This document shows, one piece after another, positions 1-64,000 of a stretch of 64,000 bases of DNA. The stretch lies in contig CBDBIB010000002.1 of the NCBI GenBank assembly GCA_965205945.1, positions 96,001 through 160,000 on the forward strand, given 5' to 3'. The stretch comes from Bdellovibrionales bacterium. GTDB taxonomy: Bacteria > Bdellovibrionota > Bdellovibrionia > Bdellovibrionales > UBA1609. The translations under genes were made by a program, and so were the position numbers. Within the stretch, counting starts at the first letter, position 1; every line of letters begins with the position of its first letter. The notes under the pieces were generated by a model that had not been told where the DNA came from, searched no databases, and was given only the letters and a program-made list of their open reading frames with translations.

Positions 1-647
1 ATATTATCTCCTGATAAGTTTAAGGAGAGTTCTTTGTAACCTTCTTTGAAAAATTTAAAATTATAATTTCCTGAGGGGTTAAGGTTAATTGTTCCAATGG
101 TGAGCACACCATTAAAATAAATATGGGTATTCTCATCTGCTAAAGCAGATAGATCATAAGGAAAAGAGTAATTTTTTATTTCTTCTAATTTTATTGTATA
201 ATTACGAATAATATCAGGGTTAAATATTTGATCAGAGAGTTTGTAATCAGGATTAAATAACAATCCTTGCTTAATCCAAAAATTAGATTTAATGCGTTCA
301 AGATTTGAGAGTCGAAAATAGCTTTCTGAAATATGATTTTGAGCTTTTTTGGAAAAAATAAAATGAGATTTTAATTCAGTGAGTTCTTTAAAAAGATAAA
401 TTGAAGGGGTTAAGTCTTCTAAAAGTAAGCCTTTTACAGCAAGACTATGTTTATCAGAAATAGTTTTTTCACTAGATAAGAGTTGTTTTTCCATAAGGAG
501 ATTTGTGAGAGATTTTTTATTAGAATTCTTTTTTAAATATAAATTAAAATTATTAATCTGTTTTGGGTTTCCAAGGGTAATAACGTTTGCATGGGAGAAT
601 GTAAAATGGGTTATTATGAGTAATGATAAGAATATACTTTTTTTCAT
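1..647 (-). CDS. Secreted hypothetical protein of the Flp/Tad cluster (partial, runs off window)
   Basis: Not in the ORF track because it has no stop in the window. GGAGG RBS then ATG at 647; MKKSIFLSLLIITHFTFSHA is signal-peptide-like. Frame checked by eye near both ends only. Confidence 0.7.
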   Translation of the reverse strand, partial: MKKSIFLSLLIITHFTFSHANVITLGNPKQINNFNLYLKKNSNKKSLTNLLMEKQLLSSEKTISDKHSLAVKGLLLEDLTPSIYLFKELTELKSHFIFSKKAQNHISESYFRLSNLERIKSNFWIKQGLLFNPDYKLSDQIFNPDIIRNYTIKLEEIKNYSFPYDLSALADENTHIYFNGVLTIGTINLNPSGNYNFKFFKEGYKELSLNLSGDN

Positions 648-648
648 A

Positions 649-1134
649 TTAACCTCCAAATGTAATTTTATTTTTAGATTTTTTATTTAACATCCAAACA
701 GGGGGTTTGTTTATATATTTTTGCAAAGCTATTTTAAATTCTAGTCCAAAAGAGGCTAATTTATTAGCAATATCTACAGGAACTACAAATGCTAAATGAG
801 AAGGATCTTTTGGAGCCCTTAAAATCTTAATGTTTTTTGCAATTAAAGTGCCTGTTTTAGGGTTATATACTTGAACGATATTGTAGGCACTAAGGAGGGG
901 TTGAATATGTTCAAAATTTACAGCCTGAAAAGGGTAGAGAATATAACCTTGTGGAATCATAACGGCTAAATTGATTTCTAGTTCTTTTAAAGCTGGTTTT
1001 TTTAAGTCAGAATTGTCTTTAAGCATATAAATCAGTAGTGAAATAATGAAAGATATTGTAAGCCCTAAGATAACCTTAAAACGTTCTTCATTAGTATTTT
1101 TAAAGATATAGGCTTTGAATTTTTGTATGTTCAA
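649..1134 (-). CDS. Pilus-cluster membrane protein, possibly CpaB/RcpC-like
   Basis: TTG start after GGAGA; single N-terminal TM segment; IPQGYILYPF...KILRAP motif; lies in the pilin operon. Confidence 0.5.
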   Translation of the reverse strand: MNIQKFKAYIFKNTNEERFKVILGLTISFIISLLIYMLKDNSDLKKPALKELEINLAVMIPQGYILYPFQAVNFEHIQPLLSAYNIVQVYNPKTGTLIAKNIKILRAPKDPSHLAFVVPVDIANKLASFGLEFKIALQKYINKPPVWMLNKKSKNKITFGG

Positions 1135-1252
1135 TTTCTTTCTCCAAGGTTTTAAATTTTGAGGATTTAAGAAAACAAAGGAAGATTAATAAAATAGGAA
1201 TAATGATTAGCAATTCAATGCTTAGTTGTCCAGAATTAATTTTATATTTGAT
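1100..1252 (-). CDS. Small TadE-like pseudopilin
   Basis: G|QLSIE class III signal-peptide motif followed by a hydrophobic helix. Start is uncertain: ATC at 1252 after AAGGAGGT, or GTG at 1288. Confidence 0.55.
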   Translation of the reverse strand: MKYKINSGQLSIELLIIIPILLIFLCFLKSSKFKTLEKEIEHTKIQSLYL

Positions 1253-1857
1253 GGTAAACCTCCTTGAATGGTAAGCGTGCTTCCACATTTAAAATTAAAG
1301 TTTGTATTAAAATTTAGATTTTTTTTTAAAAGAGTGGGAAGTATCTTTGTTATATTGATTCTTTTATAAAATATAGTTTTCTTTTTATTTTGATAATCTT
1401 TTTGTAAGCGGTAACTTGGGCTATCTGAATTTTTAGGATAAGCTTTAACAAGCAGACCTTGAGGAGGGCTGGTTGATAGATATCCATTTTTAAAGAGTTT
1501 TCTAGATCTTTTATAAGAATCTAGAGTTGCTTGATATAAAATATTTTTCTGATATGTGACAAGAGTTTTTTGAAGAACTTTTACACTATTTAAAGCTGCT
1601 AAAGCAGCGGCTTTGGCATAAGCAGGAGCTAATTTATATGTGATCTCTAAAGCCTTTCTTGATGCTCTTAGAGTAAAGGCCGTATTATTTTTTAAGAAAA
1701 GTGCTTTAGTCAGCTTTCGGTGTGAGTGTTGAAGTTCTGTAAGTTCAGTTATACAAAATTTTAGCTCTTTAGAAATATTTTTTTTAACACCTAAGATAAA
1801 AAGAAGGCTTAAAAAAATCATAGTTAAAAATGAGAATGATAAGTAAATTAAATACAT
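1222..1857 (-). CDS. Pilus-associated membrane-anchored hypothetical protein (TadG-like position)
   Basis: N-terminal TM helix; operonic with the pilins; ATG at 1857 just after the upstream stop. Confidence 0.5.
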   Translation of the reverse strand: MYLIYLSFSFLTMIFLSLLFILGVKKNISKELKFCITELTELQHSHRKLTKALFLKNNTAFTLRASRKALEITYKLAPAYAKAAALAALNSVKVLQKTLVTYQKNILYQATLDSYKRSRKLFKNGYLSTSPPQGLLVKAYPKNSDSPSYRLQKDYQNKKKTIFYKRINITKILPTLLKKNLNFNTNFNFKCGSTLTIQGGLPSNIKLILDN

Positions 1858-1861
1858 GAGC

Positions 1862-2209
1862 TTATTTTTGTTTTTGAAGTTTTTGAGACCATATAAAGTC
1901 TTTTCCAAAGAAAGAAGATTTAACCTTAACTTTATTAATAGAACCTTTTAAGGAGAGTTTTACTGAAATATTTTTTTGAAAGAATAAAAGCCGTTTTAAT
2001 TGATGTGTTAAATTATTTTTACATTTATAATTTGAAGAGTTTAAGCTTTCTAAGCAAAGAAGACTTTTTTGCATATAAAACTCAGAAATATATTTTGCAT
2101 AAATTAAATAAACAATGCAGGAACTCCCCATAAATAGGAGAAGTATCACTTTTAAAGTCAGCAGGGCTTCAAGTGTAGCTTGTCCTAAGTTCTTCATATT
2201 AATTGTCAC
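1862..2209 (-). CDS. TadE-like pseudopilin
   Basis: MKNLG|QATLE prepilin motif plus hydrophobic helix. Confidence 0.7.
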   Translation of the reverse strand: MTINMKNLGQATLEALLTLKVILLLFMGSSCIVYLIYAKYISEFYMQKSLLCLESLNSSNYKCKNNLTHQLKRLLFFQKNISVKLSLKGSINKVKVKSSFFGKDFIWSQKLQKQK

Positions 2210-2453
2210 CTTTATTAGAAGAATTTTTTAAAAAATTACTTAAATCCTTTTGACTGTGGTGACTGTCATTAATTCCTATAGATTTTATTTTTGTAGAATG
2301 GTTGCCTTGAAGTGCATTAGTGATATTTGAAAGTTGAGCTCTTGTAGTTTGCCCAAGAACTCGAATAACACCAATTGAAGAGATGGCAATTAAAGCGACT
2401 AGTATGAGATACTCTGTTAAACTTTGTCCAAGTTGTTTTTCTCTATTTTGCAT
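2199..2453 (-). CDS. flp: Flp family type IVb pilin
   Basis: G|QSLTEYLILVALIAI: Flp motif with E+5/Y+6; 84 aa. Confidence 0.88.
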   Translation of the reverse strand: MQNREKQLGQSLTEYLILVALIAISSIGVIRVLGQTTRAQLSNITNALQGNHSTKIKSIGINDSHHSQKDLSNFLKNSSNKGDN

Positions 2454-2738
2454 ATAAAGCTATCCTTTAATAAGAAGATCTTATGCAAAAAAAAGGAGTC
2501 ACTTGAAAAAGTAGTTTTAGATGATTTGACTAAAAAAATATCCGATTATTGGTTTAGTTCACCATAACCATTGTTTATAAACTAAGCTAGAAATCTTTGA
2601 TAATGGTTGGTTATATTTTTATTACCGTTTTTTAAAACTCTAGGGGAATTATATTGATTTTTTTAACTTTTTTTATTTAAAGATCAGAAAGGCTTAAAGA
2701 TTCTAGGAATATTTTTTAGATATAGTTTTAAAGTTGGA

Positions 2739-3044
2739 TTATTTTATTTTCTTTTTTTTAGAGGTTTTTTTTGATTTAACAGAGGGATTTGCAGCTTTTG
2801 CTTTTTTACGAGCTAGTTGGCGTTCTTTTTTGCGCTCCTCTTTCTCTATGATTCTAAGCTCTTCTCGCTCATCCTGGATAACGGTAAGGATGGCCAGGGC
2901 CTCTTCTCTTAAATCATTTTCATTTACAAATCTGTAAAAAGCTTCAATTTCAGGGCTTTGCTTAAATCTTTTTGCTGTAGATGGAACAGCCTCATCTGCT
3001 TTAAAATCAATTGTTCCATCAGTGCTGACTTTTACTTTTTCCAT
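2739..3044 (-). CDS. Hypothetical protein with Lys-rich C-terminus
   Basis: 101-aa ORF with RBS; helical core (FYRFVNENDLREEAL) and a basic tail. Confidence 0.7.
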   Translation of the reverse strand: MEKVKVSTDGTIDFKADEAVPSTAKRFKQSPEIEAFYRFVNENDLREEALAILTVIQDEREELRIIEKEERKKERQLARKKAKAANPSVKSKKTSKKKKIK

Positions 3045-3143
3045 ATGACTCTACCTTATATTTATGTTTAATATTTTAAATCAATATAGTAAAAAGAGCA
3101 ATAAATATATACCTGCAGTATTTTGCAGATAGTAGGGGATTAT

Positions 3144-3989
3144 ATGCTTATTTTAGATGGTAAAAAATCAGCTCAAATACGTATTCAAGGTTTTAAAAAG
3201 AGAGTTGCTAATATAACAAAGAAGCTAGGAAGAAGCCCAAATCTTTTGGCAGTATTGGTTGGAGAAGATCCTGCAAGTAAAATTTATGTAGATCATAAAA
3301 AAAAGCAGTGCTCTAAAGTAGGTATACAAAGCACAGTTATAGGGCTTTCAGAAAAAATCACACAAGTTGAGTTGATATCTGAAATTGACAAATTTAATAA
3401 AAATAATTGTATTGATGGCATATTGGTTCAACTGCCTCTTCCAGATCATCTTTTAAGTTTTGATCCATCAAATTATATTTTAGATCAAAAAGATGTTGAT
3501 GGGTTAACTGCTAAAAATATGGGACTGATGGTTAAAGGAAGGGCTTTTGCTGAGCCCTGTACGCCAAGGGGTATTATTGAACTTTTAAAGTATTATCATA
3601 TTGAGTTAAGGGGTAAAAGAGCTGCTGTTCTTGGGCGAAGTCAAATAGTGGGATGGCCTATGGCTTGGATGCTGACTCGTGAAAATGCGACTGTTACAGT
3701 TTGTCACTCAAGAACAAAAGATTTAAAACCCATTCTTAAAGAAAGTGATTTAGTTGTTGTGGCTGTAGGAAAACCTCACTTTTTAAATAAGAACTTTTTT
3801 AAAAAAAGGGCCGTTGTAATTGATGTGGGTATACACAGACTACATTCAGGTAAACTTATAGGAGATGTTGATACTCAAGGTTTTAAGGAGAAGAATATTT
3901 CCTACTCTCCTGTTCCTGGTGGAGTAGGACCTATGACAGTGAATCAACTTGTAGGAAATTTAATAGACCTTGTGACATTAAAAGTATAA
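3144..3989 (+). CDS. folD: Methylenetetrahydrofolate dehydrogenase/cyclohydrolase
   Basis: ILDGK start, GILVQLPLP, KDVDG, PCTPRG and PVPGGVGPMT motifs. Confidence 0.97.
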   Translation: MLILDGKKSAQIRIQGFKKRVANITKKLGRSPNLLAVLVGEDPASKIYVDHKKKQCSKVGIQSTVIGLSEKITQVELISEIDKFNKNNCIDGILVQLPLPDHLLSFDPSNYILDQKDVDGLTAKNMGLMVKGRAFAEPCTPRGIIELLKYYHIELRGKRAAVLGRSQIVGWPMAWMLTRENATVTVCHSRTKDLKPILKESDLVVVAVGKPHFLNKNFFKKRAVVIDVGIHRLHSGKLIGDVDTQGFKEKNISYSPVPGGVGPMTVNQLVGNLIDLVTLKV

Positions 3990-4001
3990 GGGTTTTATAA
4001 T

Positions 4002-5075
4002 ATGAAAAAAACACCTTTGAATAAATGGCACCATGAAAATGGCGGGAAAATGATTTCTTATGCAGGATGGAATATGCCTGTGCAGTATAAAACGGGCTTA
4101 TCCGTAGAGCATAAGTTTACAAGAGAAATAGCCTCTCTTTTTGATGTTTCTCATATGGGAGAATTTAGGTTTAAAGGACCTGAAGCTTTGATGGCTTTAG
4201 AGTATTTGTCTCCAACAAATATTTCTAAGTTAAGTAAAGGGGAGTCTTGTTATAGTTTTTTTCCCAATGAAAACGGTGGAGTGATAGATGACCTTTTAGT
4301 ATATTGTTTTGTAGAAGGTGTAGATTATTTGATTTGTGTGAATGCTTTAAATACTGGAAAAATTAGTAAGCATATTAATAAATTTGCTCATAAGTTTAAA
4401 GTTTCTATTATAGATGAGTGTAGAATGTGGGCACAGATTGCTATTCAAGGGCCTAAAGCTGTAGAGATAACTAATAGAATTATTCATGGAGTTTCCTTGA
4501 TTAAACGATTTGGCTTTTTAAGCTTTGATTTTAATGGAGAAATAATATGGGTTTGTAGAACAGGTTACACAGGAGAAGATGGTTTTGAGATTTTTGTGCC
4601 ACCTGTAAAGACTGAACAACTTTGGGTATCATTGTTAGGTGAAGGGGCAAGGCCTTGTGGCTTAGCAGCAAGAGACACTTTGAGGCTTGAAGCGGCATTA
4701 AACTTATATGGAAATGAGCTTTCTGATAACTGTAATCCTTTTGAGCGTAGAATGGGGTGGACTATTGATTTTTCAAAATCTAACTTTTTAGCAAAAGATA
4801 AGCTGATTGATTTTAAAGAAAAAGCTACACGTGTTCTTATGGGCTTAAAGGTTTTAGAAAAGGCTATTCCAAGAGCGGGTTATAATGTTTTAGTCAATGA
4901 TAAAGTTGTGGGGGTTATAACTAGCGGAACAATGTCTCCAACGTTTGCAGAGCCCATAGCTATGGTTTGGATTGACAAAACAGTTGCTTGGGGAGAGAAA
5001 CAGCTTAAGGTTCAGATTAGGAATAAACAGGTAAATGCTGTAATAGTGTCTTTGCCATTTTTAAAGAAGAATTAG
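4002..5075 (+). CDS. gcvT: Glycine cleavage system aminomethyltransferase T
   Basis: LFDVSHMGE, RTGYTGEDGFEI and GLAARDTLRLEA motifs. Confidence 0.96.
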   Translation: MKKTPLNKWHHENGGKMISYAGWNMPVQYKTGLSVEHKFTREIASLFDVSHMGEFRFKGPEALMALEYLSPTNISKLSKGESCYSFFPNENGGVIDDLLVYCFVEGVDYLICVNALNTGKISKHINKFAHKFKVSIIDECRMWAQIAIQGPKAVEITNRIIHGVSLIKRFGFLSFDFNGEIIWVCRTGYTGEDGFEIFVPPVKTEQLWVSLLGEGARPCGLAARDTLRLEAALNLYGNELSDNCNPFERRMGWTIDFSKSNFLAKDKLIDFKEKATRVLMGLKVLEKAIPRAGYNVLVNDKVVGVITSGTMSPTFAEPIAMVWIDKTVAWGEKQLKVQIRNKQVNAVIVSLPFLKKN

Positions 5076-5103
5076 AAAATTATTACCAATAAAAGGGGTT
5101 TAA

Positions 5104-5490
5104 ATGGCGTATAAAGTACCAGAAGATATTTATTATACTAAAGAACATGAGTGGGCTTACGTTGATGAGAATATTGTTACTGTAGGTGTAACGTCTTTTG
5201 CTCAAGAAAGTTTAGGAGAAATTGTTTATGCTGAGCTTCCTGATGAAGGGCAAAAAGTTACTCAAAATGAGCCTTTTGGAGTAATTGAAAGCGTTAAAGC
5301 AGTTAGTGACCTTGTTTCTCCTGTAACAGGGACTGTAATTGAAACAAATGCTGTCTTAGTGGATAAACCTGGAATTCTTAATGATGATCCATGGAATGAT
5401 GGCTGGTTGATTCGAATTGAAATGGATACAGAAAAAGAACTAGCCTCACTACTAAAAGCTTCAGAATATAAAAAATTAATTGATAAATAA
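5104..5490 (+). CDS. gcvH: Glycine cleavage system H protein
   Basis: YTKEHEW and ESVKAVSD lipoyl-lysine motif. Confidence 0.97.
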   Translation: MAYKVPEDIYYTKEHEWAYVDENIVTVGVTSFAQESLGEIVYAELPDEGQKVTQNEPFGVIESVKAVSDLVSPVTGTVIETNAVLVDKPGILNDDPWNDGWLIRIEMDTEKELASLLKASEYKKLIDK

Positions 5491-5537
5491 AGAAAAGTTT
5501 CTTACATTAAATTTTTAATATTAATAATAGATTACGT

Positions 5538-5622
5538 GCCCGTGTGGTGGAATTGGCAGACACGCTAGACTTAGGATCTAGTGCCGCAAGGCTTGGAGGT
5601 TCGACCCCTCTCGCGGGTACCA
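5538..5622 (+). tRNA. tRNA-Leu(TAG)
   Basis: Acceptor stem GCCCGTG/CGCGGGT, D loop GGAATTGGCAGAC, anticodon arm CTAGA-CTTAGGA-TCTAG, long variable arm, GGTTCGAC T loop, encoded CCA. Confidence 0.97.
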
Positions 5623-5682
5623 TACGTTTTGTTGGGATTTGAGCCCCAAACCAAAATTAACAGCAAAAGAAGCTTAACTATC

Positions 5683-5952
5683 TTAAATTTTATTTTTAGG
5701 TTTAGAATTTATACTTTTATGAAGAATAAAACTGAGGCCAAGTTTGAGGTAGTCTTTTAAATATCGTTGAATTGTTCTTCTTGATTTATTTAAAATTTTT
5801 TGAGCATTTAGAATACTTATTTTTTCATTATCAATTTTAAGCTGTTTTGTTGAATTTATAATCACTGCCTACCTCGCCCCTTCATTTTATTATTTAAAAT
5901 ATAATACAATAATTTAACGCTGTGTGAGTGTCAGTTTCCCTTGGTAATGACA
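5683..5952 (-). mobile_element. Truncated IS1202/ISNCY-like insertion sequence (left end plus N-terminal HTH fragment)
   Basis: 60-aa ORF KISILNAQKILNKSRRTIQRYLKDY..G..FILHK....KPKNK resembles the N-terminal HTH of these transposases. TGTCATTACCAAGGGAAACTGACA (5952-5929) is a candidate terminus. Confidence 0.6.
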
Positions 5953-6171
5953 CACGCCCTAGTTTCTTCTTCTGGTGAGAAAGTGAGATTGGTGCTCCCG
6001 AGTGTTTATAGAAGTCTTCTTGAGACCTGTTTTACTATATTAGTGGTAGATTTAAGTTGTTGATTTTTATAGACTTATTGGATTTAGATGTTTTTTCTAC
6101 AACAAAATGACATATAAATTGTAGTTTGTGACAAAATATATTTTAATATTAGTAGAAAGGGTTGAGAGTAT

Positions 6172-7428
6172 ATGGTTTTAAAAGAAGAGTTTGAATTTTT
6201 AAATAGTGACCTTTGGTTAAAGTACACTCAAGAAAAATACACCCCTTTAGACGACATTAAGTATCGCTTGGATAAGCTTGGTATTTTAAAGAGCAATTGG
6301 TCGGAGTTAAGACAAAAAATACAAATATATAGAAAGATGAGTGCTGTGCCATTTTTTCTAAAGTCCATTGATAAGAGATTTTGGTATTTTCCTTCAGATT
6401 CGATTAATAAAAAAATACATCGTGTAGAAAGCTTGGGAAATAAGTTGTTCGAAAAAATAGAAAATCATAGCTCATTTAAAATAGAATTTTTAGCAAATGC
6501 AGCTGTGGAAGAGGCTGTAGCATCTGCAATTTATGAAGGTGCTAACAGTACTCGTTTAAAAGCTAAGGCTTTAATTGCTTCAGGAAATAAACCTAAGGAT
6601 AAAGATGAGTGGATGTTAGTTAATAATCACCTAGCAATGAGGTGGGTTAAAGAGAATTCAAAACTTCCTGTATCCCATGGTCTGGTCTTAAAAATACATG
6701 AAATAGTTTCAAAAAATACTCTTCAGGGAGATGATATAAGTTTTTGTGGAAAGTTTAGAAATGATGTTGTTTATGTGGGGAATCATCAGGGAACTATTCA
6801 TAGAAAAATAAAGGAAGCTTTAACTGAGGTAATAGAATTAACGACAAATCACCCTCGCTTTCTACATAGCTTAATTAAGGGAATCTTGCTTCACTATTTC
6901 GTTGCATATATCCATCCATTTTTTGATGGGAACGGTCGTACTGCAAGAACATTATTTTATTTTAAGGCTATAAAAAATGATTTAAAATTTGTTGAATTAT
7001 TATCAATTTCAGCAGACTTAAAAGAGCATGGAAAAAGATACAAAAGGTCTTTTGATTTAGTGAATGAACATGAGTTGGATATAACTTTCTTTATAGATTT
7101 TTGTTTGGATTCTTTAGTTACATCTTTAGGTAAGGTTGAGAAAAAAGTTAATTACTTATTTGATATTTCATTGCTTATTGAAAAAGAAGGACTTACTTTT
7201 AACCAAGTGTCATTGTTGCAAAGGATGGCATTAAATAAATATAGAGCAACATCAATAGAGAAATATGCTAGAGAAATTAGGAAATCTCGTGAGATAGCAA
7301 GGCGGGAATTAAAAGATTTGCTTAAAAAGGCTTATTTAAAAGAAGAAAAGAAAGGTAGAAAATTTATTTACTACGTGAATAGTAAAGAGCTAAGGGCGAG
7401 AGTTGTAGGGTTAAACTACCGCAGTTAA
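6172..7428 (+). CDS. Fic family protein (class II) with probable C-terminal winged HTH
   Basis: Canonical HPFFDGNGRTAR Fic motif; SAIYEG inhibitory motif upstream; REIARRELKDL...GRKFIY tail. Confidence 0.92.
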   Translation: MVLKEEFEFLNSDLWLKYTQEKYTPLDDIKYRLDKLGILKSNWSELRQKIQIYRKMSAVPFFLKSIDKRFWYFPSDSINKKIHRVESLGNKLFEKIENHSSFKIEFLANAAVEEAVASAIYEGANSTRLKAKALIASGNKPKDKDEWMLVNNHLAMRWVKENSKLPVSHGLVLKIHEIVSKNTLQGDDISFCGKFRNDVVYVGNHQGTIHRKIKEALTEVIELTTNHPRFLHSLIKGILLHYFVAYIHPFFDGNGRTARTLFYFKAIKNDLKFVELLSISADLKEHGKRYKRSFDLVNEHELDITFFIDFCLDSLVTSLGKVEKKVNYLFDISLLIEKEGLTFNQVSLLQRMALNKYRATSIEKYAREIRKSREIARRELKDLLKKAYLKEEKKGRKFIYYVNSKELRARVVGLNYRS

Positions 7429-8086
7429 ACCCTCTAACAAACCCCACGTCCTAATTCAGAATAGTCTATAGGCTTAGATTTCATGCTAATGGTGTTATTT
7501 TTAGAAAGCGGGAAGCGGATTTTAGTTTTAGTTAAATAGTAATAACTAGATTTTGGTATGTTTAAAACACCACATCCAATGGTGTTTCCGGACAAGATCC
7601 CACTATTATCTTCAAGGTATTTATCACTTGGTATGCGTTCATTTGATCTGCTCTGTAAAATTTAAATCACAAGGCCTCTCGCTTCATGTGCAACAACGCC
7701 CTTTTATTGTTGTTTTTTTCGGAGTTATAATAATATCCAGAGATTTGTATTCGGCCTGAAAAGTTATGAATATTAGTTTTTGGAGGAATGTGAGCTTTAG
7801 CAAGGTAAAGGAATAAGTCATTAAACTCTAAGAGGTCTGAGTTTGTTTGTGCTCTAAGTTCATTTATATCATTATAAATACTTTTTGTTTTTAAATTAAA
7901 ATTAGTTAAAATTTTTTCTTTTAGTGACCCTGAGATTTGAAGAATAGAATTTTCTTTTTGTAGAGTAAAGAAATTTATAAAAAAGCTATTTTTTTCCAGA
8001 GAAATCTTGTGTTTAAGTGAAAATTATCTTTTAAAAATTATGTTCATATAACAGATCAGGCCAGAATTGATTGGGGGAGAAAAATA

Positions 8087-8186
8087 TTTTGAAAAAACTG
8101 GGGACAGCTATGGGGACATTACTACTATTGTCTAGTAATTTAAATAAGATACGAGATTATTTTTTACCTCTCTCGCAGGTACCATA
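8087..8186 (+). repeat. att-like repeat copy 1 (~100 bp, ending in a degenerate tRNA-Leu 3' end)
   Basis: ACCTCTCTCGCAGGTACCATA (8166-8186) vs tRNA ACCCCTCTCGCGGGTACCATA; the upstream ~80 bp recurs at 9050-9120; contains TGGGGACA twice. Confidence 0.75.
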
Positions 8187-8329
8187 TATAAAATGCCAGT
8201 ATATTGCATCTAATTCTTTTAAGTATTATCAAGTCAAATATAGCAGCAAAACAGATATAAATCCTTGTTTTTTTTTAAGGTTTTATTGGGTGCTTTTGTT
8301 CCGACACAAGAGACGTGTGCAACCATACG

Positions 8330-8734
8330 TTAGTAACAATTACTACTAGGAATGTGAAATTTATCGGACCAATAAACAGAATGATTAATGTAAGGAAATA
8401 TATTCTTATTCATATGTAATTCCATTTCTCCAGAAAAGACATTTTCATGTTCAAATGAAAGTTTGAGATATCCACCAAACCTTAAATTTAAATTCCAATC
8501 AGAGTCGCCATTTCCATATGAAATAAAGGAAAGCACAGTGCTTACTTCTCCACTCTCTCCATGGTCTTGAGTTGAAAAAGATAGCTTTCTTCCTGTTTCT
8601 AATGATTGAATTTCTAATATTCCATTTGAATCTGACATTGAATACCTAAACAAAGCACTCTCACATACTGTCGTCGCGGAAGAAATTTGAGAATAGAATA
8701 AAATTAAGACAAGAAAATAAGTAGTGATTTTCAT
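8330..8734 (-). CDS. Secreted hypothetical protein
   Basis: GGAG RBS; signal peptide MKITTYFLVLILFYSQISSA; one Cys near each end of the mature protein. Confidence 0.75.
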   Translation of the reverse strand: MKITTYFLVLILFYSQISSATTVCESALFRYSMSDSNGILEIQSLETGRKLSFSTQDHGESGEVSTVLSFISYGNGDSDWNLNLRFGGYLKLSFEHENVFSGEMELHMNKNIFPYINHSVYWSDKFHIPSSNCY

Positions 8735-8972
8735 ATGAGCTCTCCAAATATACCGTTTATAACCTAAGCATAGATAACAAACATTCGTTTAAAATTCAGT
8801 ATATAAGTTCTTGTATGCAATAAAGCAAGGGTTTATTTTTGTTCTTCGTTTTAAATTTCCGAGTGATTACAGTTGACTTGGAGGTTTTTTTTATGGAAAA
8901 TTCAGCCACTTTTGTAAAGCTTTCTAAATTTTTAAAGTTTGCCTTTAAAAACGAGATTTCTCAAACGTAAAG

Positions 8973-9002
8973 AAAAAGGCGACTTTAAGGTCTTGCCTTT
9001 TT
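8973..9002. terminator. Bidirectional terminator-like hairpin
   Basis: AAAAAGGCGAC-TTTAAG-GTCTTGCCTTTTT. Confidence 0.45.
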
Positions 9003-9049
9003 ATCATTTCTTAGTTTTGTCGTTTAGGGCGTAATTATTTATCTGGTGA

Positions 9050-9157
9050 TTTTGAAAAAACTGGGGGTAATACTACTATTATCTAGTAATTTAAAATAAG
9101 ACACGAGATTGTTTTTTTACCCCTTTTGTGGATGGCATACGTTTTATTGGGTTTAGA
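9050..9157 (+). repeat. att-like repeat copy 2
   Basis: Degenerate copy of 8087-8186, continuing CATACGTTTTATTGGG, which matches the tRNA 3' flank CATACGTTTTGTTGGG. Confidence 0.7.
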
Positions 9158-9312
9158 CTTTGATAAAAACCAAATAGGAGAGGCCTAAAGATCAGGCAGT
9201 ACTTATAAAAGAAAAGTAAGAAACCATGGGCTTTTAATTTTTTAGGGTTTTATATGCAGAATAAAAAGAAATAATAATTTCACTGTATTTGTTAAAATAA
9301 AGAAAGAAAACT

Positions 9313-10041
9313 TTAGAAGTAGTTATCATCGTCATTAGTATCTTCGTCGACTAAGCTACTGATATCTTCATAGAGCTCATCTTCTTGTTCATCATCTAAC
9401 GTTAATTCCTCTAGGTTTCCATTATCAACTAAAAGGTCACTTATTAAAGACGTATGTTCATCTGAGTTATAATCATCACCATTTCTTTTTTTCTTTGTAT
9501 TTTTAATTACAAAGGGATTTATGGGGGTTACGTAAGATTTACTTTTTAAAATTTCCTCTAAATTAGGAGTTATAGGTCTTTTACCTTCATTTTTTTTAGA
9601 TTTTTGAGCAATAGGTTTTTTAGTTGTAGTTTTTATGGAATCTACAAGTTTTTGAGTTTGAGTTTTTCTGTTTGCAGCTTCTTTTTTTAATATTTTTTTA
9701 AGAAGAGTATTTTTTTTCTTAGTTATTTTTTTAGTTGTATTTTTTTTCTTAGTTATTTTTTTAGTTGTATTTTTTTTCTTAGTTATTTTTTTAGTTGCAT
9801 TTTTTTTCTTAGCTGATTTTTTAGTTGCATTTTTTTTCTTAGTTATTTTTTTAGTTGTATTTTTTTTCTTAGTTATTTTTTTAGTTGCATTTTTTTTCTT
9901 AGTTATTTTTTTAGTTGTATTTTTTTTCTTAGCTGATTTTTTAGTTGTATTTTTTTTCTTAGCTATTTTTTTAGTTGTATTTTTTTTCTTAGCTATTTTT
10001 TTAGTTGTAGTTTTTTTTATAGTTTTCTTTTTTCTAGCCAT
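9313..10041 (-). CDS. Histone H1-like Lys-rich repeat protein with acidic C-terminus
   Basis: GAGGTG RBS before MARKKK at 10041; about 10 copies of KKKN(T/A)TKK(I/S)(T/A); D/E-rich tail. Confidence 0.75.
   Translation of the reverse strand: MARKKKTIKKTTTKKIAKKKNTTKKIAKKKNTTKKSAKKKNTTKKITKKKNATKKITKKKNTTKKITKKKNATKKSAKKKNATKKITKKKNTTKKITKKKNTTKKITKKKNTLLKKILKKEAANRKTQTQKLVDSIKTTTKKPIAQKSKKNEGKRPITPNLEEILKSKSYVTPINPFVIKNTKKKRNGDDYNSDEHTSLISDLLVDNGNLEELTLDDEQEDELYEDISSLVDEDTNDDDNYF
9707..10009. repeat. 30-bp coding tandem repeat, about 10 copies
   Basis: Unit AG(T/C)T(A/G)(T/A)TTTTTTAGTTG(T/C)ATTTTTTTTCTT, contiguous with no spacers. Confidence 0.95.
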
Positions 10042-10134
10042 AATACACCTCATATATTGATAATGAAGTAGAAATGTTTAAGGAGCAAGAGTGAAAAACA
10101 CTTTGCTCCAAATTGGCCTTATTATAACGATGTA

Positions 10135-10824
10135 TTATTGGACATTTGCAAGCAGTACAGAAAGCTTTTGAGGTAGACGAAGTGAGATGAATACACCTCC
10201 ACTGTGTTCATTGATAGGAGCAAGCCAATGTATGTTTCCTATATGGCTGTTATTTTGCTCAGATCGTATAGGAACGGTTAAGTTAAGTGGAAGTTTAAGG
10301 CCTATCTCTACAAAAATTGAAAAGGAGTCAAAGGCAGCATATCCATAGGCATTAAGACCTAAAAACTTAAGTGGAAAACTAAATGATGGTGGCTCTCCAC
10401 CATTTATATCCGGAAGAGGTCTTCCATTAGGCAAAGTTGTTGGGCTTTCTACAAGTTCTATATAGTCTAGTATGGGAATAGTTAGAGTTATTGTGCCTTC
10501 AATAGGATCAGTCTCAAAAGTGATGTTAGAGTTTTGGCGTATTGTACCTGATATGCCTGGAAGTGAAGCTCCTAAAGGAAAACGAATTGTAATTTCAAGG
10601 CTTTGGGTTGTATTGTTATAGTTAATAATTTGACCATTATCTAAAAGGTTAGAGGGATCATCGAACCTTGCGCTAAACGAAATATTTTCATTTATTAAAT
10701 TAGGGGTTTCACTAGAATTAAAGTCTTCACTGCGGGAGGTTGAATTTGAAAGTGAATTTAAATCATTTGTACAGCCTATAAAAAATAATAAGACTATATT
10801 TAAAATTAATTTTTTAGTTTTCAT
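10135..10824 (-). CDS. Lipoprotein, unknown function
   Basis: AGGAG RBS; lipobox FIGC after a basic/hydrophobic leader; beta-rich and Pro-rich body. Confidence 0.8.
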   Translation of the reverse strand: MKTKKLILNIVLLFFIGCTNDLNSLSNSTSRSEDFNSSETPNLINENISFSARFDDPSNLLDNGQIINYNNTTQSLEITIRFPLGASLPGISGTIRQNSNITFETDPIEGTITLTIPILDYIELVESPTTLPNGRPLPDINGGEPPSFSFPLKFLGLNAYGYAAFDSFSIFVEIGLKLPLNLTVPIRSEQNNSHIGNIHWLAPINEHSGGVFISLRLPQKLSVLLANVQ

Positions 10825-11022
10825 ATGTAGTTTCTCCTTATAAAATATTTCACCCAGTTAATCGAGGACTTAGACTATTGTCTTTAGGCCTTTTGTTTTA
10901 TTTAAAGGGTGTTCTCAAAAAAAGACTTAAAAGTTAAAGTTATATATATATTTTTTAGACAGTTTAAAGTGGCATTGTTGGAATAATGTTTTGTTAGCCT
11001 TGACGAAGGCCTTTGACCTCTC

Positions 11023-13560
11023 ATGTTTTATATATGGGGGTGTGCTGTGGATAACATGAATTCTAAATTCACACAGATTGTGGTAGAGAGTTTACAAGTA
11101 GCTTATGACAAAGCTTTAAAGAGTTCTTTTTCTGAAGTTAATGCAGCATGTTTATTTCTTGAATTTATGGGGTATGGAGAGGCTCTTTTTGGAAAATTTT
11201 TTATAGATCATAAAATTGAAATGAAAAGTGTTTTTGAAAAAAAAATGGAAAGTGCACCTAGGCTAAGAACCTTACCTCAAGGGCAAATTCCTTTTTCAGT
11301 ATATATTCAACGAGCAATGTCTATGGCTTCGGAAAAGGCAAAAGAGATGAAGGATCAATTTATCTCTACAGAGCATTTTTTGTTCTACCTTATGTTAAAT
11401 CAATCTGAATTTTCAGAGTATTTTAAGGGAATTAGTTTTACAGAAAACTTATTAAAAGAATGGATTTTAAAAAAACGAGGTGGAAAAAGAATCACCACAG
11501 ATAATCCTGAAGGTACACATAATGCTCTTAATAAATATTGTAAGAATTTAAATCAAATGGCATTTGAAAATAAGTTAGACCCTGTAATAGGTAGAGATCA
11601 AGAAATACGTAGAGCCATTCAGGTTTTATTAAGGCGGACAAAGAATAACCCAGTTCTTATTGGAGAGCCCGGCGTAGGTAAAACGGCCATTGTTGAAGGT
11701 CTTGCTGGTAGAATCGAAGATGGAGATGTTCCAGATATTTTGTTAGGTAAAAAAATTTATAGCTTAGATATGGGCCTTTTAGTTGCGGGAGCTAAGTATA
11801 AAGGTGAGTTTGAAGAAAGGCTTAAGGCTGTAGTTCAAGAAATTATTAATTCAAGGGGTGAGATTATACTGTTTATTGATGAGCTCCATACTTTGGTTGG
11901 AGCAGGGAAATCAGAAGGAGCTATGGATGCGGCTCAATTATTAAAGCCAGCACTGTCTAGGGGAGAGCTTCGTGTAGTTGGTGCCACAACCCTTGATGAG
12001 TATAAAGAGTATATTGAAAAAGATAAGGCTTTAGAAAGAAGGTTTCAGTCGACTGTTGTGGATGAACCAACTAAAGAAGATGCACTAGAAATTTTAAGAG
12101 GATTAAAAGAAAAGTATGAACTTCATCATGGCGTAAGGATTAAAGATGAGGCTTTAAGTGCTGCTGTGGAATTGAGTTCTAGGTATATTAATCATAGATT
12201 TTTACCAGACAAAGCTATTGATTTAATTGATGAGGCAGCAAGCCAGCTAAATATTGAAATTAATTCAGTACCTGTCAAGATCGATGAACTTCAAAGAGAA
12301 ATTATTAGGTTGCAGGTGAAAGTTAAGGCTTTAGAGTTTGAAGAAGGTATGGATGTGAGTTCTATAAAAAAACTTTTAGATGAAAAACTTTCTAGAAAAA
12401 GTGTACTTGTAAGGATTTGGGAAAAAGAAAGGGCTATTCTTAATAAAGACAAGGGTTTAAAGGTAGAGTATGAAAATGCAAAGCTAAAACTTCAACAGGT
12501 TGAGAAAACTGGAGATTTAGAAATTGCTGCAGAACTTAAATATGGAACCTTACCTAGGCTTGAGCAAAAAATAGCTGAAGTAGAGAACTCTTTAAAAGTA
12601 ACAAGTCTTTTAACCGAAAGCTTGGGTGCTGAAGAGGTTGCAAAGGTGGTCTCTAAATGGATAAAAGTTCCAGTTTCAAAACTTATAGATAGTGAGCGAG
12701 AAAAGCTTCTTAAGCTTGAGCAAAATTTAAAAAAAAGAGTTGTGGGTCAGGAGAAGTCCTTAAAAAGTATATCTCAAGCTGTATTAAGATCAAAGGCGGG
12801 ATTTTCAGACCCTAATAAACCTTTAGGAGTGTTCTTATTCTTAGGTCCTACGGGGGTTGGAAAAACAGAAACTGTAAAGGTTTTAGCTGAACAGCTTTTT
12901 AATGATGAAGAAAAAATTGTTAGATTAGATATGAGTGAATATATGGAAAAACACTCAATATCTAAACTAATAGGTTCTCCTCCAGGGTATGTTGGTTATA
13001 AAGAGGGAGGACAGTTAACTGAAAAGATTAGAAGAGCTCCGTTTTCAGTGATTTTGTTAGATGAAATTGAAAAAGCACATCTAGATGTTTTTAATGTGCT
13101 TCTTCAAGTCTTTGATGAAGGGAGACTTACTGATGGTCAAGGAAAGATTGTGGATTTTAAGAACATCTTAGTGGTAATGACATCAAATTTAAAAAACAAC
13201 AATTTAAAAACACATTTTAAGCCAGAGTTTTTAAATAGAATTGATGAGGTTTTAGAGTACAAAGCTTTAAACGATGAATGTTTAATAAAGATTGTAGATC
13301 TTTTAGTATTAGAGGTTCAAGATCGTATAATGAGTAGAGGAATTAAAATTTGTTTAAGTGATGGGGCTAAAAAGTTTATTTTTGAAAAAGGTTACAATCC
13401 AGAATTTGGAGCAAGACCTTTAAAAAGAACAATTGAAAAATTTGTTGTAAATCCATTGGCGTTTATGGTTCTTAATGAGGAGGTGAAAGAAGGTGCGGTC
13501 GTAAAAGTTGGTGCTTTAAAAGAAAAGCTAACTTTTAAGGTGGAATCGATTTTACAGTAA
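11023..13560 (+). CDS. clpB: ATP-dependent chaperone ClpB (true start probably 11047 or 11056)
   Basis: Two AAA+ modules ([16 protein letters not shown]), middle coiled-coil domain, GARPLKR. Confidence 0.95.
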
Positions 13561-13870
13561 ATTGTAGTTACACAATTTAATTTACAAGGCTTAGAATAAA
13601 AATCTTTCTAAGAAATTTTGGCTTGTTTATAACTCAAATCAGCGTTGTTGCACATGAGTGTTTAACCTAAGATTAAAGGTTTAAGAAAAACTTCCTACCC
13701 ATTCTAAAATAAACATACTAAAGATGCTTAATCCTAGTTTATTGTTAAGTAGTCATACAATTTGTTTTACAGGTCTCCATAAAATCCTATTAAAACCTGG
13801 AATAGTCATTTTTTACAAGAAATTAAAAAAATTCGAATTTGGCAGCTTCTATTCATCAAAAAAAAATAAA

Positions 13871-16800
13871 TTAATAATCAGGGCTACAACGTGTAAAATT
13901 AGGTTTTTCAGCAAGAGTCCAAGAAGTTAAAGTTTGGTATGAAAAACTTCCACACTCGACAACGTTAGAAACATTCCATGAACTGATGTCTTGATCAAAA
14001 GAATCTGCATTAGAAAACATAGACCTCATATCAGTAACCTTAGAAGTGTCCCAGTTAGAGGTGTCAGGGTTAGCTAAATCTGCACTTAAAAACATAGACC
14101 TCATATCAGTAACCTTAGAAGTGTCCCAGTTAGAGGTGTCAGGGTTAGCTAAAGCTGCACTATTAAACATAGAGCCCATATTAGTAACCTTAGAAGTGTC
14201 CCAGTTAGAGGTGTCAGGGTTAGCTAAAGCTGCACTATTAAACATAGAGCCCATATTAGTAACCTTAGAAGTGTCCCAGTTAGAGGTGTCAGGGTTAGCT
14301 AAATCTGCACTAAAAAACATCCGGCTCATACTAGTAACCTTAGAAGTGTCCCAGTTAGAGGTGTCAGGGTTAGCTAAATCTGCACTAAAAAACATCCGGC
14401 TCATATTAGTAACATGTCTAGTTGAGCCACCATTAACAAGAGTTAAGTTATCTGCTTTATAAAACATATGACTAAAACTTTCCCACCCTGTGTCTCCTAA
14501 TTCTGTAACCTCAATTATTTGCTCGCTATCACGAAAGTTAAGATATGGGCAGCGCCCAGTGATTTTAACTATATAAGTCCCTGAAGATGAATAAGTATGA
14601 TTTTTATCTAAATCACTTGATGAAGTAACAACTCCCGAGGTTCCATCCCCCCAATGAACCATAAAGTTATATGTATAAGAAGAACTTAAACTAAGATTTA
14701 AATTTAAATCACTACCATAAATACTAAATTTAGCTGTAAAAGGGGTTCCTAAATTTTGTATTTCAGTGCTTAAACTAACTACATCAGACAGGTTTCCGGC
14801 TGCATCTTGTGCAACACCAGAGGCGATTGTAATTTGAATATTTCCGGTTTCATCACTGCAGTCTGAAATCCTAATACTTGGATTAATAGTTGTTCCATTT
14901 GTTACTAAAACTGTGCAACCTGTAGTAGCTCCAGTAAGGCTGACATTGCTCTTTTCTAGGTTTATACTACTAAAGTCTTGGCTTACAGTTATGGGAAAGT
15001 CTATAGAATTTGAACTGCTTATTATATGGCTTCCAATACTGACAATAGGGGGTTTAGTATCTTTTATTAGATTTAAAACACCTGAAGTTTTAGAATTTCC
15101 AGCAATGTTTGTGATACTAGCAGTTAGTGAAAGTGGACCATCACTTAGGCTTGAAAAATCAATATCACCACTAAAGCTTTTATTAGAACAAGTAATAAAG
15201 CTTGTACCATGTGAAAATGTGATAAGCTCACCATCTTCAGAACATGTTCCTAAAACCCTAAAACCCCCCTCATTAATAGAATTAATGTAAGATCCACTTA
15301 AAGAGTTTGTAATAGAAATTGTTGGATCATTGTTACTTAAAAAAGTTTTCCACACTACCCCATCGCAAAACTCCAGTTTTTTTCCTAAAGAATTATACCT
15401 TAAAGTACCCTCAGTTAAACTGTCACAAGGGGTTGTAACTGTTCCAACTTTTTTTAAAAATGTAACAGTAGATGTACTAATAGATCCTGGAGTAGAAATG
15501 CTTCCAGAGACAGAAACATCACCATTATTGTTAATAGTGATTCCTTCATCATCGCCGTCTCCACTTAAATAATTTTGGTTAAGATTTATATTTAATCGAG
15601 CCCTGCCATCTCCCATATTATCAGCACTGCTTGGTAAGTTTATAAGCCGACTTCCATCAACAGCAGGCAGTCTTAAAGAGCTATCAAGCTTAATAAGCTG
15701 ATTGCTCCCTGTGCCAACATCTAATCTAGCTGTGCTAATGGTTCCTGAAGTGATCTTTTCTCCATTTAAATCTGGTATATCAGATTTTAATAAACTTAAA
15801 CCCTCAACCACTCTTCCTTTAACATCAACTCTAACTTTTGGGTACGTCCCTTGGGTTACACCCGTTGGTATAAGACTAGGGTTCGGGTAGGTTCCTGTAA
15901 GATCCCCTTGAGCCTGGCTTCCTAAAAGACTTGTGTCTGTCACACATGACCATAAATAAATAGGACCTTCACTCATTTGAAGTTTTTCATTGCTTTCACA
16001 ATTAGGCACTCCACCAGCATCCATTGCGTTGCCTGCATTTTTTCCTAAAGAAGCTTTTAAATAACCGTTTAAAAAGTTTGAATGTGTTATTTTTTTAAGA
16101 CCACTTTGAGAAACATCATACATTAAAACACTGTCTAAAGAATCAGCCGTAGTTTTTTCTGTAGTTTTGTTAATGTCTACACTTAAACTTCTATTAGTTG
16201 ATAAATCTCCACCTCCACTTAATCCACTGTTTAAAGCCGTTCTAATAGTTCTAGTTATTGGAGCTTTTCTAGATTCAAGTTCATTAAGTGCACCTTCTAC
16301 ATCTGTAGCCTGAATGTTTCCAAATGGAGTGTAGGTCACCGTGTTTGCCGCCAGACTTGCTAAACTCCAACCTTCAGACACATCCTTACAATTTGCTCCT
16401 CTTTCATCACAAATTTGTGTTATTCTTGCTGTTCCAGCAACGTCTAATAAAGCCTCAGGACTAGCCTTACCAACTCCAACCCTTCCATTAGCATCAATAA
16501 TAATTCCCTCATTATCACCGTCTCCACTTAAATAATTTTGGTTAAGATTTATATTTAATCGAGCTATACCATCTCCCATATTATCAGCACTGCTTGGTAA
16601 GTTTATAAGCTGACTTCCATCAACAGCAGGCAGTCTTAAAGAGCTATCAAGCTTAACAAGCTGATTGCTCCCTGTGCCAACATCTAATCTAGCTGTGCTA
16701 ATGGTTCCTGAAGTGATCTTTTCTCCATTTAAATCTGGTATATCAGATTTTAATAAACTTAAACCCTCAACCACTCTTCCTTTAACATCAACTCTAACTT

Positions 16801-19800
16801 TTGGGTACGTCCCTGGGGTTACACCCGTTGGTATAAGACTAGGGTTCGGGTAGGTTCCTGTAAGATCCCCTTGAGCCTGGCTTCCTAAAAGACTTGTGTC
16901 TTGATCAACTTCACATGACCAGGAATAAATAGGGCCGTTACTCATTTGAAGTTTTTCATTAGTTTCACAACTAGGCACTCCACCAGCATCCATTGCGTTG
17001 CCTGCATTTTTTCCTAAAGAAGCTTTTAAATAACCGTTTAAAAAGTTTGAATGTGTTATTTTTTTAAGACCACTTTGAGAAACATCATACATTAAAACAC
17101 TGTCTAAAGAATCAGCCGTAGTTTTTTCTGTAGTTTTGTTAATGTCTACACTTAAACTTCTATTAGTTGATAAATCTCCACCTCCACTTAATCCACTGTT
17201 TAAAGCCGTTGTAATAGTTCTAGTTATTGGAGCTTTTCTAGATTCAAGTTCATTAAGTGCACCTTCTACATCTGTAGCCTGAATGTTTCCAAATGGAGTG
17301 TAGGTCACCGTGTTTGCCGCCAGACTTGCTAAACTCCAACCTTCAGACACATCCTTACAATTTGCTCCTCTTTCATCACAAATTTGTGTTATTCTTGCTG
17401 TTCCAGCAACGTCTAATAAAGCCTCAGGACTAGCCTTACCAACTCCAACCCTTCCATTAGCATCAATAATAATTCCCTCATTATCACCGTCTCCACTTAA
17501 ATAATTTTGGTTAAGATTTATATTTAATCGAGCTATACCATCTCCCATATTATCAGCACTGCTTGGTAAGTTTATAAGCTGACTTCCATCAACAGCAGGC
17601 AGTCTTAAAGAGCTATCAAGCTTAACAAGCTGATTGCTCCCTGTGCCAACATCTAATCTAGCTGTGCTAATGGTTCCTGAAGTGATCTTTTCTCCATTTA
17701 AATCTGGTATATCAGATTTTAATAAACTTAAACCCTCAACCACTCTTCCTTTAACATCAACTCTAACTTTTGGGTACGTCCCTGGGGTTACACCCGTTGG
17801 TATAAGACTAGGGTTCGGGTAGGTTCCTGTAAGATCCCCTTGAGCCTGGCTTCCTAAAAGACTTGTGTTTTGATCAACTTCACATGACCAGGAATAAATA
17901 GGGCCATTACTCATTTGAAGTTTTTCATTGCTTTCACAACTAGGCACTCCACCAGCATCCATTGCGTTGCCTCGACTTTTTCCTAAAGAGGCTTTTAAAT
18001 AACCGTTTAAAAAGTTTGAATGTGTTATTTTTTTAAGACCACTTTGAGAAACATCATACATTAAAACACTGTCTAAAGAATCAGCCGTAGTTTTTTCTGT
18101 AGTTTTGTTAATGTCTACACTTAAACTTCTATCAGTTGATAAATCTCCGCCTCCACTTAATCCACTGTTTAAAGCCGTTCTAATAGTTCTAGTTATTGGA
18201 GCTTTTCTAGATTCAAGTTCATTAAGTGCACCTTCTACATCTGTAGCCTGAATGTTTCCAAATGGAGTGTAGGTCACCGTGTTTGCCGCCAGACTTGCTA
18301 AACTCCAACCTTCAGACACATCCTTACAATTTGCTCCTCTTTCATCACAAATTTGTGTTATTCTTGCTGTTCCAGCAACGTCTAATAAAGCCTCAGGACT
18401 AGCCTTACCAACTCCAACCCTTCCACTAGCATCAATAATAATTCCCTCATTATCACCGTCTCCACTTAAATAATTTTGGTTAAGATTTATATTTAATCGA
18501 GCTACGCTATCTCCCATATTATCAGCACTACTTGGTAAGTTTATAAGCCGACTTCCATCAACAGCAGGCAGTCTTAAAGAGCTATCAAGCTTAATAAGCT
18601 GATTGCTCCCTGTGCCAACATCTAATCTAGCTGTGCTAATGGTTCCTGAAGTGATCTTTTCTCCATTTAAATCTGGTATATCAGATTTTAATAAACTTAA
18701 ACCCTCAACCACTCTTCCTTTAACATCAACTCTAACTTTTGGGTACGCCCCTTGGGTTACACCCGTTGGTATAAGACTAGGGTTTGGGTAGGTTCCTGTA
18801 AGATCCCCTTGAGCCTGGCTTCCTAAAAGACTTGTGTCTGTGTCTGTATCAATATCAGCCACGCAAGAATAGCTTATTATAGCACCAGGGTTTCGTTGAA
18901 TCTTTTCCCCACTAGTACACACAGGAAGAGTGTCCACTTGCATGAGCTGTCCTAAACCACTTCCTATATCTGCTTCTAAACCCCTTGGCGTAATTTTTAA
19001 ACCACTTCCTACTTTTACTTTTAATTTATTTATATTAAACTCTAAACCCCCAGAAGAATCTAAATCTAAATCTATGTTTCCACTGTTGTTGTATAAACCC
19101 CTACCAAGGTTGATGCTTATTGTTGGGTTGCTACCACCTGAAGAGGTTAAAGGAGCATTGACTAAAACACTTGATGCACTACTTAAGGTGCTTAAAACTT
19201 CTAAGCTAACACCATTCCAATACTTAAGCGCTCCAGAGTCACTATTGTACCAAGTAGCCCCAGCATTGCTCATGTTCATAGATCCTAAAAGACTAACTTC
19301 TTCTAAATTCGTATAAGAACCTAAGGTCATGGTACTTCCTGGGTTTTGCATAATATGACTTGTGTTTAGAATCTGATTATTATTAAAGTTAAGGTCACCT
19401 AATAAAACCCCTCCTGTAAGAGGAAGTTTTGTATTGTCAGTTCCTGTGGGAACCACTGAGCTTGGTAGAATTCCACTTGTGATTTTATTTGCATGAATAC
19501 CGCTTGCAAGATGACTGTTTAAAACACCCCCTGGTGCAATTAAAATTGTGCCACTGTTTGTAATGGTTCCACCACTTAAGCCGCTTCCTGCTGTAATACT
19601 GGTTACAGTTCCACTACCTTTACCAACAACAGTGGCTGCTGATCCATTGTAGTACATGATTTGATTATTTGTAGAGTTATACCAAATATCTCCTGCCTGA
19701 GAATTAGGTGGTGGATGAGAGCTTGAAAAACTAGGTAAAAAGCTAGCTCCACTGATGCTTAATGGGGAGTATTGATTAGAACTGCCATTAATTAAAGCCA

Positions 19801-20407
19801 TAAGCTCCCTTTGATTGGCATCATTATCAAACACGGTCTCTAAATTGCTTTGAGTAACACCACGACTTACTTGAATAAAATCATTAACAGCTTTTCCACC
19901 AAGTTTGCCGGCATACTGAGCATAGGGCACACTGTGAATTATATGGTCATTTGTTAAAGTAAGAGGGCCGCTGCCATGATCAAAAGTTACTCTAAGCCTT
20001 CTTGTATCGTTTAAGGTTGGAGTGTATGAAGACCCAAAGGCACAACTAAGACTTTTATTGTTTAAAAAAGAATTGTCTAAAGCTTTAGATAAATTTGTTA
20101 AGCCTCCATTTCCTGTGTTTATTCCAGACCCAACGTTTAAGTTAAAAACTCCCTTTGATCCTATCATATTAAGATTAAAACTTTCTTCGTAAAGAAGACA
20201 ATGATCCATGGAGGATAAAACTTGAACAAGAAAGCTGACATTATTTTCTTCTAAAGCGTCTCCATTGGGTTTTACAATTTGGCCTTGAAAAACAAAAGAA
20301 CTTGGGGTGGCTAGAGAATGGGGAGTTAATAGTAAAATTGTGAAGAAAGTTAAAGCTTTCACACTTATTTCTATGAAATTTTTTAATAAGTCATATACTC
20401 TATACAT
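13871..20407 (-). CDS. Giant mosaic fibre adhesin: MAT-like N-terminus, phage-fibre-like repeats, Ig-like/PKD domains, DUF285 (BspA-like) tip
   Basis: Signal peptide then FQGQIVKPNG..LE...C.LYEE...G.FNL.VGSG; GTYPKVRVDVKGRV and GLSGGGDLS fibre motifs; C...EGTLRYN...LEFCDG..W; VHWGDGT (PKD); WDTSKVTxMxxMF repeats. Confidence 0.85.
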   Translation of the reverse strand: MYRVYDLLKNFIEISVKALTFFTILLLTPHSLATPSSFVFQGQIVKPNGDALEENNVSFLVQVLSSMDHCLLYEESFNLNMIGSKGVFNLNVGSGINTGNGGLTNLSKALDNSFLNNKSLSCAFGSSYTPTLNDTRRLRVTFDHGSGPLTLTNDHIIHSVPYAQYAGKLGGKAVNDFIQVSRGVTQSNLETVFDNDANQRELMALINGSSNQYSPLSISGASFLPSFSSSHPPPNSQAGDIWYNSTNNQIMYYNGSAATVVGKGSGTVTSITAGSGLSGGTITNSGTILIAPGGVLNSHLASGIHANKITSGILPSSVVPTGTDNTKLPLTGGVLLGDLNFNNNQILNTSHIMQNPGSTMTLGSYTNLEEVSLLGSMNMSNAGATWYNSDSGALKYWNGVSLEVLSTLSSASSVLVNAPLTSSGGSNPTISINLGRGLYNNSGNIDLDLDSSGGLEFNINKLKVKVGSGLKITPRGLEADIGSGLGQLMQVDTLPVCTSGEKIQRNPGAIISYSCVADIDTDTDTSLLGSQAQGDLTGTYPNPSLIPTGVTQGAYPKVRVDVKGRVVEGLSLLKSDIPDLNGEKITSGTISTARLDVGTGSNQLIKLDSSLRLPAVDGSRLINLPSSADNMGDSVARLNINLNQNYLSGDGDNEGIIIDASGRVGVGKASPEALLDVAGTARITQICDERGANCKDVSEGWSLASLAANTVTYTPFGNIQATDVEGALNELESRKAPITRTIRTALNSGLSGGGDLSTDRSLSVDINKTTEKTTADSLDSVLMYDVSQSGLKKITHSNFLNGYLKASLGKSRGNAMDAGGVPSCESNEKLQMSNGPIYSWSCEVDQNTSLLGSQAQGDLTGTYPNPSLIPTGVTPGTYPKVRVDVKGRVVEGLSLLKSDIPDLNGEKITSGTISTARLDVGTGSNQLVKLDSSLRLPAVDGSQLINLPSSADNMGDGIARLNINLNQNYLSGDGDNEGIIIDANGRVGVGKASPEALLDVAGTARITQICDERGANCKDVSEGWSLASLAANTVTYTPFGNIQATDVEGALNELESRKAPITRTITTALNSGLSGGGDLSTNRSLSVDINKTTEKTTADSLDSVLMYDVSQSGLKKITHSNFLNGYLKASLGKNAGNAMDAGGVPSCETNEKLQMSNGPIYSWSCEVDQDTSLLGSQAQGDLTGTYPNPSLIPTGVTPGTYPKVRVDVKGRVVEGLSLLKSDIPDLNGEKITSGTISTARLDVGTGSNQLVKLDSSLRLPAVDGSQLINLPSSADNMGDGIARLNINLNQNYLSGDGDNEGIIIDANGRVGVGKASPEALLDVAGTARITQICDERGANCKDVSEGWSLASLAANTVTYTPFGNIQATDVEGALNELESRKAPITRTIRTALNSGLSGGGDLSTNRSLSVDINKTTEKTTADSLDSVLMYDVSQSGLKKITHSNFLNGYLKASLGKNAGNAMDAGGVPNCESNEKLQMSEGPIYLWSCVTDTSLLGSQAQGDLTGTYPNPSLIPTGVTQGTYPKVRVDVKGRVVEGLSLLKSDIPDLNGEKITSGTISTARLDVGTGSNQLIKLDSSLRLPAVDGSRLINLPSSADNMGDGRARLNINLNQNYLSGDGDDEGITINNNGDVSVSGSISTPGSISTSTVTFLKKVGTVTTPCDSLTEGTLRYNSLGKKLEFCDGVVWKTFLSNNDPTISITNSLSGSYINSINEGGFRVLGTCSEDGELITFSHGTSFITCSNKSFSGDIDFSSLSDGPLSLTASITNIAGNSKTSGVLNLIKDTKPPIVSIGSHIISSSNSIDFPITVSQDFSSINLEKSNVSLTGATTGCTVLVTNGTTINPSIRISDCSDETGNIQITIASGVAQDAAGNLSDVVSLSTEIQNLGTPFTAKFSIYGSDLNLNLSLSSSYTYNFMVHWGDGTSGVVTSSSDLDKNHTYSSSGTYIVKITGRCPYLNFRDSEQIIEVTELGDTGWESFSHMFYKADNLTLVNGGSTRHVTNMSRMFFSADLANPDTSNWDTSKVTSMSRMFFSADLANPDTSNWDTSKVTNMGSMFNSAALANPDTSNWDTSKVTNMGSMFNSAALANPDTSNWDTSKVTDMRSMFLSADLANPDTSNWDTSKVTDMRSMFSNADSFDQDISSWNVSNVVECGSFSYQTLTSWTLAEKPNFTRCSPDY
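14005..14415. repeat. 75-bp tandem repeats encoding 25-aa DUF285 units (about 5.5 copies)
   Basis: GTAACCTTAGAAGTGTCCCAGTTAGAGGTGTCAGGGTTAGCTAAA recurs every 75 bp. Confidence 0.93.
15554..18840. repeat. Near-identical 963-969-bp tandem repeats (about 3.4 copies, 321-323 aa)
   Basis: Identical antisense ORFs at 16341/17310/18279 and near-identical ones at 15702/16665/17634/18603 give the period directly. Confidence 0.96.
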
Positions 20408-20414
20408 ATTGTAT

Positions 20415-20441
20415 ATTTCGGATGAAAAGCTTAATAATTAG
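20415..20441 (-). promoter_or_regulatory. Possible sigma-28 (FliA)-type promoter of the fibre gene
   Basis: CTAA-N15-TCCGAAAT vs consensus TAAA-N15-GCCGATAA. Confidence 0.35.
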
Positions 20442-20497
20442 AGGAAATTAAATAGTTTTTTAGCTCTAATTCTACATTTTTATTTTCATTTAAAATC

Positions 20498-20540
20498 TGT
20501 GCTTTTACAAAATATGCCGATAAGGAGGATTATGTTACTA
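20498..20540 (+). repeat. Left 43-bp inverted repeat containing a dif-like XerC/D site (20513-20540)
   Basis: TATGCCGATAA-GGAGGA-TTATGTTACTA; 41/43 identical to the reverse complement of 20997-21039. Confidence 0.85.
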
Positions 20541-20996
20541 CGTCTATTTTAAAATTATATTTAAGTTTAAAAGTATTTAATTATAAAAGTTTAGACTTTA
20601 TTTTTTTAAAATTATTATTTTCAATAAAATTTTTATCATTAAAAATAAGGACTGCTTTAGAATTTACTTTAAAAATATTTAATATTTAGCGCTCTTTTTT
20701 TAAAGCTTAGATTTAAATATCTTTATTTATCATAGCTGTTATTTTAACCAACATCTAAGTTTAAAAGTTATTAAGATACAGCATATGTATTATATAAAAT
20801 TAAATAAATATTTAAAGCGATATTCTTTAAGGTTTTTTTAATATTTATTTGTATAGAGATATTATTTAAACAAGAAAATCTTGTTAATTAAACGTAACTA
20901 TTTTGCAACATTTTTATGTTACAAAGAAATTTACACTTAAGCACCATAGTTAAAATCAGCAGGTCAAATCAAAAATAATGTGGTTTTAAGCAGAAA

Positions 20997-21039
20997 TAGT
21001 AACATAATCCTCCTTATCGGCATGTTTTATAAAAGCACA
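20997..21039 (-). repeat. Right 43-bp inverted repeat containing a dif-like XerC/D site (21024-20997)
   Basis: CATGCCGATAA-GGAGGA-TTATGTTACTA on the minus strand. Confidence 0.85.
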
Positions 21040-21113
21040 CCATCCATATTAATAACTTTAAAAGTATTCCAACCAGAAATGTTAGGGGGGTTGCTAAAGC
21101 TGCATTACTCAAT
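21036..21113 (-). pseudogene. Single degenerate DUF285 repeat remnant
   Basis: Translates, with a frameshift at a G6 run, as SNAALATP/NISGWNTFKVINMDGV vs the fibre repeat NSAALANPDTSNWDTSKVTNMGSM. Confidence 0.7.
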
Positions 21114-21424
21114 TTAATATTAGAGCTTTTGCGGGCAAATGACACAGAGCGCATTAGGAGTGTGAAAATAGTAGGGCTTTTGCTTATTTACCTATTCTAG
21201 GCAGATTCAAACTAGATTTAAATCAAGGGTATATTGTTGCATCACATTCTAAACTTAGAAGAGAGGAGTTATTTAAGTTATTCCACTAATATAAGCGCCT
21301 TTATCTAAAGGATAAAGTATTTTATGAGATAAAAACTCTAACATACTGGTATCTTTTGTGGTTCTTAAATCTTTTGATTATATGCATGGTAGAAAAGCTA
21401 TTTGTTTAGTGGTTAAATTTTAAT

Positions 21425-22264
21425 ATGAAGTTATTAAAGAAGCATAAGTGTTTTAATGGTGTAACAGAGTTTTTTGAACACGATTCTATTTTTACAAAAA
21501 TCAAAATGAAATTTGCAGTGATTAGGTCTGAAAATTTAAAAGATATTAAAGGAGGTCTTATTTGGCTATCAGGGCTAACTTGTACTGAGGAGAACTTTGT
21601 AATTAAAGCCGGAGCTCAAAGAGTAGCTACTCAACTGGGTTTAGTTATAATTTGTCCAGATACTTCGCCAAGAGGTTTAAGCCTTTTAGGAGAGCATGAA
21701 TCTTGTTATTTTGGCTCTGGGGCAGGCTGTTATGTGGATTCTTTAACTCAAGATTATAAACACCATTACAATATGTATTCATATGTGAATGATGAAATCT
21801 ATGGGATTGTAAACAAAGAATATAAGCTTAATGGGAATATAAGTATCTTTGGCCATTCAATGGGTGGGCATGGTGCTTTAGTTATTGGTTTAAGAAATAC
21901 TAATAAATATAAATCCATCTCAGCTTTTGCTCCTATTGTAAATTTAACAAAAGTAAATTGGGGTAAAAAAGCTTTTAAAAAATATTTAGGATCTGATGAA
22001 AATTTATGGAATAAATATGATGCTTGTGAATTAATTAAGAGTGGTAAATTTCATAAAAATAAAATTTTAATTGATCAGGGTACGGATGATGAGTCTTTAA
22101 ATAAGAGCTTAATGATTCCTAATTTTGAAAAAGCATGTGAATCATCACCTCAAGAACTTAAAGTAAGGTATCATAAGGGGTTTGACCACTCATATTACTT
22201 TGTTTCTACGTTTATAAAAGACCATTTAAGGTTTCACCAAAGAAGTTTATTAAAACAAGTTTAA
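21425..22264 (+). CDS. fghA: S-formylglutathione hydrolase
   Basis: WLSGLTC, PDTSPRG, GHSMGGHGAL and DHSYYF motifs. Confidence 0.95.
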   Translation: MKLLKKHKCFNGVTEFFEHDSIFTKIKMKFAVIRSENLKDIKGGLIWLSGLTCTEENFVIKAGAQRVATQLGLVIICPDTSPRGLSLLGEHESCYFGSGAGCYVDSLTQDYKHHYNMYSYVNDEIYGIVNKEYKLNGNISIFGHSMGGHGALVIGLRNTNKYKSISAFAPIVNLTKVNWGKKAFKKYLGSDENLWNKYDACELIKSGKFHKNKILIDQGTDDESLNKSLMIPNFEKACESSPQELKVRYHKGFDHSYYFVSTFIKDHLRFHQRSLLKQV

Positions 22265-22544
22265 AACCATAATAACAGCATAAGAATTTAGTCTTAAATT
22301 AGGTTTTTTTTATGTTATTAAGTCTGGATAAATTAGAATTTAAAAACTTATTATTGTAAAAAGAATGATGAGTTTATGGTATTTTAAAAATGTATTGATA
22401 AGATATTTTAAATAAAATTAGTTTAATCCATTTAAACTATTTACAAGAATTCTAATAATAATTTTATTCCTAAAGTGCTTAAGAACAACTAAATAGGCAG
22501 TTAAAACTGTTCTTTTAAAGTATAAAGAGTGGTAGATAGAAAAT

Positions 22545-23690
22545 ATGAACAGGGTGTTTCTTGATAATAATGCAACTACGATGCCTTCTTGTGAAGTTTT
22601 AGAGGCTATAAGGACTTTTTCTTCTTGGGGGAATCCAAGTTCTGTTCATAGCTCAGGGAGAGCGGCAAAATTTTCAATTTTAAAAGTCAGGCGCTCTTTA
22701 GCAGAATCATTTGGTTGCACTCCTGGAGAACTTGTATTTACCTCTGGCGGTAGTGAGGCTAATAATTCTATTGTAAAAGGTCTTATATCAAAGCTTTATA
22801 AGTGTGGGCAAGACACAATTGTATCATCAACCATAGAGCATCCAGCTTTATTTAAAGCTCTTAATCAGGTAAAAAATTTAGGTTTTAAGATTATTCAGGT
22901 TCCGGTTACAGTGGATAAAGGTTTTGATTATTCTTTTTTAGAAAAAATTTTATCTGAGAATAAAGTAGGTCTTGTTAGTGTTATGCAAATTAATAATGAA
23001 ACTGGTGAAGTTTTTAATTTAAAAAAAATAAGGCAAATAATTAATAGTATACAATCTGATAAAAAGATTTATTTTCATTCTGATATGGTTCAAACTTTGG
23101 GTAAAATATCAGTGGATTTATCTCCAATAGATTTTGCAAGTTTTTCAGCTCATAAGTTTTATGCTCTTCAAGGTGTGGGTCTTATTTTTCAGAAAAAAGG
23201 TTTAAGTTTAGATCCTTTAATTATTGGTGGCGGTCAGGAAAAAGGTAGAAGAGCAGGGACAGAAAATCTTTTAGGAATTTATGCTTTTGGTGAACAGATT
23301 AAGAAACTAGATCAGGTTGAACAGGTGTCAGAAAGAATGACTAAGTTAAGAGACTATATGGAGTCTATGATATCTAGAAAAATAAAAAAAATTAGGTTTT
23401 TATCAAAAACTAGATTGCGAGCTCCAAACACGTCTTTAATGCTTATTTGTGGAGTCCATGGAGAGACTCTATTAATGAATATGGATCTTTTAGGCTTTGA
23501 GATTAGCACAGGAGCCGCTTGCAGTTCAGGAAACCCTAAACCCTCATCAGTTTTAATTGCAATGGGCCTTAGCAATCATGAGGCTTCAAAATCTCTTAGA
23601 GTGAGTTTAGGTTGGCAAACTACACAAAACGAGATAGATAGATTTATTCAGGCTTTGGTTAAAGTAGTGAAAAAATTAAGAGGGCTTTAG
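22545..23690 (+). CDS. iscS: Cysteine desulfurase (IscS/NifS family)
   Basis: LDNNATT, FTSGGSEANN, SAHKF (PLP lysine) and STGAACSSG motifs. Confidence 0.9.
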   Translation: MNRVFLDNNATTMPSCEVLEAIRTFSSWGNPSSVHSSGRAAKFSILKVRRSLAESFGCTPGELVFTSGGSEANNSIVKGLISKLYKCGQDTIVSSTIEHPALFKALNQVKNLGFKIIQVPVTVDKGFDYSFLEKILSENKVGLVSVMQINNETGEVFNLKKIRQIINSIQSDKKIYFHSDMVQTLGKISVDLSPIDFASFSAHKFYALQGVGLIFQKKGLSLDPLIIGGGQEKGRRAGTENLLGIYAFGEQIKKLDQVEQVSERMTKLRDYMESMISRKIKKIRFLSKTRLRAPNTSLMLICGVHGETLLMNMDLLGFEISTGAACSSGNPKPSSVLIAMGLSNHEASKSLRVSLGWQTTQNEIDRFIQALVKVVKKLRGL

Positions 23691-23692
23691 CG

Positions 23693-24796
23693 GTGGTATT
23701 AAATAAAAAAAAACTTAGAATTTTAGTTGCTATGAGTGGTGGAGTGGACAGTTCTGTTGCTGCAGCGTTGTTAGTAGATCAGGGTTTTGATGTCATCGGG
23801 GCGACTATGCAGGTTTGGGATTATTCTAAAAACAAAGCTAAACAAGATTCTGATTGTGATGTAAATGGCACATGTTGTAGTAGTGATGACGTAGATGATG
23901 CAAGATGGGTTGCTGATCAACTAAGGATTCCTTTTTATGTTTTAAATTGTGAAGATCAATTTCAGGCAGAAGTTATTGATCCTTTTCTTGAATCTTATCT
24001 TTGCGGTAAAACACCAATTCCATGTATAAACTGTAATACTTTTTTAAAGTTTTCACACTTGATTCAAAAAATGAAAGAACTTGATTGTGATTATCTAGCA
24101 ACAGGTCACTATGCTAAGATTGTCACTGGTGATAATAATGAGCAGTTAATCCAAACTTCTGAAGATGGACATAAAGATCAAACGTATTTTTTATTTACAT
24201 TAAACAAAGAAGTGATTTCTAAAATCATATTTCCTGTGGGAAATATGAATAAATCTGAAGTAAGAAGAATTGCTGAAGAAAAAAAATTAATAGTTGCAAA
24301 AAAGAAAGATTCAATTGGAATTTGTTTTATTAAAAAAAATAGTTACAAAGAATTTTTTTCTGATCATGTGGCTCCAGATCTATTAAATAAAGGACCCATT
24401 GTACTTTATCCTGAAAATAAAGTAATGGGTGAGCATTCAGGTCTGTATGGTTTTACCTATGGTCAAAGAAAATCCTTGGGCGTTAATTTTTTAGAACCTT
24501 TATTTGTTAAATCTCTTGATATGGAAAATAATAAACTGATTCTGTGTCGTAAAGATGATCTTTATGCTTACAATGTTCAGGTTAGAGACTGTAATTTTTT
24601 TACAGATGTTTTTAAAGGTGAAGTTTATAGAGTTAAACTAAGATATCAGCATAAAGGTGCTGATTGTACAGTTGAGGATATTAAAAACAGCTTAGTGAAG
24701 CTAAAATTTAATGATCCTCAAAGAGCTATTACTCCAGGTCAGGCTGCTGTTTTTTATAAGGAAAATAACCTTGTTGGAGGAGGTTGGATTGTGTAA
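23693..24796 (+). CDS. mnmA: tRNA 2-thiouridylase MnmA
   Basis: AMSGGVDSS, CC, PCINCN, ATGHY, KDQTYFL and AITPGQAAVFY motifs. Confidence 0.96.
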   Translation: MVLNKKKLRILVAMSGGVDSSVAAALLVDQGFDVIGATMQVWDYSKNKAKQDSDCDVNGTCCSSDDVDDARWVADQLRIPFYVLNCEDQFQAEVIDPFLESYLCGKTPIPCINCNTFLKFSHLIQKMKELDCDYLATGHYAKIVTGDNNEQLIQTSEDGHKDQTYFLFTLNKEVISKIIFPVGNMNKSEVRRIAEEKKLIVAKKKDSIGICFIKKNSYKEFFSDHVAPDLLNKGPIVLYPENKVMGEHSGLYGFTYGQRKSLGVNFLEPLFVKSLDMENNKLILCRKDDLYAYNVQVRDCNFFTDVFKGEVYRVKLRYQHKGADCTVEDIKNSLVKLKFNDPQRAITPGQAAVFYKENNLVGGGWIV

Positions 24797-26114
24797 AAAA
24801 AACAAAGATTCTCAGATACAGTATCATACGTTTGGTTGTAAGGTAAACACCTATGATACAGGCCTTATTCAAAAAAACTTAAAAGATATAAACATAGACA
24901 AGATATTAAATACTAATAAGAAAATTCATATTTTAAATACATGTGCTGTAACAGCTGAAGCAACTAAAGACGCAGTAAGATTGACAAAAAAAATTAAAAA
25001 AGAAAACCTTCAGGCCATAGTAGTAGTGACGGGCTGTTCTGCTCAAATTGATAAAAAATATTTTGAATTAGAAGATTCAGTTGACCTTTTAGTAGGAAAT
25101 TCACATAAAGAAGAATTTAAAGATTTATTACAAAAAAAAATTAATGGAGAGAATTTAGAACGGTTTTATCATAAAAATATTTTTAAGAAATCCTCAATGG
25201 GTGAAGGTGGTGGAATTGAAGAAAATCATACAAGGGCTTTTTTAAAAATTCAAGATGGATGCGATTCTTTTTGTTCATTCTGTGTTATTCCGCATACTCG
25301 AGGAAAAAGCAGATCATTGCCATTAAATGCAATAGTGAAAAAAATTAAAGATTTTGTTTTAAATGGTCAAAGAGAAGTGGTTATTACAGGCATTCATATT
25401 GGAGACTATGTTAATGAAGGTAAGAACCTTGAAGATATGATTGAGGCGATATTAAAAGAAACCACACTTCCAAGATTGAGGCTTACAAGTTTAGAGCCCT
25501 TAGAACTTACACCAAAGCTTATAAAAATTTGTAAAAACCCTAGAGTCTGTCCTCATTTTCATATGAGTGTTCAGTCTATAAACACAAAAATTTTAAAAGC
25601 CATGAAGCGTAAATATACAAGGCAAGATGTTTTAGAGTCTTTTAAAAAAGCAAAATCTGTGAGAGAGAATGTTTTTGTAGGTATGGATATTATTGTAGGG
25701 TTTCCTGGAGAAACTGAAGAAGATTTTAATGAAACATATAACGCTCTAAAAGATTCTCCTTATTGGGATAGAGTTCATGTTTTTCCTTATAGTGAGCGTC
25801 CTAAAACAAGAGCAAGCCTTTTAAAGGGTTTTGTTCCGGTAATGGAAAGAAAAAAAAGATCTAAGGCTTTAAGAGAGCTTTCAAAAAAACGTTTTCAAAG
25901 TAGTTTGGTTAAACAAATTGGTAAAACTCTTAAGGTTTTGGTTTTTGAGGAAAAAAATTTAAAAAATCAAAGATCTTACTCACAAGGTTTGTCAGAAAAC
26001 TACTACCCTGTAATTTTTCCAGAAGGAGCTCCTCAACTTAAAGAAGTAAAAGCCCGGGTGGTTAAGGTAGATTACAATTTTAAATTAAATGGAGCTTTAA
26101 TTTGTAAAATTTAG
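24789..26114 (+). CDS. mtaB: tRNA t6A37 methylthiotransferase MtaB
   Basis: TFGCKVN, NTCAVT, radical-SAM CxxxCxxC (CDSFCSFC), HVFPYSER; TTG start after GGAGGAGG. Confidence 0.9.
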   Translation: MCKKNKDSQIQYHTFGCKVNTYDTGLIQKNLKDINIDKILNTNKKIHILNTCAVTAEATKDAVRLTKKIKKENLQAIVVVTGCSAQIDKKYFELEDSVDLLVGNSHKEEFKDLLQKKINGENLERFYHKNIFKKSSMGEGGGIEENHTRAFLKIQDGCDSFCSFCVIPHTRGKSRSLPLNAIVKKIKDFVLNGQREVVITGIHIGDYVNEGKNLEDMIEAILKETTLPRLRLTSLEPLELTPKLIKICKNPRVCPHFHMSVQSINTKILKAMKRKYTRQDVLESFKKAKSVRENVFVGMDIIVGFPGETEEDFNETYNALKDSPYWDRVHVFPYSERPKTRASLLKGFVPVMERKKRSKALRELSKKRFQSSLVKQIGKTLKVLVFEEKNLKNQRSYSQGLSENYYPVIFPEGAPQLKEVKARVVKVDYNFKLNGALICKI

Positions 26115-26424
26115 TCTAAAAATAACGTAAGCGAACAGTCCTTCTTTGTTTTAAAATTAGACTTGCCATGCCTTTTTAAGCTAAACCATTTATTTTACTC
26201 GCTCTATGGTTTTATCAAGCTAGAAGTTATGAGTTTAGAGCAGAAAATTTTTCAGACAGGAATAAAGATGGAGCTAATCTTAAAGGTCTAGTAAGCTGCC
26301 CTCGTTGAACATTTAAAGCAGTTTGAGCTTTGATACAAATTTTAATTTAGAGTTAAGATTATTAAAAGTTATTGACTTAAGCCTATTTAATAAGCTATAT
26401 GGATATAAAAGATAGGAATTTCCT

Positions 26425-27090
26425 TTGATGATCTTAAAATTAGACGAACTTATAAAATCTTTAGATTTATATAAAGAGGCTTTTACACACAAGAGCTTAT
26501 CTGCTCATAAGAATTTTGAGCGATTAGAGTTCTTAGGTGATGCTTTATTAGGGGCAAAAATCACAGAGCTTTTATATCGTTATTATCCTAAGCATAAAGA
26601 GGGTGATTTAAGTCGTTGGAAATCTGGAATTATTAGTCAAAAAACCCTTTTAGAGGTTTCTAATGAGCTAGGGTTAATTCAATATTTAATGTGTAAGAAC
26701 TCTGAAAAACCTATGCTTTTAAAAAATGATAGAATTAAGGCTTCGATTTTAGAGTCATTTTTAGGAGCATATTATTTAGAAAAAGGCTATGAAGAATTTT
26801 CAACTTATGTGATGAATTTATTTAAAGATAGGATTAAAAATGCTCAGATATTTTTTTTAAAGCAAGATCCTAAAACAATTCTTCAAGAAAAAGCACAGAA
26901 CTTTTTAAAAGTAACACCAATATATAAAATATTAGGGCAAACAGGCCCCCCTCATTGTCTTATATTTACTGCTGCAGTTTTAATAAAAGATGAAATTTAT
27001 GAATCAGGAAAGGGTCATTCAATAAAAGAGGCACAAATGCAAGCTGCAAGAAAAGCAATAGTTAGGTTGCAGAAGAGTAAATATGTTTAA
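26425..27090 (+). CDS. rnc: Ribonuclease III
   Basis: ERLEFLGDA signature; C-terminal dsRBD. Confidence 0.96.
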   Translation: MMILKLDELIKSLDLYKEAFTHKSLSAHKNFERLEFLGDALLGAKITELLYRYYPKHKEGDLSRWKSGIISQKTLLEVSNELGLIQYLMCKNSEKPMLLKNDRIKASILESFLGAYYLEKGYEEFSTYVMNLFKDRIKNAQIFFLKQDPKTILQEKAQNFLKVTPIYKILGQTGPPHCLIFTAAVLIKDEIYESGKGHSIKEAQMQAARKAIVRLQKSKYV

Positions 27091-27994
27091 AGCAGCTACT
27101 AAGAAAAAAGCAGGTTATGTAGGAGTAGTGGGCCTACCAAACGTAGGTAAAAGTACTTTAGTAAATCATTTTATTAAAGCAAAGGTTTGTATAACTAGTA
27201 ATAAACCACAGACAACAAGAAAAAATATATTAGGTATTTTAACTAGAAATGAGTCACAATTTATTTTTGTGGATAGCCCAGGTTTTATACAGACTAAGAG
27301 TGGGCTTAATTCTTTTTTAGAATCTGAATGGAAAAAGGTGATTAAAGATATTCAAACACTAATTTTTGTTTTTGCTGTAGATTCTAAGAAGGAGAGTTTT
27401 CAAAGAACTCTAGATATGCTTGATTCTATTGGGAATAAAAAAGTTGCAATAATCACAAAGGTTGATTTAGGGTTTTATGAAAGAGAATTAATTATTCAAA
27501 GAGAGTTAGAAAAACGAGGGATACGTTTTTTTAAAGCCAGTAGAAAAGGAAAATCTGAAAGTCTTCAGATAACAGATGGTTGTTTAGATTATTTAGAAAG
27601 TAACCTTTTAGAAGTTAAAGAATTTTATTACGATAAAAAATTATATACAACTCAGACATTAAGAGAGTTGTCTGCTGAGATTGTATTAGAAAATATTTTT
27701 AGACATTTAAGTGATGAACTTCCTTATGAAATAAGTGTTCAACCCATTAAGTTTGAAGAGCTTCCTACTATTTATAAAATTTATGTTCAAATTCTTATTT
27801 CAAAAGAAAGGTATAAAAAAATTATTATTGGAAAGAATGGAAATACGATTAAAAGAATAGGAACTTTATCTAGAAAATCATTGGAGTTAGAGTTTGGAAT
27901 GAAAGTGTTTTTAGATTTAAGGGTTAAATTTAAAAAAGATTGGAATAAGAACATTAGATCGTTAAAGGAGTTAGGTTATGGGCAGAAGCAATAA
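27083..27994 (+). CDS. era: GTPase Era
   Basis: GLPNVGKST, KPQTTR, KH domain with IIIGKNG. Confidence 0.95.
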   Translation: MFKAATKKKAGYVGVVGLPNVGKSTLVNHFIKAKVCITSNKPQTTRKNILGILTRNESQFIFVDSPGFIQTKSGLNSFLESEWKKVIKDIQTLIFVFAVDSKKESFQRTLDMLDSIGNKKVAIITKVDLGFYERELIIQRELEKRGIRFFKASRKGKSESLQITDGCLDYLESNLLEVKEFYYDKKLYTTQTLRELSAEIVLENIFRHLSDELPYEISVQPIKFEELPTIYKIYVQILISKERYKKIIIGKNGNTIKRIGTLSRKSLELEFGMKVFLDLRVKFKKDWNKNIRSLKELGYGQKQ

Positions 27995-29354
27995 AGATTT
28001 ATTTTCTGTTGCATTAGTGGGGAGGCCAAATGTTGGAAAATCTAGCTTATTTAATGTTTTATGTCAAAAAAAAATAGCTCTTGTTAAAGATCAACCTGGT
28101 GTAACTAGAGATATTCGACGTGGTGTTGCTAAATGGTGGGGGAAAGAGTTTTTTGTTTGTGATACTGGTGGTTGGACAAATGCTAAAGACACTATATCAA
28201 GAGCAGTTAAAGAAAAACTTCAAACCCAGCTTGAAAATTTTGATCTTCTTATTTTTATTTGTGATATTAGGCAAAAGCTGACTGCTGATGATAAGAATTT
28301 TTTTTCTATTATACGCGGTATAGGAAAACCTTTTTTAGTAGTTTTAAATAAATGTGACTCAGACTCTCAAGATGAAATAGAGTTTTATGGTTTGGGTGTA
28401 GATGAATTTTTAAAAATATCTTGCGAGCATAAAATAGGTATAAGCCCTATAATTGAAGCAATACATCAAAATATAGATGATCTTAATATAGAATTAGGAG
28501 ATGAGAAATTAGGTGCATACGAACTAAAGAATTTTCCAATCACTGTTGTTGGTAAGCCTAACGTTGGTAAAAGTTCATTAGTGAATAGAATTCTTAAAAG
28601 AGAGCAACAGTTAGTATCACCAGTTGCAGGTACTACAACAGACACATTGTCTTTTAATGGAAATCATAGAGGTTTTAAATTTAAAATTTATGATACAGCT
28701 GGAATTAGAAGAAAAGCAAAGCTTGATGGTGAGCTTGAAGGTTTAACAATGATTAAAGCTTTAGAGACAATTAATAAAGCTGAGTTTATTTTAATTGTTA
28801 TAGATGGTACAGATAAGCCATCTTTTGCTGATGCAAGGCTTATTGAGCGTTGTAGTGAGGAAAATAAACCTTTTTTAATAGTGGTAAATAAATGGGATCT
28901 TGCAAAGGAAAAAGAAGGTTTATTTAATAAGGATACTTTTAAAAAAGACTTAATTAAAGAATTTCATTTTTTAAAATTATTTAAAGTAGTTTTTGTTTCA
29001 GCACTTACAAGTAGTGGTATTGATAAGCTGTTTAAAGAGCTTTATATGCTTAAAGAAAAAATGGGTAAACATATAGGAACAGGGGAATTAAATAGATTTT
29101 TTAAGAAAGCTATAAAGCTTACACCAGCTCCTTTTTATAAAAATAAACAGGTTAAACTTTACTATATTACTCAGACAAAACAAAATACACCAAGTTTTTT
29201 ATGCTTTGCAAATCACCCTAAAGGAGTAACTCCTTCCTATAGAAGATTTTTAGAGAATAGGATCACAGAAGAATTTGGTTTTGATGGTGTGCCAATAAGA
29301 GTGTTGTTTCTTCCTAAGAACACTGTAAAAAGAGGAATTTTTTTTAATGATTGA
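27978..29354 (+). CDS. der: Ribosome biogenesis GTPase Der (EngA)
   Basis: Two tandem G domains (GRPNVGKSS, GKPNVGKSS) and a C-terminal KH-like domain. Confidence 0.96.
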   Translation: MGRSNKDLFSVALVGRPNVGKSSLFNVLCQKKIALVKDQPGVTRDIRRGVAKWWGKEFFVCDTGGWTNAKDTISRAVKEKLQTQLENFDLLIFICDIRQKLTADDKNFFSIIRGIGKPFLVVLNKCDSDSQDEIEFYGLGVDEFLKISCEHKIGISPIIEAIHQNIDDLNIELGDEKLGAYELKNFPITVVGKPNVGKSSLVNRILKREQQLVSPVAGTTTDTLSFNGNHRGFKFKIYDTAGIRRKAKLDGELEGLTMIKALETINKAEFILIVIDGTDKPSFADARLIERCSEENKPFLIVVNKWDLAKEKEGLFNKDTFKKDLIKEFHFLKLFKVVFVSALTSSGIDKLFKELYMLKEKMGKHIGTGELNRFFKKAIKLTPAPFYKNKQVKLYYITQTKQNTPSFLCFANHPKGVTPSYRRFLENRITEEFGFDGVPIRVLFLPKNTVKRGIFFND

Positions 29355-30697
29355 AGAAAAGTCAGTCTGGCGTAGTCGATTCGGGTTTTATATTGCTTCT
29401 ATTGGAACAGCTTTTGGTTTAGGAAATCTTTGGAGATTCCCTTATGTTTCTATTGAGTACGGTGGTGGAGCCTTTGTTTTTATATATATATTAATGGCCT
29501 TTTTCATTGGTATTCCTTTGCTTATTTCAGAAATAAGTTTAGGAAAATACTTACATAAAAAGGGGGTAAGCCTTTCAACATTAATCTTAAAAAAGAATTC
29601 AAAAATGAATATTATTTTACAGCCACTTTTATGGTTGCCGTACTTAATTTCATTTATAGTCTTGTCTTATTACTGTATTCTAAGTGGATGGACTGTATAC
29701 TTATTAGTGAAAGCTATAATGTATTTATCAAAAGGGATGTCGCATTTTGATGAATCGATATTTTTAACTCTAAAAGAAAAACCTATATTGCAGGTATTTT
29801 TATTAAGTATTTACTTAATAACGGTATTTCTTATATCAATTAAAGGTTTAAAAGCCGGAGTTGAAAAATGGCTATCGTTTGTAATGCCTTTTTTTGTATG
29901 TTTTTTAATTTATTTTTTATTTAAAATTATAAATCAAGCTGATCTTTTTGAGGCAGTTCGTTATATGATTTATCCGAATTTTCATTTACTAACATTTAAA
30001 TCATTTTCTTATATTTTAGGGCATGTGCTATTTACTATGAGTCTTGGTTTTGGTTCTGTTTTTACATTAGGTAAGTATTTGCCTAAATATGCATTATCAG
30101 GTATGGCGAGTGTGAGAGTTGTTGCTATAGATACATTAGTTTCTATTTGTATAGGTATTGTGATTTTTTCTATTATTGCTTTTTCAGGTTATAAAGGGGC
30201 TTTAAGTGAGACATTATTTAGGGCGATTCCAAATTTTATTCAAATTAAAGGCTTGTCTATATTTTTGTTGTTAGGGTTTTATATTTGTATATTGATTGCT
30301 TTTATTAATGCTTCAATTGGTTTGATTGAAAACAATAATGTATAAATTAAACGATTCCACTGGTTGGAATAGAAAAAAATCTTCATTCTTTCTTTATACA
30401 GTTACAATAATAGTTTCAACTTTAATAATATACTTAAATAAAAATGGAGTAGGAGTTTTTCTAGGTAGAAGTTTTTTAGAGCAGATAGATGATGTAGTTA
30501 TTAATTATATTCTTCCACTTTCAGCGATAGTGATTTCAGTGCTTACACTAAAATATGTTGAGAAAAGTTTTTTAAAAAATGAGTTTGATGTGGATGAAAA
30601 AATTGAAAATTTAAAAATTTATTATTTTTGGAGATTTTTTTTATATTTTATAATGCCAAGTATTTATATATTTTTTTTAGTACTCCGTGTGCTTTAA
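29347..30697 (+). CDS. Sodium-dependent transporter (NSS/SNF family), split by a frameshift near 30330
   Basis: GLGNLWRFPY and GGGAF signature; removing one A in GAAAAC joins 29347-30345 and 30326-30697 (LIE-TIMYK). Confidence 0.85.
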
Positions 30698-31435
30698 AAG
30701 TTAAATCCAAGACCTAGTTGAATAGATATAGGGTCGCCCTTAGGTATTAATGAAGTGGTAACAGTGCGATCATTGGGGGTGAGTAGTGTTATATTTTCAC
30801 CTTCATCTGGAAAATCTGCTTTGTAATATGTGGCTTGAAGTGATATAAAATTTTTGTTATTTATTAAACAAGTACTCAATACCAGCTCCAAAATCAAAGC
30901 TTCCAACAGTATCTTTTGCTAAAAGATAAGGGCTTGCTGTGCTTTGTGAGTTTCTGTTGATTTGAGAGAAGCCACCAATAAAGAATGGGTTGTATTTAGA
31001 AATACTTTTTCTAAGGTTTTGAGTGTTAATAAAATATTTACCATGAAAAGAGGTTGTTGAAAAAGTTGAGGATCCGTTAAATAATATGTTTTCTTCAGGA
31101 AAATTATAAGAAAGAGTATGAGTTCCTGTATGGTAAGAGATATGAACTGCAAATTGTAAATTCATATAATATGTGAATAAGGCTCCAAAATAAGTTCCGG
31201 TAGAGTAATTTGACCCTAGATTTCCAGTAAAAGTACGTGTGCCTAAAAGGATACCTATACTTAACATTCTACCAAATTTAAAAAAGTTAGTATCAGTTTC
31301 TTCTGTAGAAATATCTATAAAATCACTGTAATCAGCAAAAGGATCAAAAGCATCATCGGTTAGGCTATCATCGCAAAAACATAGCGCTGGAACTAGTAAA
31401 ACCACTAAAATAATTTTGGAGGCTATTATTTTCAT
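30694..31435 (-). CDS. Outer-membrane beta-barrel protein, frameshift near 30862
   Basis: Signal peptide, amphipathic strands and C-terminal LGLGFNF; the two ORFs join by removing one base after GAGIEYLFN. Confidence 0.75.
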
Positions 31436-31658
31436 AGATGTCTTATTATCGGACATTTATTTTTAAATGATAAGTAGGAAATAGAGCAAAACAGCTTGAA
31501 TGAAACATAATATTAGTATTTTTTAATATTTAGGATTGGCATTTGCTCTCTTTTATCATATAAAAGCCTTTACTTTTAGAGGCTTATATTCAAGAGCAAA
31601 GTTTAAACTCTTGTTAGAGAGGGGAAGCATAGGCCGCCTGCTAATAAGAAAGGACAAT

Positions 31659-31848
31659 ATGAAAACACATAGTGGTGCTCAAGAAACGTTTTCGTCTAAA
31701 GCCAGGTGGAAAAATAAAAAGAAAAAAGCGTGGGCTTCGCCATATACTTACAAATAAAACATCTAAAAGAAAAAGACATTTAGGCATGATGGATCATGTT
31801 CATATATCTGATGTTAAACAGGTAAAGCGTATGCTAGGGGTGAGGTAG
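31659..31848 (+). CDS. rpmI: 50S ribosomal protein L35 (one extra base near 31680)
   Basis: MKTHSGA then, skipping one C, KKRFRLKPGGKIKRKKRGLRHILTNKTSKRKRHL. Confidence 0.92.
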
Positions 31849-31851
31849 TTC

Positions 31852-32197
31852 ATGAGAGTTAAAAGAGGAGTCGTAGCACGCAAAAGAAGAAAAAAAGTTT
31901 TAGAAAGAGCAAGTGGCTATTACTCAGCAGGTAGCAGATTATTTACTGTTGCAAAAGAAAAGAAATGATAGAGCCTTAGTTTATGGTTATAGAGATAGAA
32001 AAACTAAGAAACGTGAGTTTAGAAAATTATGGAATCAAAGAATTAATGCTGGAGCTAGAATAAATGGAACAACTTATTCAGTTCTTATTGGAGCATTAAA
32101 GAAAACAGGTATCCAGCTTGATAGAAAAGTTTTATCAGATCTTGCAATTTTTGACCCTTTAGCATTTTCTGCCGTTGTTAAACAGGCCGGACTATAA
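31852..32197 (+). CDS. rplT: 50S ribosomal protein L20 (one extra A near 31958)
   Basis: [24 protein letters not shown] in one frame; [23 protein letters not shown]...[10 protein letters not shown] in the next. Confidence 0.95.
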
Positions 32198-32251
32198 TTA
32201 AATTTTGCTTAAGTTTTTAAAAGAGTTAAGAGTTTTTTTTAAGGCTTAATT

Positions 32252-33312
32252 ATGAGTAGATCAGAAGACCCAAAGCTTTTTGAGCAAAGAAAAAAAGATC
32301 ATATTAAATGGTCTTTAAATAACAAATCTCAAGTAGGACTGTCTCCTTCTAAACAAGTTAAATTAATACATGATCCGCTCCCAGAAATTAATTTTAAAGA
32401 TATAAAAATAAAGAGTTCATCTAGATTTTTAAAAACTCAAAGCCATTAATGGTGAGTTCTATGACCGGAGGCTATAAAGAAGCGTTTAAGGTTAATAAAA
32501 TTTTAATGCAGGCTTGTTTAAATAAGAATTGGGCTTTTTCTATAGGGTCATTAAGAAAAGAACTAGAGATGATACATTTAAATGAACTTAGTAAAGAGTG
32601 GGTGGTTTTAAGAAAAGACTTTTTAAAATCAATGGATTTAATTGGTAATATTGGAATAGCTCAATTGATTTCACATAAAATCAAAGATATTCAAAAACTT
32701 TGTAAACTCTATGAACTTAAGGGTCTTTATATTCATTTAAATCCTTTACAAGAAGTGATTCAGCCTGAAGGCAATACAAATTTTAAAGGTGGTTTAGGGG
32801 CATTAAAGAATTTAACAGAAAATTTAGACGTGCCAGTGTTTTTAAAAGAAACAGGCACTGGTTTTTCAAAGCAAACATTTAAAAAAATTAAAAATTTAAA
32901 TTTATCGGCAGTGGATGTTTCAGGTTTTGGTGGAACTCATTGGGGGCGTATTGAAGGCTTAAGGTCACAAGAAGAATCTATATTTTATAAAGCATCAAAA
33001 ACATTTAAGGACTGGGGAGTAACAACTGTTGAGAGCCTGGAGGCTGGAAATGTTATATTAAAAGACAGTTCTACAGAACTATGGGCCTCAGGAGGCCTTA
33101 GATCAGGTCTTGATGCGGCAATATGCTTTGCTTTAGGAGCAAAGTTTTGTGGCTTTGCAGGCCCTATGGTTAGAGCCGGACTTAAGGGTTTAAGAGCTGT
33201 GGAGTCATTAATGGATCAAATTGAATATGAGCTAAAAATTGCTTTGTTTTGCACTGGAACCTGCTCTATTAATGAGCTTAACAAAGAAAAGGTTTTAGAG
33301 TATGGAGCGTAA
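32252..33312 (+). CDS. fni: Type 2 isopentenyl-diphosphate isomerase (one base missing near 32440)
   Basis: RKKDHI N-terminus, (KPL)MVSSMTGG, HLNPLQE, KETGTG, GGTHW, SGGLRSG. Confidence 0.92.
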
Positions 33313-34609
33313 TTTAAAAGGGTTTTCAAAATTAAATAGATATGAGCGCTTTTCTAAGCTTCAAGAAATGGGGTTTTTAGAAAAAGAAGATATTAAGCTT
33401 TTAAAAGAATCTTTGTTTTTAAAAAAAGATTTAGCTGAAGATTTTATTGAAAATTCTTTAGGGTATTTTCCCATTCCTTACGGAGTGGTGACACATTTAA
33501 AGGTTAATGGAAAAAAAATACTGGTTCCCATAGCTGTTGAAGAGACTTCAATTATAGCAGCAGCAAGTAAAACATCTAAATGGATAAATGATAATAAGGG
33601 ATTTATTCGAACAAACAGAGTTTCTCGTGAAGGTATTGGACAGATTCAGTTTTCGCATATTAAAGATAAAGAAAAATTTTGTAAGATTGTAGAACTTAGT
33701 AGCCCTGAGTGGGTTAAACTTTGTAATAAATCTATTGCTAAATCTTTATTTAAAAGAGGTGGTGGAGTAAAAAGATTTACCCCTAGAATTATAAAGCGTC
33801 CTGATAAAGGCTTTATGGGTGTGATACATGCTTATGTAGATACATGTGAAGCTATGGGTGCAAATGTAATCAATCAGGTTTGTGAGTTTATGCAGCCTAC
33901 CCTAGAAGCTGAGCTTTTAGAAACTCCAACTATATGCATTCTTTCAAATTTAATGGATTCAAATTTGACAAAAGTTACAGTTGAATTTGAAGTTGATTCT
34001 AAGCTTGGTTATAAAATACAGGAAGCATCATATTTTGCAGAAGTTGATTCCTATAGGGCTGCCACTAATAATAAAGGCATTATGAACGCGATTGATTCTG
34101 TTTTAATAGCTACAGGGAATGACTGGAGAGCTGTTGAGGCAGGGGCTCACTCTTATGCGGCAAGAAGTGGAAAATACTCATCTTTAGCAACATGGAGATT
34201 TACTCCTTATAAAGATATTTCTTTAAAAGGGCTTTTAAAAGGTGTTATGCAAATACCAATTTCCATAGGAACAGTGGGAGGGGTAACAAAGCTTCATCCT
34301 TTTGCACGGCTTTCTATGAAGCTTACTGGATCTAATAATGTTGATGACCTTGCTGGAGTTGTAGCTGCCATAGGTCTGGTTCAAAACCTTGGTGCTTTAA
34401 GAGCTCTTACAACGGTTGGAATTATTAAAGGGCATATGAGACTCCATATTAAGAATTTAGCTTTAGGGGCTGGAGCTAAAGAGAATGAAGCTTCTCATTT
34501 ACAAAAGAAACTAGAAGAGGTTTTAAAAATAACAAAAAGAATTTCTTTATCTCAGGCTAAAGAAGTTTTAACTGAAATGCGATCAGTTTTAAAAGTTAAA
34601 AGATCTTAA
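33302..34609 (+). CDS. mvaA: Class II HMG-CoA reductase
   Basis: IEN, EETSIIAAAS, EAMGAN, NKGIMN, GNDWRAVEAGAH and GHMRLH motifs. Confidence 0.94.
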   Translation: MERNLKGFSKLNRYERFSKLQEMGFLEKEDIKLLKESLFLKKDLAEDFIENSLGYFPIPYGVVTHLKVNGKKILVPIAVEETSIIAAASKTSKWINDNKGFIRTNRVSREGIGQIQFSHIKDKEKFCKIVELSSPEWVKLCNKSIAKSLFKRGGGVKRFTPRIIKRPDKGFMGVIHAYVDTCEAMGANVINQVCEFMQPTLEAELLETPTICILSNLMDSNLTKVTVEFEVDSKLGYKIQEASYFAEVDSYRAATNNKGIMNAIDSVLIATGNDWRAVEAGAHSYAARSGKYSSLATWRFTPYKDISLKGLLKGVMQIPISIGTVGGVTKLHPFARLSMKLTGSNNVDDLAGVVAAIGLVQNLGALRALTTVGIIKGHMRLHIKNLALGAGAKENEASHLQKKLEEVLKITKRISLSQAKEVLTEMRSVLKVKRS

Positions 34610-34636
34610 AATTAGAAAATTTAAAGGGGATAACAA

Positions 34637-35449
34637 GTGAATATACCCAGCAAAACATTTTTAATGGGTGAATACACTGTTTTAAATGATGGGAGCGCTT
34701 TAGTGCTTGCACATGAACCATTTTTTATTGTAAAAAATAAAATCCCTAAAAAAACCCTTCACCCAGAGAGTCCTGCTGGAAAGTTTTTAAAACAAAAAAG
34801 TAAAGAACAGAATTTTAGTTTTTTTGACCCACATAAACAATCAGGTGGTTTTGGTAGTTCAACGGCAGAATACTTAGCGGCATATAAAAGTGTATTTCCT
34901 GATGCTAGTATAGATGAGATACTAAAAACTTATTTTAAAAATTTTGAAGAAGTTAAAATTAAACCTAGTGGTGCTGACTTATGTGTGCAGTCTTATTATA
35001 AAAAAGGTGTTTTAGAATATAAAAAAAAACCATTAGACCATAGTTTATACGACTGGCCGTTTAAGGATTTAGATATTTTGATTTTTAAAACAAAAGATAA
35101 AATAAAAACACATAGTCATTTAGATGTTGTTTATTTAAAAAATTTAAGAACTCTAGGAGTAATAGCGAAAAAAGCTATTGATTTTTTTAAAGTAGGAGAT
35201 TCTTTAGGTTTTTTAAATTCAGTGGATTTATTTACAAAGGAACAGGCAATGCAAAGATTGCTTCATAAAAACACAATAAGACTTATATATGAAGTAAATC
35301 AAATAAAAGGGGTACATACATCTCGTGGTTGTGGTGCTATGGGAGCAGATGTCTTAACTGTGTTTGTAAAGCCTTATTTAAAAGAGTATGTTTGTGAACA
35401 AGTATTAAGTAAAGGCTTGGGTTTAAAGGTTGTATTAAAAGTATTATAG
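34637..35449 (+). CDS. GHMP kinase, probable phosphomevalonate kinase
   Basis: PSKTFLMGEY, GFGSS, SGAD and GCGAMGAD motifs; position in the MVA operon. Confidence 0.7.
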   Translation: MNIPSKTFLMGEYTVLNDGSALVLAHEPFFIVKNKIPKKTLHPESPAGKFLKQKSKEQNFSFFDPHKQSGGFGSSTAEYLAAYKSVFPDASIDEILKTYFKNFEEVKIKPSGADLCVQSYYKKGVLEYKKKPLDHSLYDWPFKDLDILIFKTKDKIKTHSHLDVVYLKNLRTLGVIAKKAIDFFKVGDSLGFLNSVDLFTKEQAMQRLLHKNTIRLIYEVNQIKGVHTSRGCGAMGADVLTVFVKPYLKEYVCEQVLSKGLGLKVVLKVL

Positions 35450-35452
35450 GAA

Positions 35453-36427
35453 ATGACAATGAATAAAAAAAAATGGAATGCTAAAGCACCCTCTAATATA
35501 GCATTGATTAAGTATATGGGTAAAAAAGATGAAAGGCTTAATATTCCTGATAATCCATCACTTTCTTATACATTACCACATTTGCTAACTAAAGTTGAAC
35601 TTGAGATGACAGATGATCTTACAGATTCTTGGGAATCTTTAAATTATGGAGAATGTTTTAAATTAGAACTTAAGTTAAAAGAATCACAAAGGTATTTAAA
35701 ACATTTTAAGTTTATTAAAGAAAAATTTAATATAAAAAAAAATTTTATTGTCAGATCAGCAAATAGTTTTCCTGAAAATTGTGGACTAGCAAGTTCAGCT
35801 TCAAGTTTTGCCGCTTTGACTAAGATCTCAGTAAAAGCTTTTTCTGAAATAAATAACATATCAATTCCAAATATAAATGAGATAGCGGACTTAAGTCGCC
35901 AAGGTTCAGGGTCTTCATGCAGGTCATTTTTTAGTCCTTGGTGCGTCTGGAATAATGAGATGGTGTCTGAAATAGTTTTTCCACAAAAAAATCTTCTTCA
36001 TATGGTTGTAATTGCAGATGGTGCTAGAAAAAAAATGCCTTCTTCTAAGGCTCATAAGAATGTGAAATCAAGTCTTCTTTATTCGGGTAGAGAAGAAAGA
36101 GCAAAAATTCGTATGAAGCTACTTTTAGACGCCTTAAGGTTTAATAATTGGAGGGAGGCATTTGAATTGTGTTGGAGTGAGTTCTGGGATATGCATGTTC
36201 TTTTTCAAACATCTAATCCAAGTTTTGGTTACATGAATAAAGGCTCTATGCAGATTCTTCAACATATAAAATCTAGTTGGAGAAAGGCTGGTGATGGACC
36301 TATTGTTACTATGGATGCTGGACCTAATGTACATCTTCTTTTTAGAGCAGAGCAGTTTTTTATGGCAAAAAAGATAAAAGATTACTATTTAGACTTTGGG
36401 TTTAAAGTTTATTCGGATAAGATCTAA
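35453..36427 (+). CDS. mvaD: Diphosphomevalonate decarboxylase
   Basis: APSNIALIKYMGK, GLASSASSFAAL, GSGSSCRS and TMDAGPNVH motifs. Confidence 0.94.
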   Translation: MTMNKKKWNAKAPSNIALIKYMGKKDERLNIPDNPSLSYTLPHLLTKVELEMTDDLTDSWESLNYGECFKLELKLKESQRYLKHFKFIKEKFNIKKNFIVRSANSFPENCGLASSASSFAALTKISVKAFSEINNISIPNINEIADLSRQGSGSSCRSFFSPWCVWNNEMVSEIVFPQKNLLHMVVIADGARKKMPSSKAHKNVKSSLLYSGREERAKIRMKLLLDALRFNNWREAFELCWSEFWDMHVLFQTSNPSFGYMNKGSMQILQHIKSSWRKAGDGPIVTMDAGPNVHLLFRAEQFFMAKKIKDYYLDFGFKVYSDKI

Positions 36428-36433
36428 AAAATT

Positions 36434-37315
36434 ATGAGAGATCAGATTTTTTCAAAAATTATTTTATGTGGAGAACATTCCGTATTAAGGGGAGGAATGG
36501 CCGTTGTTACATCTTTAAAGTCTCATAGTTTTAAATATGATATTGAAACTTCAAATAAATTTATACTTTCGTATTCTAAACAGGTACGCCCTTATGAAAT
36601 CTTATTTGAAGGGGTTTTTGATAAAGCATTAAGTATTCTAGGTAGGAAAAGAAACGACTTAAAAGTAAAAATTAAAATTGAATCAATTGTTCCATTAGGT
36701 AAAGGACTTGGAGGGTCAGCAGCTGTTTCTGTATTTATTTCCAGAGTTATGAGATTTTTATCTTTTATAAAGGAAGAGCGGTTGTTTTTGTTTGCTGTGG
36801 AATTAGAAAATATGTTTCACGGAGAGAGTAGTGGTGTGGATATAGCTGGATGCTTAAGTTCTGGACCTCATTCGTATTTAAGAGGAAAGTCTATTAAAAA
36901 AATTGAAACCAATCTAAAAAATGTTATGTTTGCTTTATCAGATACAAATCAAATAGGTGAAACAGACGTTTGTATACAAAAAGTTGAAAGTTTTAAAATG
37001 AAGAATAAAAAACTTTTTTACTCTTTAGATATGAAGATGGATAAGGCTTCAAAAGATATAGTTAAGGCTTTAGAAGAGAATAATTTAGAATTGTTAACAA
37101 TGGGGATAAAATCAGCAAATAAAATTTTTAATCAATGGGGGTTAGTTACTCTTAAAATGTTTGAAAAAATAAAGGAGTTAAAAGATGCTGGTGCTTTGGC
37201 TGTTAAACCTACAGGATCTGGAATGGGTGGTTATTTATTGTCTATTTGGAAAAAAGAAGATGAAGTTAAGGCTTTAAAAACATGTTCGGAGATCTCAGTA
37301 TTTAAATTAATATAA
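36434..37315 (+). CDS. mvk: Mevalonate kinase
   Basis: KIILCGEHSV, PLGKGLGGSAA, HGESSGVD and KPTGSGMGG motifs. Confidence 0.88.
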   Translation: MRDQIFSKIILCGEHSVLRGGMAVVTSLKSHSFKYDIETSNKFILSYSKQVRPYEILFEGVFDKALSILGRKRNDLKVKIKIESIVPLGKGLGGSAAVSVFISRVMRFLSFIKEERLFLFAVELENMFHGESSGVDIAGCLSSGPHSYLRGKSIKKIETNLKNVMFALSDTNQIGETDVCIQKVESFKMKNKKLFYSLDMKMDKASKDIVKALEENNLELLTMGIKSANKIFNQWGLVTLKMFEKIKELKDAGALAVKPTGSGMGGYLLSIWKKEDEVKALKTCSEISVFKLI

Positions 37316-37338
37316 GATATAAAAAGAAAAGAGTGCAA

Positions 37339-38043
37339 TTAAATACTTAATTCATAAAGTGCAATAGATAAACAAGAGTTTACATTAAGAGATTCAACAT
37401 GAGAAGAAATAGGTATTGATAAAAAGTTTTTAGAAAGTTCTTTAGGAATATGTCCGCCCTCTTCGCCTAAAAGAAGACGTAGGCTTTTTCCTTTTAAATC
37501 ACAGGTTTTTATAGAAACTCCAGATTTATCTAAAGAGTAAAAATTTTCATGGGTGAGATCTTTTATACTAGGGCCTAAAAAAAGAGGAGCTTTTAAAATA
37601 CTTCCACTAGAGGCTTTTATGACATCTTGTAAAAAGGGGCTTGAGGCCTCTTTAAGAAGAATTATTTTTTTTACTGAAAAGGCTAAGCAAGTACGAATAA
37701 GCGCGCCAAGGTTTTTTGGATCACCAATTGGTAGAATAACTTCAATTCCTTTAGGTTCTTTTTTAAAGTCAAAAAGCTTGAGTTTAGGAGTTTTTAAGAG
37801 GTAAATAGGCAATTTTGAATTAAGAGTGGAAAGTTCTTGGAAAAGTTCTTTATTTAATAAATAATCAGGGTTTTCTTTTTTTAAAAAATGTATACTTTTA
37901 AAATTTGTGCCTGACTGTTTAACTTCATGAATGACATATTGGCCTGCTGCTAAAAAAAGCTTCTCTTTTTTAATACCTTTTGATGTCTTTAAAGATTTTA
38001 GTATTTTAAAGGTCGGATTTTGAGCACTATTAATGATTTTCAT
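37339..38043 (-). CDS. TrmH/SpoU family RNA methyltransferase
   Basis: INSAQNP, DPKNLGALIRT, LGEEG and ESLNV SPOUT motifs. Confidence 0.9.
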   Translation of the reverse strand: MKIINSAQNPTFKILKSLKTSKGIKKEKLFLAAGQYVIHEVKQSGTNFKSIHFLKKENPDYLLNKELFQELSTLNSKLPIYLLKTPKLKLFDFKKEPKGIEVILPIGDPKNLGALIRTCLAFSVKKIILLKEASSPFLQDVIKASSGSILKAPLFLGPSIKDLTHENFYSLDKSGVSIKTCDLKGKSLRLLLGEEGGHIPKELSKNFLSIPISSHVESLNVNSCLSIALYELSI

Positions 38044-38112
38044 GGATTTTACCGCCTTAAGTATTATAAGATTAAGTTGCCATAAAATCAAAAATAATCC
38101 AATATTTTAAGT

Positions 38113-39144
38113 ATGTTACCAGGAAAAATTAATCAGTTGGTTGAAGATAACTATTTTAAGGCTCTAACCCAGATCAATCAGGCTATGGACTCTAGTTCGT
38201 TGTATGAAGTTAAAGTAAAGTATTTTGGGAAACAAGGAAAGTTTACTTCTATTTTAAAGGGCTTAAGTAAACTGTCTAAAGAGGAGCGTCCAGAGGCTGG
38301 AAGAATTGTAAATATTAAAAAACAAGAGCTTTTAAAAGCTTATGAGGCTAGGCAAGAAGAACTGGATAAAGCTGAGTTAGATTTAGTTATCTTAAAAGAA
38401 ACATTTAATTTTTCAATTCCTAGAAAAAGAGAATCTTTAGGGAGTCAACACCCAATTACAAAGATTACTGATGAAATGGTAAGTATACTTTTAAAAATTG
38501 GTTTTTCTGTAAGAACAGGTCCTCATATTGAAAGCGATGAGAATAATTTTTCAAAATTAAACTTCCCCAAAGATCATCCTGCTCGTGATATGCAAGACAC
38601 TTTTTATATTGATTCTAATTATGTTTTAAGAACTCATACATCGCCAATTCAGATTAGAACATTAGAGAGTGAACCCTTACCTTTACGAATATTGGCTCCA
38701 GGTTCAGTTTTTAGATGTGATTCAGATATTAGTCATTCACCAAATTTTAATCAAATTGAAGGCCTTTATGTAGATAAGAATGTTTCAATGTCTCATTTAA
38801 AGGGAATTATAGGATATTTTGTAAGAGAGCTTTTTGGGAAAAAAACAAGAATAAGGTTTAGGCCAAGTTTTTTTCCATTTACAGAGCCTTCTGCAGAAGT
38901 AGATTGCACTTGTCTTCTTTGTAGTGAAAAAGGCTGTAGGGTTTGTTCTAATACTGGATGGATTGAAATTGGTGGGTGTGGGCTTATTCATCCTAATGTT
39001 TTAACTAATTGTGGAATTAATAGTGAGGAGTGGCAAGGCTTAGCTTTTGGCTTTGGAGCGGAAAGAATGGCTATGATTAAATATGGCATAGGTGATATTA
39101 AGTTATTTAACGAAAATCTAATTAGTTTTGTGGAGCAGTTTTAA
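38113..39144 (+). CDS. pheS: Phenylalanine-tRNA ligase alpha subunit
   Basis: HPARDMQDTFY, LRTHTSP and RPSFFPFTEPS motifs. Confidence 0.98.
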   Translation: MLPGKINQLVEDNYFKALTQINQAMDSSSLYEVKVKYFGKQGKFTSILKGLSKLSKEERPEAGRIVNIKKQELLKAYEARQEELDKAELDLVILKETFNFSIPRKRESLGSQHPITKITDEMVSILLKIGFSVRTGPHIESDENNFSKLNFPKDHPARDMQDTFYIDSNYVLRTHTSPIQIRTLESEPLPLRILAPGSVFRCDSDISHSPNFNQIEGLYVDKNVSMSHLKGIIGYFVRELFGKKTRIRFRPSFFPFTEPSAEVDCTCLLCSEKGCRVCSNTGWIEIGGCGLIHPNVLTNCGINSEEWQGLAFGFGAERMAMIKYGIGDIKLFNENLISFVEQF

Positions 39145-41531
39145 TGAAACTATCTTTAAAATGGTTAAGCGATTATGTTGATGTTTCTAATTTTTTTAAT
39201 GAACCAATGATTCTTGCAGAAAAACTTACAAGTGTAGGCTTAGAGGTTGAAGAAGTGGTTTTGCAAGCAAAAGACTTTAGAAATGTTGTAGTTGGAAAAA
39301 TTGAAAAATTAGAAAAACATCCTGATGCTGAAAAGCTAACATATTGTAGTGTCAATATAGGAAAAGAAATTTTAAAAATTATTTGTGGAGCAAAGAATCA
39401 TAAAAAAGGTGATAAAGTTTGTGTAGCAACTATAGGAGCTATTCTTCCTGGAAATTTTAAGATTAAGAAATCTAAAATAAGAGGAGTTCAAAGCTTTGGT
39501 ATGCTTTGTTCTAAAGGTGAATTAGGTTTGACTGATAAAAAAGAAGAGGGTATTTTAATTCTTCCTAAAGATGCACCTATTGGGGAATCTTTTTCTAAGT
39601 ATTATGGTTATGATGATGTGACCTTTGAAGTGAATGTTACACCAAATAGAGCTGATTGTTTAAGCCATTTAGGCTTGGCTCGAGAGATTTCAACACTGTT
39701 TAAACGCCCACTTAAAGAAAAAGTGACTTTAAAAAATTTAAAGTTTGAAGATAAAGAATCTATTTTAGTAGAGTTAAAAAATTCAAGGCTTTGTCCTCGT
39801 TATATGGGGCAAATGATCTTTGATGTTAAAGTAGGGCCTAGTCCAAAATGGTTAGTTAAGAAACTTGAATCAGTGGGAATAAGCTCTATTAATAATATAG
39901 TGGATGTTACAAACTATATAATGATAGATAGTGGTCAACCTCTTCATGCATTTGATACAGACTTAATTAATGGGAATACTATTATAGTTGATAACGCTGT
40001 AAGTGGTGAAAGTTTTTTAAGTCTTGATGGAACTAAGTATACTTTAAGTGGTCAAGAACTGACTATTAGAGATTCTAAAGGGCCTATTGCTTTAGCAGGA
40101 GTTATTGGTGGAAAAAATTCTGGAGTTAGAGAAAAAACGAGTAATATTTTTATTGAAGCTGCACATTTTATTCCTTCAGGGGTTAGAATAACATCACGAT
40201 CTTTAGGTATTGACACAGATTCAGCATATAGATTTTCTAGAGGAACAGATGAGTCACGTGTGGGTAAAGGTTTGGCTGAAGCAGTAGCCCTTGTTTTAGA
40301 AGTAGCTGGGGGTAGTCTGAGTAAAAAAATTGTTGAATTCTATCCGAATAAAAAAGAGATTAAAGTAATTTTTGTTTTACAGGCATATATAAATCAACGC
40401 TTAGGGTTTATTGTTGAAGAAAAAGAAGTTGAAAAATGTTTTTTAAGCTTGGGTTTTAAAGCTTTGTTTAAAGATGGTATGTGGAGTGTTAAACCTGCTA
40501 AATATCGTTGGGATATTCAAATTAAAGAGGATTTAGTCGAAGAAATTGGAAGAATTATAGGATATAATAATATCCCGGAAGTACTGCCTGCTGTTTTTGG
40601 TTGTCCGCAAGATGAGAATTCTAATTATAATAATTTTAAGATCTTAAGATCTAACTTATTAGGTTTAGGCTTTAATGAGGCTGTTCATTATAATTTTTAT
40701 TCAAATGATGAAGAGGTTTTTTGGGGTAATGAAATGTTGCCTTTAATGGGTGAAGGAGACAAAAAAATAGTAAGTATTCAAAATCCATTAAGTTTAGATC
40801 TTTCAAAAATGAGAACATCAATGTTTCCTCAATTTGTTTCAAATTATATTAAAAATTGGAGGCTTGGCACTAAATCTGGAAAAATTTTTGAAATTGGAAA
40901 AGCTCATTTTAAATCAAAGGATAATAAATATACAGAAACTAATTATTTGTGTGGTGTGATTTGGATGCAAGATCAAAAAGCTTCTTATACTCTTGAAAAA
41001 CTTATGGGAATAGTTTCTAAGCTTTTTCAGGCCTGGGGAGTTTTTAAATGGAAGGCTGAGGGTTTAGGTGATAAGGCTATGAGTGCTTTTCACCCTAATT
41101 TATCAGCAAAACTTTTTTCTGAAAGCAAGGAAATAGGGTATGTTTTTTCTTTGAATCCAAGAATAGCTAAGAAAAATAAAGTTCCTGCAAATTTTTGTGG
41201 TTTTGAGATTAATTTAGATCAGTTTTTAAAAGGAAAACCTAGACCTAAGAAGTTTAAAGAATTTTCAAGATTTCCTATTGTTGAAAGAGATTTTTCCGTA
41301 ATTGTGGATCAAAATTTTTTATATGATAAAATCCTTAAAAGAGTTAGAAAAACTACGGATAAAATTTTTAAAAGCCTTGAAATACACGATATTTACCAAG
41401 GAAATAATATTCCAGAAGGAAAAATATCAGTAACATTTAAGGCTAGATTTCAAGCTAAAGATAGAACTTTATCTGAGGAGGAATTAAAGATTATGCAGAA
41501 AAAAATACTAGGAGAATTAGCAAGTTTATAG
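39144..41531 (+). CDS. pheT: Phenylalanine-tRNA ligase beta subunit
   Basis: HPDAEKL, TPNRADCLS, DLVEEIGRI and FDX-ACB C-terminus. Confidence 0.97.
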   Translation: MKLSLKWLSDYVDVSNFFNEPMILAEKLTSVGLEVEEVVLQAKDFRNVVVGKIEKLEKHPDAEKLTYCSVNIGKEILKIICGAKNHKKGDKVCVATIGAILPGNFKIKKSKIRGVQSFGMLCSKGELGLTDKKEEGILILPKDAPIGESFSKYYGYDDVTFEVNVTPNRADCLSHLGLAREISTLFKRPLKEKVTLKNLKFEDKESILVELKNSRLCPRYMGQMIFDVKVGPSPKWLVKKLESVGISSINNIVDVTNYIMIDSGQPLHAFDTDLINGNTIIVDNAVSGESFLSLDGTKYTLSGQELTIRDSKGPIALAGVIGGKNSGVREKTSNIFIEAAHFIPSGVRITSRSLGIDTDSAYRFSRGTDESRVGKGLAEAVALVLEVAGGSLSKKIVEFYPNKKEIKVIFVLQAYINQRLGFIVEEKEVEKCFLSLGFKALFKDGMWSVKPAKYRWDIQIKEDLVEEIGRIIGYNNIPEVLPAVFGCPQDENSNYNNFKILRSNLLGLGFNEAVHYNFYSNDEEVFWGNEMLPLMGEGDKKIVSIQNPLSLDLSKMRTSMFPQFVSNYIKNWRLGTKSGKIFEIGKAHFKSKDNKYTETNYLCGVIWMQDQKASYTLEKLMGIVSKLFQAWGVFKWKAEGLGDKAMSAFHPNLSAKLFSESKEIGYVFSLNPRIAKKNKVPANFCGFEINLDQFLKGKPRPKKFKEFSRFPIVERDFSVIVDQNFLYDKILKRVRKTTDKIFKSLEIHDIYQGNNIPEGKISVTFKARFQAKDRTLSEEELKIMQKKILGELASL

Positions 41532-41562
41532 GTAGAATATAAGTAATATTAAAGGGAGGCTT

Positions 41563-41886
41563 ATGGCTAATGAGCAAAGATCTGAAAAAGGGAAGACACT
41601 TACCAAGTTAGATTTGGTTGAGAGTGTTTATGAGAAAATTGGATTTTCAAAAAAAGAGGCTGCAGAATTTGTTGAGTCTATTTTTGCAGAAATTAAATTA
41701 AAATTGATTGCTGGTGATAAAGTTAAAATATCAGGTTTTGGCAACTTTGTAGTGAATGATAAAAAACCAAGAAAAGGAAGGAATCCTCAAACAGGTGAAC
41801 AAATTATAATTTCAGGAAGAAGAGTTTTAACTTTTAAATCTAGCCAAATTTTAAAAGAAAAAATTAATGATAAAGGGGGCAAATAG
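41563..41886 (+). CDS. ihfA: Integration host factor alpha
   Basis: LTKLDL, KISGFGNF and GRNPQTG motifs; follows pheT. Confidence 0.93.
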   Translation: MANEQRSEKGKTLTKLDLVESVYEKIGFSKKEAAEFVESIFAEIKLKLIAGDKVKISGFGNFVVNDKKPRKGRNPQTGEQIIISGRRVLTFKSSQILKEKINDKGGK

Positions 41887-42311
41887 TGGATACTATTTTA
41901 TTAACTCCAAAAGATATTAAACTAGATAAAGACTATGACGCAAACTTAGAGGTGTTACTAAGCTTAGTGCCTAATAAGATGGCGTTTAAGATTGGTGAAA
42001 TTTCAGATATGCTTGGCCTTAAAAAACATGTTTTAAGGTATTGGGAGTCTGAGTTTCAAGATCTAAAACCTAAAAAATCTAGTAAGAATCAAAGAATGTA
42101 TACTAGAAGAGAGATTGAGCTTTTACTTATGATTCGAAAATTTCTTTATGTGGATAAATTTTCTATATCAGGAACGCGAAGATCTTTAAGATATTGGAAA
42201 AAAGAAAAAAAACAAAAGAAAAAATTTTCTTTAACAAATAAACTAGATCATCTTCAGGATGATTTAAAATCTTTGATAATAGATATTAGGAGTATTAAGG
42301 GTATTTTGTGA
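41886..42311 (+). CDS. MerR family transcriptional regulator
   Basis: FKIGEIS...HVLRYWESEF; conserved position after ihfA. Confidence 0.9.
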   Translation: MDTILLTPKDIKLDKDYDANLEVLLSLVPNKMAFKIGEISDMLGLKKHVLRYWESEFQDLKPKKSSKNQRMYTRREIELLLMIRKFLYVDKFSISGTRRSLRYWKKEKKQKKKFSLTNKLDHLQDDLKSLIIDIRSIKGIL

Positions 42312-42465
42312 TTTAACTTTTTTTTTAATCTTTAAGCAGCAATAGTTCCATATAAGGATAAGAATAAGTTTAAACGACTTAAGGGGTTTGAGTTGTGGAG
42401 TGTTTAAGATGAGAAATTTATTTAGAAAAAAAAATGATTCAATTCAACTGTCTTAGAGTTTCTTT

Positions 42466-42984
42466 ATGATTCGCTATTTTCAATTTGCTGCAAAAACTAA
42501 AGTTTTGATTTTAACCTTTATTGGAATTTTTTTCTTTGCTCTGGTAATCTTTCCTAACATTCCTTTAGGTGCTGAGACCCTTGATACACAATTTCAATAT
42601 GATTTTATGCTTGTTCAAAAACTAATGGCTCAATATGGCAAAGATGGTCGTTATACCTATTTAATTATGAGTTCTACTTTAGACATGTTATTTCCATTGA
42701 TCTATGGGACTTTTTTTGCAGGGCTAATTTATCGGTTTCGTATAAATAACTTGTTTGGTTGGTTTGCTGTTATTTCGGTTATAGCAGGTTGCACTGATCT
42801 TAGTGAAAACATTCAGGTTATAACGCTGCTATTACAGTATCCTGACATTTCACAAGGTCTGGTGCAAAGTGCATCATGGGCTACAAAAATTAAATGGAAT
42901 ATGGTGATTGTGACCAATCTTATTGCTGCAACCTGCGTCTTATTAGCAGCAGGTAAATTTGTTGCTAAGAAATTTGAAAAATAA
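42466..42984 (+). CDS. Four-TM membrane protein, unknown function
   Basis: Hydrophobic segments; LDMLFPLIYG and DLSEN motifs. Confidence 0.75.
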   Translation: MIRYFQFAAKTKVLILTFIGIFFFALVIFPNIPLGAETLDTQFQYDFMLVQKLMAQYGKDGRYTYLIMSSTLDMLFPLIYGTFFAGLIYRFRINNLFGWFAVISVIAGCTDLSENIQVITLLLQYPDISQGLVQSASWATKIKWNMVIVTNLIAATCVLLAAGKFVAKKFEK

Positions 42985-43389
42985 TATTTATAAATAATAG
43001 GTTTTTAAAGAGTAGCAAAAAGGATTTTAGAGTGGCTAGGAGGCATAATTTGTAGAGCTTTTAAACGCCGGATTGAAACTAAGGGGCCATATATAGGTTA
43101 TTTAGTAATTATAAAAAATTATGCAACTACTCTTTACTTATGAAATTTAATTTTTTACTTTGCTAAAAATAAATGTAGAAAAGCTCCTTAGTGGTGAAAA
43201 TAAAGGTTAGGCAGGTTTTAAAAATTAAGGGTTATCTTAATGGTATTAGGTATATACTTAATAAAAAAACAGGTTATTTCTTAAAACACTCGATTTTAGC
43301 GCTGGTAAGGTTAGCTAAGCATAATTACGCACAGCGTTTAAATTTTATCTATTCATAGAATTTTAAATATATTCCTTTAAATTAACTCA

Positions 43390-44367
43390 ATGCTTTTAAG
43401 TTTTTTATTTATTACAATTTTAGTCTTTTATTTTATTTCAATGGCTTATGTTTATCTTTATAGAGGCGAGGCCCGCTATGCAAGCATTTCTGAATACCTT
43501 AGAAAAGGGTGGCCTATTTTTGCTCCGTTTAATTGCATGCTTTATATATTTACAAAAAAAAGAGCACAAAGAGCAATCATGGATAATAACCTTTACCCTG
43601 AACTTAAAGAAATCACTGATAACTGGAAGAGTATTAAACAAGAAGGTCTTAGCCTTTTAAATAACAAGTTTTTTGATAAAACTACTAATGCTAAATCAAG
43701 TTCATATTACGATCTAGGGTTTAGAACTTTTTATAAATATGGGTGGAGTAAATTCTATCTTACTTGGTATGGCCATACTCATTTTTCAGCTAAAAAACTT
43801 TGCCCAAAAACTGTTAAAATAGTTAATAAATGTAAATCTGTAAATGGTGCGATGTTTACAATTCTTCCTCCTGGCTCAAAACTTACAAGGCATTTAGACC
43901 CTATTGCATGTTCTTTAAGGTATCATTTAGGCCTTCAGACTCCGAACTCAAATGATTGTTATATTAGTATTGATGATAAAATCTATTCATGGAAAGATGG
44001 TGAATCACTTTTATTTGATGAAACATATCTTCATTATGCACACAATGACACTGATACAAATAGGTTGATTTTAATGTGTGATATTGAGCGTCCAATGAAT
44101 ATATTTGGAAAAATCTTTAATCTTTTTTATAAAATATTCATGAAGTTTACAGTTGTTCCAAATATGATTGGAGATAAACGTGGATTAATAAATACAATAT
44201 TTTCTTTTATATCCCCTGTTTTAAAAAAATCAAAAAAACTTAAAAATAAAAACAAGTTATTATATCTACTTTTAAAATATAGCATAAACATTACTCTTAT
44301 AGCTCTTCTACTTTTTATTATTTTAAAATTAGTGAGGCTTGGAATGTTTTTAGTTCAAAATTTGTAG
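43390..44367 (+). CDS. Aspartyl/asparaginyl beta-hydroxylase family protein (LpxO-like lipid A hydroxylase)
   Basis: Terminal TM helices; WSKFYLTWY, HLDP..SLRYHLGL, FDETYLH Fe(II)/2-oxoglutarate motifs. Confidence 0.87.
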   Translation: MLLSFLFITILVFYFISMAYVYLYRGEARYASISEYLRKGWPIFAPFNCMLYIFTKKRAQRAIMDNNLYPELKEITDNWKSIKQEGLSLLNNKFFDKTTNAKSSSYYDLGFRTFYKYGWSKFYLTWYGHTHFSAKKLCPKTVKIVNKCKSVNGAMFTILPPGSKLTRHLDPIACSLRYHLGLQTPNSNDCYISIDDKIYSWKDGESLLFDETYLHYAHNDTDTNRLILMCDIERPMNIFGKIFNLFYKIFMKFTVVPNMIGDKRGLINTIFSFISPVLKKSKKLKNKNKLLYLLLKYSINITLIALLLFIILKLVRLGMFLVQNL

Positions 44368-44482
44368 TAAAAAAATAAGCACTGGTTTATAGAAACTAAG
44401 GCAATTCTACGTCTTAAAAGTAGGTTTAAAAAGTTATAAATTACTTTTAAGCCACTGCCACTGTAATGGATTAACAGTATTT

Positions 44483-45874
44483 TTAAAATTTTATTTTAGA
44501 ATAATCTTTTTCTAAAAGCTTTAATTTTTTACGATCAACCTTTGGGATTTTATATTTATTTGCTAATATAAGTATATTTATATGATCTATGATTAAATAT
44601 TTTCTTAAAGCATCATTTACATCAGTCAGATTTAAATTTATGATTTTATTTAAATATGTATATAAAAGTTCACCCTTAATACCGCGAGAAACTAAGTCTA
44701 AATACAAGTTAGCTTCTTGCTCTTTAGTCTCCATATTTCTTAGAAATTGACCTTTCATAATGGCTATTGTTTTATCAAGCTCTATTTGAGTGATGCCATT
44801 TACTGCTGTGTCAGCGATAATCTTTTTAGCTTTAGTAATAAATTCTAAAACCTTATTATGTCTTACGCCACCAGAAATACCTATGATACCACCATCTTGC
44901 ATAGCCAGGAGATTTGCGTACACTCCATAAGTAAGGCCACTTTTAATTCTAAGTTCTTGATTAAGTCGGCTTTTAAAAGATCCACCTAAAACGCTGAGTC
45001 CAACTTTAAGAGCTTCGTAGTCTTCTGAGCTTCTATCAATTGCTGAAAAACCTATAGAAATATTTGCTTGCTGTAAATCTTTTTTATGAAAAAGCACAGA
45101 TTCCTTTATTTTTTCTGCAACTTTAACTCTGTTAAGCTTAGTTTCTTGAATTTCTTTTTTTAAATCCGTAAACCTTGAAAGAATAAAGGCTTCAGCATCC
45201 TCAGACCAATCTCCAATAAAAGCAATTTTTAAATTTTTTGCCTCCATGATTTGATCATATCTTTTTAAAACTTCACTGCGTTTTAGTTTAGGTAAAGATT
45301 TTAATGATCCTGTTGTAAACTTGCTATATTCATGTTTTTGAAACATTAACTGAGAAAATGCAATTTTTGCTAACGTCTTAGGATCATCTGCCATGGATTT
45401 TATTTCTGCAGTTTTTTTAAGTTTAACATCTAAAATAGAATTGTTATCAAATTTTGGAGATAGAATTACCTCAGTGAAAAGCTTTGTAATTTCTAAAGAA
45501 TCTTCTGTTAAACCTTGGGCTGTAAAAATAATTTGATCATTTAAAACAGAAGTTAAAAAAGAAGCTCCTAAATTAGTAAATTTTTGACTAATCTCTTTTT
45601 TAGTATGTTTTAAAGAGCCTTCAATTAAAAGATTTGCTGTTAAATGTGTAATACCTTGTTGATCTATAGGCTCATAAGCACTTCCTTTAGAAGACCAAAC
45701 TATAATTTGAAAAGACGGTAATGATTGATCCTTAAAACTTAGCACCTCAATACCATTTTGAAGGTTTTTCTTCTTTAAGTTTGTTTTAAAATTTTTATTT
45801 CCTGTTTGGCAGTTTAAATTAAAAACTGTGCTAATTAGAATTAAACTAATAGTTATTAATTTTTTTTTAATCAT
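44483..45874 (-). CDS. M16 family peptidase, non-catalytic subunit
   Basis: M16 features (SRLNQELRIKSGLTYG) without HxxEH; possible lipoprotein leader. Confidence 0.88.
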   Translation of the reverse strand: MIKKKLITISLILISTVFNLNCQTGNKNFKTNLKKKNLQNGIEVLSFKDQSLPSFQIIVWSSKGSAYEPIDQQGITHLTANLLIEGSLKHTKKEISQKFTNLGASFLTSVLNDQIIFTAQGLTEDSLEITKLFTEVILSPKFDNNSILDVKLKKTAEIKSMADDPKTLAKIAFSQLMFQKHEYSKFTTGSLKSLPKLKRSEVLKRYDQIMEAKNLKIAFIGDWSEDAEAFILSRFTDLKKEIQETKLNRVKVAEKIKESVLFHKKDLQQANISIGFSAIDRSSEDYEALKVGLSVLGGSFKSRLNQELRIKSGLTYGVYANLLAMQDGGIIGISGGVRHNKVLEFITKAKKIIADTAVNGITQIELDKTIAIMKGQFLRNMETKEQEANLYLDLVSRGIKGELLYTYLNKIINLNLTDVNDALRKYLIIDHINILILANKYKIPKVDRKKLKLLEKDYSKIKF

Positions 45875-47178
45875 TTCCCTACCTCAACTATATTTAATTT
45901 AGCTATATTTAAATACTTTTTAGCAATTTCATTAATCTTTTTTAATGAAACTTTTTGATATTTTTCTGTATGTGTGAATAAACGGTTATAATCTTTAAAT
46001 AACAATTCATTAAAAGCAAGACCTCTGGCCTTGCCACTTAGTGTTTTATATCCATTTATCATAGAAACTTTCATTTGTTTTTTTGCAGCATTAAGTTCCT
46101 CTAAGGTTACACCTTTTTTAGCTGTTTTAGCAAGTATATCTTTAAATGTTATTTTCATTTTTAAAGAGCTTATCCCTGGTCTTAATGTATTAAAAAATAA
46201 TAAGATTCCTTTTCCTGAAGGTGTAAAATTCCACTGGCTAACACTAAGGTTATATTTTTTTTCTTCAACAAGCTCTTTATAAAGTCTGCTTGAAGTTCCA
46301 TCTGCTAGTATTGAGGCTAAAAGATCAAGGGCATAAACATCTTTTTCATGAATGGAAGTTCCAGGAAGTGATGTTGCAATGATTGTTGATTCAACAGGCT
46401 TTTTGATTTTTGTATAAAGTCCACCTCTTGTAAAAATTTTAGATTCAACAGTTTTTCTAGAAATTGTTTTAGCTTTATTTTTTCCAAAATATTTTTTAAT
46501 CCATTTTTTAGCTTTTAAAATTTTAAAATCTCCGACTATGACTAAGACAGCATTATTGGGTGCATAGTAATTTTTATAAAATTCCTTAAAATCTTGAGTA
46601 TCTGAATCTTTTAAATGCTTCATAGAACCAATAACAGGCCATTTGTATGGACTTTGAAGATAAGCATTTAAAAATAATTTTTCAAATGCCAGCCCTGAAG
46701 GACTATTTTCAATACGCATTCTACGTTCTTCTTTAACAACCTCACGTTCTCTTTTAATTTTATCTTGCGTAAGCTCTAAGTTCACCATTCGATCAGCTTC
46801 TAGTTCTAAAACTTTTTTTAAAGTTCCTGCGGGCATTTGAACATAATATCCTGTATAATCACGAGTGGTAAAAGCATTATTTACACCACCATTTTTCTCT
46901 ATGGTATTATCATAAACACCCTCTTTATGTTTAGTTGTGCCTTTAAACATTAAGTGTTCAAAAAAATGGGCAAGACCTGTTCTATTAGGATTTTCGTCAC
47001 TTGAACCTACGTCATACCATAAGTGTAGGGAGTACATTGCAAGCCTATTGTCTTGGTGTAGTAAAACGGTCATACCGTTATCTAAGTTATACTTATGAAC
47101 TTTAAATTTTTTTAGTTGAGCAGAAACTGCAAAAGAAAAAAATACTGAGCATAAAATTAAATGCCTTAAGAACTTCAT
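45871..47178 (-). CDS. M16 family zinc peptidase, catalytic subunit
   Basis: GLAHFFEHLMFKGT, NAFT, EREVVKEERR; signal peptide. Confidence 0.94.
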   Translation of the reverse strand: MKFLRHLILCSVFFSFAVSAQLKKFKVHKYNLDNGMTVLLHQDNRLAMYSLHLWYDVGSSDENPNRTGLAHFFEHLMFKGTTKHKEGVYDNTIEKNGGVNNAFTTRDYTGYYVQMPAGTLKKVLELEADRMVNLELTQDKIKREREVVKEERRMRIENSPSGLAFEKLFLNAYLQSPYKWPVIGSMKHLKDSDTQDFKEFYKNYYAPNNAVLVIVGDFKILKAKKWIKKYFGKNKAKTISRKTVESKIFTRGGLYTKIKKPVESTIIATSLPGTSIHEKDVYALDLLASILADGTSSRLYKELVEEKKYNLSVSQWNFTPSGKGILLFFNTLRPGISSLKMKITFKDILAKTAKKGVTLEELNAAKKQMKVSMINGYKTLSGKARGLAFNELLFKDYNRLFTHTEKYQKVSLKKINEIAKKYLNIAKLNIVEVGK

Positions 47179-47335
47179 TTTTACCTACTTTTAAAGTAAA
47201 TCTAAAAAATTATAGATTTAAATCATAAGGCTAACAGATTCTTTTTAAACTTTAAACTACTTCTTTAACTACATTAAGGTATGCCCTTGGTCTGTGAACG
47301 CTTTTTGCATGACTCTTTCTTTTTAGGGGAGACGC

Positions 47336-47554
47336 ATGAAATTTTATCAACAAATTGATTATAATAATTTTGTATTAGATTCTACAAACTCTAAACATCA
47401 TGAGTTTTATAAAGATCAAAACCACTGCTGTTTTTGTGGACATGAGCTAGAGATCAAGACTATTAAGAGAACTGGACAAAATAAACTTGAAGAAGAGGGT
47501 AAATGCCCCTCTTGTAATGAATATATTATTAAAAAAAAACATGATATTCAATAA
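47336..47554 (+). CDS. Small zinc-ribbon protein
   Basis: GGGAG RBS; CCFCG...CPSC. Confidence 0.7.
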   Translation: MKFYQQIDYNNFVLDSTNSKHHEFYKDQNHCCFCGHELEIKTIKRTGQNKLEEEGKCPSCNEYIIKKKHDIQ

Positions 47555-47577
47555 ATCTAGTTTTTTTTAGTGATCTG

Positions 47578-48753
47578 TCAATTATTTGTCTTTTTCATAA
47601 ATGCTGTCATTAAAATGATCAATGCTAAAGACATCAGTACTGGAACTGAATATATTGCTTTATCTATTCCATAAAGATCAGTAAGCTTTCCAACAACCAT
47701 GTGAAGACCAACTACAAACATGGATGATATTGCAATTATCCTAGCTATTAAAACATCAAATTGTTCAGGCCACATATTAGATATTTCATCCATTACAATT
47801 GGAAAGACTGGGGCAAAAGAGGCACCCATTAATGAGAAAAAATATGTTGAAACATTATACCCTAAAAAAATGAAACCAAGAGATGTAATTAAACAGGTCA
47901 GTAAAATTTTTAAAGCTGAGATATGAAAATTCATGAAAAAAAATAAAAACCTTATAAAAAACATTGCTAAAAAGAATAAGAATAAATGCTGTGATGCTCG
48001 TTCAAAGTTTAAACCTAAACCGTTTAAAAACACAACAAGCCTTGTTGACATAATAAGCTCAGATGCAATGTAAAAAGATAAAAACAGTACCCATATTATA
48101 ACCCAAAAATTAGATAATGGTGGAGGAGGTATTTTTTTTATCTTAATTTTTTTTTTCTCTTCTTTTAAAAAAAATAAAGATACTATAAAGGGGCAAGATA
48201 AAAAAAAGACTCCAATTAAAAGCCAATTCCAAGGAAGAATATTTTTTAATTTTAAGATTGTTAATGGAGCTGTCATTGCTGCTAAAGCATAAAAACAGTG
48301 TAGAAGTGAAAAAAGTTGACGTCTGAGTTCTATTTTTTTCACTAGGCTTATTAAAATATTTTGTCCAACAGCCGTCCAGCCAAGTCCTAGACCAAACAAA
48401 AATGCTGTTATTAAAGCCCCACTTAAATTAGGAAATAAAATTAAACCTAGTGGACTGCTCCCCATTCCTAAACCACCTAGAAAAAGAAGTTTTTTAAGTC
48501 CCCATTTTTTAAGAATTGAATCTGCTAAAGCTGAAGATAAAATAGTGATAAAAGACGTTACTGCAAAAAACAAAGCTCCTTTAGATGCACTTTCTTTGGT
48601 GGCTTCTAAAAAAATTGGAAAAAATGGACTTCTTGCATTATCCATCCATCCTAAGGCAAAAAGAGATAAGCATGCAACAAGCACAGGAAGGTAATCTGAT
48701 TTAGTAAATTTATGCATAATATTTATCTTTATATAAAAGATCGATTTTAGCAT
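47578..48753 (-). CDS. MFS transporter (start possibly 48717)
   Basis: About 12 hydrophobic segments; LADSILKKWG motif-A-like and GKLTDLYG. Confidence 0.85.
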   Translation of the reverse strand: MLKSIFYIKINIMHKFTKSDYLPVLVACLSLFALGWMDNARSPFFPIFLEATKESASKGALFFAVTSFITILSSALADSILKKWGLKKLLFLGGLGMGSSPLGLILFPNLSGALITAFLFGLGLGWTAVGQNILISLVKKIELRRQLFSLLHCFYALAAMTAPLTILKLKNILPWNWLLIGVFFLSCPFIVSLFFLKEEKKKIKIKKIPPPPLSNFWVIIWVLFLSFYIASELIMSTRLVVFLNGLGLNFERASQHLFLFFLAMFFIRFLFFFMNFHISALKILLTCLITSLGFIFLGYNVSTYFFSLMGASFAPVFPIVMDEISNMWPEQFDVLIARIIAISSMFVVGLHMVVGKLTDLYGIDKAIYSVPVLMSLALIILMTAFMKKTNN

Positions 48754-48994
48754 ACATAATTTAAAGATACTAAGGTATTTTTTATTAGATCTTTTTAAGC
48801 TTAAACCTTAAAAAGAAGCTAAAGATTTGATTTAATTAGAATTTTAAGACAAATAAATTTTATAAAGTAAAAATAAAAGAAAGTAATATTGCACCACAGC
48901 TATTTTTATAAATTGTAAGATCAAGGGTTTAAAATTTTGCTTAATTAAAACTGTAAGAATCTTATTCTTAGATTATAACTTTTTAAATAATAGA

Positions 48995-49609
48995 TTAAAA
49001 TTTATTTTTTGCTTCTGGTATAAGCTTTTTTAAAAGCTGTCTTACTGCATTTCCTCTATGTGAAATAGCATTTTTTTCATAAGGGGTAAGTTCAGCCATA
49101 GTTTTATTCATGCCTTGGGGAATAAATAAAGAATCATAGCCAAAACCGCCTTTTGCATTTGAAGGGATAGGGGCAATACTTCCTTTACACTCTCCTATTA
49201 TTTCAAATTTTTGATCATTTGGACCTAAAGCAATAATCTGGCAAACGTAGCGAGCGCTTCGGTCTAAAGTTTTTTTAAAATTTAGCATTTTATAAAGTTT
49301 GTCGTTATTTTGGCGATCAATAGCTGTGGGGCCTGCATATCTTGCAGAGTGAACTCCTGGAAGATTATTTAAAGCCGTAACCTGAATTCCAGAATCTTCA
49401 GCAATAACCCAGTCAGGACCAGTTATAAAAGGGCGAAATGACTTAGCCTTAAGGAGAGCATTTTCTAAAAAAGTGGATCCTGTTTCTTTTGGAGCTTTGT
49501 AAAATTCAATTTCTTTTGCTGATTTAATAGTAAAGTTAGTGTTTTTAAAAAGACTTTGAAAATCTTTAAGTTTATTTTGGTTAAAAGATGCAATCCATAA
49601 ATTAGGCAA
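48995..49609 (-). CDS. rdgB: Non-canonical purine NTP pyrophosphatase
   Basis: ETGSTFLENALLKA, EDSG, PGVHSARY, GFGYD and SHR motifs. Confidence 0.95.
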   Translation of the reverse strand: MPNLWIASFNQNKLKDFQSLFKNTNFTIKSAKEIEFYKAPKETGSTFLENALLKAKSFRPFITGPDWVIAEDSGIQVTALNNLPGVHSARYAGPTAIDRQNNDKLYKMLNFKKTLDRSARYVCQIIALGPNDQKFEIIGECKGSIAPIPSNAKGGFGYDSLFIPQGMNKTMAELTPYEKNAISHRGNAVRQLLKKLIPEAKNKF

Positions 49610-50330
49610 GAAGAGTCTCCCATCCTAGAGCTTGTTTTTGTGCTTTAAATAAAACTTGAGAGGCTTTTTGAGTATTTTTAATAAGACTAAGAAGTTGTTT
49701 AAGATCAAAAGCAGTTTTTTCTGCAGTTCCTTGAATTTCAATAAACTGTTGTTTGTTATTTATTACAAGGTTCACATCAGAATCACAGCTAGAGTCTTCC
49801 TCATAATCTAAATCAACTAAAAGTTCACCGTTTACATAGCCTGAAGAAAGGCCCACAATTTGAAACATTAAAGGGTTTTTTTTAATCTGTCCTTGGAGTT
49901 TTAAGAATTCAAAAGCTCTAGCAAGGGCAACAAATCCACCAGTTATAGAAGCTGTTCGTGTTCCACCGTCTGCTTGTAAAACATCACAGTCGATAATAAT
50001 AGATTTTTCAGCAAAGGCTTTCATGTCAACACAGGCCCTAAGTGACCTTCCAATAAGTCTTGAGATTTCCTGAGATCTTCCCCCTGAAAAAGCCTTTTCT
50101 CTTCTTATACGAGTATGTGTTGAACGAGGAAGCATTGAATATTCAACAGTAATCCAACCCTCATTGCTACCTTGCAGCCACCTTGGAACATTATCTTCAA
50201 CGGTAGCAGTACAAAGAACTCTGGTTTTTCCAAAAGAAACAATACAACTTCCTTCAGCATATTCAATTGGATCCATCTTAAAATTTACAGGACGCATGGA
50301 AAGATTTTCTCGATTGTTTTTTCTTATCAT
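49602..50330 (-). CDS. rph: Ribonuclease PH
   Basis: EYSMLPRST, EISRLIGRSLR and DCDVLQADGGTRTASITG motifs. Confidence 0.97.
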   Translation of the reverse strand: MIRKNNRENLSMRPVNFKMDPIEYAEGSCIVSFGKTRVLCTATVEDNVPRWLQGSNEGWITVEYSMLPRSTHTRIRREKAFSGGRSQEISRLIGRSLRACVDMKAFAEKSIIIDCDVLQADGGTRTASITGGFVALARAFEFLKLQGQIKKNPLMFQIVGLSSGYVNGELLVDLDYEEDSSCDSDVNLVINNKQQFIEIQGTAEKTAFDLKQLLSLIKNTQKASQVLFKAQKQALGWETLLA

Positions 50331-50658
50331 ATATAGTTTGTTGCATCAATAAAGTGGTTTGTCTAGAGTAGTAAGAAATATGTATTTTTTTAAATTATTG
50401 AAATAAAAAAAATATTTAATTTAAAGAAAAATAAAAAAAATGGTCTGGAAAAAGAGAAAAAAGTGGTCTTTAAAATGGAAGTAAAGACACAAAGGTAAAG
50501 AGTTAAAAAGATTTTGTATCTATCTAAAAATATTGACTTTTTCTTTTTTTAAAAGTAATTTTTAAAGAAAATCTAATTTGAGTAAAAATTATATGATTAA
50601 GGTTTTAAAAACTTATAAGAAGGTGGTATATTTTAGAATAAAATATTAAGGAGAATAC

Positions 50659-51720
50659 ATGTCTGAAGTTCAAAGTTCTAATTTAGTTAAAGGAAAGTAT
50701 TGGATCACGGGTGCTGGGGTTCAATCTGCAAGTTTAGCTATATTAGCTGTAATAGGAATTGCGTTTGCCCTGTCAGTAACAAAAAGTATCATGATTCCTT
50801 TTGTATTAAGTTTATTTTTATATTTTATTTTATCTCCAGTTAGAACTTTTTTTATTCAAAAAATGAAATTTCCAGAATGGCTGGCCCTAATCTCAACTTT
50901 TGCAGTAGTAGCGTTACTTTTAACGCTTGTGTTTTTTATTCTTTTTTCAGCTTTTCAAGAATTTGCCATGGGCTATGGAGTTTATGAAGCTAAAGCTGTT
51001 TACTTTATAGACTCTATGCAGGAGTTTTTGATAAATAAAGGGGTGCCTATTGAGCATATTGATTTTGCAATAATGCTAAAAAACTTACCTCTTACACAAC
51101 TTGCTAAAGGTGCTGGAGCTAGTGTGTTGAATTTAGTTTCTACAACAATTCTAGTTTTTATATTTTTTATATTTTTATTTACGGGTGGATCTAAAGTAAA
51201 AAAAGTCACTAAGAAAAAAACAGGATTGAGTGCTGAGGTTAATGCACAAATTCGTAAATACTTAACGATAAAAGTTTTAACTTCGTTTGTAACCTCGACT
51301 ATTATTTTTGTAATTTTCACTATATTTGATTTGGATTTAGCATTTGTTTTTGCTTTTTTAGTTTTTATATTAAATTTTATTCCTACAGTGGGATCATTTT
51401 TTGCAACGATACTGCCATTTCCGGTGGCTTTTTTCCAATTCGAATCAACGATGCCAATAGTCTTAGTTTTGGTTATTCCAGGAATTATTCAGTTTATTAT
51501 TGGTAGTATTTTAGAACCAAGAGCTATGGGACAGAGTTTAAATATTCATCCTGTAGTAGTATTGATGTCTTTAATGTTTTGGGGGCTTATTTGGGGAATT
51601 GTAGGTGCTTTTTTAGCTGTGCCTATAACTGTTGTAATTAAAATAGGAATACATAAAATTGAGGGTGGAAAGTTTATAGCTAAAGCGATATCAGGCAGTT
51701 TTAATGATTTAGAAGTGTAG
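50659..51720 (+). CDS. AI-2E family transporter
   Basis: LNFIPTVGS, LEPRAMG and WGLIWGIVGAFLAVP motifs. Confidence 0.92.
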   Translation: MSEVQSSNLVKGKYWITGAGVQSASLAILAVIGIAFALSVTKSIMIPFVLSLFLYFILSPVRTFFIQKMKFPEWLALISTFAVVALLLTLVFFILFSAFQEFAMGYGVYEAKAVYFIDSMQEFLINKGVPIEHIDFAIMLKNLPLTQLAKGAGASVLNLVSTTILVFIFFIFLFTGGSKVKKVTKKKTGLSAEVNAQIRKYLTIKVLTSFVTSTIIFVIFTIFDLDLAFVFAFLVFILNFIPTVGSFFATILPFPVAFFQFESTMPIVLVLVIPGIIQFIIGSILEPRAMGQSLNIHPVVVLMSLMFWGLIWGIVGAFLAVPITVVIKIGIHKIEGGKFIAKAISGSFNDLEV

Positions 51721-51940
51721 TAGAGGTAGTTAATTTTTTATTTAGTGTATTTAGTGTATTTAGTGATTTTTGTATAAATTTTTAAGAGCGCTTGTATGCT
51801 TGAGTGTTAAATGATTTTTAAGATGCTTACTTAAGTGTCTTTAAAGAAGAATAGTTGGTTTTTATTTTTATTAAATTAAGTGTTTTTATATTTACTTATT
51901 CTTAATGAATGAAAAAATTATGGGCTTTAGTAACAGGCTT

Positions 51941-53245
51941 TTAAATTAATACACTAACAATACAGGCTGTGATATAAGCTGCAAAAGTACCTGCTAAAAC
52001 AGCCTTTAAACCAAGTTTAGCAAGTTCTTCTGAGCGGTTAGGGGCTAAAGCTCCAATTCCACCAATTTGAATTCCTATGGAGCTAAAGTTTGCAAAGCCA
52101 CAAAGAGCGTAAGAAAGAATAAGCACAGAACGCTCTGATAAAGTATCTAAATTCTTACTTAAATCTATATAGGCTATAAATTCATTAAGAATTAGTTTTT
52201 TTGCTAAAAGTGAAGCTGAGAGCCATGCATCTTGAAAAGGAATTCCTAAGAGTAGACTAAAAGGATAAAAGACCCAGGAGAAAATAACGGAAAAAGTTAA
52301 AAGAGGTTTTCCTTGAGTATAAAGACTTGGATGAACTAAGTTTTCTCCCCAATAGCTAAACCAAAAGATATTTTCAGCACTTATAGAAAGTATAAAATCA
52401 AAAAAAGCCATTAAAGCAATAAAAGCTAAAAGCATAGCTCCAACGTTTAAGGCAAGTTTAAGCCCTTGAGTTGTTCCCTTAGAGCAGGCATCAATAAAGT
52501 TAGAGTATTCTGATTTTAAAAACTGAGAGGGAACTCCACCTGCTGTTTCCGGGGTAGTAGTTTCAGGAATAAGAATTTTAGCGCAAATAAAAGAGGCTGG
52601 AGCAGAAAGAATACTTGCCGTTAATAAGTGTCCACCAATTGTGGGGATAGCATCTTTTAAAAGGCCAATATATGCAGCCATGACAGCTCCTGCCACAGTA
52701 GCCATCCCTCCAACCATAAGACAAAAAAGTTCAGAATGAGTCATTTTTTTTAAAAAAGGCCTTATAATTAAAGGAGCCTCGGTTTGTCCTACAAAAATAT
52801 TAGCGCTTGCAGCTAAAGATTCAACACCACTAATTTTAAAAATTTTTGTAAAGACTATAGAAAAAGCATAAACAACAATTGGAAGAATTCTTAAGTGGTA
52901 AAGAAGAGCCATTAAGCTTGAGAAAAAAACAATAGTGGGGAGAACTTTAAAGGCTATGATAAAACCCCATGTATCAACATCAACTAAAGGGCCAAATAAA
53001 AAAGCACTTCCATGATCTGTAAATTGGAGTATTTTTATAATAGTAATATTAACGTATTCAAACACTAAGCTGCCTAAGCCGGGAATATTTATAGCAGGAA
53101 TTCCTAAAATTAATAATGCTAAGATAAATTGAAACAAGATTCCTGATATTATAAGACGCCAGTTTATTTTCTTTCTATTTTCAGAAAGAAGAACTAAAAT
53201 TCCTAAGAAGATAAATATTCCTATAAGGCCTAGTCCTTGCTTCAT
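51941..53245 (-). CDS. nupC: Concentrative nucleoside transporter (CNT, NupC family)
   Basis: ANIFVGQTEAPL, GGMATVAG and ALCGFANFSSIGIQIGG motifs. Confidence 0.93.
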   Translation of the reverse strand: MKQGLGLIGIFIFLGILVLLSENRKKINWRLIISGILFQFILALLILGIPAINIPGLGSLVFEYVNITIIKILQFTDHGSAFLFGPLVDVDTWGFIIAFKVLPTIVFFSSLMALLYHLRILPIVVYAFSIVFTKIFKISGVESLAASANIFVGQTEAPLIIRPFLKKMTHSELFCLMVGGMATVAGAVMAAYIGLLKDAIPTIGGHLLTASILSAPASFICAKILIPETTTPETAGGVPSQFLKSEYSNFIDACSKGTTQGLKLALNVGAMLLAFIALMAFFDFILSISAENIFWFSYWGENLVHPSLYTQGKPLLTFSVIFSWVFYPFSLLLGIPFQDAWLSASLLAKKLILNEFIAYIDLSKNLDTLSERSVLILSYALCGFANFSSIGIQIGGIGALAPNRSEELAKLGLKAVLAGTFAAYITACIVSVLI

Positions 53246-53255
53246 AGCTTTGTGC

Positions 53256-54827
53256 TTAACCTGTTAGGCTTTCTAATAAAGGGCCTGTTATTGTGATTAC
53301 AGCGGAAAGAGGTTTTGCACTTTTTTTCTCAAAAGGCCAGTGACTTGTATATTGCCCAACTTCTTTAGTTTTCTCACCAGGGTGCTGCACGGATAAGAAA
53401 AGAGTTTTTCCATCAGGAGAAAAAAAAGGTCCTGTAAACTCTGCATCAATAGGAGCTGAGGCTATTTTGATGACTTCACCTGCCTGTCTACCTTTTCTAG
53501 GAATAATAAAAAGGCCATTATGACCGAATTCCTTATAGTCAGTATTTCCAATATTTCCACCAGAAATATCGCTAGTTAGCCAAAGATTTCCATTTTTATC
53601 AAATGTTATATTATCAGGGCATGAAAAGTTAGACTTAGTGCCTCCTGCTTTAAAAGTCTTATGTCGAAATTTTAAACTGCCTTTTGTATGCTCTGAAATT
53701 TTTAAAATAGAACCGTGTAAGTTACCCTTGGATTTATTGTTAGTTAAACTAATAAAAACGTCTCCAGAAATAGGGTCAATATCAATATCTTCAGGGCGAT
53801 CAAGAGGTGTTCCATCCACTATTTTTGCTGCTTCTCTAGCTCTAATATAAACAGAAGTTTGGTCTTTAAACTTTTCTTGAAGTCTTTCATCAGAATTTAT
53901 ATCTAGAGATATCCACTTATTTTTTTCTAAGTTGGCAACATATAAGGTTCCCTCTTTTAAAGAATTTTTTTTAGAAGAAATAAACTTGTATAAACACTCA
54001 TTTTCAGAGTCATCACCACTATAAACAACGGGGAAGCCATCTTTTGTTAAAGCGACTGTTGCACATTCATGAGCAAAACGACCTAGAGGGATAATTTTTT
54101 CAGCAGATTTTTTTTTTGGATCTACTTCAACAACCCATCCATAGTTTTCAGGAGGTTGTGGATCTATAGAGGTCCAACCAAAATCTCTTTTATCTTTTTT
54201 TACCCTTCTTTTTCCTGATTTATAATATTTAGCTTCACCATAGAAATGACTATAGTTTTCCTCACAAGTTAAAATTGTGCCCCATGAAGTGTAGCCACCA
54301 GAACAGTTTGCAAGGCTTCCAAGTGCCATATTTTGTCCACGCACCTTATGGCTTAATGGAATTTGTGTAGACCCAGTAATTCTAAAGTTTAGGCTAGAAT
54401 CCTTAATAATACGCCATTTACCGTTTTTATTTTTTTTAACTTCAATAAAGCTTCCTCCAACTTGGTAACGCTCATGTTTTAAAAGTTTTTGTGTGAGCAT
54501 GAACTTTTTATTTCTTCCATGTAAAAGTAAAGGGTTTAAACTTTCATGATTTACCCAAAGGCCAAATTTCCCATGGGGAAAAGAGTAAAGATTTAAATAG
54601 TCATTATTTGTTCCAAAATATGTAAAAGGAGCGATCTTATCACCTTCTTTAATAAGAATTTCATAAGAAAGTCCTTCTGCTAGGTTTACTTTGTCTTGGG
54701 CTGTATTAAGATTAAGCCCGTTTATTTGTAAGTTTTCTTTTCTTCTAAGTTGTAAACAGCTAGGTATAATAGAAAGAGTAGAAGTTGCTCCTATAAATTT
54801 AAGAAAGTTTCGTCTAGACCAGATCAT
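53256..54827 (-). CDS. phoX: PhoX family alkaline phosphatase, Tat-exported, possible lipoprotein
   Basis: SRRNFLK Tat motif; VNHE, NCSGG, TCEEN, GRFAHE, DRPED, CPDN, AEFTG and SVQHPGE motifs. Confidence 0.93.
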   Translation of the reverse strand: MIWSRRNFLKFIGATSTLSIIPSCLQLRRKENLQINGLNLNTAQDKVNLAEGLSYEILIKEGDKIAPFTYFGTNNDYLNLYSFPHGKFGLWVNHESLNPLLLHGRNKKFMLTQKLLKHERYQVGGSFIEVKKNKNGKWRIIKDSSLNFRITGSTQIPLSHKVRGQNMALGSLANCSGGYTSWGTILTCEENYSHFYGEAKYYKSGKRRVKKDKRDFGWTSIDPQPPENYGWVVEVDPKKKSAEKIIPLGRFAHECATVALTKDGFPVVYSGDDSENECLYKFISSKKNSLKEGTLYVANLEKNKWISLDINSDERLQEKFKDQTSVYIRAREAAKIVDGTPLDRPEDIDIDPISGDVFISLTNNKSKGNLHGSILKISEHTKGSLKFRHKTFKAGGTKSNFSCPDNITFDKNGNLWLTSDISGGNIGNTDYKEFGHNGLFIIPRKGRQAGEVIKIASAPIDAEFTGPFFSPDGKTLFLSVQHPGEKTKEVGQYTSHWPFEKKSAKPLSAVITITGPLLESLTG

Positions 54828-54891
54828 AAAAAGCTCCAAGCTTAAGGGGTAAGTGTATATTTAAGTGAAGATTTCAAAAAAAACCCATTTT

Positions 54892-54909
54892 TGTCACCTT
54901 AAAAAGACA
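54892..54909 (+). promoter_or_regulatory. Candidate enhancer-binding-protein site
   Basis: Palindrome TGTC-N10-GACA about 90 bp upstream of the predicted sigma-54 start site. Confidence 0.55.
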
Positions 54910-54967
54910 AAATTTATTAAAAATACTTTTAAATAAGTTCAAAGCTAAGATATTTAGCCTTAAAACA

Positions 54968-54983
54968 TGGCAAACTCTTTGCT
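54968..54983 (+). promoter_or_regulatory. Sigma-54 (-24/-12) promoter
   Basis: TGGCAAA-CTCT-TTGCT matches TGGCACG-N4-TTGCW with exact spacing. Confidence 0.75.
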
Positions 54984-54993
54984 ATATACTTAA

Positions 54994-55096
54994 TACTTAT
55001 TTAGACTCTTCCCCCCTTTTGTTTGAATAAGTGTAGGTGGAGCTATCCTATTTTTCTCCTCCTTACAAGTCGGCTGTTAAAAGCCGGCTTTTTTTT
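54994..55096 (+). ncRNA. Putative sigma-54-dependent small RNA (~100 nt)
   Basis: Begins about 12 nt after the -12 GC; 13-14-bp 5' stem with a UCUUCCCCCCUUUU loop; CUCCUCCUU tract; terminator; no ORF. Confidence 0.65.
55067..55096 (+). terminator. Intrinsic terminator
   Basis: AAGTCGGCT-GTTAAA-AGCCGGCTT followed by a T run. Confidence 0.8.
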
Positions 55097-55474
55097 AATG
55101 AGATTTTACTAATTATGGTGGTACACACAGAAAGGTATAATATTGTGCCTTTTTTATTTCTAAAATAATAAGACACTATCTAATGCTTTTAATACTGAGC
55201 TTGAATATGCAAGTAATAAAGGTGGTGTAGCTTTTACAATATAGTTAGAGCGTATAATTTTTATTTACGAAAATATAATACTAAGAGTCTATTAAGAAAC
55301 AACTAAGTAACCCAAAATAAGTACTATCAACCAGCGTTTAGAAGAAAAGTTTATAAAAGTATTAATGCTGTGCTTATTATCTTAAGACAGAGCAGCTGTA
55401 GTTTTTTCACTTAAAAACCAACCCAGTTGTTGCTTTTCCTTTTTAGCAAATACTTTTAAAAGTTTTATAAAATT

Positions 55475-56203
55475 TTATTTTAAAAAATTTGATTTAAGTA
55501 TATTTAAATATCTACTAATGGTTTCTTTCATTCCTAAATCTAGACTTTCACAGATTAAAGCATGTCCAATTGAAATTTCTTTTATTTCAGGAATAAGTTT
55601 AAGAAGAGAGGAAATATTGTTAAGGTTTAAATCATGACCTGCATTAAGCTGTAATCCAGCGGTTAAAAGTTGATTAGCACAGTTTCGGTATTTTTTAAGA
55701 ATATTATTATTTTTATGGTTACAAGCAAACTCTTTAGTGTAAAGTTCAGCCCTATGTGCTCCAAATAGTTTTAGTGTTTTTGCATGTTCTAACATTATAG
55801 TGTCAGGCTCAACAAAGACAGAGACTCTAGTTATTGATGAGAGTTCTTTAATTGAAGATTTAAGTAGTTTAGATTCAGTTCTAATATCCCATCCAGCATT
55901 AGAAGTTAAAGTATTTGGAGGGTCTGGAACTAAAGTGCACTGTTGGGGTTTAATTTCTTTGATTAGACTGATGAACTCAGTGCTAGGGTAACCTTCAATA
56001 TTAAATTCTGTTTTAATTATGGACTTTAAGTCAAAAATGTCTTGTTTTTTAATGTGTCGCTCATCAGGTCTTGGATGAGCGGTGAGGCCATGGACTCCAA
56101 AGGATTCAATTTTTTGAGCCCAATTGATTAAATTAGGGTTGTTGCCGCCGCGTGCATTTCTAATGGTGGCAAGTTTGTTGATATTTACACTAAGTTTAGT
56201 CAT
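55475..56203 (-). CDS. pdxJ: Pyridoxine 5'-phosphate synthase
   Basis: LSVNINKLATIRNARG, HPRPDERHI, NAGHDLN and SIGHALI motifs. Confidence 0.97.
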   Translation of the reverse strand: MTKLSVNINKLATIRNARGGNNPNLINWAQKIESFGVHGLTAHPRPDERHIKKQDIFDLKSIIKTEFNIEGYPSTEFISLIKEIKPQQCTLVPDPPNTLTSNAGWDIRTESKLLKSSIKELSSITRVSVFVEPDTIMLEHAKTLKLFGAHRAELYTKEFACNHKNNNILKKYRNCANQLLTAGLQLNAGHDLNLNNISSLLKLIPEIKEISIGHALICESLDLGMKETISRYLNILKSNFLK

Positions 56204-56285
56204 ACAAAGCCTTATTATATTATGTGAATTTTATTTAACAAAAATATAACTTGAAGTAAGCCTTTAGGGGTTGTTTTATATATAT

Positions 56286-56997
56286 ATGGTACAATGCAAA
56301 ATTTTATTAGTAGAAGATGAGGCAAGTCTGGCCCACTTGATGAGCATTCAATTAAAATCATGTGGATTTAAAGTTGAAATAGTTTCAAATGGTGAAGAGG
56401 CAAGAAAGTCTCTTGATTGTAACTTTTTTGATATAATTTTACTTGATTGGATGCTTCCAGAAGAAAATGGAGTTAATATTTTAAAGTGGCTTCGTAATTC
56501 AGAAAAATCTTATAGTAAAATCCCTGTAATTTTTGTAACAGCTTTAACCTCTCCTGGAAATATCATTCGTGCTCTAGAGCTAGGGGCTGATGATTATTTA
56601 ACAAAACCTTTTAATGAATCCATCTTAGTGGCAAGGATTAATGCTGTACTAAGAAGGGCTGATTTTAATAATAAAGGTGATAATTTAGAAAATAAAAATA
56701 AAGTCTTTAAGCTTGTAGATTTAAAGCTTGATCCAAAAACTTTTAAAGTGAGTCTTGGAAATGAAAAGTTAAATCTTACACGTTCTGAGTTTTTACTTTT
56801 AAAGAGTTTAATGAAAGAGCATGGTTGCGTACTTACAAGAGAGGACCTTATATCTAAAGTTCAAGGGGTTCAAGTTAATGTAACAGGTAGGACTATAGAC
56901 ACGCATATTTTTGGATTAAGAAAGAAGCTTAAAAACTACTCAGTATGTATAGAAACTGTTAGAGGAGTTGGTTATAGAATTAACCAGCCTGAATAGA
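56286..56997 (+). CDS. OmpR/PhoB family response regulator
   Basis: LLVEDE, LDWMLP, GADDYLTKPF, RTIDTHI..LRKKL and ETVRGVGY motifs. Confidence 0.92.
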
Positions 56998-57018
56998 TTG
57001 AAAAAAGAAAGTAACTAA

Positions 57019-58431
57019 ATGAATAATTTTCCATTTAAGCTTTGGTATAGAATGACAGGCTGCTTTATACTTATGTCTATAGGCTTACATTTTTTATTTA
57101 ATGTTGTTCTAGATTTTATGAGGTTAACTCTTTTAGGGTTAGATTATTTGATTTTTTCTTTGGTTTCTTCTTTGATTTTTTCTTTGATCTGTTTTTCTTT
57201 ATTTTCGTTATATGCTATTCGTCCTTTAAATGAAGCTATTAAGTATTTAAAATTGTTGCTTAATCAACCTAAAACAGAAAATATTAGGGTTTCTAAGGGG
57301 GAATTTTTAAAAATTTTTAAATATGCTAAATGGAGAGAACTAGGGGAACTGGTTAAAAAGGTTGAAAGAAAATTACGTAGAAGAACAAAAGCCTTGTTGA
57401 GGGAAAAAACTGAATTAAGTGCTGTGATGAATTCTTTAGATTCGCCAACTATTTCAATTACTACTCAAATGGAGGTGGCGTTTTTAAATTCAGCTTTTGC
57501 AGTTTTATTTGAGATTTCTAATACTACCCTTAATCTTACTAAAGGTGCAAAAAAATTATCTAAGGTAATTAAAGAAGAAAAAATTAGGAATGTTTTAGAA
57601 CATGCTATTAAAAACAACGATTTTGAAAAAAAAATGGTTAGATTTGTATTAGGAGAACGTAAGAGGATTTTCTCTATTTTAATGTCACCTTTAAGAAGAG
57701 GAATCGACAATTCACTTTATGGTTTAGTGGCTTCATTTACTGATGAGACAGTAAAAATTGAGTTAGATCAAAAAAGAATAGCATTTGTAGCAAATGCGTC
57801 TCATGAATTAAGAACTCCAATTGCAGCCATCGCTACTTCTATAAGTCTTCTTAATAAAGTAAAGGACCTAGAAACTAAAGACCAAATTTTAGAGTCATTA
57901 AGTTTAAATTCAGATCGATTAGTCAGTCTTGCACAAGATTTATTAGATTTATCAAAACTTGAAGATGAAGGGGAAGCATTTAAAGTAGGAGAGCTTTATT
58001 TAAAAGATATAACCCTAGAGGTTTTAAGAGAGCTTATACATCCTAGGAAAGATTTAATTAAGGTTATATATTCTGTAGAGTATGGTTGTTTTGATGGAAG
58101 TAAGGTTAAGCAAGTTTTAACAAATCTTTTAAGAAATGCGTTGATTCATACTCCAGATGAAACAAAAGTTGAGGTTAAGTGGTATATGTCAGGTAAAGGT
58201 GAGCTATGTATTCAGGTTAAAGATTGGGGTACAGGCATTCCAGAAGTAGAGCAGGGTAGAATTTTTGAGAGATTTTATAGAATTGATAAGAGCCGCTCAA
58301 GAAAAAGTGGAGGCTCAGGAATAGGGCTTTCAATAGTAAAATATATAATGAGGCTTCATAGTGGGGAAGTAAAGTTGCTACCTTATAAACAAGGTAAAGG
58401 CGCTACATTTATTTGTACTTTCCCCCAGTAA
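57019..58431 (+). CDS. PhoR-like sensor histidine kinase
   Basis: Two TM helices, PAS-like region, FVANASHELRTP, RIFERFYRIDKSRSRKSGGSGIGLSIVK. Confidence 0.92.
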   Translation: MNNFPFKLWYRMTGCFILMSIGLHFLFNVVLDFMRLTLLGLDYLIFSLVSSLIFSLICFSLFSLYAIRPLNEAIKYLKLLLNQPKTENIRVSKGEFLKIFKYAKWRELGELVKKVERKLRRRTKALLREKTELSAVMNSLDSPTISITTQMEVAFLNSAFAVLFEISNTTLNLTKGAKKLSKVIKEEKIRNVLEHAIKNNDFEKKMVRFVLGERKRIFSILMSPLRRGIDNSLYGLVASFTDETVKIELDQKRIAFVANASHELRTPIAAIATSISLLNKVKDLETKDQILESLSLNSDRLVSLAQDLLDLSKLEDEGEAFKVGELYLKDITLEVLRELIHPRKDLIKVIYSVEYGCFDGSKVKQVLTNLLRNALIHTPDETKVEVKWYMSGKGELCIQVKDWGTGIPEVEQGRIFERFYRIDKSRSRKSGGSGIGLSIVKYIMRLHSGEVKLLPYKQGKGATFICTFPQ

Positions 58432-58478
58432 AACTTATATAGATTTAGTAAAAAAATATTTAAAAGTAACTATTTTTT

Positions 58479-59813
58479 TTAAGAACCTATATATTTAAGT
58501 CCAATAGTTGCTAAACTTAGGAATGAAAAGAATGAAAAGATATCTGTAATGGTGATTACAAAAACACCGCTACTTACAGCCGGGTCTTTTCCTAAGTTTT
58601 TTAAAATAATTGGAATAGTGGCCCCTAAGGTAGCTGCAATAAAAGAGTTGATAATCATTGAAATTCCTAAAACAATTCCAATAACGTATGTGCCCTTCCA
58701 AACATAGACCATAAGAGCTGCAGTAAAGCCTGTTGTGATACCTAAAAAAACACCAACAAGGATTTCCTTTAAAATAGCTTTAGAGTAACTGATGTAATTA
58801 AAATCTCCAGTGGCTAAACCTCTTGTGATAATTGTTAATGTTTGAACAGCAGTATTTCCGCCTAAGGCTGCAGAGATTGGCATTAAAATAGCTAAAAGAG
58901 TAAACTCTGCAAGGCTGGTTTCAAAAAGACTAATAACAAAACTTGCAATCCATGCAAGAAACAAATTAAAGATGAGCCATGGAACTCTATTTAAATAAGA
59001 AAGTTTGGCTTTCATGTTTACAGAGTCCATTTGTTGTAAACCTGCTTGTGCATAAATGTCTGCAGTAGCTTGATCCTCCATCTCATCAATTAAATCATCA
59101 ATAAGAATAATTCCTAAAATTTTAGTATTGTTATCTACAACAGGAAGAGCCACAAAACTTTCTCTTTTAACAATCTTAAGAGCCTGATTTATGTTATCAA
59201 TGGTTGTTACACTTATAACATCTTTATTTACAAGGTGATTCAAAGGTGTATTGTCAGAAGCTGTAGCAAGCTGTTTTAATGAGACCACTCCAATAAGTTT
59301 ATTACTACTTGTTATGCAGTATAAATAATAAATTAGAGATTCGCCGGCTTTTTTTTGAATAAGTTTAAGGGCTTTCTGGGCCGTAATGTCTACGGAGAGA
59401 GTGAAAAACTCAGTTTGCATTGCTCTGCCACAAGAGTGTTTAGGGTAGTTTAAATATTGTTTTAATTTTTTTTGCCGTTTAAGTTTTGGGATAATTTCAT
59501 TAGTAAGATCTTCACCAAGAATCTCTAAAAAATATGTGGTGTCATCTAACTCAGTTTGATCTAAGACTTGAATAAGTTCAGAGTCCTTAAGCTTTTTTAA
59601 AATTTCTAAAAGAGTGGCTTCGGGGAGATCTTTAAGGGATTCTAAAAATTGAGGGTGAGTTTTTAAAGATTCAAAACTATTATTAAAAAAATTCTCTGAT
59701 GAAAGCACAATCCATTGCCCAAGTTCTGTGCTGTTTAGTTCTAAAAACTCTTTTGAGTTTGCCGGAGGGGTGTCTAGTTTCTTTTTGAGAGATAAAGTGA
59801 AGTTTTTAAACAT
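58479..59813 (-). CDS. mgtE: Magnesium transporter MgtE
   Basis: CBS pair, RVPWL, GGNTAVQT and DPAVSSG...ITDI motifs. Confidence 0.95.
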   Translation of the reverse strand: MFKNFTLSLKKKLDTPPANSKEFLELNSTELGQWIVLSSENFFNNSFESLKTHPQFLESLKDLPEATLLEILKKLKDSELIQVLDQTELDDTTYFLEILGEDLTNEIIPKLKRQKKLKQYLNYPKHSCGRAMQTEFFTLSVDITAQKALKLIQKKAGESLIYYLYCITSSNKLIGVVSLKQLATASDNTPLNHLVNKDVISVTTIDNINQALKIVKRESFVALPVVDNNTKILGIILIDDLIDEMEDQATADIYAQAGLQQMDSVNMKAKLSYLNRVPWLIFNLFLAWIASFVISLFETSLAEFTLLAILMPISAALGGNTAVQTLTIITRGLATGDFNYISYSKAILKEILVGVFLGITTGFTAALMVYVWKGTYVIGIVLGISMIINSFIAATLGATIPIILKNLGKDPAVSSGVFVITITDIFSFFSFLSLATIGLKYIGS

Positions 59814-59904
59814 AAACTGGTCCCTAATCTAAAATTGTTTGTAACTTTCCTACTACTTTAATATAAAATAGGGTTTTAAAAATTGGTAGTGCAGGAGAAA
59901 TATT

Positions 59905-60378
59905 ATGGAAAAGCATCCAATGACGATTGAGGGCAAGGCAAAGCTTGATGAAGAGTTAAAAGGTCTTCTTCAGGTAGAAAGGCCTACTATAATCAAAGCT
60001 ATTGAAACGGCTAGAGGTCATGGTGATTTAAGTGAAAATGCAGATTATGATGCTGCAAAAGAAAGACAAGGTTTTATTGAAGCTAGAATTGGTGAAATTC
60101 AAGCAAAATTAGCCATAGCTGAGGTTATAGACCCTAAACAGATTAAATCAGATAGGGTAGTTTTTGGAGCAACTGTAGATTTGCTAGACTTAGAGACTAA
60201 TGTGTCACTAACTTATAAGCTTGTAGGTGTTGATGAGGCAGATGTTAAATGTGGTTTAATTTCTGTATTTTCACCTCTTGGCAGAGCTCTTATTGGTAGG
60301 AAAAAAACTGATACAGTAGAATTTTCTTCTCCTAAGGGTGATAAAGAATATAAAATTGTTCATTTTGAGTTTAAATAG
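59905..60378 (+). CDS. greA: Transcription elongation factor GreA
   Basis: HGDLSENADYDAAKE and ISVFSPLGRALIG motifs. Confidence 0.97.
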   Translation: MEKHPMTIEGKAKLDEELKGLLQVERPTIIKAIETARGHGDLSENADYDAAKERQGFIEARIGEIQAKLAIAEVIDPKQIKSDRVVFGATVDLLDLETNVSLTYKLVGVDEADVKCGLISVFSPLGRALIGRKKTDTVEFSSPKGDKEYKIVHFEFK

Positions 60379-60451
60379 GCCCCTTTAGGAGTTTAGTATT
60401 TTTAATCCCGTAAAGCCCTCATCTAGTAAAATAAAGTATATTGCTATAGGT

Positions 60452-62326
60452 ATGTTATTTTTTATAGCTTTAGTTATTTTTTTATTTTTTGGAATACAGG
60501 TTGTCTTTTCTTCTCAAAAAGTAAGTGGTTGGGTTAAAAGCGCAGTTACTAATTATGTGTTTAAGGGTTTTGAAAAAGAAAATATCAATATAGAATTTGA
60601 AAAAGCTCAATCAACAGTTTTAGGGTCTTTTTCTTACCCTTTAGGTATTAGGATTAAGAACTTAAAAATAGAGTTTAAAAAAGACTGTGATCTTTATGAG
60701 GGTAGTTTTAAGGTTGTAGTCTTGCCCCTTCATTTTATGACGGCGATACAAAAAAAAGTTGAATTAGGTTTAGTTAGAATCAGTGATGGCACTTTTAAAG
60801 TTATTAATATTTGCCCTCTTAAAGAGAGCGCAAAGACCTTTAAAGAAACATTTTTAACATCAAATGATGCTGAAGAAAAATTTATTAAAATAATTAAAAA
60901 AATATCTAACTTAGATCTTTCCATGCTTAAAGATGATTCAAATAAATTAAGATTTTTAGGGGTTTTAATGTATAATTTTAAGTTTTATTTTGGAATAGAG
61001 AAGGAGTTTTTTCTGGATAGATTTAAAATTTTATTCGGAACAGGGGAACTTGTTGCTGGTGGGGAATGGGCTTCAAAACTTATTTCTTCTGAAGGGATTT
61101 CTGAGGTTACAGGAAGTCTTAAAATTTCAGAGAAAACTATAAAAATGAAGACTAATTTTAAAGAAAAAGAAGGACGTCTTAGTGTACAAGCTTTTATTTT
61201 TAGAAAAAATAAAGATGAAATAAATGATTTGGCACGGTTTAATATAATCGTTAATGATTTTCCTTTAAGTATAGCCTCAAGGTTTAAAGAATTTAGCTTA
61301 GCAGGGCTTAATTTAAGAAAAACTTGGATCAATTTAGATTCCATAGTTAAGGTTTTTAGTGAGAAAATTTTTGTGAGTGTAAATGAGTTTAAAACTCATG
61401 GGGATTTTGGAGATTTAGAGCTTAAAGCTAATGGGCTTCAAGCTTTGTGGAGTAAGCATAAGAAGGATTTTAATTGGACTCAATCTAGAAAAGCAGAGAT
61501 TAAACTTAGTGATGTTTTTTTAGAGAAGATTATTTCAATAAGACCTAAGAAAAAAGTACAAGGTGTTTTAGGGGAATTTGGAAAATTTAATGCTTTTTTA
61601 ATTTTAGAAAATCTTAGTGAGTTAAAAGGTGATTTTGAAATGAAAGACTTTAGTATTTTATTTCGCTCTATGGGGAAATCAGCTTATCAAAATGCAAAAT
61701 ATGCTAGAGGAAAATTAGAATTTATTTTTAATAAGAAATTATTTTTTGTTTTAAATGAGATTGATTTAGTGGGTGGTGATTTTGAAGGGTTGATCGGATT
61801 AGAATATAGCTATGTAGATAAGAATTTATACGCTAAATTTGAAATTCCACATCTTAAACTAAACTCTACAATTTCTAAAGAGCTTTTTAAAATAAAATTT
61901 AAAGAAAAATTAGAAATTAATGGTCAAGGGCAAGTTTTAAAAAGTGTATTTACTGGAGGCAAATTAGGTGAGAAACAACACTTAGGAAATCTACGCTTTA
62001 TGTTAAAATCTTCAGCTGTGGATTTAGAAAAATGGGGCCTTTTAAACGTAATAATTAATTGTGCTCTTAATGGGTTAGAGCTTAAATGTAGGCTTGGAGC
62101 AAAAGAACTTAATTTATCAGAAAAATTTCTTAAAAAATCAAAGATTTTAAAAGATTCTTATAAAAAGGTAAAATCAGACAGCTTTTCATATAAAGAAGGT
62201 GTGCTCTTATTTAATTTAAAAAATCAAAATTCAAATTTATTTTTTCATTGGACTAAAGAAGAGGGGCTAAGTTTGTATCCAAATGGATATGATAAAGCAT
62301 CTATAAAAGCAAAAGATCTTGACTAA
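60452..62326 (+). CDS. Membrane-anchored beta-rich hypothetical protein (possibly AsmA-like)
   Basis: N-terminal TM anchor followed by a long amphipathic beta-strand pattern. Confidence 0.6.
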   Translation: MLFFIALVIFLFFGIQVVFSSQKVSGWVKSAVTNYVFKGFEKENINIEFEKAQSTVLGSFSYPLGIRIKNLKIEFKKDCDLYEGSFKVVVLPLHFMTAIQKKVELGLVRISDGTFKVINICPLKESAKTFKETFLTSNDAEEKFIKIIKKISNLDLSMLKDDSNKLRFLGVLMYNFKFYFGIEKEFFLDRFKILFGTGELVAGGEWASKLISSEGISEVTGSLKISEKTIKMKTNFKEKEGRLSVQAFIFRKNKDEINDLARFNIIVNDFPLSIASRFKEFSLAGLNLRKTWINLDSIVKVFSEKIFVSVNEFKTHGDFGDLELKANGLQALWSKHKKDFNWTQSRKAEIKLSDVFLEKIISIRPKKKVQGVLGEFGKFNAFLILENLSELKGDFEMKDFSILFRSMGKSAYQNAKYARGKLEFIFNKKLFFVLNEIDLVGGDFEGLIGLEYSYVDKNLYAKFEIPHLKLNSTISKELFKIKFKEKLEINGQGQVLKSVFTGGKLGEKQHLGNLRFMLKSSAVDLEKWGLLNVIINCALNGLELKCRLGAKELNLSEKFLKKSKILKDSYKKVKSDSFSYKEGVLLFNLKNQNSNLFFHWTKEEGLSLYPNGYDKASIKAKDLD

Positions 62327-62431
62327 GGGCTAAAAAGAAGTCTTAATCTTGCAGCACTATTCGTCTTGTTTTTAATAAAGATTTTAAATCTAACTGACAT
62401 GATTTAATTTTAGAATATACTTAATTTTATT

Positions 62432-63727
62432 ATGAAGTATGGGCTTGTTTTTTTATTTTTTATTTTAATATTTATTAAATCCGTACTTGCGTTTGCTAAT
62501 GCTCAGAGTGGGGCAGGAGTCTGTAGTCATGATTGCACTATAAAAAAAGTTTCAAACCTAAAAAGTATTCCAAGAAGTGATCTGGGTATTGGTATGAAAC
62601 GAGTACTCATTCATCTTTATGGAACTTGTGCTGTAAAAGACCCTTTAAATGGTAAGGGTCTTTATGTAGAAAATCTAACCCATGATAATTTCACATTAGT
62701 AGGGCCTGGTGTCCCTTTAGGGGATGGAGATAGGTATATTAAGGGGATTCCTAAGAGTTTTTCTAATCTAAGAGGTGTTGATAAAAGAATACATCCTTTA
62801 GGCCCCTATCAATCGGTAGCAAAGGGTGCAAAGGCTTGTACAAATAAAGTAAAAGTAAAAGGAGAAGAACTTGAACTATCAAAGGTTCATAAAATCTTTG
62901 GCTATGGGGCTGGAGGTAGACTGATTGATGGTGAATTTAATATTTTTTCTTGTGGAGCTAAGGGTTTTCATTCAAACATTAAAAAAAAGGATTTACCTCT
63001 TAGAAAAGCTTTAGATTGTGGCCTTGATGCGGACTCTTTACCAGCTATAACACTAGACTGTGCTGAGTTTATTGGAGCTGGTGCAATAGCGTCTTGTAAA
63101 AAGCTTCACCATGAGCAAACATTTAGTAAAAAGAAAAAATTTGGACCAAAAGGACAGATCCTGTTAGGTAAAAGTTTCTTATCAACAGGGAGTTTAACTG
63201 ATAGGAAGAATGAGTGCTTAAAACAGCCTTTAATAAGCCCTGCTAATCCAATCTCTAATGGTGACATATTTGTAATGGGAGGACATTCTATAGTGATCAC
63301 TGATGTTGAAGAGGATCCGTTTGGTATTCTTGGTACTCTTCAGGATAAAAAAGAGTGCCACTCTATTACCTCTGATGATTTAAATTTTTCTTTCGCTCAC
63401 AGTTCAAGCTCTAGAGAACTTGGACCTATTCAAACTACAGCAAAGTCATATTCTAATCTTATGATAGAGAGTGGATATTTTGAAACAGATGAACGGGGTT
63501 TAAAAAATGTTTTCCCATTAGATTCCATAGTTTTAATAGCAAGGAAATTATGTGAAGATACAAAAAGGGGTAAATTAAAACCAGCTCCATCAAAACAAAG
63601 TATTCAAGATCCAAAGGTAAGACAACTAAGGCATCAATCAGATAACAAGAAATGCTTTTATAAAAAGGGTGAATGTCCTAAATCAGTAGGCAGTGAATGC
63701 TCTAAAATGTGTGAAAAGGAAAATTAA
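62432..63727 (+). CDS. Secreted Cys-rich protein with a possible NlpC/P60-like Cys-His dyad
   Basis: Signal peptide; LDCAEFI...NGDIFVMGGHSIVI. Confidence 0.55.
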   Translation: MKYGLVFLFFILIFIKSVLAFANAQSGAGVCSHDCTIKKVSNLKSIPRSDLGIGMKRVLIHLYGTCAVKDPLNGKGLYVENLTHDNFTLVGPGVPLGDGDRYIKGIPKSFSNLRGVDKRIHPLGPYQSVAKGAKACTNKVKVKGEELELSKVHKIFGYGAGGRLIDGEFNIFSCGAKGFHSNIKKKDLPLRKALDCGLDADSLPAITLDCAEFIGAGAIASCKKLHHEQTFSKKKKFGPKGQILLGKSFLSTGSLTDRKNECLKQPLISPANPISNGDIFVMGGHSIVITDVEEDPFGILGTLQDKKECHSITSDDLNFSFAHSSSSRELGPIQTTAKSYSNLMIESGYFETDERGLKNVFPLDSIVLIARKLCEDTKRGKLKPAPSKQSIQDPKVRQLRHQSDNKKCFYKKGECPKSVGSECSKMCEKEN

Positions 63728-63728
63728 A

Positions 63729-64000
63729 ATGAAGAAATTAAAAAGAATTATTTTTTTATTATCTATTTTATTTGTTTTTAAAGCATTTGCGCTAACACCT
63801 TCATTTAAAATTCATAAAACTAAAATAGATGAGACTATTAAAAATTGCCCAAAAAACATGATGTCTTTAGCTAAAGAACTTTTACAGATGGAGCTTGCTG
63901 GAATGAGATGGAGAGCTACAAAGCCATCATGTTTTGAATCTTTAAAAATGAAATATATTCATGCAATTAAAATGCCTGATGCTCAAGCACTTGATCTTGT
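63729..64000 (+). CDS. Secreted hypothetical protein (partial, runs off window)
   Basis: MKKLKRIIFLLSILFVFKAFA signal peptide; frame open to the window end. Confidence 0.75.
   Translation, partial: MKKLKRIIFLLSILFVFKAFALTPSFKIHKTKIDETIKNCPKNMMSLAKELLQMELAGMRWRATKPSCFESLKMKYIHAIKMPDAQALDL

Follow-up and report, generated by a model that had tools for sequence, protein, structure and literature searches.

The window, that is, the whole stretch of 64,000 nucleotides analysed here, contains a giant fibre gene (13871..20407, minus strand; 2178 aa) that encodes a mosaic adhesive trimer (MAT) N-terminal domain, a repeated stalk and a DUF285/PARCEL tip, and that is the presumed target of the switch element lying upstream of it. 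The product matches NF053851 (Bdello_MAT_N) with 145.4 bits against a cut-off of 60 and PF03382 with 172.8 bits; the MAT family was defined in 2024 in Bdellovibrio bacteriovorus HD100 (Caulton et al. 2024, PMC10769870). Between the start of the fibre gene (20407, minus strand) and the next gene (21425) there is no ORF of 60 aa or more, and this interval holds an element of 542 bp with a G+C content of 20.5%. The element is bounded by two inverted 43-bp arms, a gene-proximal one on the plus strand (20498..20540) and a distal inverted copy on the minus strand (20997..21039), which are identical at 41 of 43 positions and mismatched at arm positions 11 and 16; a repeat search stretches the pair to 56 nt at 88% identity.

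Both arms follow the 11-6-11 site layout (T/C)ATGCCGATAA-GGAGGA-TTATGTTACTA, with an inner palindrome ATAA-N6-TTAT. Specifically, the dif-like core of the proximal arm (20513-20540) consists of an XerC-type arm TATGCCGATAA (20513-20523, plus strand), the spacer GGAGGA (20524-20529, plus) and an XerD-type arm TTATGTTACTA turned toward the segment (20530-20540, plus). The distal arm, read on the minus strand, presents its XerD-type arm at 20997-21007, the same spacer at 21008-21013 and an XerC-type arm CATGCCGATAA at 21014-21024. The core 27-mer occurs twice in the window and in none of 100 dinucleotide shuffles. The arms enclose an AT-rich, putatively invertible inner segment of 456 bp (20541..20996), whose X end (CGTCTATTT...) is gene-proximal and whose Y end (...GTGGTTTTAAGCAGAAA) is distal at this locus; the Y-terminal module of about 137 bp (20860..20996) is conserved better than the rest of the segment between this genome (G000) and its congener G003. 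On either side lie fixed flanks: an A flank of 90 nt (20408..20497, minus strand) that runs from the proximal arm to the ATG and is kept at nine of nine paralogous loci, and a B flank of 74 bp on the distal side (21040..21113), present at six of the nine. Homology among the loci stops at the end of the B flank, beyond which the genes vary by locus and point in either direction. An earlier sequence-only reading had described the arms, their near-identity, the 456-bp AT-rich interior and the 90-nt distance to the ATG, all of which are present; the Escherichia coli dif that it quoted is matched here at 7-8/11 and 8/11 positions in the two 11-nt halves of the site. In line with its statement that no recombinase is encoded nearby, the window is free of recombinase genes, and the closest Xer-like one, C2:242734, is located about 83 kb beyond the window end.

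The inner segment appears to be non-coding. No cargo gene was found inside it, its small ORFs are only 12-24 aa long (some start at an ATG within the XerD arm) and none is convincing, and no Rfam family is matched. Inside the segment, TTATGTTACAA at 20914-20924 reproduces the XerD arm of dif without a mismatch, but this half-site was not taken as a feature: it is exact in just two of nine segments, and the 11-mer occurs four times genome-wide against 5.6 expected.

The likeness of the arms is greater still to the genome's own dif. This is the single-copy, intergenic sequence ATGCTGATAA-GGTATA-TTATGTTACAA at C1:58572-58598; apart from the switch loci themselves, no site in the genome matches the switch arms better, the agreement being 19 of 21 arm positions, and the switch core differs from it by one base per arm and by the spacer (GGAGGA versus GGTATA). 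GC skew around the site is positive to about 43 kb and negative from about 63 kb. The same dif recurs letter for letter in the congener, where it is the sole hit at zero mismatches, and skew there falls from +0.27 to about 0 across 80 kb with no sharp turn, a profile consistent with a terminus though not decisive. A search at up to three mismatches matched 16 of 41 genomes, compared with two hits in the 41 genomes for a backwards control, and close, single-copy-looking dif-like sites occur in other genera, their spacers including GTTATA and GGTATA. The genome scan and skew analysis that the sequence-only reading had proposed yield a dif, C1:58572, much nearer to the switch core than that of E. 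coli. One position sets the switch apart, in that its XerC arm in G000 has C where the dif-like single sites listed for relatives all have T, and XerC binding to these sites may be weak because of this replacement. Lone dif-like sites also occur at C1:423624 in G000 and at C11:451014 in G003, neither with a partner within 1.5 kb. One fibre locus lies 9.5 kb from dif; all others are far away on C1 or on other contigs.

The switch sites form a family that is confined to one gene family. The 1.87-Mb genome carries 17 copies of the core, arranged as eight complete pairs and one solo arm, and every one of these 17 arms is found upstream of one of nine MAT-family fibre paralogues, with none elsewhere in the genome; a backwards-pattern control for the core gave no match. 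The nine paralogues are 99.5-100% identical over their first 200 aa, while their tips are 70-86% identical where alignable, and the loci sit on contigs of 328-838 kb among chromosomal genes. The segment copies are 94-99% identical in seven of the eight complete copies, the eighth being 83-86% identical, and both arms have the same spacer at seven of the eight complete loci, the two spacers being unequal at C1_521474. This distribution bears directly on the caveat that the element might be a MITE or transposon remnant with TGT...ACA terminal inverted repeats. The 43-bp terminal inverted repeats, the size of about 540 bp, the AT-rich composition, the lack of an ORF and the several copies would suit such an element, but all 17 arms occupy one relative place before one gene family with both flanks conserved, no copy lies away from the fibre genes, the flanks (...AAAATC and CCATCC...) form no direct repeat and hence no target-site duplication, and the genome contains no larger element that ends in this way. 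Moreover, orientation changes take place inside fixed flanks, and conservation of the arms in the congener does not extend to their outer 16 nt. This check refutes the reading as a MITE or transposon remnant, which is most improbable.

With flanks A and B held fixed, the X end of the segment is gene-proximal at five loci and the Y end at four, a comparison between loci and not between cells; both genomes look metagenome-derived, and what is read as the orientation of a locus is the consensus of its assembly. A shared 10-bp duplication unites one X-proximal copy with two Y-proximal copies, and this grouping therefore requires at least two inversion events in G000. The truncated paralogue C1_289165 retains only the Y-terminal part beside its gene. 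At C2_61898 the polymorphism at arm position 16 moves along with the segment, and because it travels in this way strict spacer exchange does not predict the pattern. The inversions could also be read as fossil or accidental, with relic dif-like pairs, perhaps left by an old element exploiting Xer that inserted before an ancestral fibre gene, copied along with that gene and flipped by rare RecA or sporadic Xer events that have no present switching or regulatory role. The C2_61898 polymorphism suits exchange outside the spacer, the G000 repeats of 43-56 bp are long enough for rare RecA-dependent inversion, and all G000 copies, together with both flanks, derive from duplication of one unit. Since the copies arose by duplicating that unit, their number in G000 says nothing about function. 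This explanation must nevertheless accommodate at least three separate inversion events across two species, and it is judged unlikely in view of the congener described below.

The same sites could also recombine between loci, XerCD swapping upstream cassettes or chromosome arms between fibre genes as a module-shuffling device comparable to the dif modules of Acinetobacter plasmids, with local inversion as a by-product. The arms are common to all 17 sites and the spacer GGAGGA is found in 13 of them, GGGGGA also occurring in G000. At C1_652319 and C3_589833 an inverted gene-side flank fragment, of 132 bp (42 bp of it coding) and 89 bp respectively, replaces the B flank, and both loci bear A-type outer-arm variants, as such an exchange would give. 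GC skew implies very unequal replichores, and plasmid XerC/D sites are described as mediating fusions as well as inversions (PMC9947245). Against this, the A/B flank pair is intact at six of nine loci, the expected product with a B flank on both sides of the segment is not found among the nine, within-contig skew has no large anomalies except at the fibre genes themselves, and the segment has no cargo gene. Exchange between loci as the main activity is consequently rated quite improbable, below the fossil explanation.

Comparison with related genomes, proposed in the sequence-only reading as a check, revealed the same arrangement at two loci of the congener, with the interior inverted between them. 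In G003, two of 15 fibre loci bear GTGCTGATAA-TATGGA-TTATGTTACTA pairs in the same arrangement. At the first locus an inverted repeat was detected over 30 nt (the core plus 3 nt); at the second, BLAST lengthens the repeat to 70 nt at 77% identity, into AT-rich flanks. Between the two loci an interior of 502 bp is exactly inverted between direct flanks, which match over 188 nt on the distal side, core included (95.7%), and over 409 nt on the proximal side (99.8%). Because the flanks are direct and the interior is exactly inverted, the exchange point lies inside the 27-bp core. Inversion has thus occurred repeatedly in the two species. For the fossil explanation this is an awkward substrate: a near-perfect repeat of about 27-30 bp with the exchange inside it is a poor one for RecA. 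Both arms share the spacer TATGGA in two of two G003 switch loci and remain dif-like; within each species the arms agree in spacer, though the two species have different spacers. Of the G000 arms the dif-like core alone is conserved. The arms stay within one base of real dif, while in the DNA beside them inspection by eye shows no evident likeness between G000 and G003. On the other side of the balance, the pair is present at just two of the 15 G003 fibre loci.

The segment itself is also shared. An alignment of eight G000 and two G003 segments defines a unit of about 0.5 kb common to both species, and BLAST of 20860-21023 finds a G003 match of 80% over 136 nt; the conservation of the Y module between species further weighs against mere relics. 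The alternative suggestion that the locus is an emptied cassette slot finds no support, as the segment is a conserved unit of about 0.5 kb. With the best seven candidates per genome scored, the Y module was found by BLAST in two of 109 family genomes, G000 and G003, and the G000 core at up to three mismatches in one of 41 genomes, namely G000, while three further same-genus genomes (60-100 contigs) may lack assembled repeats. The exact G000 core has no match in JGI metagenome contigs, and a 23-nt Y-module pattern none in metagenome contigs or in genome contigs, a set from which near-identical genomes were possibly left out.

The enzymes that would be needed are encoded in the genome. An XerD-like gene (C2:242734-243642) matches TIGR02225 with 263 bits, under the equivalog cut-off of 330, and the solved XerD 1a0p with an E value of 6e-36; an XerC-like gene (C3:142843-143760) matches TIGR02224 with 160 bits, under the cut-off of 335, and the names XerC and XerD are accordingly given by best family and orthology, not by curated cut-offs. 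In both proteins the conserved R...HxxR...H...Y stretches are visible by eye. An FtsK gamma domain is encoded as well (FtsK_gamma, 87.6 bits). G000 contains three other integrase-like genes and one serine recombinase, but the 35 kb around each of its fibre loci hold neither a PF00589 nor a PF00239 match, and hence no dedicated invertase was found there. In G003 there are only two PF00589 matches, the orthologues of the G000 XerC-like and XerD-like proteins (86.6% and 87.8% identity), and one large serine recombinase on another contig. The proposal of the sequence-only reading that host XerCD flips a regulatory segment thereby gains strong comparative support from the near-copies of dif (19/21), the two orientations and the exchange within the core of the congener, and its choice of XerCD gains from the finding that the only two tyrosine recombinases found in G003 are XerC and XerD orthologues. 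Its regulatory part fares less well, since the segment yielded no convincing promoter.

The A flank contains a degenerate match to a FliA-type (attack-phase) promoter, TCTAA (20438-20442)-N16-CCGAAA (20416-20421), which ends 8 nt ahead of the ATG, and no Shine-Dalgarno sequence is visible in this flank. The region is homologous to the TTTAG-N16-CCGATA region of the G003 non-switch fibre genes, and the attack-phase promoter consensus is TTAAG-N16-CCGATA (PMC3627812). Because this FliA-like element stands outside the segment, at the ATG, fibre transcription may be independent of the segment. Within the segment, sigma-70-like matches number 12 against 7.3 +/- 2.8 in shuffles, not a clear excess, and no terminator is predicted; no FliA-type match of 9/11 or better occurs in 20300-21200. 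For the Y module, a scan and inspection by eye revealed no sigma-70, sigma-54 or FliA-type site kept in both species, and comparison with the upstream regions of seven of 13 non-switch G003 fibre loci, bounded by start codons located in nine of 15 fetched loci, gave no significant likeness (best E 0.07). The motif GCCGATAA, which had been flagged as a possible sigma-28 -10 box, looks coincidental: the G003 sites read GCTGATAA, and no TTAAG/TAAA -35 box lies at the right distance. A segment to which no promoter can be assigned is a point for the fossil explanation, and so is the fact that no population heterogeneity could be seen in the three public runs of one study that cover the locus. These runs are k=31 contig sets (Logan) with contigs that break off within the repeats (one spans 20514-21010), and no joint was reported over 19900-21900; contigs of this kind speak neither for nor against a mixture of orientations.

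Taken together, these observations are probably best explained by a multi-locus invertible switch driven by XerCD. The arms would act as dif mimics, that is, as XerC/XerD binding and cleavage sites in inverted orientation with identical 6-bp spacers, and recombination between them would flip the non-coding segment of about 0.5 kb, located 90 nt ahead of the fibre gene. Such a cassette stands before all nine MAT fibre paralogues; the eight complete cassettes would be independently invertible, and the ninth (C1_289165) would be locked because it is truncated. One housekeeping enzyme pair would serve all cassettes in place of a dedicated invertase, and because the spacers differ (GGAGGA versus GGTATA) the switch sites should not recombine productively with dif. 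Function most likely resides in the Y-terminal module of about 137 bp, which may serve as a promoter or regulator-binding module when gene-adjacent; its conservation between species and its retention by the truncated locus hint in this direction. If inversion is ongoing and orientation sets expression, as this model supposes, the purpose would be a phase-variable display of fibre variants that differ in their tips.

Dedicated invertases normally carry out phase variation by DNA inversion, and Mpi of Bacteroides fragilis is an example of one enzyme serving many invertible loci. Dif-like sites are also used via host XerCD for ends other than dimer resolution, by the CTX phage and the gonococcal genetic island, which are bounded by direct repeats at dif and integrate and excise; unlike those integrative elements, the sites here are inverted, mostly far from dif, and enclose no genes. 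The arrangement resembles classical invertons, such as fimS with FimB/FimE and C. difficile cwpV and other RecV sites, in placing a few hundred non-coding bp, bounded by short inverted repeats, just upstream of a surface gene, and RecV likewise acts as one enzyme for many loci (PMC2784873). Classical invertons, however, have dedicated invertases and their own repeat sequences, whereas the repeats here mimic dif, the analysis turned up no dedicated invertase, and neither a promoter nor a terminator was located in the segment. A closer likeness is to the pXerC/D (pdif) pairs of Acinetobacter baumannii, 28-bp dif-like sites away from dif and without a dedicated recombinase, where oppositely oriented XerC/D sites with identical spacers are reported to invert DNA reversibly (PMC9947245). 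Those pairs are described on plasmids, around modules that carry resistance and other genes, where they restructure the plasmid (PMC9947245); the present sites are chromosomal, at nine loci of one fibre family, and enclose about 0.5 kb of non-coding DNA near a start codon. Inversion in A. baumannii was demonstrated by PCR (PMC9947245), whereas here it is deduced from sequence comparison.

Mollicutes switches likewise combine a Xer-group tyrosine recombinase with short inverted repeats to vary surface proteins, as in the reports on Ureaplasma parvum XerC at mba (PMC3599477) and Mycoplasma agalactiae Vpma/XerC (PMC11868660). In Ureaplasma, XerC is reported to bind the switch repeats and CodV the putative dif (PMC3599477). 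In the present genomes the arms copy real dif, and the XerC/XerD pair accounts for all tyrosine recombinases found in G003. To our knowledge, Mollicutes switch sites are not dif mimics. The fibres themselves resemble the HD100 MAT fibres in their NF053851 N-terminal domain, variable tip and multi-gene prey-recognition repertoire (PMC10769870). That paper makes no mention of phase variation, mentions inversion and recombination only in connection with microscopes and cloning, and does not describe nine near-identical heads with an invertible cassette (PMC10769870). A literature search covering the main texts of openly available papers returned no paper describing such a Xer-site switch before predator fibres.

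A broader proposal, conceivable but held tentatively and with less assurance than the switch itself, is that XerCD has been recruited as a genome-wide invertase, with eight flippable private-spacer cassettes and one locked cassette, placed before a prey-recognition fibre family of recent expansion, yielding up to 2^8 tip combinations per clonal population as bet-hedging over prey range. Bet-hedging by phase variation is a known role in pathogens, and we know of no description of it in predatory bacteria. If the switch reading is true, a chromosomal multi-locus system run by the essential XerCD at dif mimics would be a new way to build invertible systems, and would raise the question of how the cell avoids interference with chromosome segregation, to which the private spacer suggests one answer. 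It would also offer a natural case of chromosomal inversion between inverted dif-like sites, useful for studying FtsK dependence. For the choice and variation of prey fibres in Bdellovibrio-like predators, nine heads with differing tips, each under a flip-switch of its own, would provide a testable model of stochastic prey range.

The two 43-bp arms at 20498–20540 and 20997–21039, identical at 41 positions, enclose 456 bp of DNA in inverted orientation, forming an element of 542 bp with 20.5% G+C. From the start of the giant MAT-type fibre gene (13871–20407, minus strand) to the next gene at 21425, no ORF reaches 60 aa. These features confirm the observation at 20498–21039 in the sequence-only reading. 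Both arms contain the claimed 11-6-11 core, (T/C)ATGCCGATAA-GGAGGA-TTATGTTACTA, whose 27-mer occurs twice in the window versus never in 100 shuffles. Arm likeness fades outward, to 88% over 56 nt, and is weak beyond 43 bp. The GGAGGA spacer followed by TTATG (20524–20546 and 20991–21013) resembles a Shine–Dalgarno sequence with a start codon, the reading frames pointing into the segment for 6 aa from its X inner end and 13 aa (MLLFLLKTTLFLI) from its Y inner end; the version of the latter in the congener G003 has 18 aa with partly synonymous changes. A spacing of 2 nt falls short of what normal initiation needs, so the likeness is probably incidental to the site sequence.

The source genome G000 (1,869,826 bp, contigs C1–C3 among its 5, 32% G+C, the window spanning C2:96001–160000) carries the 28-mer 17 times when up to 5 substitutions are tolerated, as eight inverted pairs 541–599 bp apart plus one solo arm. 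All eight pairs lie upstream of giant fibre gene paralogues, and tblastn with the first 200 residues of the fibre head recovers nine copies in G000, 99.5–100% identical. Homology between loci spans the gene, the 90-nt A flank between proximal arm and fibre ATG, the element, and the 74-bp B flank beyond the distal arm, and ends there; the genes past the B flank vary by locus and run in either direction. The element had also been considered compatible with a MITE, a reading rejected here because the scan placed every pair at fibre loci, with target-site duplications, copies elsewhere and a parent element all absent. The reading as an emptied pdif-type cassette slot is likewise rejected.

Several loci depart from this plan. 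The truncated switch at C1:289256–289432 retains the gene-proximal arm and ~134 bp of the Y end; lacking a second arm, it is locked with Y adjoining the gene. At C1:651555–651686 (132 bp, including 42 bp of fibre CDS) and C3:590466–590554 (89 bp), the distal flank is an inverted A-flank fragment instead of B, and these pieces could be traces of inter-locus exchange or remnants of an earlier inverted duplication of greater length. A 259-aa ORF at C1:68939–69718 adjoins the distal flank of C1_67969 and appears IS5-type transposase-like by eye, over its first residues only.

The nine fibre genes lie at C1:59483–67969, C1:284081–289165, C1:517704–521474 and C1:652319–end; at C2:54837–61898, window 13871–20407 and C2:176660–183565; and at C3:100004–107215 and C3:582622–589833. 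Together they sum to ~58 kb, ~3% of the 1.87-Mb genome, one being divided between the end of C1 and the start of C3. Their proteins measure 1256–2828 aa, one running off a contig end. In the window's giant protein the N-terminal domain matches NF053851 (mosaic adhesive trimer of Bdellovibrio; 145 bits, cut-off 60), and the tip is DUF285/PARCEL. The stalks consist of ~969-bp tandem repeats of varying copy number, while the tips diverge. Over the last 500 residues most alignable pairs are 70–86% identical, reaching at most 93–100% over short stretches, and some pairs are unalignable.

The inner ends of the segment can be told apart, TTACTA being followed by CGTCTATTT at X and by TTTCTGCTTAAAACCAC at Y, so that orientation can be read against the A flank and fibre gene. 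X is gene-proximal at five loci (C1_67969, C1_521474, C1_652319, C2_116407, which is the window locus, and C3_589833) and Y at four (C2_61898, C2_176660, C3_100004 and the truncated C1_289165). Segment identity is 94–99% in seven of the eight complete copies and 83–86% in C3_100004. A 10-bp duplication is common to one X-proximal and two Y-proximal copies; its presence in both orientations indicates that at least two inversions occurred in G000. Arm position 11 stays flank-linked in the four informative loci, and position 16 is flank-linked in one inverted locus and segment-linked in C2_61898, which places the G000 exchange only between arm positions 11 and 43. The locus is also present in three metagenome runs from one study, as k=31 contigs that end inside the repeats and leave orientation mixtures unreadable.

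The same arrangement recurs in G003 (about 2.4 Mb, 10 contigs, 98% complete), where the fibre head has 15 matches. Comparison of all 15 upstream regions finds the inverted dif-like repeat absent at 13 and inverted GTGCTGATAA-TATGGA-TTATGTTACTA sites at two (G003:C5, about 412.4–413.0 kb and 530.8–531.3 kb). At one locus the repeat as detected is the core with 3 further nt, 30 nt in all; at the second, BLAST carries it on into the AT-rich outer flanks (77% over 70 nt). Between the two loci, the distal flanks align in direct orientation at 95.7% over 188 nt, core included, and the proximal flanks likewise at 99.8% over 409 nt, while the 502-bp interior is an exact inversion as far as the core edges, thereby placing the G003 exchange inside the 27-bp dif mimic. 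All four G003 arms share one spacer, unlike that of G000, where both arms agree at seven of eight complete loci (six GGAGGA, one GGGGGA), C1_521474 with mixed spacers being the exception. A spacer common to partners despite drift between species is what a pair of tyrosine-recombinase sites demands. Among the seven best BLAST candidates scored in each of 109 family genomes, the ~137-bp module at the Y end turns up in G000 and G003, and the core and Y-module pattern had no matches in the scanned metagenome and genome collections.

Scoring G000 against the two core arms with the spacer free yields the 17 switch sites at 21/21 and next a single site at 19/21, ATGCTGATAA-GGTATA-TTATGTTACAA (C1:58572–58598), which is single-copy and intergenic. 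The GC skew of C1, suggested in the sequence-only reading for locating the true dif, is positive to ~43 kb, near zero to ~63 kb and then negative, with a cumulative maximum at 62 kb. The identical 27-mer occurs once in G003, and other genera have single sites NTNCTGATAA-G(T/G)TATA-TTATGTTACAW; a dif-like site is matched in 16 of 41 genomes at ≤3 mismatches, versus 2 hits in 41 genomes for a backwards control. We regard this site as the dif of the chromosome. Against it, the switch core shows one changed base per arm (XerC arm T to C; XerD arm A to T) and three changed spacer bases out of six. The claimed 7–8/11 arm matches to E. coli dif hold, and the 19/21 likeness to the genome's own putative dif is a far stronger basis for calling the sites dif-like.

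Further single dif-like sites occur at G000 C1:423624–423650, L084 (G003:C11:451014–451040) and L075 (G002:C94:1–27), with spacers GTTTTC, GCCTTC and TTAAAC; the last has perfect arms at the very start of its contig, beside a 341-aa ORF. Such sites may mark Xer-exploiting elements. Cumulative skew also gives very unequal replichores, ~0.64 Mb descending (C1 62–658 kb, C3 0–44 kb) versus ~1.18 Mb ascending (C3 44–838 kb, C2, C1 0–62 kb), an asymmetry that may be genuine, may reflect how the contigs are ordered, or may be left over from large rearrangements between fibre loci.

In G000, PF00589 is matched five times and a resolvase family once. Two of the PF00589 matches are Xer-type, an XerD-like protein (C2:242734–243642; XerD as best family at 263 bits, short of the equivalog cut-off) and an XerC-like protein (C3:142843–143760; XerC as best family at 160 bits, short of its cut-off). 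For the XerD-like protein, alignments were obtained to solved XerD and to an XerD–FtsK-gamma fusion, and an FtsK gamma domain is present. As had been claimed for the window, no recombinase gene is nearby: none lies within 35 kb of any G000 fibre locus. G003 has only two PF00589 matches, orthologues of the XerC- and XerD-like proteins (86.6% and 87.8% identity), and one large serine recombinase on a different contig; any tyrosine recombinase behind the G003 inversion was XerC/XerD. The G003 xerC (L102 6592–7566; G003:C5:535591–536565) is convergent to the fibre gene of one switch locus, ~0.9 kb past it, and the G000 xerC lies ~35 kb from its closest fibre locus.

Of the whole segment, the ~137 bp that close its Y end are the best conserved between the species, and C1_289165 retains this stretch adjoining its gene, which together suggest that the working element would sit there; Y-proximal as the expressing state is a guess. 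Within the segment, the search turned up neither a promoter nor a terminator, sigma-70-like matches being no commoner than in shuffled sequence. The B. bacteriovorus attack-phase FliA consensus TTAAG-N16-CCGATA (PMC3627812) has no match of ≥9/11 within 20300–21200. Non-switch fibre genes of G003 carry a good FliA match, TTTAG-N16-CCGATA, and AGGA ~8 nt before the ATG. A homologous FliA-like element lies 9 nt from the ATG at the G003 switch loci, and a degenerate one, TCTAA-N16-CCGAAA, 8 nt from it in G000, with no Shine–Dalgarno sequence visible at the switch loci of either genome. The FliA-like element abuts the ATG, and the usual leader has thus been lost at switch loci. This loss would fit dependence on upstream input, and would also accommodate a leaderless promoter fixed outside the segment, which is the weakest link of the switch model.

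On Acinetobacter plasmids, XerC/D sites that face opposite ways and share a spacer have been shown to reversibly invert the intervening DNA (PMC9947245), the same mechanism as proposed here, where inversion is read from sequences. Classical invertible switches share the layout but have a dedicated invertase; none was found for the G000 switch. Mollicute systems likewise use Xer-like enzymes; in Ureaplasma the switch enzyme is reported to be other than the dif-binding one (PMC3599477). Phase variation and inversion go unmentioned in the MAT fibre paper, and a search of openly accessible literature found nothing relevant on inversion phase variation in Bdellovibrio or on Xer/dif-like invertible promoters and adhesins. 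From the Xer-driven switch originally proposed, inversion at Xer-like sites stands on comparative support, its MITE and empty-slot alternatives having fallen away. Collectively, the comparisons between loci and genomes give good support to Xer-site-mediated inversion of the conserved cassette that precedes the gene at nine fibre loci.
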